From IMG/VR virus record IMGVR_UViG_2563366990_000018: 7,908 nt of DNA. One strand, written 5' to 3'. The notes under the pieces are model-generated. The model had not been told where the DNA came from and ran no database searches. It was given only the letters and a program-made list of their open reading frames with translations. A program made the translations under genes and the position numbers. The stretch comes from a virus (lineage: Duplodnaviria; Heunggongvirae; Uroviricota; Caudoviricetes). The number at the start of each line of letters is the position of its first letter. The stretch's first letter is position 1. Positions 1 to 7,908 of this stretch are shown here, piece after piece.

Positions 1-672
1 TTATTCCTGTGCCCAGCCAACCCTGTATGCCAGTATCTCATCCGCACTGGTCAGCTTTTCCAGCTCTTTCTTCATGGTGCGCTGCCGGACGTGGATTTCC
101 ATCCCTTTGGTGAACATCGCCTGCTCTGCCGCTTCACTCAGTGCTATAAGCTCTTCTGCTGTCACCTCCACATCATTGTTTTCCGCATCCGTCCAGAAAA
201 ACGCCTCCGGCAGTTTCCCCGATTTCGCTGCCGCCACCGACGGCTCAAGACGCGTCTGCGTTGACTTCCCGTAGTCCCATTTACGCCCATTGTGCTCAAA
301 CGTGTAGTTCGCCGCTTCCATCGCATTACGCCAGGCGTTAATTTCATCGCCCTTCATCCCTCGCGCTTTCTCCGCGGTCAGCAGGTCCGTGATTTTCTCC
401 CCGTCAAAACCCCAGCGCCCCGAGATGTCAGCTTTGCGGTTTTCTTCCGTATCCGCCACCTCCACCACACTCTGGCCCACTGGCCACAGAACTGATGCCA
501 CCCTGCTGATGCCGGTAATGACCCCGGCACTGTTATAAACCACCTTCAGCGTCTCTGCTGAAAATAACGACTGACACTCATACCAGTCCTGACCATCCTC
601 TGATTTCAGGTACATCGCACCCGGCACATCCGGATTTTCCGGCGTGTATTGTCTGAAATTCTTTATGTGCAT
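1..672 (-). CDS. tfa: Phage tail fibre assembly protein (Tfa-family chaperone), 223 aa
   Basis: Complete ORF: ATG at 670-672 on the minus strand with a GGGAGGA Shine-Dalgarno upstream, TAA stop at 1-3. The N-terminal ~100 aa (SEDGQDWYE ... VVEVAD ... RKADISGRWGFDG) match my recollection of the Tfa / P2 gpG tail-fibre assembly family. It lies 41 nt downstream of stf, as tfa does in lambda. The C-terminal ~110 aa could not be placed from memory. Confidence 0.8.
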   Translation of the reverse strand: MHIKNFRQYTPENPDVPGAMYLKSEDGQDWYECQSLFSAETLKVVYNSAGVITGISRVASVLWPVGQSVVEVADTEENRKADISGRWGFDGEKITDLLTAEKARGMKGDEINAWRNAMEAANYTFEHNGRKWDYGKSTQTRLEPSVAAAKSGKLPEAFFWTDAENNDVEVTAEELIALSEAAEQAMFTKGMEIHVRQRTMKKELEKLTSADEILAYRVGWAQE

Positions 673-713
673 CTGTAAGTCCTCCCGGTTACATGTCTGA
701 AAGATGATGCGCT

Positions 714-2441
714 TTATAATGGAAAATACTCAAACCCCGAAGCTCCTGACGACACATACTCACCCACGCTGACTGTACGCCACTGAGAACCATCAAATGT
801 CACCTGAAGCGGCCTGTAAGATACCCTGTCAATAAGGGTTTTGTTTCCGTCGTTGTAACCGCCAATCCCCGTAATCATTGCACCAATATCCAAATCCACT
901 GCCCATGTAGTGCTGTCTGTTTGCGGCGCATAAGTCTGTTTATTACCCAGCCTGATACCCACAACCCGGCTCTTCCCGTCTGATGTCCCGGGCGGCCCCA
1001 TCGGCCCGGTTTCTCCACGCTCACCTCTGGGACCGGGGTCGCCTTTCTCCCCTTTCGGTCCCTGCGCTCCCCGCGGACCAGCAGGACCTGTTGCTCCCGT
1101 TTCACCTTTCGGACCCTGTGCTCCGGGGTCGCCTTTCTCTCCTTTCGGACCGGGAACACCACCTCCTGCTGCAGCCTCTTCTGCCTTTGTTTTCGCTTCA
1201 TTTGCCACATCCATTGCCGCCTTCACGGCCTTCGGCGTGGCTGCCTTTGTTTCGTCATTACTGCCAGTATCACTGCTTAACTGCACCACACCTTTCTGCG
1301 TCGTGCTGGCATCCCGCTGGCTGACCGTATCCGGTTTGTTTTTTGTGCTGTAATCCACCCGCCAGTGGAAATACTGTGTGTCGCCGTAAACCGTACAGGT
1401 ACAGACCGTGCCATTAATAAACCCCGTTGCACCGTATTCGCCAATGGTGACCCGGACTATGGCAGCCTCATACGTTCCCATCACCTCAATGACACAGCCA
1501 CCCAGATTGAGTTTTCCCGGTCCGACATCCGTGATGACTTTATTGAGTACCGCAGGCAGTGATGCCTTCATCATCCAGTAAGGCTGGTCAAATGCCCCTT
1601 TTTCTTTCAGCCAGGCGACAAACTCGCTCGTGGTCCATTCACCGGCCCCCGTATGAATGTCCCGCCCGTATACTCTGGCTGCTCCCACGGTGTTCAGAAA
1701 CTTCACCTTATCCGGGATATCGTCACCGTTTTTCGCTTTCTCCAGGCATCCGTCCGCTTTGTCCATTGCCGCTTTCACCGCTTTCGGGGTGGCTGCCTTC
1801 GTTTCATCATCACTGTCCGTTGCGCTGCTTAACTGCACAATTCCCTTCTGTGCCGTCGTCGCATCCGGTCCTCCCGGCTCGCCTTTTTCGCCCTTCTCTC
1901 CCCGTTCACCTTTCACACCCTGAAGCCCCTGTGGTCCTGTCTCACCACGCTCACCCTTTGGCCCCCGCTCGCCGGTATCGCCTTTTGGCCCGGGAATACC
2001 CTGCGGCCCGGTGTCTCCCTTATCCCCCTTCGGTCCCCGCGCATTCTCTGCCCGTTTCTTCGCTTCCTCTGCACTGGCCGCTGACGCTTCTGCACGTTTC
2101 AGGATTTCCGCTGCCACCGCTTCCAGCTCTGCAAGGGCTTTCGGGTAATACTGTGCGTCTTCCAGGTCCATCAGAAATTTATTCAGCGTTCCCGGTGCAG
2201 AATCCGCCTTCACCAGAATGTCACCCACATATGACGGCGCGTACCCTTCCGTGTTCAGCGTCACCCGGTACAACCCCGGCTCAACATCCATACTGTAACT
2301 GCCGGTTTCCCCCGGCTGACCATACGCCACCGTGGTGACAATCACCGTCTCCGTTGTGCGGCGCGCTTTCAGCTCTATCGTGCATCCCGGTACCGCTGTT
2401 CCCGTACCATCCTTCAGCACACCCGATATTCTGACTGTCAT
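714..2441 (-). CDS. stf: Side tail fibre protein with collagen-like Gly-X-Y tracts, 575 aa
   Basis: The N-terminus ([14 protein letters not shown]...CTIELKARR) closely resembles the lambda Stf N-terminus as I remember it. Two collagen-like Gly-X-Y tracts (aa 136-192 and 426-485) and two copies of the phage tail-fibre repeat motif (QKG[IV][23 protein letters not shown], aa 195-227 and 379-411). ATG at 2439-2441 preceded by a GGGGGA Shine-Dalgarno. Confidence 0.85.
987..1166 (-). repeat. Collagen-like Gly-X-Y triplet-repeat coding tract 2 of stf, with an internal imperfect ~32-bp direct repeat (1033-1064 and 1125-1156)
   Basis: Translation is an uninterrupted G-X-Y run ([10 protein letters not shown]...). 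The two 32-bp DNA copies are visibly near-identical. Confidence 0.8.
1211..1314 (-). repeat. Copy 2 of a ~104-bp imperfect direct repeat inside stf (copy 1 at 1763-1866), encoding the duplicated tail-fibre repeat motif
   Basis: Hand alignment of 1211-1314 against 1763-1866 gives about 80% identity. Confidence 0.7.
1763..1866 (-). repeat. Copy 1 of the ~104-bp imperfect direct repeat inside stf
   Basis: See copy 2 at 1211-1314. Confidence 0.7.
1866..2036 (-). repeat. Collagen-like Gly-X-Y triplet-repeat coding tract 1 of stf
   Basis: Translation [57 protein letters not shown]. Confidence 0.8.
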
Positions 2442-2454
2442 GGATTTCCCCCAT

Positions 2455-2488
2455 AAAAAAACCGCAGTACCGGTTTCCCGGCCTGCGG
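2455..2488 (-). terminator. Rho-independent terminator on the minus strand, ending the putative Hok-like transcript 13 nt before the stf start codon
   Basis: Stem ccgcag(ta)ccgg / ccgg(c)ctgcgg (2462-2488) with a tttc loop, followed on the minus strand by a run of 7 T (plus-strand A-run 2455-2461). Confidence 0.55.
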
Positions 2489-2517
2489 TAAAATTTGTGG
2501 TTTGTTGGTGTTAAAAC

Positions 2518-2540
2518 GGTGCCATCCGGCTGACCACCCT
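2518..2540 (-). other. 3' element of a long-range complementary pair (fbi-like), partner at 2849-2872
   Basis: Plus strand 2518-2533 reads GGTGCC-atcc-GGCTGA. The minus strand of 2849-2872 reads GGTGCC-ttt-GGCTGA, so in a minus-strand transcript the two ends could form two 6-bp helices around a small internal loop. Confidence 0.35.
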
Positions 2541-2551
2541 CAGCAACCGGT

Positions 2552-2574
2552 CGGCGGGGGATATTCTCCCCCGC
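2552..2574. other. Perfect 9-bp GC-rich hairpin (ggcggggga-tattc-tcccccgcc), 10 nt past the Hok-like stop codon
   Basis: Exact inverted repeat in the sequence. No clean T-tract on the minus strand; a weak one (acggtttctt) on the plus strand. Probably mRNA 3' structure. Confidence 0.4.
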
Positions 2575-2583
2575 CACGGTTTC

Positions 2584-2724
2584 TTACTGCTTACACTGTA
2601 AGAACGCCGCAATCTCCGCGCCCGCTATCCGGAACCGGAACTCGCACAGTGAACTGTGGGTGATCCAGATAATGAGCACTACCGTGATACAAATCACGGT
2701 GGTTTTTAACGGTTTTTGCGACAT
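2584..2724 (-). CDS. Hok/Gef-family-like type I toxin, 46-aa small hydrophobic peptide (MSQKPLKTTVICITVVLIIWITHSSLCEFRFRIAGAEIAAFLQCKQ)
   Basis: Hand translation of the minus strand, too short to appear in the ORF track. ATG at 2722-2724 with an AAGGAG Shine-Dalgarno 8 nt upstream, TAA stop at 2584-2586. Hydrophobic N-terminal helix followed by SLCEFRFR...EIAAF, which matches the Hok-family signature as I remember it (Hok: [21 protein letters not shown]). Confidence 0.55.
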   Translation of the reverse strand: MSQKPLKTTVICITVVLIIWITHSSLCEFRFRIAGAEIAAFLQCKQ

Positions 2725-2800
2725 AACGCTTGCTCCTTTTACGGAGAGGCGCTAACCTTCTTCTTGCTGAAGGAAGAACGTCAGGCCTCGGGTTAAACAT
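2591..2800 (-). CDS. mok-like overlapping reading frame (69 codons) spanning the Hok-like ORF in another frame
   Basis: ORF-track entry. It starts 76 nt upstream of the Hok-like start and ends 7 nt before the Hok-like stop, the same geometry as mok/hok on plasmid R1. No sequence similarity is claimed; it could be a chance ORF. Confidence 0.25.
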   Translation of the reverse strand: MFNPRPDVLPSARRRLAPLRKRSKRYVAKTVKNHRDLYHGSAHYLDHPQFTVRVPVPDSGRGDCGVLTV

Positions 2801-2848
2801 GAATGTTTGTCCGGGGCCTTCGTCTTTCCGGCCTTCAGGTGTTCCCTC

Positions 2849-2872
2849 CGGCCATCAGCCAAAGGCACCCGC
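2849..2872 (-). other. 5' element of the long-range complementary pair (tac-like), partner at 2518-2540
   Basis: See partner feature. Confidence 0.35.
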
Positions 2873-2876
2873 ACAT

Positions 2877-2905
2877 AATGTACGGTTTTTGTATCCTTCC
2901 GGCAA
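2877..2905 (-). promoter_or_regulatory. Putative sigma-70 promoter for the Hok-like mRNA (TTGCCG - 17 nt - TACATT)
   Basis: Hexamers read on the minus strand (plus coordinates 2900-2905 and 2877-2882) with a 17-nt spacer. The predicted start near 2870 would place the 5' end at the complementary element 2849-2872 and give an mRNA of about 415 nt ending at the 2455-2488 terminator. Confidence 0.3.
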
Positions 2906-2921
2906 TCCCGGGGCGCGATGT

Positions 2922-5900
2922 TCAGCGGATACTGATCCCCGCGCTGTTTTTCTTCACCACTATCGCCTGAAGGTTACTGATACGTGAACTGCCAAAACTC
3001 CCGTTCTGACGCCGTGAACTTACGGTAAAACTCAGGGTGATATGACCACCTCCGGCTGGCATATCGATGATCCCGCTGAAAATTCCCGGCTCTGTCACTG
3101 ACCTGCCGGAATAAATCCGGCGTCCGTTCTGATCAACATGCAGGAAGCACTCTGTCCAGATGTCATTACTGGTGCGGGATTCCTGTTTTGACCCGACATA
3201 GATTATCGGCGGGATTATAATCTGCCGGTCAAAGCTGTGATCGTCATACACCGTCAGCGTTCGTGTACCGTTCGCAAGGTAACTACCATCCACCGGAAAA
3301 GCCACCCCTGCACATTTCACAAGATCACCAATAATGTTCTCCGCTTTCAGCGTGCCATTTATCGTACAGTTCTCCGCTATCACGACATTATTCAGCGTGC
3401 CCGAGTTCGCACTGATATGTCCGCTGATGTCAGCATTGCGGGCCGTCAGCCTGCCCTCCGGCGTCAGGGAGAACGTCGGGGGATTGCCGGACGAGGTGAT
3501 GCTCACTGCAAACAGTCGCTTCAGGAACACGTCGTTCATGAACAGCTGATTCCCCTGCGCCACAAACAGCGGCGTGGTGTTGCCGTTCTCCGGGTTAATC
3601 ATCGCGATACGGTCCGCCTGCAGCAGTATATTGCTCAGGGGCTGGCCATCAGCATCCTCAATCCCCGCACCAATACCGGCAACATACGGAATGCCGTTTT
3701 TCGTTTTCTGCACCTTCAGCATGTACAGCGCAGCCAGGTCGTTATTTGTGTCTGCCTGCACCCGCTGTATCTGCTGTATGGTGGCACTCTGGTCTTCCAG
3801 GGTTTTACTGACCGTCTGCGTGATTTCATTGCGGGTTTCTGTGATGGTGGTCTTCATCTCCGCCATCTCATCATCAAGCTGGCTGTTATCAATCAGCTCC
3901 CACATCCCCTGTGCCAGATGTGTCTTCCCGATTTCTCCTCTGAAAAAGTCCAGATACCCTTCTGCATCATTGCTGGCCCGGCCACTGGCTTCCACAAACG
4001 CAGATTTCCCCACCAGATTGACGCTGCGCACATAAAACCAGAAATCCTTCCCCGGCTTAATGTGCGGGCCGGAGACACTCCACTGGCGGCCTGTCCCCAG
4101 ATAACGGGCAGAGGTTTCCACCTGAGATGTGTCTGCGATTTTTGCCTCCGAAAACCAGAACTCAAACTGTACCGTCGGGTCATACACCGTAAGATGCGGG
4201 ACCGCCGTTATCTGATAATACCCCGGCGTCAGTTCAATGCTGGCCGGTGCTGCCGGTGCGTTAATCCGGAACGTGGTGGTGGCAGGTTCGCCCTGCTGGC
4301 CGTAGCTGTTTATCGCCCTGACCGTCAGGGTGTATTCCCCCAGAGGCAGGCCACTGAAACGGTGCTCCGTGTCGGCAGTGATGGCGGTGGTCACCAGGCG
4401 GCTGTTTTCACCACTGCCACTGGTCAGGCGCAGACTGAAGCGCACGCCCTTCACCACCCGCGGCGTGTCCCATTTCGCCAGCGCCAGATACTGGCCGTCT
4501 GAGGCACTCACCTCCACCGTGAGGTGCTGCACAGCCGGCGGGATGACGCTGTTCAGTGAACCGGACATCGGCTCAAAGCGGGCCCCGTTATCCACGATGG
4601 CTTCTTTTTCCGGTACGTGCTGCACTGCCGTGATGGCAAAGGTGCCGTCCGTGTTTTCCCGGATGGAAACACAGCGGAACAGGCGACGACGCAGTGACGG
4701 CAGGGAGAGTCCCCACACACCGTATGCCTCCACGCCATCCGGCAGGGCGCTGACCTGTATCCGGTCCGGGGCGGGGTGTGCAGTGATGTCCACGCGCACC
4801 GGCTTACCGCTGCCGTTAATCAGGTTCACCGTCGATGTACCTGTCTCCGGCAGTGTCACCTCACGGTCCAGCGTCAGTGTGCGGCTGGCGGCATCGATGG
4901 ACAGGATACGTCCGCCGGTCAGGGTCCCGGCATAGTCGTTATCACAGATTTCAATGATGTCACCGGGCGTGTGCCGCAGCCCCTGTGACCCGAGCGTGAA
5001 ATCCACCGTCTGCGTTTCCAGCAGTTCTGTCTTTATTACCCACAGTCCGGCACGGTGGGCCTGACCGCGGCTGGTACAGCCGAACGCGTCCATCTTCAGC
5101 AGGTTGCGCCCGTAGCGCAGGATGGCGTCCGGGTCTTCCACCAGTTCCGTGGAAGTCTGCCAGCCGTTCTGCGGGTCGGTGTAATTCACCTCCACCGCCG
5201 TGTGCCGGTCCTTCAGGGCACTGAAGCTGTAGCGGAACCCCACGCCGTTATCATCCACCACCACATCGCTGTTGGTGTAGGGCCACACCACATCCGACGG
5301 ACGGTCCTGAACGAACGTCAGCGTCTGGCCGTTCCATACCGGCATACAGCGCATCGCCGAGCAGAAATCCCCCAGAACATCCCAGACCTTACGCTGCTGT
5401 GACAGGTACGCATTGAAGGTCATCCGCGGCTCTGTTCCCCCGAAACCATCCGGGACCGTCTGGTCACAGTACTGCCCGATGGCATACAGTGCCCACTTGT
5501 CCACATCCGCGGCCCCCAGGCGTTTTCCCATCCCGTAGCGCGGGTGGGTCAGCATGTCCCACAGGCACCAGGCCGGGTTATTGCTGTATGCCGGTTTCAG
5601 ACTGCCGTCCCAGATACCGCTGTAGGTGCGTTTTTCCGGGTCATAGTTTGACGGCACCTGAATGATGCGACCACGGATATGGTAGTTCACCGTCAGCTGC
5701 TGGCCACCAAACTGCTCCGCATCCACCTGCAGCCCCACAATGGCCGTGTTCGGGTAGCACTGTTTCACATCGATGATTTCGGTGTATGACGACCACAGCG
5801 TTCTGTTCTGCAGCTGGTCCGTGGTGCTGTCCGCCGTCTCCCTGACCATCCGGATGTTAAAGGGGCGCTCAGGGAGATTATTCAGAATCACCGACGTCAG

Positions 5901-6389
5901 GTACTGCGAGGTGGTCTTGCCGTTAATGGTGACATCCTTCTCCGTCACCCAGTGCCCGTTACGCTCAAGCTGAATCAGCAGGCGGACAGAAGAGGGATTA
6001 CGGTCACCCTTTGAGGTGGTCTCCACCAGTGACTGCACCCCGAAGGTGACCCGCAGACGGTCAATGTTCGCTGACGTGATGGTGCGCGTCACCGGCTTTG
6101 CCTTCGTCACCTCCACGCCCAGTGCGGTTTCTGCCCCGGAGGACTCAAAGCCTTCCGGCGGTGTCTGCTCCTGCTCCCCGGCACGCCAGACGGCGGTCAC
6201 ACCGTGTATCACGGGATTACCGTCCGTGTCCGTCAGCGGGGTTTTGTTCACCAGAATACTCTGCAGTCCCTTCACCGGACCTTCCACCGGTCCCTCACCA
6301 ATGGCATCAATCACGCTCATCATCTGCGTGGATTTGAGATTGTCCTTCGCCTCACGCGGTGTGTGCCCCTTGCCGCCCCCTTTACCCAC
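2922..6389 (-). CDS. J: Tail tip attachment / host specificity protein J (central tail fibre), 1155 aa
   Basis: Collinear similarity to lambda gpJ as I recall it, from the N-terminus ([22 protein letters not shown]...) to the C-terminus (...[11 protein letters not shown]); the middle region (around [12 protein letters not shown]...) is divergent. GTG start at 6387-6389 with a GGAGAGGGGGA Shine-Dalgarno; upstream in-frame stop at 6465-6467; TGA stop at 2922-2924. Confidence 0.95.
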
Positions 6390-6430
6390 TCTGTCCCCCT
6401 CTCCTGTCTGATGTCTGAATCTGTTTATGC

Positions 6431-6462
6431 CAGAAAACGACAGGCACCCCGGAGGGTGCCTG
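6431..6462 (-). terminator. Intrinsic terminator-like hairpin on the minus strand, about 50 nt upstream of the J start
   Basis: Perfect 9-bp stem caggcaccc / gggtgcctg with a 4-nt loop (6441-6462), followed on the minus strand by TCGTTTTCTG. Confidence 0.45.
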
Positions 6463-6476
6463 TGTCATGACGGAAT

Positions 6477-6513
6477 AAAATTTCTGAAATTCTTCACATT
6501 TCCGGCAAATTCC
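6477..6513. repeat. Box A: 37-bp direct repeat (aaaatttctgaaattcttcacatttccggcaaattcc), copy 1
   Basis: 34 of 37 positions identical to box B at 6656-6692, including a 22-nt perfect block; the copies are 179 bp apart. Confidence 0.85.
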
Positions 6514-6597
6514 CGTGGAGGAAACCTTGCCGGATGGGTAGATTACCTGCGGTCAATAAAAGCAATTAATCGCAACTCCTTAAGGTGACTATTCGTT

Positions 6598-6641
6598 CCT
6601 CCCGTTAATATCCAGGTGTATTGCGGGAGCGTTTTTTATTT
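6598..6641 (+). terminator. Weak terminator-like structure on the plus strand at the end of unit A
   Basis: cctcccg ... cgggag stem (6598-6629) with possible inner aata/tatt pairing, followed by GTTTTTTATTT. An alternative hairpin gcgggagc / gctccgc (6623-6650) lies around the T-tract. Confidence 0.3.
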
Positions 6642-6655
6642 CAGCTCCGCAACAG

Positions 6656-6692
6656 AAAATTTCTGAAATTCTTCACACTTCCGGCAATTGCC
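6656..6692. repeat. Box B: 37-bp direct repeat, copy 2
   Basis: See box A. Confidence 0.85.
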
Positions 6693-6772
6693 TGTAGCCG
6701 CAATAATGACGCTGCGTTACTGTTCTTCTGCCCAAAAAAATAACTCCATAACGTTAATCTTCATCGTTATTT

Positions 6773-6807
6773 CCCGCAGCTCCGCTAACTCTGCGGGATT
6801 TTTTTTT
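6773..6807 (+). terminator. Rho-independent terminator on the plus strand, antisense to the late operon; its T-tract runs up to the gene I stop codon
   Basis: 7-bp stem cccgcag / ctgcggg (6773-6797) with an 11-nt loop, followed by a run of 9 T (6799-6807) and then ATTTTT. Confidence 0.5.
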
Positions 6808-6811
6808 ATTT

Positions 6812-7492
6812 TTATCCCCGCCCGATAACCACCACTTTCCCGTCTCCGCCCTCATCACGGGTGCTGATGTCCTGGGATATCCGTCGTGAACCAACCAGCA
6901 TTTCACCATAAGGCACCGGCATAGGGTTACCCTGGGCAATCATGTTGTCCAGTGACGAAAAATACGTGTTCTGTTTACCGTTATCCGTACTTTTGTACTC
7001 CGGCGTCTTTGCCTTCGGGGCCAGCATCTGGGCCACACCACCCAGTATCATGCTGACACCCAGTGAGAACAGCATCGTGGTGGCAGTCAGCCCTCCGGCA
7101 CTCAGGGCTGCGCCCCACAACGCCATCGTTGCGCCGCCGGTGAAGAAAGAGCCCACGATGGCTGCTACCCCCAGCACCACCTGAAAAACACCATTTCCCC
7201 CGGCTCCGGCCAGTCGCGGTACAATGTGGATGACCGCTCCCTCACCCAGTTGTTCGTGAAGACGGGCGTACACTGCCTCCGGTGCGGTATCCTCACCGGC
7301 AATACGTATCTGGTACCAGCCTTCGTTCATCTGACCGCGGAATCCCGGCACCTGCAGCGACAGGGCACGGATGGCCTCCGCTGCCGTGTTCACATACAGG
7401 CTGATGCGGCGACCAAATCGTTGTAAATCCCCGTGAAGGCAGATGCGGACCAGTGGCGGTGACGCCAGACAGAATGCGTTCGTCGTTGCCAT
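6812..7492 (-). CDS. I: Tail assembly protein I, 226 aa
   Basis: Strong similarity to lambda gpI as I recall it (ARICLYGDLQRFGRRI..., GAVIHIVPR, KQNTYFSSLDNM). Its 5' end overlaps the 3' end of K by 103 nt, as in lambda. Confidence 0.9.
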   Translation of the reverse strand: MATTNAFCLASPPLVRICLHGDLQRFGRRISLYVNTAAEAIRALSLQVPGFRGQMNEGWYQIRIAGEDTAPEAVYARLHEQLGEGAVIHIVPRLAGAGGNGVFQVVLGVAAIVGSFFTGGATMALWGAALSAGGLTATTMLFSLGVSMILGGVAQMLAPKAKTPEYKSTDNGKQNTYFSSLDNMIAQGNPMPVPYGEMLVGSRRISQDISTRDEGGDGKVVVIGRG

Positions 7493-7908
7493 TTTTCAGA
7501 ATACCTCTCCCGTTTACTCAGTTGTTCAGGTATATGGTGAAGCAGTTCACCGTTGCCACAGTAAATGGCGGCATGATTCGGCACCGATGAACCAAAGCAG
7601 CACAGCAGGATATCGCCTGCCTGTGCACAGGACGGAGACACCCGGTAAAAGCCGTTTTCCGCCAGGTTGTCCAGGTACAGGTTCTGACCGTTGCGCCACC
7701 AGTCATCCTCACGCACAAAATCCGGCAGCGTTATCCCCGCCAGATGGTATGCATCCCGGAACAGGGTGTAACAGTCCGTCACACCGTGTTCAAAGCGCCG
7801 TCCGGTCAGGTGCGGCACACAGCGGAACCGGTGAATTTCACCCCGGCAGACCAGCCACCAGGGCAGGGCACTCTTTATCTGCAGCCGCCGGTCCGCCTCG
7901 CTCAGCCA
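7390..7908 (-). CDS. K: Tail assembly protein K, C-terminal NlpC/P60-like part; 5' end lies beyond the window
   Basis: The reading frame is open to the window edge: hand translation of 7819-7908 gives WLSEADRRLQIKSALPWWLVCRGEIHRFRC, so the GTG at 7816-7818 used by the ORF track is internal. Matches lambda gpK as I recall it (RRFEHGVTDCYTLFRDAYH ... NHAAIYCG). Confidence 0.9.
   Translation of the reverse strand, partial: WLSEADRRLQIKSALPWWLVCRGEIHRFRCVPHLTGRRFEHGVTDCYTLFRDAYHLAGITLPDFVREDDWWRNGQNLYLDNLAENGFYRVSPSCAQAGDILLCCFGSSVPNHAAIYCGNGELLHHIPEQLSKRERYSEKWQRRTHSVWRHRHWSASAFTGIYNDLVAASACM

What the first reader, a model, noticed from the sequence alone, without database searches (positions are those of the whole stretch)
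2442..2921. A hok/mok-like type I toxin cassette sits where lambda carries lom, between J and stf
The 480-bp J-stf spacer contains no lom-like gene. It has a 46-aa ORF (2584-2724, minus strand) with a strong AAGGAG Shine-Dalgarno, a hydrophobic N-terminal helix and a C-terminal SLCEFRFR...EIAAF motif resembling the Hok/Gef family. A 69-codon frame (2591-2800) overlaps it in mok-like fashion. The cassette has its own promoter-like hexamers (2877-2905), complementary ends, and an intrinsic terminator (2455-2488). This would be a self-contained moron inside the late tail operon, a plausible prophage-stabilisation or abortive-infection module. I do not know whether Hok homologues have been described at this position in lambdoid tail operons.
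Basis: partly seen in the sequence, partly recalled or inferred. Interest (0 to 1): 0.75.

Follow-up and report, generated by a model that had tools for sequence, protein, structure and literature searches.

The report
Hok/Sok toxin-antitoxin cassette in prophage
The gap between the tail-tip gene J and the side tail-fibre gene of this E. coli prophage holds a complete hok/sok-type toxin-antitoxin cassette, which public genome annotation already labels as Hok/Gef, so it is a real but ordinary feature.

Summary
The 46-aa ORF (2584-2724, minus strand) matches Pfam Hok/Gef (43.5 bits, cutoff 22) and PHROG 251 over its full length. Its leader (2870-2713) matches Rfam RF01794 above the gathering score.

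Across eight homologous loci from four genera, the 5' end can pair either with the 3' end (tac/fbi, with a G-C to A-U covariation) or with an internal box (tac/ucb). This is the hok mRNA switch. The antisense promoter (TTGCTC-17-TAACCT) is homologous to the sokW -10 that has been mutated experimentally.

The "mok-like" frame is not conserved. One-base indels in 96-99% identical relatives cut it to 10-31 codons, and five of six distant homologues lack the ATG.

The same J-3'/cassette/stf-5' arrangement occurs in 101 of 5,426 complete E. coli genomes, where PGAP calls the protein "Hok/Gef family protein". Relatives sit next to lom in Stx phages and after ogr in P2-like prophages. The studied hokW-sokW is a different locus. 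Twenty-nine genomes carry a 330-bp deletion remnant.

Verdict: already known kind, low interest.

The parts
2877..2905 (-). hok promoter: -35 TTGCCG (2905-2900), 17-nt spacer, -10 TACATT (2882-2877); transcription start about G2870
   Evidence: Read from the sequence. A TAnAnT and TTGCC pattern is conserved 7-8 nt upstream of GGGTGCC in 9 loci from 4 genera. It scores 8/12 to consensus, below the scan threshold.
2455..2870 (-). Full-length hok mRNA, about 416 nt
   Evidence: The 5' end corresponds to Rfam model position 1. The fold is -193.8 kcal/mol, z = -9.3. The 8-sequence alignment keeps the architecture.
2854..2869 (-). tac (5' translational activator element)
   Evidence: Pairs with fbi in the full-length fold and with ucb in the truncated fold. 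GGGUGCCUU is invariant in 8/8 sequences.
2813..2822 (-). ucb-like box CGAAGGCCCC, the alternative partner of tac
   Evidence: Truncated-mRNA fold. The helix is 85% paired across 8 sequences and its core is invariant.
2764..2819 (-). Sok target region: stem-loop 2819-2783 and a hairpin whose loop CUUCAGCAA (2772-2764) carries a YUNR-type UUCA
   Evidence: Folds. Covarying pairs at columns 101/115, 102/114 and 103/113.
2591..2800 (-). mok-like 69-codon frame; probably only a non-conserved leader uORF
   Evidence: Translation. It becomes 31, 20 and 10 codons in L001, L017 and phage 1720a-02, and the ATG is absent in 5 of 6 distant homologues. No family hit.
2733..2748 (-). Anti-SD CUCUCC (2748-2743) and hok SD AAGGAG (2738-2733) in one hairpin
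   Evidence: Helix 8 is 94% paired in 8 sequences. It is reduced to 3 bp in the truncated fold.
2584..2724 (-). hok: 46-aa Hok/Gef-family membrane toxin
   Evidence: Pfam PF01848, 43.5 bits. PHROG 251, 76.9 bits. dN/dS 0.18-0.58 against homologues, with a hydrophobic helix at residues 8-22.
2553..2575 (-). GC-rich stem-loop just after the hok stop; likely the protective 3' end of the processed mRNA
   Evidence: Found. Conserved, with both-sided changes at columns 311/339, 312/338, 318/332 and 319/331. The R1 analogue is described in PMC9841398.
2518..2534 (-). fbi (fold-back inhibitory element)
   Evidence: Pairs with tac. The helix is 88% paired, with G-C and A-U split 4:4 at column 13/363.
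2455..2489 (-). Intrinsic terminator of hok mRNA: bulged hairpin plus T7, ending 13 nt before the stf ATG
   Evidence: Fold -21.6 kcal/mol, z = -4.3. Retained in the deletion remnant.
2730..2758 (+). Sok promoter: -35 TTGCTC (2730-2735), 17-nt spacer, -10 TAACCT (2753-2758)
   Evidence: AGGTTA is invariant in 8/8 sequences. The geometry and hexamer match the sokW -10 that Takada et al. mutated.
2765..2828 (+). Predicted Sok antisense RNA, about 63 nt
   Evidence: Fold -29.9 kcal/mol, z = -4.1: a 5' tail plus a terminator-like hairpin at 2784-2818. The ends are inferred, not mapped.
2851..2856 (-). GATGGC direct repeat, copy 1 (copy 2 at 2526-2521); the ends of the 330-bp deletion seen in other prophages

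Best explanation
The spacer is an intact hok/sok-family type I toxin-antitoxin cassette. It is a moron inserted between J and stf, and it points the same way as the late operon.

Shown here:
- a Hok/Gef peptide under purifying selection;
- a leader that matches the hok/sok RNA family;
- a conserved weak promoter and a terminator;
- a 5' end that can pair with either the 3' end (fbi) or an internal box (ucb);
- an antisense promoter homologous to the validated sokW -10.

Inferred from R1 hok/sok and hokW-sokW:
1. In the lysogen, a stable mRNA of about 416 nt is made. It is closed by tac/fbi pairing, with the hok SD held by an anti-SD.
2. Slow 3' trimming back to the stem-loop at 2575-2553 removes fbi. 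tac then pairs with ucb, which exposes the Sok target loop and loosens the SD hairpin.
3. The short-lived Sok RNA of about 63 nt pairs with the leader and triggers decay.
4. When Sok supply stops, Hok is made. Supply could stop through loss of the DNA, host transcription shut-off by an infecting phage, or head-on late transcription after induction.
5. Hok inserts in the inner membrane through residues 8-24 and collapses the membrane potential.

The likeliest payoff is retention of the prophage or this region, with abortive infection as a by-product. It may also help lysis on induction.
For: - Protein and RNA family matches: Pfam PF01848 43.5 bits; PHROG 251 full length; Rfam RF01794 63.7 bits against a gathering score of 59, also found in all 7 related loci.
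- mRNA structure: the fold pairs 5' with 3', z = -9.3. The RNAalifold consensus keeps the end-pairing, and 21 pairs show both-sided changes. The tac/fbi helix is 88% paired with a 4:4 split of G-C and A-U. Whole-structure covariation exceeds all 500 shuffles and all slid controls. The alternative tac/ucb helix is 85% paired.
- Promoters: the hok promoter is conserved in 9 loci. The Sok -10 TAACCT is invariant and homologous to the mutated sokW -10.
- Selection on the peptide: dN/dS 0.18-0.58.
- Public annotation: PGAP calls the protein Hok/Gef in E. coli genomes.
- Mechanism sources: PMC9841398 and PMC8621323.
Against: - There is no expression or toxicity data for this locus or its subfamily.
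- In R1, mok translation is mandatory for Hok synthesis. The mok frame is not conserved here.
- NCBIfam HokA and Hok models score below their cutoffs.
- Both promoters are weak by consensus, and the scan found none.
- Clean deletions of the cassette exist in 29 genomes, so its loss is survivable.
- The structure tests use only 8 sequences, and the tested structures came from one of them.
Confidence: 0.85

Rival explanations
1. The cassette is a silent relic. It is recognisably hok/sok but translationally dead, as most chromosomal hok loci of E. coli K-12 are (my recollection of the literature). The reason would be that the mok leader frame needed for Hok translation has decayed in this subfamily.
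For: - The mok frame is broken or lacks an ATG in 7 of 8 compared loci and in 99%-identical relatives.
- mok translation is essential in R1.
- The cassette can be deleted.
Against: - The Hok ORF is intact in 8/8 loci with dN/dS 0.18-0.58.
- It has its own strong SD, AAGGAG.
- The promoter, tac, ucb, fbi and Sok -10 are all conserved across four genera. That is not expected of a dead locus.
Confidence: 0.12
2. The cassette's main role is in the lytic cycle rather than in lysogen maintenance. Q-antiterminated late transcription from J runs through hok and collides with the Sok promoter. Hok is then made on induction and speeds lysis and release, as reported for hokW-sokW of Sp5.
For: - hok is co-oriented with J and stf here, and with its upstream neighbours in Stx and P2-like phages.
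- In Sp5, sokW RNA disappears and HokW appears on RecA-dependent induction, and phage yield halves without the locus.
Against: - hokW is a different locus, only 41% identical over 34 residues and 13 kb away in the same phage.
- HokW appeared about 1 h before the late protein R, which does not fit a trigger based on late read-through.
- Nothing was tested for this subfamily.
Confidence: 0.3
3. The ORF is a chance ORF in a structured intergenic region whose real role is only to terminate or space J and stf transcription.
For: The spacer does contain a terminator and stable hairpins.
Against: - E-values of 1e-11 to 1e-21 against three independent profile libraries.
- The peptide is conserved in Salmonella, Serratia and Yersinia.
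Confidence: 0.01

Closest known systems
hok/sok of plasmid R1 (Pfam PF01848, Rfam RF01794)
   Same: - Small Hok peptide with an N-terminal membrane helix and an LCE.R motif.
- Leader RNA family.
- tac/fbi end-pairing and the alternative tac/ucb pairing.
- Stem-loop after the stop codon, then fbi, then the terminator.
- Antisense promoter overlapping the hok SD region, and an antisense RNA of about 60 nt.
   Different: - 46 aa rather than 52 aa, with an AAFLQCK tail that carries a second Cys.
- A perfect SD of its own.
- No conserved mok frame.
- Sits in a prophage late operon rather than on a plasmid.
Unstudied second hok locus of 933W/Sp5-type Stx phages (next to lom; labelled 'MokW-like host killing', PHROG 251)
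   Same: - 77% DNA identity over 378 nt and 65% protein identity.
- Same 46-aa length.
- Same orientation relative to the late genes.
- Same lom neighbourhood.
   Different: - It lies downstream of an intact lom in a short-tailed phage.
- The mok-position codon is ACG.
- The Sok-target patch differs.
hokW-sokW of Sakai prophage 5 (Takada et al. 2021, PMC8621323)
   Same: - A prophage-borne hok/sok system.
- Identical Sok -10 hexamer and geometry.
- It is experimentally a type I TA that is partly dependent on RNase III and Hfq.
   Different: - A different locus: 51 aa, 41% identity over 34 residues, with an in-frame 70-aa extension, about 13 kb from the lom-adjacent copy.
HokA of E. coli K-12 (NCBIfam NF007290)
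   Same: It is the best-scoring NCBIfam model for this peptide.
   Different: The score is 38 bits against a cutoff of 89, so this is not an orthologue.
Lambda lom moron
   Same: The same slot between J and stf. Like lom in lambda (my recollection), it is a self-contained accessory gene inside the late operon.
   Different: There is no sequence or functional relation. lom encodes an outer-membrane protein of about 200 aa.

Membership tests
Hok/Gef protein family (PF01848) | Profile HMM match above the curated cutoff | tested here: met
   43.5 bits against a cutoff of 22, E 2.4e-11, residues 10-44 on profile positions 8-42 of 42.
Hok/Gef protein family (PF01848) | Peptide of about 50 aa with one N-terminal hydrophobic helix and a polar C-terminal part carrying a conserved Cys | tested here: met
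   46 aa. Kyte-Doolittle mean is 2.5 over residues 8-22. C27 is invariant in 10 homologues.
Hok/Gef protein family (PF01848) | Kills or depolarises cells when expressed | not testable with these tools
   This needs inducible expression.
HokA equivalog / Hok subfamily (NCBIfam NF007290, NF007279) | Score above the curated cutoff | tested here: not met
   38.2 bits against 89, and 37.2 against 73. It is a distinct subfamily.
PHROG 251 (MokW-like host killing, moron category) | Full-length profile match | tested here: met
   76.9 bits, E 1.8e-21, residues 1-46 on profile positions 2-49 of 50.
hok/sok type I TA locus (R1 paradigm) | Leader RNA matches RF01794 at or above the gathering score | tested here: met
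   63.7 bits against 59, full model positions 1-157, window 2870-2713.
hok/sok type I TA locus (R1 paradigm) | 5'-3' end pairing (tac/fbi) closing the full-length mRNA | tested here: met
   Present in the MFE fold and the alifold consensus. 16 pairs, 88% paired, with one pair split 4:4 between G-C and A-U.
hok/sok type I TA locus (R1 paradigm) | Alternative tac/ucb pairing after 3' truncation | tested here: met
   Predicted fold. 12 pairs, 85% paired, 7 invariant. This rests on prediction and conservation only.
hok/sok type I TA locus (R1 paradigm) | Antisense Sok gene with its own promoter, overlapping the leader | tested here: inconclusive
   TTGCTC-17-TAACCT plus a hairpin are present. The hexamer is invariant and homologous to the mutated sokW -10. 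There is no transcript evidence.
hok/sok type I TA locus (R1 paradigm) | Overlapping mok frame whose translation is needed for hok translation | tested here: inconclusive
   The window has a 69-codon frame in the R1-like +1 relation to hok. That frame is not conserved in close or distant relatives.
hok/sok type I TA locus (R1 paradigm) | Post-segregational killing or phage exclusion phenotype | not testable with these tools
   This needs genetics.
hokW-sokW of Sp5 | Same locus or orthologue | tested here: not met
   hokW lies at 57.8 kb of AP000363, while the relative of this cassette lies at 44.5 kb. Protein identity is 41% over 34 residues.
Lambda Lom (Ail/Lom) | Outer-membrane protein gene of about 200 aa between J and stf | tested here: not met
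   No ORF over 100 aa lies within the spacer.

The most novel reading that the evidence does not exclude
This Hok subfamily (46 aa, AAFLQCK tail, PHROG 251) may work without a mok leader.

- The tac/fbi to tac/ucb switch would gate the hok SD directly through an anti-SD hairpin.
- Sok would act about 25-100 nt upstream of the ribosome-binding site.
- Two short paired patches (2821-2826 and 2760-2779) form Sok's 5' and 3' tails. They would be swapped between otherwise 99%-identical copies, so that the several copies in one genome do not cross-protect each other.
Probability: 0.35. Interest if true: 0.4.

Novelty: already known. Interest (0 to 1): 0.2.

Why it matters
The practical value is mostly for annotation.

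- The spacer is a toxin-antitoxin moron, not empty DNA. Its RNA parts (Sok, tac, fbi, ucb) are not annotated anywhere, and phage record KF030445 still calls the gene hypothetical.
- The label "MokW-like" invites confusion with the studied hokW, which is a different locus.
- For type I TA biology, the subfamily offers a natural test of whether mok coupling is dispensable.
- The allelic patches offer a natural test of how Sok specificity is kept separate among up to 11 related matches in one genome.
- For phage biology, it adds a case of a killer gene embedded in, and co-oriented with, a late tail operon.

Tried and rejected
- The genome-contig scan with the Hok alignment matched 346 stretches, but tblastn confirmed none because the query is too short. 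I used exact-protein look-ups instead.
- I first took the 77%-identical Stx-phage match to be hokW-sokW. Primer sequences in PMC8621323 and a BLAST of one of them showed that hokW lies 13 kb away.
- The consensus promoter/terminator scan found neither promoter nor the bulged terminator. Conservation and folding were used instead.
- PADLOC gave no hit.
- The NCBIfam Hok models scored below their cutoffs.
- The 69-aa mok-frame product has no Pfam, NCBIfam or PHROG hit.
- E. coli G8 looked at first like an empty J-stf site. It is a deletion remnant of the cassette.
- Tandem Repeats Finder found nothing in the I-J gap.
- Three literature searches found no paper describing hok between J and stf.

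Full report
**Context.** All long ORFs in the window lie on the minus strand and form the distal end of a lambdoid tail operon:
- an NlpC/P60 K-like gene (7390-7818);
- I (6812-7492);
- J (2922-6389, six J-specific Pfam domains);
- a side tail fibre with phage_tail_N, collagen and fibre repeats (714-2441);
- a DUF4376 protein (1-672).

The whole window is about 97% identical to prophages in several complete E. coli genomes. The spacer 2442-2921 holds no ORF over 100 aa, so it has no lom.

**The observation.**
- ORF 2584-2724(-) encodes a 46-aa peptide, preceded by AAGGAG at 2738-2733.
- It matches Pfam Hok/Gef at 43.5 bits against a cutoff of 22, and PHROG 251 ("MokW-like host killing", moron category) over its full length at 76.9 bits.
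- NCBIfam HokA and Hok models are the best hits but fall below their cutoffs, so it belongs to a separate subfamily.
- PADLOC gives no hit.
- Residues 8-22 form a strongly hydrophobic segment.
- Rfam RF01794 matches 2870-2713 on the hok strand at 63.7 bits, above the gathering score of 59. The match runs from the mRNA 5' end to just past the hok start codon.

**Anatomy.**
- *hok promoter.* It reads TTGCCG (2905-2900), a 17-nt spacer, TACATT (2882-2877), then 6 nt to G2870. It is weak by consensus, and the scan missed it. The hexamers are conserved in nine loci from Escherichia, Salmonella, Serratia and Yersinia.
- *Full-length fold.* RNA 2870 to 2450 folds at -193.8 kcal/mol (z = -9.3), with nt 2-17 (2869-2854) paired to 2534-2518.
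- *Terminator.* A bulged hairpin at 2489-2461 followed by seven T ends 13 nt before the stf ATG.
- *Truncated fold.* Without the 3' 90 nt, the 5' end pairs instead with CGAAGGCCCC (2822-2813). The SD/anti-SD hairpin (2748-2733) shrinks from nine pairs to three. A hairpin appears with the loop CUUCAGCAA (2772-2764).
- *Sok, plus strand.* TTGCTC (2730-2735), a 17-nt spacer and TAACCT (2753-2758) precede an RNA of about 63 nt with a 5' tail and a terminator-like hairpin.

**Comparative test.** I aligned the cassette with seven relatives:
- phage 1720a-02;
- the lom-adjacent locus of Stx phage 75/02;
- two Salmonella loci;
- one Serratia locus;
- one metagenomic locus;
- one Yersinia locus.

All seven carry an RF01794-type leader. 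The results were:
- RNAalifold recovers the 5'-3' end pairing, and 21 of its pairs keep pairing through changes on both sides.
- For the full-length structure, the tac/fbi helix is 88% paired, with a 4:4 split of G-C and A-U at one pair.
- Covariation for the whole structure exceeds all 500 shuffles and every slid control.
- The alternative tac/ucb helix is 85% paired with an invariant core.

So the 5' end is complementary to two partners in every sequence. That is the defining logic of the hok mRNA switch as summarised in PMC9841398. These structures were derived from the window sequence and tested on only eight sequences, so the support is good but not exhaustive.

**Sok promoter.** The complement of TAACCT (AGGTTA) is invariant in 8/8 sequences. 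In hokW-sokW, the primers used to build the "pro-less" mutant replace exactly this hexamer, and it sits at the same distance from the hok SD. That mutation relieved Sok repression. This is the best available evidence that the predicted antisense promoter is real. Expression at this locus is untested.

**The mok claim.**
- The window does have a 69-codon frame starting at ATG2800, in the same +1 relation to hok as R1 mok.
- A 99.2%-identical E. coli copy has one extra T at 2727, which cuts the frame to 31 codons.
- Another copy ends it after 20 codons, at a UAA just before the SD.
- Phage 1720a-02 ends it after 10 codons.
- Five of six more distant homologues have CTG or ACG in place of the ATG.
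- An in-frame TAG, invariant in 8/8 sequences, rules out an N-terminal extension of Hok.

In contrast, the hok ORF is intact everywhere, with dN/dS of 0.18-0.58. Either this subfamily does not need mok coupling, and its perfect SD makes that plausible, or many copies are silent.

**Allelic patches.** Most cassette differences between the window and its close relatives fall in two short patches, 2821-2826 and 2760-2779:
- 18 of 21 differences against 1720a-02;
- 11 of 13 against L017.

The two patches pair with each other in the mRNA. They correspond to the 5' and 3' tails of Sok. This fits exchange or selection at the recognition region, but the sample is only four sequences.

**Distribution.**
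- The spacer is found at 80% coverage or more in 119 of 5,426 complete E. coli genomes, and 101 of them also have both flanks. PGAP names the protein "Hok/Gef family protein" (WP_000078852.1).
- Phage 1720a-02 carries it as "hypothetical".
- Related 46-aa genes lie downstream of lom in 933W/Sp5-type Stx phages, downstream of ogr in P2-like prophages of E. coli and Serratia, and at prophage ends in Salmonella and Yersinia.
- The cassette occurs with different J alleles.

**Correction on hokW.** The experimentally studied hokW (51 aa) maps to 57.8 kb of VT2-Sakai. The relative of our cassette maps to 44.5 kb of the same phage. The two proteins share 41% identity over 34 residues. Stx phages therefore carry two hok loci, and ours resembles the unstudied one (65% protein identity).

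**Deletion remnant.** E. coli G8 has a 184-nt J-stf spacer. It consists of the hok promoter, the first 16 nt of the mRNA, the fbi tail and the terminator. The join is at the 6-bp repeat GATGGC, which in the window occurs at 2856-2851 and 2526-2521. This remnant is present in 29 genomes, some of which also carry an intact copy. Two things follow. The terminator belongs to the cassette. And the cassette can be lost, perhaps under the cover of a second Sok; that last point is my inference.

**Mechanism and role.** By homology, the cassette should behave as R1 hok/sok does:
1. a closed, stable mRNA is made;
2. slow 3' trimming opens it;
3. the unstable antisense neutralises the open form;
4. killing follows when Sok transcription stops.

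Its co-orientation with J and stf means that antiterminated late transcription would run head-on into the Sok promoter. That could link Hok release to induction, as seen for hokW. However, HokW appeared before the late protein R, so this link remains an inference.

**Verdict.** This is a genuine, well-formed hok/sok cassette that is already recognised by standard annotation. Interest is low. The modestly novel points are the non-conserved mok frame, the variable recognition patches and the deletion remnant.

Noticed in passing
window 6390-6811 (minus strand), the I-J intergenic gap: In lambda, by my recollection, I and J are adjacent. Here the gap is 420 nt. It contains a conserved unannotated element: TTGCCGGAA.TGTGAAGAATTTCAGAAATTTT followed by a strong hairpin plus a T run at 6462-6430 (fold -27 kcal/mol, z = -5.2). 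The layout looks like a small-RNA gene. The 96-nt core is in 719 of 5,426 E. coli genomes, with up to 9 copies each. The window has an extra 179-nt insert bounded by a second copy of the 40-nt repeat (6516-6477 and 6695-6656), which is absent from close relatives. There is no Rfam hit. It might relate to the prophage Pas sRNAs (PasB is said to lie among structural genes), but I could not check this.
   Followed up: partly
L015 4301-4484 (E. coli G8) and 28 other genomes: This J-stf spacer is a 330-bp deletion remnant of the hok cassette. It keeps the promoter, the first 16 nt, the fbi tail and the terminator, joined at a GA(T/C)GGC repeat. Some genomes hold both a remnant and an intact copy.
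   Followed up: yes
AP000363 44.5 kb and 57.8 kb; L003 4070-4210; L018 3118-3442: 933W/Sp5-type Stx phages carry two separate hok loci. The one next to lom is labelled 'MokW-like host killing' or 'hypothetical', and it is not the hokW studied by Takada et al. The studied hokW has an in-frame 70-aa upstream extension (orf74, 'gef homolog').
   Followed up: partly
window 2760-2779 and 2821-2826: Two short patches account for most differences between otherwise 96-99% identical cassettes. They pair with each other in the mRNA and form the tails of Sok. This may reflect exchange or selection for Sok/hok specificity. Only four alleles were compared.
   Followed up: partly
window 714-2441 and 1-672; L001 4169-5320: The side tail fibre combines a phage_tail_N domain, collagen triple-helix repeats and fibre repeats. 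It is followed by a DUF4376 protein. In related prophages a YadA-like adhesin gene lies further downstream.
   Followed up: no

What the first reader, a model, noticed from the sequence alone, without database searches (positions are those of the whole stretch)
2518..2872. The ends of the putative Hok-like mRNA are complementary, resembling the hok tac/fbi fold-back
The minus strand of 2849-2872, which would be the extreme 5' end of a transcript starting at the predicted promoter, reads GGTGCC-ttt-GGCTGA. The plus strand at 2518-2533, near the 3' end of the same transcript, reads GGTGCC-atcc-GGCTGA. The two RNA ends could therefore pair as two 6-bp helices about 330 nt apart. In hok mRNA such 5'/3' pairing keeps the full-length message translationally inert until 3' processing. 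Finding this around a Hok-like ORF independently supports the type I toxin reading.
Basis: seen in the sequence. Interest (0 to 1): 0.55.

Follow-up and report, generated by a model that had tools for sequence, protein, structure and literature searches.

The report
Hok toxin mRNA end-to-end fold-back
The two ends of a small toxin (Hok) messenger RNA carried by an E. coli prophage really are complementary and are predicted to lock the message shut, exactly as in the textbook hok/sok plasmid-addiction system, so this is a correct call of a known mechanism, not a new one.

Summary
Confirmed. The first 17 nt of the minus-strand transcript (2870-2854) pair with 2534-2518. Only 2 of 5000 shuffled 3' UTRs and 0 of 5000 shuffled 5' ends match that energy. 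It is the best partner anywhere in the transcript and sits in the minimum-energy fold.

The locus lies between tail genes J and stf of a lambdoid prophage. It encodes a 46-aa Hok/Gef peptide (Pfam E=2e-11). Its leader matches Rfam RF01794 from model position 1 at base 2870.

In 68 of 75 distinct homologues (Stx phages, P2-like prophages, IncI1 plasmids, chromosome) the end-pairing is in the predicted fold. The 3' element varies only by changes that keep pairing (C/U opposite G, A/G opposite U). The pairing is strand-specific. Other hok subfamilies use different but mutually complementary ends.

Removing the 3' element in silico gives the published hok switch: tac/ucb, SD-box/dcb and a nascent metastable hairpin.

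One defining feature fails: no conserved mok reading frame exists in this subfamily, and the window's 69-codon ORF is not conserved.

Verdict: new member of a known kind; low to moderate interest.

The parts
2900..2905 (-). Putative -35 (TTGCCG) of the hok-like promoter, just after the J stop codon
   Evidence: Read from the sequence. It lies 17 nt upstream of the -10. At 4/6 plus 4/6 it falls below the consensus scanner's threshold. Inferred.
2877..2882 (-). Putative -10 (TACATT) of the hok-like promoter
   Evidence: A TAnAnT box sits at the same distance (6 nt) from the GGG start in all homologues. Inferred.
2854..2870 (-). tac element: the 5'-terminal 17 nt of the mRNA (GGGUGCCUUUGGCUGAU)
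   Evidence: Rfam RF01794 model position 1 aligns to base 2870. It pairs with 2518-2534 in the minimum-energy fold. It is nearly invariant in homologues.
2837..2853 (-). Local partner of tac in the nascent transcript (metastable hairpin)
   Evidence: In the 100-nt nascent fold, nt 1-14 pair with nt 18-34. 30 of 31 representatives form this hairpin. RNAalifold puts it in the consensus structure.
2811..2822 (-). ucb-like box (CGAAGGCCCCGG). It pairs with the GAGG box in the full-length fold and with tac in the truncated fold.
   Evidence: GAGG-box/ucb pairing in 31/31 full-length folds; tac/ucb pairing in 26/31 truncated folds.
2780..2791 (-). Conserved CCGAGGCCUGAC box, positionally equivalent to the mok Shine-Dalgarno of R1. 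No start codon follows it.
   Evidence: Alignments. 0 of 66 distinct homologues have ATG/GTG/TTG 4-14 nt downstream.
2746..2758 (-). dcb-like box (AGGUUAGCGCCUC). It pairs with the GAGG box in the truncated fold. Its complement carries the Sok-like -10.
   Evidence: 26/31 truncated folds. It is invariant in the BLAST-derived homologues.
2733..2737 (-). hok Shine-Dalgarno (AGGAG), 8 nt before the AUG, held in a local hairpin with CUCUCC
   Evidence: Sequence and folds. The cost of opening the hok translation-initiation region is higher in the full-length than in the truncated fold in 31/31 representatives.
2584..2724 (-). hok-like toxin ORF, 46 aa (MSQKPLKTTVICITVVLIIWITHSSLCEFRFRIAGAEIAAFLQCKQ)
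   Evidence: Pfam HOK_GEF E=2.4e-11. RefSeq annotates homologues as Hok/Gef family protein.
2730..2758 (+). Putative Sok-like antisense promoter: -35 TTGCTC (2730-2735), 17-nt spacer, -10 TAACCT (2753-2758)
   Evidence: Sequence. It is positionally equivalent to TTGCGC/TATCCT in the R1-type locus. The match to consensus is weak, and one search found no promoter-like site. Inferred.
2765..2829 (+). Putative Sok-like antisense RNA (about 64 nt): single-stranded 5' tail, hairpin 2784-2818, U-rich tail
   Evidence: Fold -27.8 kcal/mol, z = -4.3. Both ends are inferred.
2553..2575 (-). Stable GC-rich 3' hairpin that would end the processed (truncated) mRNA
   Evidence: 9-bp stem. Four of its pairs show double compensatory changes in homologues. 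It is equivalent to the terminal stem of the truncated R1 hok mRNA.
2518..2534 (-). fbi element (GUCAGCCGGAUGGCACC), the 3' partner of tac
2454..2489 (-). Intrinsic terminator (12-bp hairpin plus U7) immediately before the stf ribosome-binding site. Probable 3' end of the longest full-length mRNA.
   Evidence: Minimum-energy fold. Most homologues have a similar hairpin followed by a U-run 20-45 nt after fbi.
2591..2800 (-). 69-codon ORF overlapping hok in the R1-mok-like frame. Judged fortuitous, not a mok gene.
   Evidence: Its AUG lies upstream of the GAGG box with no Shine-Dalgarno. The frame is closed and has no start codon in 93-96% identical relatives and in most other homologues. No Pfam hit.

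Best explanation
Bases 2442-2921 (minus strand) hold a hok/sok-type type I toxin-antitoxin cassette. It sits as a self-contained insert between tail genes J and stf of a lambdoid E. coli prophage.

Proposed mechanism:
1. The toxin mRNA starts at about 2870.
2. While it is being made, its 5' end (tac) folds onto the next 17 nt as a metastable hairpin.
3. Once the 3' UTR is transcribed, tac pairs with the fbi element at 2518-2534 in a 16-bp long-range helix.
4. This leaves the ucb box free to hold the conserved GAGG box, and keeps the hok ribosome-binding site in an 11-bp hairpin. The full-length mRNA is therefore stable but inert.
5. Slow 3' exonucleolytic trimming back to the GC-rich hairpin at 2553-2575 removes fbi.
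6. tac then takes ucb, and the GAGG box switches to the dcb box. The hairpin over the hok ribosome-binding site is weakened.
7. The RNA now becomes a target for a ~64-nt antisense Sok-like RNA made from the plus strand (about 2765-2829), or, if that RNA is gone, a template for Hok.

Shown here by computation: the complementarity, its statistical excess, its conservation and strand specificity in homologues, and the predicted refolding.

Inferred from the R1 paradigm: the transcript ends, the processing, translational silence, antisense control and toxicity.
For: Family assignment:
- Hok/Gef domain.
- Rfam RF01794 above its gathering score, with model position 1 at base 2870.

The end-pairing in this window:
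- It is present in the minimum-energy and centroid folds. The transcript's fold z-score is -8.6.
- The duplex is -27.9 kcal/mol, reached by 2 of 5000 shuffled 3' UTRs and 0 of 5000 shuffled 5' ends, and is the best site in the transcript.

The end-pairing in homologues:
- 68 of 75 distinct homologues from four different genomic contexts have tac/fbi in their minimum-energy fold.
- On a 31-sequence alignment, 88.9% of cells are paired, against 26.8-52.1% when the 3' partner is slid by 1-3 columns. 2 of 500 shuffles reach the observed value.
- RNAalifold independently recovers the outer helix.
- The inner fbi varies (UCAGCCG, GGUCG, GGCUG, GGCCG, CGGUCG) only by C/U opposite G and A/G opposite U.
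- The sense-strand duplex is more stable than the antisense-strand duplex in 39 of 40 combinations, mean -28.1 against -21.7 kcal/mol.
- Other subfamilies have different but self-complementary ends: R1-type GGCGCUU/AAGCGCC, and hokW GGGUGC-UUGAGG/CCUCAA-C-GCACCC.

The predicted switch:
- Truncating in silico reproduces the published rearrangement in the window.
- Across 31 representatives: GAGG-box/ucb in 31/31 full-length folds, tac/ucb in 26/31 truncated folds, metastable hairpin in 30/31 nascent folds.
- The hok translation-initiation region costs more to open in the full-length than in the truncated fold in 31/31.

The published mechanism is taken from PMC9841398.
Against: - There are no experimental data for this locus or this 46-aa subfamily. 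Both RNA ends, the processing and the Sok-like RNA are inferred.
- Covariation inside the subfamily is weak. tac and the outer fbi are nearly invariant, most changes are one-sided, and only 4 pairs show double changes, some of which are alignment artefacts.
- The homologues are closely related, so the counts are not independent.
- The mok frame that transmits the switch to hok in R1 is not conserved here.
- The predicted gain in accessibility of the hok translation-initiation region after truncation is small: 1.7 kcal/mol in the window and 3.4 on average. Unpaired probabilities hardly change.
- Neither promoter reaches the consensus scanner's threshold.
Confidence: 0.85

Rival explanations
1. 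Chance complementarity. Two short GC-rich 6-mers happen to match in a GC-rich region and mean nothing.
For: Shuffled 3' UTRs still give a mean of -17.9 kcal/mol against this 5' end.
Against: The real helix is 16 bp at -27.9 kcal/mol, reached by 2/5000 and 0/5000 shuffles. It sits at the exact 5' end defined by the Rfam model. It is kept in 68/75 homologues while the flanking 3' UTR sequence diverges.
Confidence: 0.02
2. DNA-level inverted repeats. The two elements mark the ends of a mobile hok cassette (recombination or transposition sites) rather than an RNA helix.
For: The cassette occurs in unrelated contexts: after lom in 933W, after ogr in P2-like prophages, on IncI1 plasmids and next to ykgM. 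It also occurs in tandem copies. This is compatible with a mobile module bounded by repeats.
Against: 94 of 685 pairs are G-U, which would be C-A mismatches in DNA or on the other strand. The sense duplex beats the antisense duplex in 39/40 combinations. Homology between contexts extends beyond both elements, covering the -10 box upstream and the terminator downstream in many. The 5' repeat has two further conserved alternative RNA partners.
Confidence: 0.03
3. The end-pairing is real, but its main role is to protect the mRNA from decay or to help 3'-end formation. It would not be a translational lock, because this subfamily has no mok to be locked.
For: There is no conserved mok. The hok ribosome-binding site stays mostly paired in both predicted forms. 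fbi is followed directly by GUUUU. In the R1-type locus fbi ends at nt 391 and is followed by UUUAU.
Against: The GAGG-box/ucb/dcb switch is fully conserved although no ORF follows the box. The opening cost of the hok ribosome-binding site falls in 31/31 after truncation. In R1 stability and translational silence come from the same fold-back, so the two roles are not exclusive.
Confidence: 0.1
4. A decaying, non-functional relic. RNA structure elements persist, but the locus no longer makes toxin.
For: Several K-12 chromosomal hok loci are known to be inactivated; hokC has IS186 right after it. One homologue (L042) has lost 20 nt of the leader. No mok is present.
Against: The 46-codon ORF is intact, with invariant C12, T14, W20, C27, E28 and R30 across contexts. 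All RNA elements are intact in the window. The cassette is widespread: matches in 1750 of 5426 complete E. coli genomes. A preprint reports that representative novel Hok clusters are toxic (10.1101/2025.08.07.668861).
Confidence: 0.05

Closest known systems
hok/sok (parB) of plasmid R1: tac/fbi fold-back of hok mRNA
   Same: A Hok/Gef toxin. The 5'-terminal element pairs with a 3'-UTR element about 330-390 nt away. There is a GC-rich hairpin just upstream of fbi, ucb/SD-box/dcb alternative pairings and a metastable 5' hairpin. The antisense promoter occupies the same position on the opposite strand.
   Different: The toxin is 46 aa, not 52 aa. The sequences of the paired ends differ (GGGUGCC...GGCUGA against GGCGCUU). 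No start codon follows the GAGG box, so there is no conserved mok. The cassette is carried in a prophage tail-gene region rather than on a plasmid. The helix is longer and almost continuous (16 bp).
hokW-sokW of Stx2 phage Sp5/933W (Takada et al. 2021, PMC8621323)
   Same: A prophage-borne hok/sok cassette in lambdoid E. coli phages. Its mRNA ends are also complementary (GGGUGC-UUGAGG with CCUCAA-C-GCACCC) and pair in the predicted fold. [quoted passage not shown]
   Different: It is a different paralogue: 51 aa, with an annotated mokW, at another place in the genome (933W 58460-58734). The window's type is present in 933W as a second, unannotated copy just after lom (45490-45869, 77% nucleotide identity).
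46-aa Hok/Gef subfamily in P2-like prophages, IncI1 plasmids and the O157 chromosome (RefSeq 'Hok/Gef family protein'; some phage records label the match 'MokW-like host killing')
   Same: The same cassette at 73-78% nucleotide identity, with the same tac, fbi, hairpin and box architecture.
   Different: The window's lineage has lost one C in tac (UUU-GG instead of UUUCGG). It has a matching rearrangement in fbi (CC-GGAU-GG instead of CCG-AUAU-GG). This turns the internal loop into three extra pairs plus a bulge.

Membership tests
[quoted passage not shown] | Small hydrophobic Hok/Gef toxin ORF | tested here: met
   Pfam PF01848 E=2.4e-11, 43.5 bits against a cut-off of 22.
[quoted passage not shown] | Leader RNA homologous in sequence and structure to hok leaders | tested here: met
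   Rfam RF01794: 63.7 bits (gathering score 59), E=1e-12, full model 1-157, window 2870..2713 on the hok-sense strand.
[quoted passage not shown] | tac/fbi long-range pairing of the mRNA 5' end with the 3' UTR | tested here: met
   In the minimum-energy fold. Reached by at most 2 of 5000 shuffles. Present in 68/75 homologues. 88.9% of cells paired against 27-52% when slid. This is computational evidence only.
[quoted passage not shown] | Metastable 5' hairpin in which tac pairs with the sequence immediately downstream | tested here: met
   Predicted in the window and in 30/31 representatives. Present in the RNAalifold consensus.
[quoted passage not shown] | After loss of fbi: tac/ucb stem and SD-box/dcb stem | tested here: met
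   Predicted in the window and in 26/31 representatives. The closed SD-box/ucb form is predicted in 31/31 full-length RNAs.
[quoted passage not shown] | Stable 3' stem-loop upstream of fbi that ends the processed mRNA | tested here: met
   Hairpin at 2553-2575. Four of its pairs show double compensatory changes.
[quoted passage not shown] | mok: an overlapping leader ORF with its own Shine-Dalgarno, whose translation is needed for hok translation | tested here: not met
   0 of 66 distinct homologues have a start codon 4-14 nt after the GAGG box. 36 of 66 have no upstream ORF reaching the hok translation-initiation region at all. The window's 69-codon ORF starts upstream of the box and is closed in close relatives. 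The in-frame extension is blocked by an invariant UAG.
[quoted passage not shown] | Sok antisense RNA with its own promoter, overlapping the leader | tested here: inconclusive
   TTGCTC-17-TAACCT lies at the position of the R1 Sok promoter, followed by a 64-nt RNA with a stable hairpin and a U-rich tail. The hexamers are weak and the scanner found nothing. There are no expression data.
[quoted passage not shown] | 3' exonucleolytic processing that activates translation; toxicity of the peptide | not testable with these tools
   Needs Northern blots or RACE after rifampicin, and expression assays.

The most novel reading that the evidence does not exclude
The 46-aa Hok subfamily to which this locus belongs is a mok-less variant of hok/sok. 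The former mok Shine-Dalgarno box would survive only as an RNA switch element. In that case the tac/fbi lock and the antisense RNA act on hok's own ribosome-binding site through the ucb/GAGG-box/dcb relay.

The cassette lies inside, and in the same direction as, the phage late tail operon, with the Sok-like promoter facing it. Late transcription could therefore silence the antitoxin and release Hok at induction. This would resemble what was reported for the unrelated hokW copy.
Probability: 0.3. Interest if true: 0.45.

Novelty: new member of a known kind. Interest (0 to 1): 0.25.

Why it matters
It confirms that a tool-free reading of raw sequence can recover a genuine long-range RNA regulatory helix.

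It supplies full element-level coordinates for a prophage hok cassette that public records annotate only as 'Hok/Gef family protein' or leave unannotated. One example is the second copy after lom in phage 933W.

It adds to the evidence that the hok folding programme is kept in prophage-borne copies. A recent survey found hok enriched in prophages but did not analyse mRNA structure, mok or Sok.

The one point of wider interest is that the whole RNA switch is conserved without a mok frame. That raises the question of how the switch reaches hok translation in this subfamily.

Tried and rejected
With an alignment, the genome-contig scan gave only 6 loci, too few for covariation. I therefore used a 15-nt pattern from the dcb region against viral contigs.
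- About 10 of the pattern hits were unrelated sequences and were dropped. I selected homologues and set their 5' ends by requiring a GG[GA]TG[CT]CTT start, so part of the invariance of tac is by construction. fbi was not used for retrieval.
- The sigma-70 scanner found no promoter on either strand. Both promoters are proposed from position and homology only.
- K-12 hokC was fetched as a comparator but is cut off by IS186 right after the ORF, so it was not used.
- My first mok analysis relied on a remembered frame relationship. I checked it against R1 coordinates (mok AUG 116-118, hok AUG 174-176) and against annotated mokC and mokW, which are in-frame extensions. I then tested all frames.
- Unpaired-probability profiles showed almost no change at the hok Shine-Dalgarno between the full-length and truncated forms. 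The opening-energy measure gave a consistent but small effect. I therefore do not claim that direct unmasking of the hok ribosome-binding site is demonstrated.
- MAFFT puts the window lineage one column out of register in the inner helix. This lowers the paired fraction of helix 2 (79.7%) and creates some spurious 'double changes'.
- The Gultyaev et al. covariation papers were not available.

Full report
CONTEXT. The window is the tail end of a lambdoid E. coli prophage, read on the minus strand. It holds the tip-attachment protein J (2922-6389; seven J-specific Pfam domains), a 480-bp gap, a side tail fibre (714-2441; phage_tail_N, collagen and Phage_fiber_2 repeats) and a tail-fibre assembly protein (1-672). 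The gap is 95.9% identical to phage 1720a-02 and 99.2% identical to a prophage of E. coli 2012EL-2448, in both cases between J and the fibre gene. In the gap lies a 46-codon ORF (2584-2724, minus strand) that matches Pfam HOK_GEF (E=2.4e-11). Bases 2870..2713 match Rfam RF01794 ('sok', 63.7 bits, gathering score 59) over the whole model. The match is on the hok-sense strand, with model position 1 at base 2870 and the model ending at the hok AUG.

THE OBSERVATION. It is accurate. The minus strand reads GGTGCC-TTT-GGCTGA at 2869-2855. The plus strand reads GGTGCC-ATCC-GGCTGA at 2518-2533. As RNA, the two pairs of hexamers are nested and antiparallel. Folding the 418-nt transcript 2870..2453 puts nt 2-17 in one nearly continuous helix with 2518-2534: 16 bp, one bulged U, and the three U's paired to A-G-G. 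The transcript as a whole folds far better than shuffles (z = -8.6). The duplex is worth -27.9 kcal/mol. Dinucleotide shuffles of the 3' UTR reach that in 2 of 5000 trials, and shuffles of the 5' end in 0 of 5000. No other site in the transcript is as good.

RELATED LOCI. The cassette has relatives at 73-78% nucleotide identity in four other settings:
- just after lom in Stx phages such as 933W, where it is not annotated;
- after ogr in P2-like prophages;
- on IncI1 plasmids;
- next to ykgM in the O157 chromosome.
A pattern search in viral contigs added more. This gave 75 distinct full-length sequences.

The 5' 20 nt are almost invariant (GGGUGCCUUU(C)GGCUGAUGG). This is partly by construction, because I used that start to set the 5' ends. 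The outer half of the 3' element (GGCACCC) is also almost invariant. The rare singletons are mostly wobble-compatible (C6>U opposite G; C>U opposite G2 or G3), and two break a pair.

The inner half of the 3' element does vary: UCAGCCG, AAGGUCG, UGGUCG, UGGCUG, UGGCCG, UCGGUCG. Every variant keeps pairing to CGGCU(GA), through C/U opposite G and A/G opposite U. One divergent locus (L050) changes G13 to A opposite a U.

The window's own lineage lost the C of UUUCGG. It rearranged the opposite loop from CCG-AUAU-GG to CC-GGAU-GG, which converts an internal loop into three extra pairs. The few variants inside the lineage are neutral or add a pair.

In 68 of 75 sequences the end-pairing is in the minimum-energy fold, with probability above 0.9. 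On a 31-sequence MAFFT alignment, 88.9% of cells pair, against 26.8-52.1% when the partner is slid by 1-3 columns. 2 of 500 column shuffles reach the observed value. The outer helix is 97.7% paired. The inner helix is 79.7% paired, but this figure is depressed because the window lineage sits one column out of register. RNAalifold recovers the outer helix without being told about it.

G-U pairs make up 94 of 685 pairs. The sense-strand duplex is more stable than the same DNA read on the other strand in 39 of 40 combinations, -28.1 against -21.7 kcal/mol. This argues for selection on this RNA rather than on a DNA inverted repeat.

Honest limit: inside the subfamily, true two-sided compensation is scarce, and the sequences are close relatives. 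Between subfamilies the compensation is plain. The R1-type locus has GGCGCUU with AAGCGCC. The hokW locus of 933W has GGGUGC-UUGAGG with CCUCAA-C-GCACCC. The window has GGUGCC-UUU-GGCUGA with UCAGCC-GGAU-GGCACC. All three pair end to end in their predicted folds.

THE REST OF THE PROGRAMME. The published R1 model (summarised in PMC9841398) has four states or elements:
- a metastable hairpin in which tac pairs just downstream;
- a full-length form locked by tac/fbi, with the mok Shine-Dalgarno held by ucb;
- 3' trimming;
- a truncated form with tac/ucb and SD/dcb stems, which binds Sok or is translated.
The window reproduces each step in silico. At 100 nt, nt 1-14 pair with 18-34. At full length there is tac/fbi plus AGGCC.CGG (2819-2811) pairing with CCG.AGGCCU (2791-2783). 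When cut 2-7 nt after the GC-rich hairpin 2553-2575, nt 1-11 pair with 49-58 and GAGGCCUGAC pairs with GUUAGCGCCUC.

Across 31 representatives the closed form appears in 31, the switched form in 26 and the metastable hairpin in 30. The 3' hairpin carries four pairs with double compensatory changes. It corresponds to the terminal stem whose disruption destabilises truncated R1 hok mRNA.

On the plus strand, TTGCTC-17 nt-TAACCT (2730-2758) sits where the R1-type locus has TTGCGC-17-TATCCT. It would give a ~64-nt RNA with a free 5' tail, a 9-bp hairpin and a U-rich end (-27.8 kcal/mol, z = -4.3). I treat this Sok-like RNA as probable but unproven. The hexamers are weak and the scanner found nothing.

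WHERE IT DEPARTS FROM THE PARADIGM.
(1) mok. In R1, mok starts 8 nt after GAGG and must be translated for hok to be translated. Here the GAGG box is conserved, but no ATG, GTG or TTG lies 4-14 nt after it in any of 66 distinct homologues. 36 of the 66 have no upstream ORF reaching the hok start at all. The in-frame extension is closed by a UAG inside the invariant GGUUAGCGCC. The window does have a 69-codon ORF (2591-2800) in the R1-mok-like frame. However, its AUG is upstream of the box and lacks a Shine-Dalgarno, and the frame is closed in relatives that are 93-96% identical. I judge it fortuitous. How the switch is passed to hok is therefore open. hok has a good AGGAG of its own, held in an 11-bp hairpin in the full-length fold and a 3-bp one in the truncated fold. 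The computed cost of opening the initiation region falls in 31 of 31 cases, but only from 13.6 to 10.2 kcal/mol on average (11.8 to 10.0 in the window). Pairing probabilities barely move.
(2) The 3' end. fbi is followed at once by GUUUU, and 28 nt further on by a strong terminator (2489-2454) abutting the stf ribosome-binding site. R1 gives two full-length isoforms, and its fbi ends at nt 391. Either end would keep fbi.
(3) Setting. The cassette points the same way as the late tail operon, with the antisense promoter facing it.

COMPARISON AND VERDICT. This works like R1 hok/sok and passes every structural membership test I could run, apart from mok. It is not the hokW-sokW locus studied by Takada et al. 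(51 aa, elsewhere in Sp5/933W). It is a second, shorter paralogue that 933W also carries. Hok loci are known to be common in prophages. That survey explicitly left mRNA structure, mok and Sok unexamined. The finding is therefore correct and well supported, but it re-identifies a textbook mechanism in a family member that databases already label Hok/Gef: a new member of a known kind. The apparent absence of mok is the only feature a specialist might stop at.

Noticed in passing
window 2591-2800 (-): A 69-codon ORF overlaps hok in the R1-mok-like frame, but its AUG lies upstream of the conserved GAGG box. It is not conserved even in 93-96% identical relatives. Across the 46-aa Hok subfamily no mok-like ORF is conserved: 0 of 66 have a start codon after the box.
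   Followed up: yes
L002 (AF125520.1 phage 933W) 1501-1880, i.e. record 45490-45869: Phage 933W carries an unannotated second hok cassette of the window's type directly after lom, in addition to the annotated hokW/mokW/sokW at 58460-58734. The neighbouring CDS L0129 overlaps its 3' end.
   Followed up: partly
L013 (CP061270.1) 97-237, 569-709, 1043-; L043 4318-4673 and 5040-5397: Tandem arrays of two or three complete hok cassettes, spaced about 470-720 bp apart. Each has its own tac and fbi.
   Followed up: no
L016, L017, L019: Contigs labelled Planococcaceae, Vagococcus sp. and Xanthomonas pisi carry hok cassettes. Where the leader could be read (L017), it matches the E. coli P2-like prophage type; L016 is masked with N over this stretch and L019 was not examined. 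This probably reflects contamination or mislabelling of those assemblies.
   Followed up: no
L042 10232-10571: A member of the window's lineage lacks 20 nt of the leader (the metastable-hairpin partner) and has GTG instead of ATG as the hok start. It may be a decaying copy. It still keeps tac/fbi.
   Followed up: no
window 2553-2575: The GC-rich 3' hairpin of the hok mRNA is also flagged as a terminator-like site on the plus strand (stem followed by ACGGTTTCTT). It could act in both directions.
   Followed up: no
window 2281-2577 (-); L001 3346-3525: A 98-codon ORF spans fbi, the terminator and the start of stf. The equivalent stretch is annotated as a hypothetical protein in phage 1720a-02. 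Given the RNA elements beneath it, this is probably a spurious gene call.
   Followed up: no
window 714-2441 (-): The side tail fibre contains two collagen-like Gly-X-Y blocks. Each is adjacent to a near-identical 'TTQKG(I/V)VQLSS...[15 protein letters not shown]' Phage_fiber_2 repeat (before the first, after the second), which suggests an internal duplication.
   Followed up: no
L143 (NZ_CP128973.1) 283-673; L142 (K-12 mokC/hokC); L144 (mokW/hokW): Annotated mokC and mokW share their stop codon with hok, so they are in-frame N-terminal extensions. R1 mok is out of frame with hok (mok AUG 116-118, hok AUG 174-176). The R1-like locus in pMTY1886 also reads in frame. The frame relationship between mok and hok therefore differs between subfamilies or between annotations.
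   Followed up: partly

What the first reader, a model, noticed from the sequence alone, without database searches (positions are those of the whole stretch)
6390..6811. Expanded non-coding I-J spacer with two tandem box-plus-stem-loop units antisense to the late operon
The I-J gap is about 420 bp, against roughly 60 bp in lambda, and has no ORF longer than 15 codons on either strand. It is organised as two tandem units on the plus strand. Unit A is box A (6477-6513) followed by a stem-loop and TTTTTTATTT (6598-6641). Unit B is box B (6656-6692, 34/37 identical to A) followed by a stem-loop and a run of 9 T (6773-6807). Both units are about 155-165 bp from box start to T-tract end. This looks like a pair of small non-coding transcription units, or duplicated regulatory modules, inserted between tail-tip genes. 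I do not recognise the box sequence.
Basis: seen in the sequence. Interest (0 to 1): 0.65.

Follow-up and report, generated by a model that had tools for sequence, protein, structure and literature searches.

The report
Tandem PasB-family prophage small RNA genes
The long gap between tail genes I and J of this lambda-like prophage holds two side-by-side small-RNA genes: one is a close relative of a known Hfq-dependent small RNA (EcOnc22 / PasB) and the other is a diverged, undescribed paralogue, so the finding is real but mostly already known.

Summary
The I-J gap is 422 bp (60 bp in lambda). It contains two plus-strand units, each with a conserved box, a -10-like hexamer and an intrinsic terminator, antisense to the tail operon.

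Unit B (about 6730-6807) is 91% identical to the I-J spacer sRNA of O157 Sakai prophages Sp15/Sp14/Sp11 (EcOnc22/23/24; Northern about 85 nt, destabilised without Hfq). It is 74% identical to PasB of EPEC E2348/69 (83 nt, Northern and RIL-seq), which lies at the same position and in the same orientation.

Unit A (about 6551-6637) has the same promoter layout and core motif but a different terminator hairpin. It is only about 60% identical to unit B and has not been described.

In related prophages the same spacer holds one to four such cassettes. In some, a sodC gene replaces the box and keeps only the 3' part of the sRNA.

The box reads TCTGA-N6-TCACATTT. Its half-sites are invariant and its spacer varies across 64 distinct units. 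It is centred about -60.5 from the predicted start, so I infer a CRP-type class I site. This is untested.

The claim of no ORF above 15 codons is wrong but does not matter. Interest is modest: a known sRNA family, plus a new paralogue and a new array arrangement.

The parts
2922..6389 (-). Gene J (tail tip / host specificity protein), context only
   Evidence: 1155-aa ORF. Matches the Pfam Ig_J, FNIII-A_GpJ, Phage-tail_3 and Ig_GpJ_C families.
6812..7492 (-). Gene I (tail assembly protein I), context only. Its stop codon lies 4 nt from the end of the unit B T-run.
   Evidence: 226-aa ORF. Pfam Lambda_tail_I, E = 3.3e-16.
6440..6463 (-). Conserved GC-rich hairpin (ACAGGCACCC-NNNN-GGGTGCCTGT), terminator-like on the tail-operon strand. 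It belongs to the ancestral I-J junction, not to the sRNA cassettes.
   Evidence: Terminator scan. Folds at -24.4 kcal/mol, z = -5.1. Present in all 28 distinct leaders, with C-G to T-A covariation. The 60-bp lambda I-J gap has an analogous hairpin followed by TTTTG on the late strand.
6480..6501 (+). Box A: a 22-bp CRP-like site, ATT TCTGA AATTCT TCACA TTT, centred at about -60.5 from the predicted unit A start
   Evidence: Across 64 distinct units the half-sites are TCTGA in 62 and TCACA in 64, while the N6 spacer has 8 variants.
6539..6544 (+). Predicted -10 hexamer of unit A (TAGATT)
   Evidence: It is in the same register as the TAnnnT hexamer found 40 nt after TCACA in 62 of 64 distinct units. 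The upstream TATAAT-like hexamer present in most units is degenerate here (AACCTT, 6523-6528).
6551..6637 (+). Predicted sRNA A (about 87 nt), a PasB-like paralogue of the 'T2' class. It has an A-rich ARN stretch (6555-6566), the core AACTCCTTAAGGTGACTATTCGT (6574-6596), a terminator hairpin (6599-6629) and T6 (6632-6637).
   Evidence: Fold. Alignment to related units. Covariance model R1, built from T1-class units only, scores it 16.2 bits, E = 0.05. Full-length copies at 99% identity occur in 27 of 5426 E. coli genomes. T2-class units are the only unit in some spacers (L005, L020, L022).
6642..6653 (+). Junction scar CAGCTCCGCAAC, which resembles the 5' half of a T1 terminator, between unit A and box B
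   Evidence: Repeat family D3, 6630-6650 versus 6765-6785. Direct reading of the sequence.
6659..6680 (+). Box B: a 22-bp CRP-like site, ATT TCTGA AATTCT TCACA CTT, centred at about -60.5 from the predicted unit B start
6718..6723 (+). Predicted -10 hexamer of unit B (TACTGT). A second -10-like hexamer, AATAAT, lies upstream at 6702-6707.
   Evidence: In E2348/69 the annotated PasB 5' end falls 6 nt after the equivalent hexamer.
6730..6807 (+). Predicted sRNA B (about 78 nt), the EcOnc22 / PasB orthologue. It has an A-rich stretch, the core AACTCCATAACGTTAATCTTCAT (6742-6764), a terminator hairpin (6772-6798) and T9 (6799-6807).
   Evidence: 91% identical to the Sakai Sp15 spacer sRNA and 74% to PasB. 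The reverse complement of the PasB Northern probe matches 6777-6799 at 20 of 23 positions. Fold z = -3.45. R1 scores it 89 bits, but this unit is in the model.

Best explanation
The I-J spacer of this Stx-phage-like lambdoid prophage carries two tandem small-RNA genes on the strand antisense to the tail operon. Each has its own promoter and its own terminator.

**Shown**
- Homologues of unit B, at the same position and in the same orientation, are real sRNAs of about 83-85 nt whose stability depends on Hfq. These are EcOnc22/23/24 in O157 Sakai and PasB in EPEC E2348/69. PasB forms Hfq-bound chimeras with many mRNAs.

**Inferred from the sequence**
- Each unit is transcribed in the lysogen by host RNA polymerase from a weak promoter. 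It has a TAnnnT -10 hexamer and no recognisable -35.
- The promoter is helped by an activator bound to the box. The box reads TCTGA-N6-TCACATTT, a near-consensus CRP site, centred about -60.5 (class I geometry).
- Transcription starts near G6551 (unit A) and G6730 (unit B) and stops at the intrinsic terminators.
- The RNAs have the parts of Hfq-binding sRNAs: an A-rich ARN-type 5' stretch, a single-stranded pyrimidine-rich core (AACUCCUUAA..GU.A.U.UUC.U), and a terminator hairpin with a poly-U tail.
- They most likely act in trans, pairing the conserved core with host or prophage mRNAs, plausibly at ribosome-binding sites.

Unit A is a diverged paralogue with a different terminator hairpin. 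The two-unit state is one form of a variable cassette array of one to four units at this junction. The array grew by recombination between prophages.
For: **Position and orientation**
- PasB (NC_011601.1, 1466343..1466261, minus strand) lies between I (ends 1466255) and gpJ (starts 1466496).
- The EcOnc22/23/24 peaks fall in the I-J gaps of Sp15, Sp14 and Sp11, on the strand opposite the tail genes.
- The AgvB1 position shows that Tree-2014 coordinates run about 138-145 nt below NC_002695.2 numbering. After that correction the EcOnc22 peak starts at gap position 162-169. The predicted start is at 162 (arithmetic).

**Homology**
- Unit B is 91% identical to the Sakai sRNA and 74% to PasB.

**Experimental data on homologues**
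- Northern about 85 nt, destabilised in a delta-hfq strain.
- 83 nt by coverage and Northern; log2 fold change -6.8 and -2.4 in delta-hfq; 37 RIL-seq interactions.

**Promoter geometry across 64 distinct units**
- The order is box, 24 nt, upstream hexamer, 10 nt, then TAnnnT. This register holds in 62 of 64 units.
- Variation in the box is confined to the N6 spacer.
- PasB is higher in static overnight LB than in DMEM, while the CRP-repressed sRNA Spf changes the opposite way.

**Structure**
- The terminator stem is conserved, with one compensatory G-C to A-U change.
- Terminator folds give z = -2.5 (unit A) and -4.0 (unit B).

**Arrays**
- Unit counts per spacer were 0, 1, 2, 3 and 4 in 10, 58, 5, 1 and 5 of 79 I-J spacers respectively. 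These are the window, IMG/VR loci and a few reference records.
- Four-unit arrays occur in 67 and the window-type two-unit array in 36 of 5426 complete E. coli genomes.
- Linkers between units are remnants of I 3' ends.
Against: - There are no expression data for this window or for any unit A-type (T2) copy.
- Unit A lacks the TATAAT-like upstream hexamer present in most units (AACCTT instead). Its T-run is set 2 nt away from the stem. It scores only 16 bits against a model of the T1 class.
- The start site is inferred from a coverage-based 5' end, not from mapped primary 5' ends.
- If the upstream TATAAT were the real -10, the box would be centred at -44.5, which is out of phase for CRP.
- The left half-site is TCTGA, not TGTGA. 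CRP binding is untested.
- RIL-seq gave no common target motif for PasB: there is no PasB entry in Table S7. The seed is therefore an inference. In unit B the CUCCUU motif reads CUCCAU.
Confidence: 0.75

Rival explanations
1. Only unit B is a working sRNA gene. Unit A is a recombination relic, a chimeric decaying copy that is poorly transcribed or not transcribed at all.
For: - Unit A has lost the strong upstream -10-like hexamer (AACCTT versus TATAAT, AATAAT or CATAAT in 43 of 64 distinct units).
- A scar of a T1 terminator half lies right after it.
- Its specific sequence occurs full-length in only 27 of 5426 genomes, all at about 99% identity, so there is no evidence of long-term selection.
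- It is absent from the deposited phage and plasmid collections.
Against: - The box, the in-register TAGATT hexamer, the conserved core and a stable terminator with T6 are all intact.
- Related T2-class units are the only cassette in some spacers (L005, L020, L022). They are also kept inside 3- and 4-unit arrays.
Confidence: 0.2
2. The RNAs act mainly in cis. They are fully complementary to the I-J intergenic part of the late tail mRNA. They pair with it, or their transcription collides with late transcription, to tune J expression or to silence leaky tail-gene expression in lysogens.
For: - The genes are always antisense to the tail operon at this junction.
- The position is fixed, next to the I stop codon.
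Against: - The RNAs do not overlap the J ribosome-binding site or any coding sequence.
- PasB forms Hfq-bound chimeras with 37 partners elsewhere in the genome.
- Lambda and the sodC-carrying variants function without the cassette.
- This role could coexist with trans action.
Confidence: 0.12
3. The boxes and hairpins are DNA or RNA control elements of the late operon, such as factor-binding sites, attenuators or mRNA stability hairpins. They are not separate genes.
For: A conserved terminator-like hairpin on the late strand does exist in the spacer, at 6440-6463.
Against: - That hairpin is separate from the units and is also present in the 60-bp lambda gap.
- The unit terminators have their T-runs on the plus strand only.
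- Homologous units give discrete plus-strand RNAs.
Confidence: 0.03
4. The spacer encodes small proteins, for example the 53-codon ORF at 6427-6588.
For: Mechanical ORFs of 40-61 codons overlap the gap.
Against: - The 53-codon ORF spans the hairpin and the promoter box.
- Its ATG is missing from many related leaders.
- Frames are broken by frequent indels among units.
- No ribosome-binding site is apparent.
Confidence: 0.02

Closest known systems
EcOnc22 / EcOnc23 / EcOnc24 of E. coli O157:H7 Sakai (Tree et al. 2014, PMC4104026)
   Same: - Same locus (I-J gap of lambdoid prophages Sp15, Sp14 and Sp11) and same antisense orientation.
- The transcribed region is 91% identical to unit B.
- Same box, hexamers and terminator.
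   Different: - Sakai spacers are 240 bp and hold a single unit.
- The window has an extra 179-bp cassette (unit A) inserted on the J-proximal side.
PasB of EPEC E2348/69 (Pearl Mizrahi et al. 2021, PMC8550237; Zhu, Shabalina & Storz 2026 preprint)
   Same: - Same locus, orientation and promoter geometry.
- Same terminator stem, CCCGCAG...CTGCGGG, followed by a U-run.
- Same conserved core upstream of the terminator, which the preprint proposes as the seed.
   Different: - Only 74% identical to unit B and about 58% to unit A. The 5' region and the terminator loop differ.
- The preprint reports no tandem copies (minimum pasB-pasB distance 28 kb), no promoter analysis and no T2-type paralogue.
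Tandem sRNA paralogues such as OmrA/OmrB (E. coli) and PrrF1/PrrF2 (Pseudomonas); stated from general knowledge
   Same: Adjacent paralogous Hfq-dependent sRNA genes, each with its own copy of the same regulated promoter and its own terminator.
   Different: - Those pairs are fixed chromosomal pairs.
- Here the copy number varies from 1 to 4 between prophages, and sodC variants keep only the sRNA 3' part.
- The units are far more diverged, with two terminator classes.
- The array sits inside a phage structural operon.
Prophage anti-sRNAs AgvB / AsxR (Rfam RF02702, RF02703)
   Same: Prophage-borne, Hfq-binding RNAs with a conserved 3' part and a variable 5' part. They are expressed from lysogens.
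   Different: - They sit at a different site (the moron site 3' of PR').
- They are 51-60 nt long and have an unrelated sequence.
- No Rfam hit falls in the spacer.

Membership tests
PasB / EcOnc22-24 sRNA family | Encoded in the I-J intergenic gap of a lambdoid prophage, antisense to the tail operon, with the 3' end next to the I stop codon | tested here: met
   In the window the unit B T-run ends at 6807 and the I stop codon is at 6812-6814. PasB and EcOnc22 have the same layout.
PasB / EcOnc22-24 sRNA family | Sequence homology of the transcribed region to the published sRNAs (unit B) | tested here: met
   91% identical to the Sakai Sp15 sRNA and 74% to PasB. The PasB probe matches at 20 of 23 positions.
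PasB / EcOnc22-24 sRNA family | Sequence homology of the transcribed region to the published sRNAs (unit A) | tested here: inconclusive
   58-60% identity. Model R1 gives 16.2 bits, E = 0.05. The promoter layout and the core motif are shared.
PasB / EcOnc22-24 sRNA family | Terminator hairpin CCCGCAG-loop-CUGCGGG followed by U7-9 | tested here: met
   Met for unit B (6772-6798 plus T9). Unit A does not meet it: it has a different hairpin, CUCCCGU...GCGGGAG (6599-6629).
PasB / EcOnc22-24 sRNA family | A discrete transcript of about 83-85 nt whose stability depends on Hfq | not testable with these tools
   Shown only for the homologues.
CRP class I-dependent promoter | A 22-bp site matching TGTGA-N6-TCACA | tested here: inconclusive
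   - The core matches at 9 of 10 positions (TCTGA-N6-TCACA), and the right flank TCACATTT is perfect.
- Half-sites are invariant and N6 is variable across 64 units.
- The pattern occurs twice in the window against 0.06 expected.
- The consensus is taken from general knowledge. No binding data exist.
CRP class I-dependent promoter | Site centred near -61.5 relative to the transcription start | tested here: inconclusive
   The site is centred at -60.5 from the predicted starts (6551 and 6730), and at -59.5 to -61.5 from the coverage-based PasB 5' end. The start site has not been mapped at nucleotide resolution.
CRP class I-dependent promoter | Transcription depends on cAMP-CRP | not testable with these tools
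   Indirect evidence only: PasB is higher in LB than in DMEM, while Spf changes the opposite way.
Hfq-binding sRNA module (terminator hairpin preceded by a U-rich stretch and followed by poly-U) | A 3' hairpin, at least 6 U downstream, and a U-rich single strand upstream | tested here: met
   Both units meet it. The definition is from general knowledge (Ishikawa et al. 2012, cited in PMC4104026).
Any Rfam 15 family, including AgvB, AsxR, Esr41 and STnc100 | Covariance-model match in 6390-6811 | tested here: not met
   Rfam 15 gave no match in the spacer at E <= 1. The only significant hit in the window is sok, at 2713-2870.

The most novel reading that the evidence does not exclude
The I-J junction of Stx-type lambdoid prophages is an expandable array of one to four paralogous Hfq-sRNA genes, with sodC-carrying variants that keep only the sRNA 3' end. 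All cassettes are driven by the same CRP-type box, but they differ in 5' region, terminator loop and even terminator class. Unit A represents an undescribed T2-class sRNA. Arrays grow by recombination that drags in I 3'-end remnants. This would let a prophage multiply and diversify a carbon-source-responsive regulatory output.
Probability: 0.45. Interest if true: 0.5.

Novelty: new member of a known kind. Interest (0 to 1): 0.35.

Why it matters
PasB / EcOnc22 is among the more abundant Hfq-bound prophage sRNAs in EPEC and EHEC, and its function is still unknown. This work adds three things:
- The gene has a rigid, probably activator-dependent promoter.
- It has diverged paralogues that BLAST-based surveys missed.
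- It occurs in arrays of up to four cassettes in about 1% of complete E. coli genomes, mostly STEC.

Together these give concrete handles for experiments: crp and glucose tests, box mutants, and probes for each paralogue. They also mean that sRNA repertoires of STEC prophages are undercounted. None of this changes the basic picture, which is a prophage moron encoding a trans-acting sRNA.

Tried and rejected
- **Rfam.** Rfam 15 at E <= 1 found nothing in the spacer.
- **AgvB / AsxR anti-sRNA idea.** Rejected. Those lie 3' of PR' and have an unrelated sequence.
- **Unit A in other collections.** Its specific sequence was not found in the deposited phage collection or in plasmids.
- **TTCACA as the -35 element.** Rejected. 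It lies 24 nt from the TATAAT-like hexamer and 40 nt from the downstream hexamer.
- **Upstream TATAAT-like hexamer as the working -10.** Considered less likely for three reasons. It predicts an RNA of about 99 nt, against 83-85 nt observed. It is degenerate in three unit types. It also puts the box at -44.5. It may still be a second promoter.
- **Strand of the 6440-6463 hairpin from wobble pairs.** Mixed result. Three variant types favour the tail-operon strand and one favours the other. The lambda comparison favours the tail-operon strand.
- **Third box-like match at 652-667.** It has 3 mismatches and lies inside a coding region, so I treated it as chance.
- **PasB RIL-seq target list.** Not read. 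The table is too large for the remaining look-ups.

Full report
**Context.** The window is part of the tail region of a lambdoid prophage, with the genes on the minus strand. In order they are K (NlpC/P60, 7390-7818), I (6812-7492), J (2922-6389), a hok/sok module, a side tail fibre gene (714-2441) and a DUF4376 tail-fibre assembly gene (1-672). The I-J gap is 6390-6811, 422 bp. In lambda the same gap is 60 bp.

**Observation.** The two boxes are real. The 16-mer TCTGAAATTCTTCACA occurs exactly twice, against 0.04 matches expected at up to three mismatches. Both stem-loops fold at -13.2 kcal/mol (z = -2.5 and -4.0) and are followed by T-runs on the plus strand only. The one wrong detail is 'no ORF above 15 codons'. 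ORFs of 40-61 codons overlap the gap, but they are not conserved.

**Identification.**
- Rfam has no family here.
- BLAST shows that the spacer is common. About 780-800 of 5426 complete E. coli genomes carry it, with a median of three copies per genome. In Stx phages such as VT1-Sakai it is about 240 bp and holds one unit.
- The literature supplies the identity. Table S6 of Pearl Mizrahi et al. places PasB (83 nt; Northern probe AATCCCGCAGTGATCGCGGAGCT) at NC_011601.1 1466343..1466261 on the minus strand. That lies between tail assembly gene I (ends 1466255) and gpJ (starts 1466496), antisense to both.
- The reverse complement of the probe matches window 6777-6799 at 20 of 23 positions.
- Table S2 of Tree et al. 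lists EcOnc22/23/24 in Sakai Sp15, Sp14 and Sp11, with a Northern size of about 85 nt and destabilisation in delta-hfq. All three peaks fall in the I-J gaps of those prophages, on the strand opposite the tail genes.
- The AgvB1 position shows that Tree's coordinates run about 138-145 nt below NC_002695.2 numbering. After that correction the EcOnc22 peak starts at gap position 162-169. My predicted start is at 162.
- Unit B is 91% identical to the Sakai sRNA and 74% to PasB. Unit B is therefore an orthologue of a known, validated, Hfq-dependent sRNA.

**Anatomy of the family.** I collected 80 IMG/VR loci with J relatives and several reference loci. From these I extracted 94 cassettes, 64 of them distinct. 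The layout is rigid:
- AATAAAA, then TCTGA (62 of 64), N6 (eight variants), TCACA (64 of 64) and TTT.
- 24 nt.
- A TATAAT-like hexamer, which is good in most units but degenerate in three unit types, including unit A.
- 10 nt.
- A TAnnnT hexamer, in register in 62 of 64.
- 6 nt, then a purine.

The annotated PasB 5' end falls 6 nt after the downstream hexamer. I therefore take the downstream hexamer as the working -10. This puts the starts at G6551 (unit A) and G6730 (unit B) and centres the box at -60.5.

The box is a near-consensus CRP site: 9 of 10 core positions match, and the right half with its flank, TCACATTT, is perfect. The consensus is from general knowledge. Invariant half-sites, a free N6 spacer, the absence of a -35 and the class I distance together make cAMP-CRP activation the best guess. 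PasB is higher in static overnight LB than in DMEM, while the CRP-repressed sRNA Spf goes the other way. That fits CRP activation but does not prove it.

**The RNAs.**
- RNAalifold on 28 T1-class RNAs finds only the 7-bp terminator stem. The stem is almost invariant, with one compensatory G-C to A-U change. The terminator loop is highly variable, about 9-16 nt.
- Upstream of the stem lie a conserved single-stranded core (AAYUCCUUAAnGUUAAUCUUCRU) and an A-rich stretch with ARN-type triplets.
- The 2026 preprint also places the likely PasB seed just upstream of the terminator.
- The CUCCUU part resembles the 3' end of 16S rRNA, so pairing with Shine-Dalgarno regions is plausible. It reads CUCCAU in unit B, and no RIL-seq target motif was reported. 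I rate this step as inference only.

**Unit A.**
- It belongs to a second class (T2) with the hairpin CUCCCGU...(A/G)CGGGAG and the core CUCCUUAAGGUGACUAUUCG.
- T2 units are the only cassette in some spacers (L005, L020, L022). They are also units 1 or 2 of 3- and 4-unit arrays.
- The window's version has an intact box, an in-register TAGATT hexamer, a stable terminator and T6. It lacks the upstream TATAAT-like hexamer.
- It scores only 16 bits (E = 0.05) against a model built from T1 units.
- The full-length sequence occurs in 27 genomes at about 99% identity. It is absent from the deposited phage and plasmid collections.
- It is probably a functional paralogue, but that has not been shown.

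**Arrays.** Of 79 I-J spacers counted (the window, IMG/VR loci and a few reference records), 58 hold one cassette, 5 two, 1 three and 5 four.
- In another 10, a 175-aa Cu/Zn superoxide dismutase gene (sodC) replaces the box. It keeps the last ~95 nt of the sRNA as its 3' end.
- Four-unit arrays occur in 67 and the window-type two-unit array in 36 of 5426 complete genomes.
- The ~60-nt linkers in 3- and 4-unit arrays translate to I C-terminal remnants (DIGGRGQKISGRV* versus DEGGDGKVVVIGRG*). The arrays therefore grew by recombination between I-J regions.
- In the window there is instead a half-terminator scar at 6642-6653.
- The preprint on Pas sRNA distribution reports no tandem copies (minimum pasB-pasB distance 28 kb) and does not discuss promoters. 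The arrays, the T2 class and the box analysis appear to be new, though incremental.

**The J-proximal hairpin (6440-6463).** It is conserved with covariation and is terminator-like on the tail-operon strand. It has a counterpart in the 60-bp lambda gap. It belongs to the ancestral junction, not to the cassettes. Its role is unknown.

**Verdict.** One unit is a known sRNA (EcOnc22 / PasB family). The other is a new, diverged member. Mechanism steps:
- Shown: homologues are Hfq-dependent sRNAs of about 83-85 nt with many Hfq-bound partners.
- Inferred: expression of both units in this window, CRP control, the seed and the mode of action.

Noticed in passing
window 2713-2870 (-): A hok/sok-type toxin-antitoxin RNA module (Rfam sok RF01794, 63.7 bits, E = 1e-12) lies between J and the side tail fibre gene.
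   Followed up: no
window 2453-2493 (-): An intrinsic terminator, CCGCAGGCCGGGAAACCGGTACTGCGG plus T7, lies on the tail-operon strand. Its stem resembles the PasB terminator and gave a weak hit to model R1 (11.5 bits).
   Followed up: no
L025 (also L028-L031, L051, L057, L069, L084, L086), I-J gap of 851 nt: In these prophages the I-J gap carries a Cu/Zn superoxide dismutase gene (sodC, 175 aa, Pfam Sod_Cu E = 3.9e-32), antisense to the tail genes. It replaces the box but keeps the last ~95 nt of a PasB-like sRNA, terminator included, as its 3' end. This raises the possibility of a 3'-UTR-derived sRNA.
   Followed up: partly
L003 1096-2010; L014, L017, L019, L021 (four units); L011 and L004 (three units): Arrays of three or four diverged cassettes with a 217-232 bp period. 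The ~60-nt linkers between units are remnants of I gene 3' ends. In L004 an IS66 element is inserted in the third unit, truncating it.
   Followed up: partly
window 6406-6419; L013 and L014 leaders: The heptamer GTCTGAT/GTCTGAA, just upstream of the J start, is present in 2 copies in the window, 3 in L013 and 4 in L014. It is a small variable-number repeat in the J 5' leader.
   Followed up: no
L210 (lambda 15445-15504): The 60-bp lambda I-J gap contains a hairpin (AACCGCC-TGCG-GGCGGTT) followed by TTTTG on the late strand. It is analogous to window 6440-6463, so this terminator-like hairpin predates the sRNA cassettes.
   Followed up: partly
window 6702-6707 and equivalent positions in other units: A second, often perfect, TATAAT-like hexamer lies 16 nt upstream of the predicted -10. 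It is conserved in most units but degenerate in unit A. It may be an alternative promoter giving a 5'-extended isoform.
   Followed up: partly
window 652-667 (+): A third, weaker box-like match (TCTGAAATTCTTTATG, 3 mismatches) lies inside the 5' end of the ORF at 1-672 (-). It is probably chance.
   Followed up: partly
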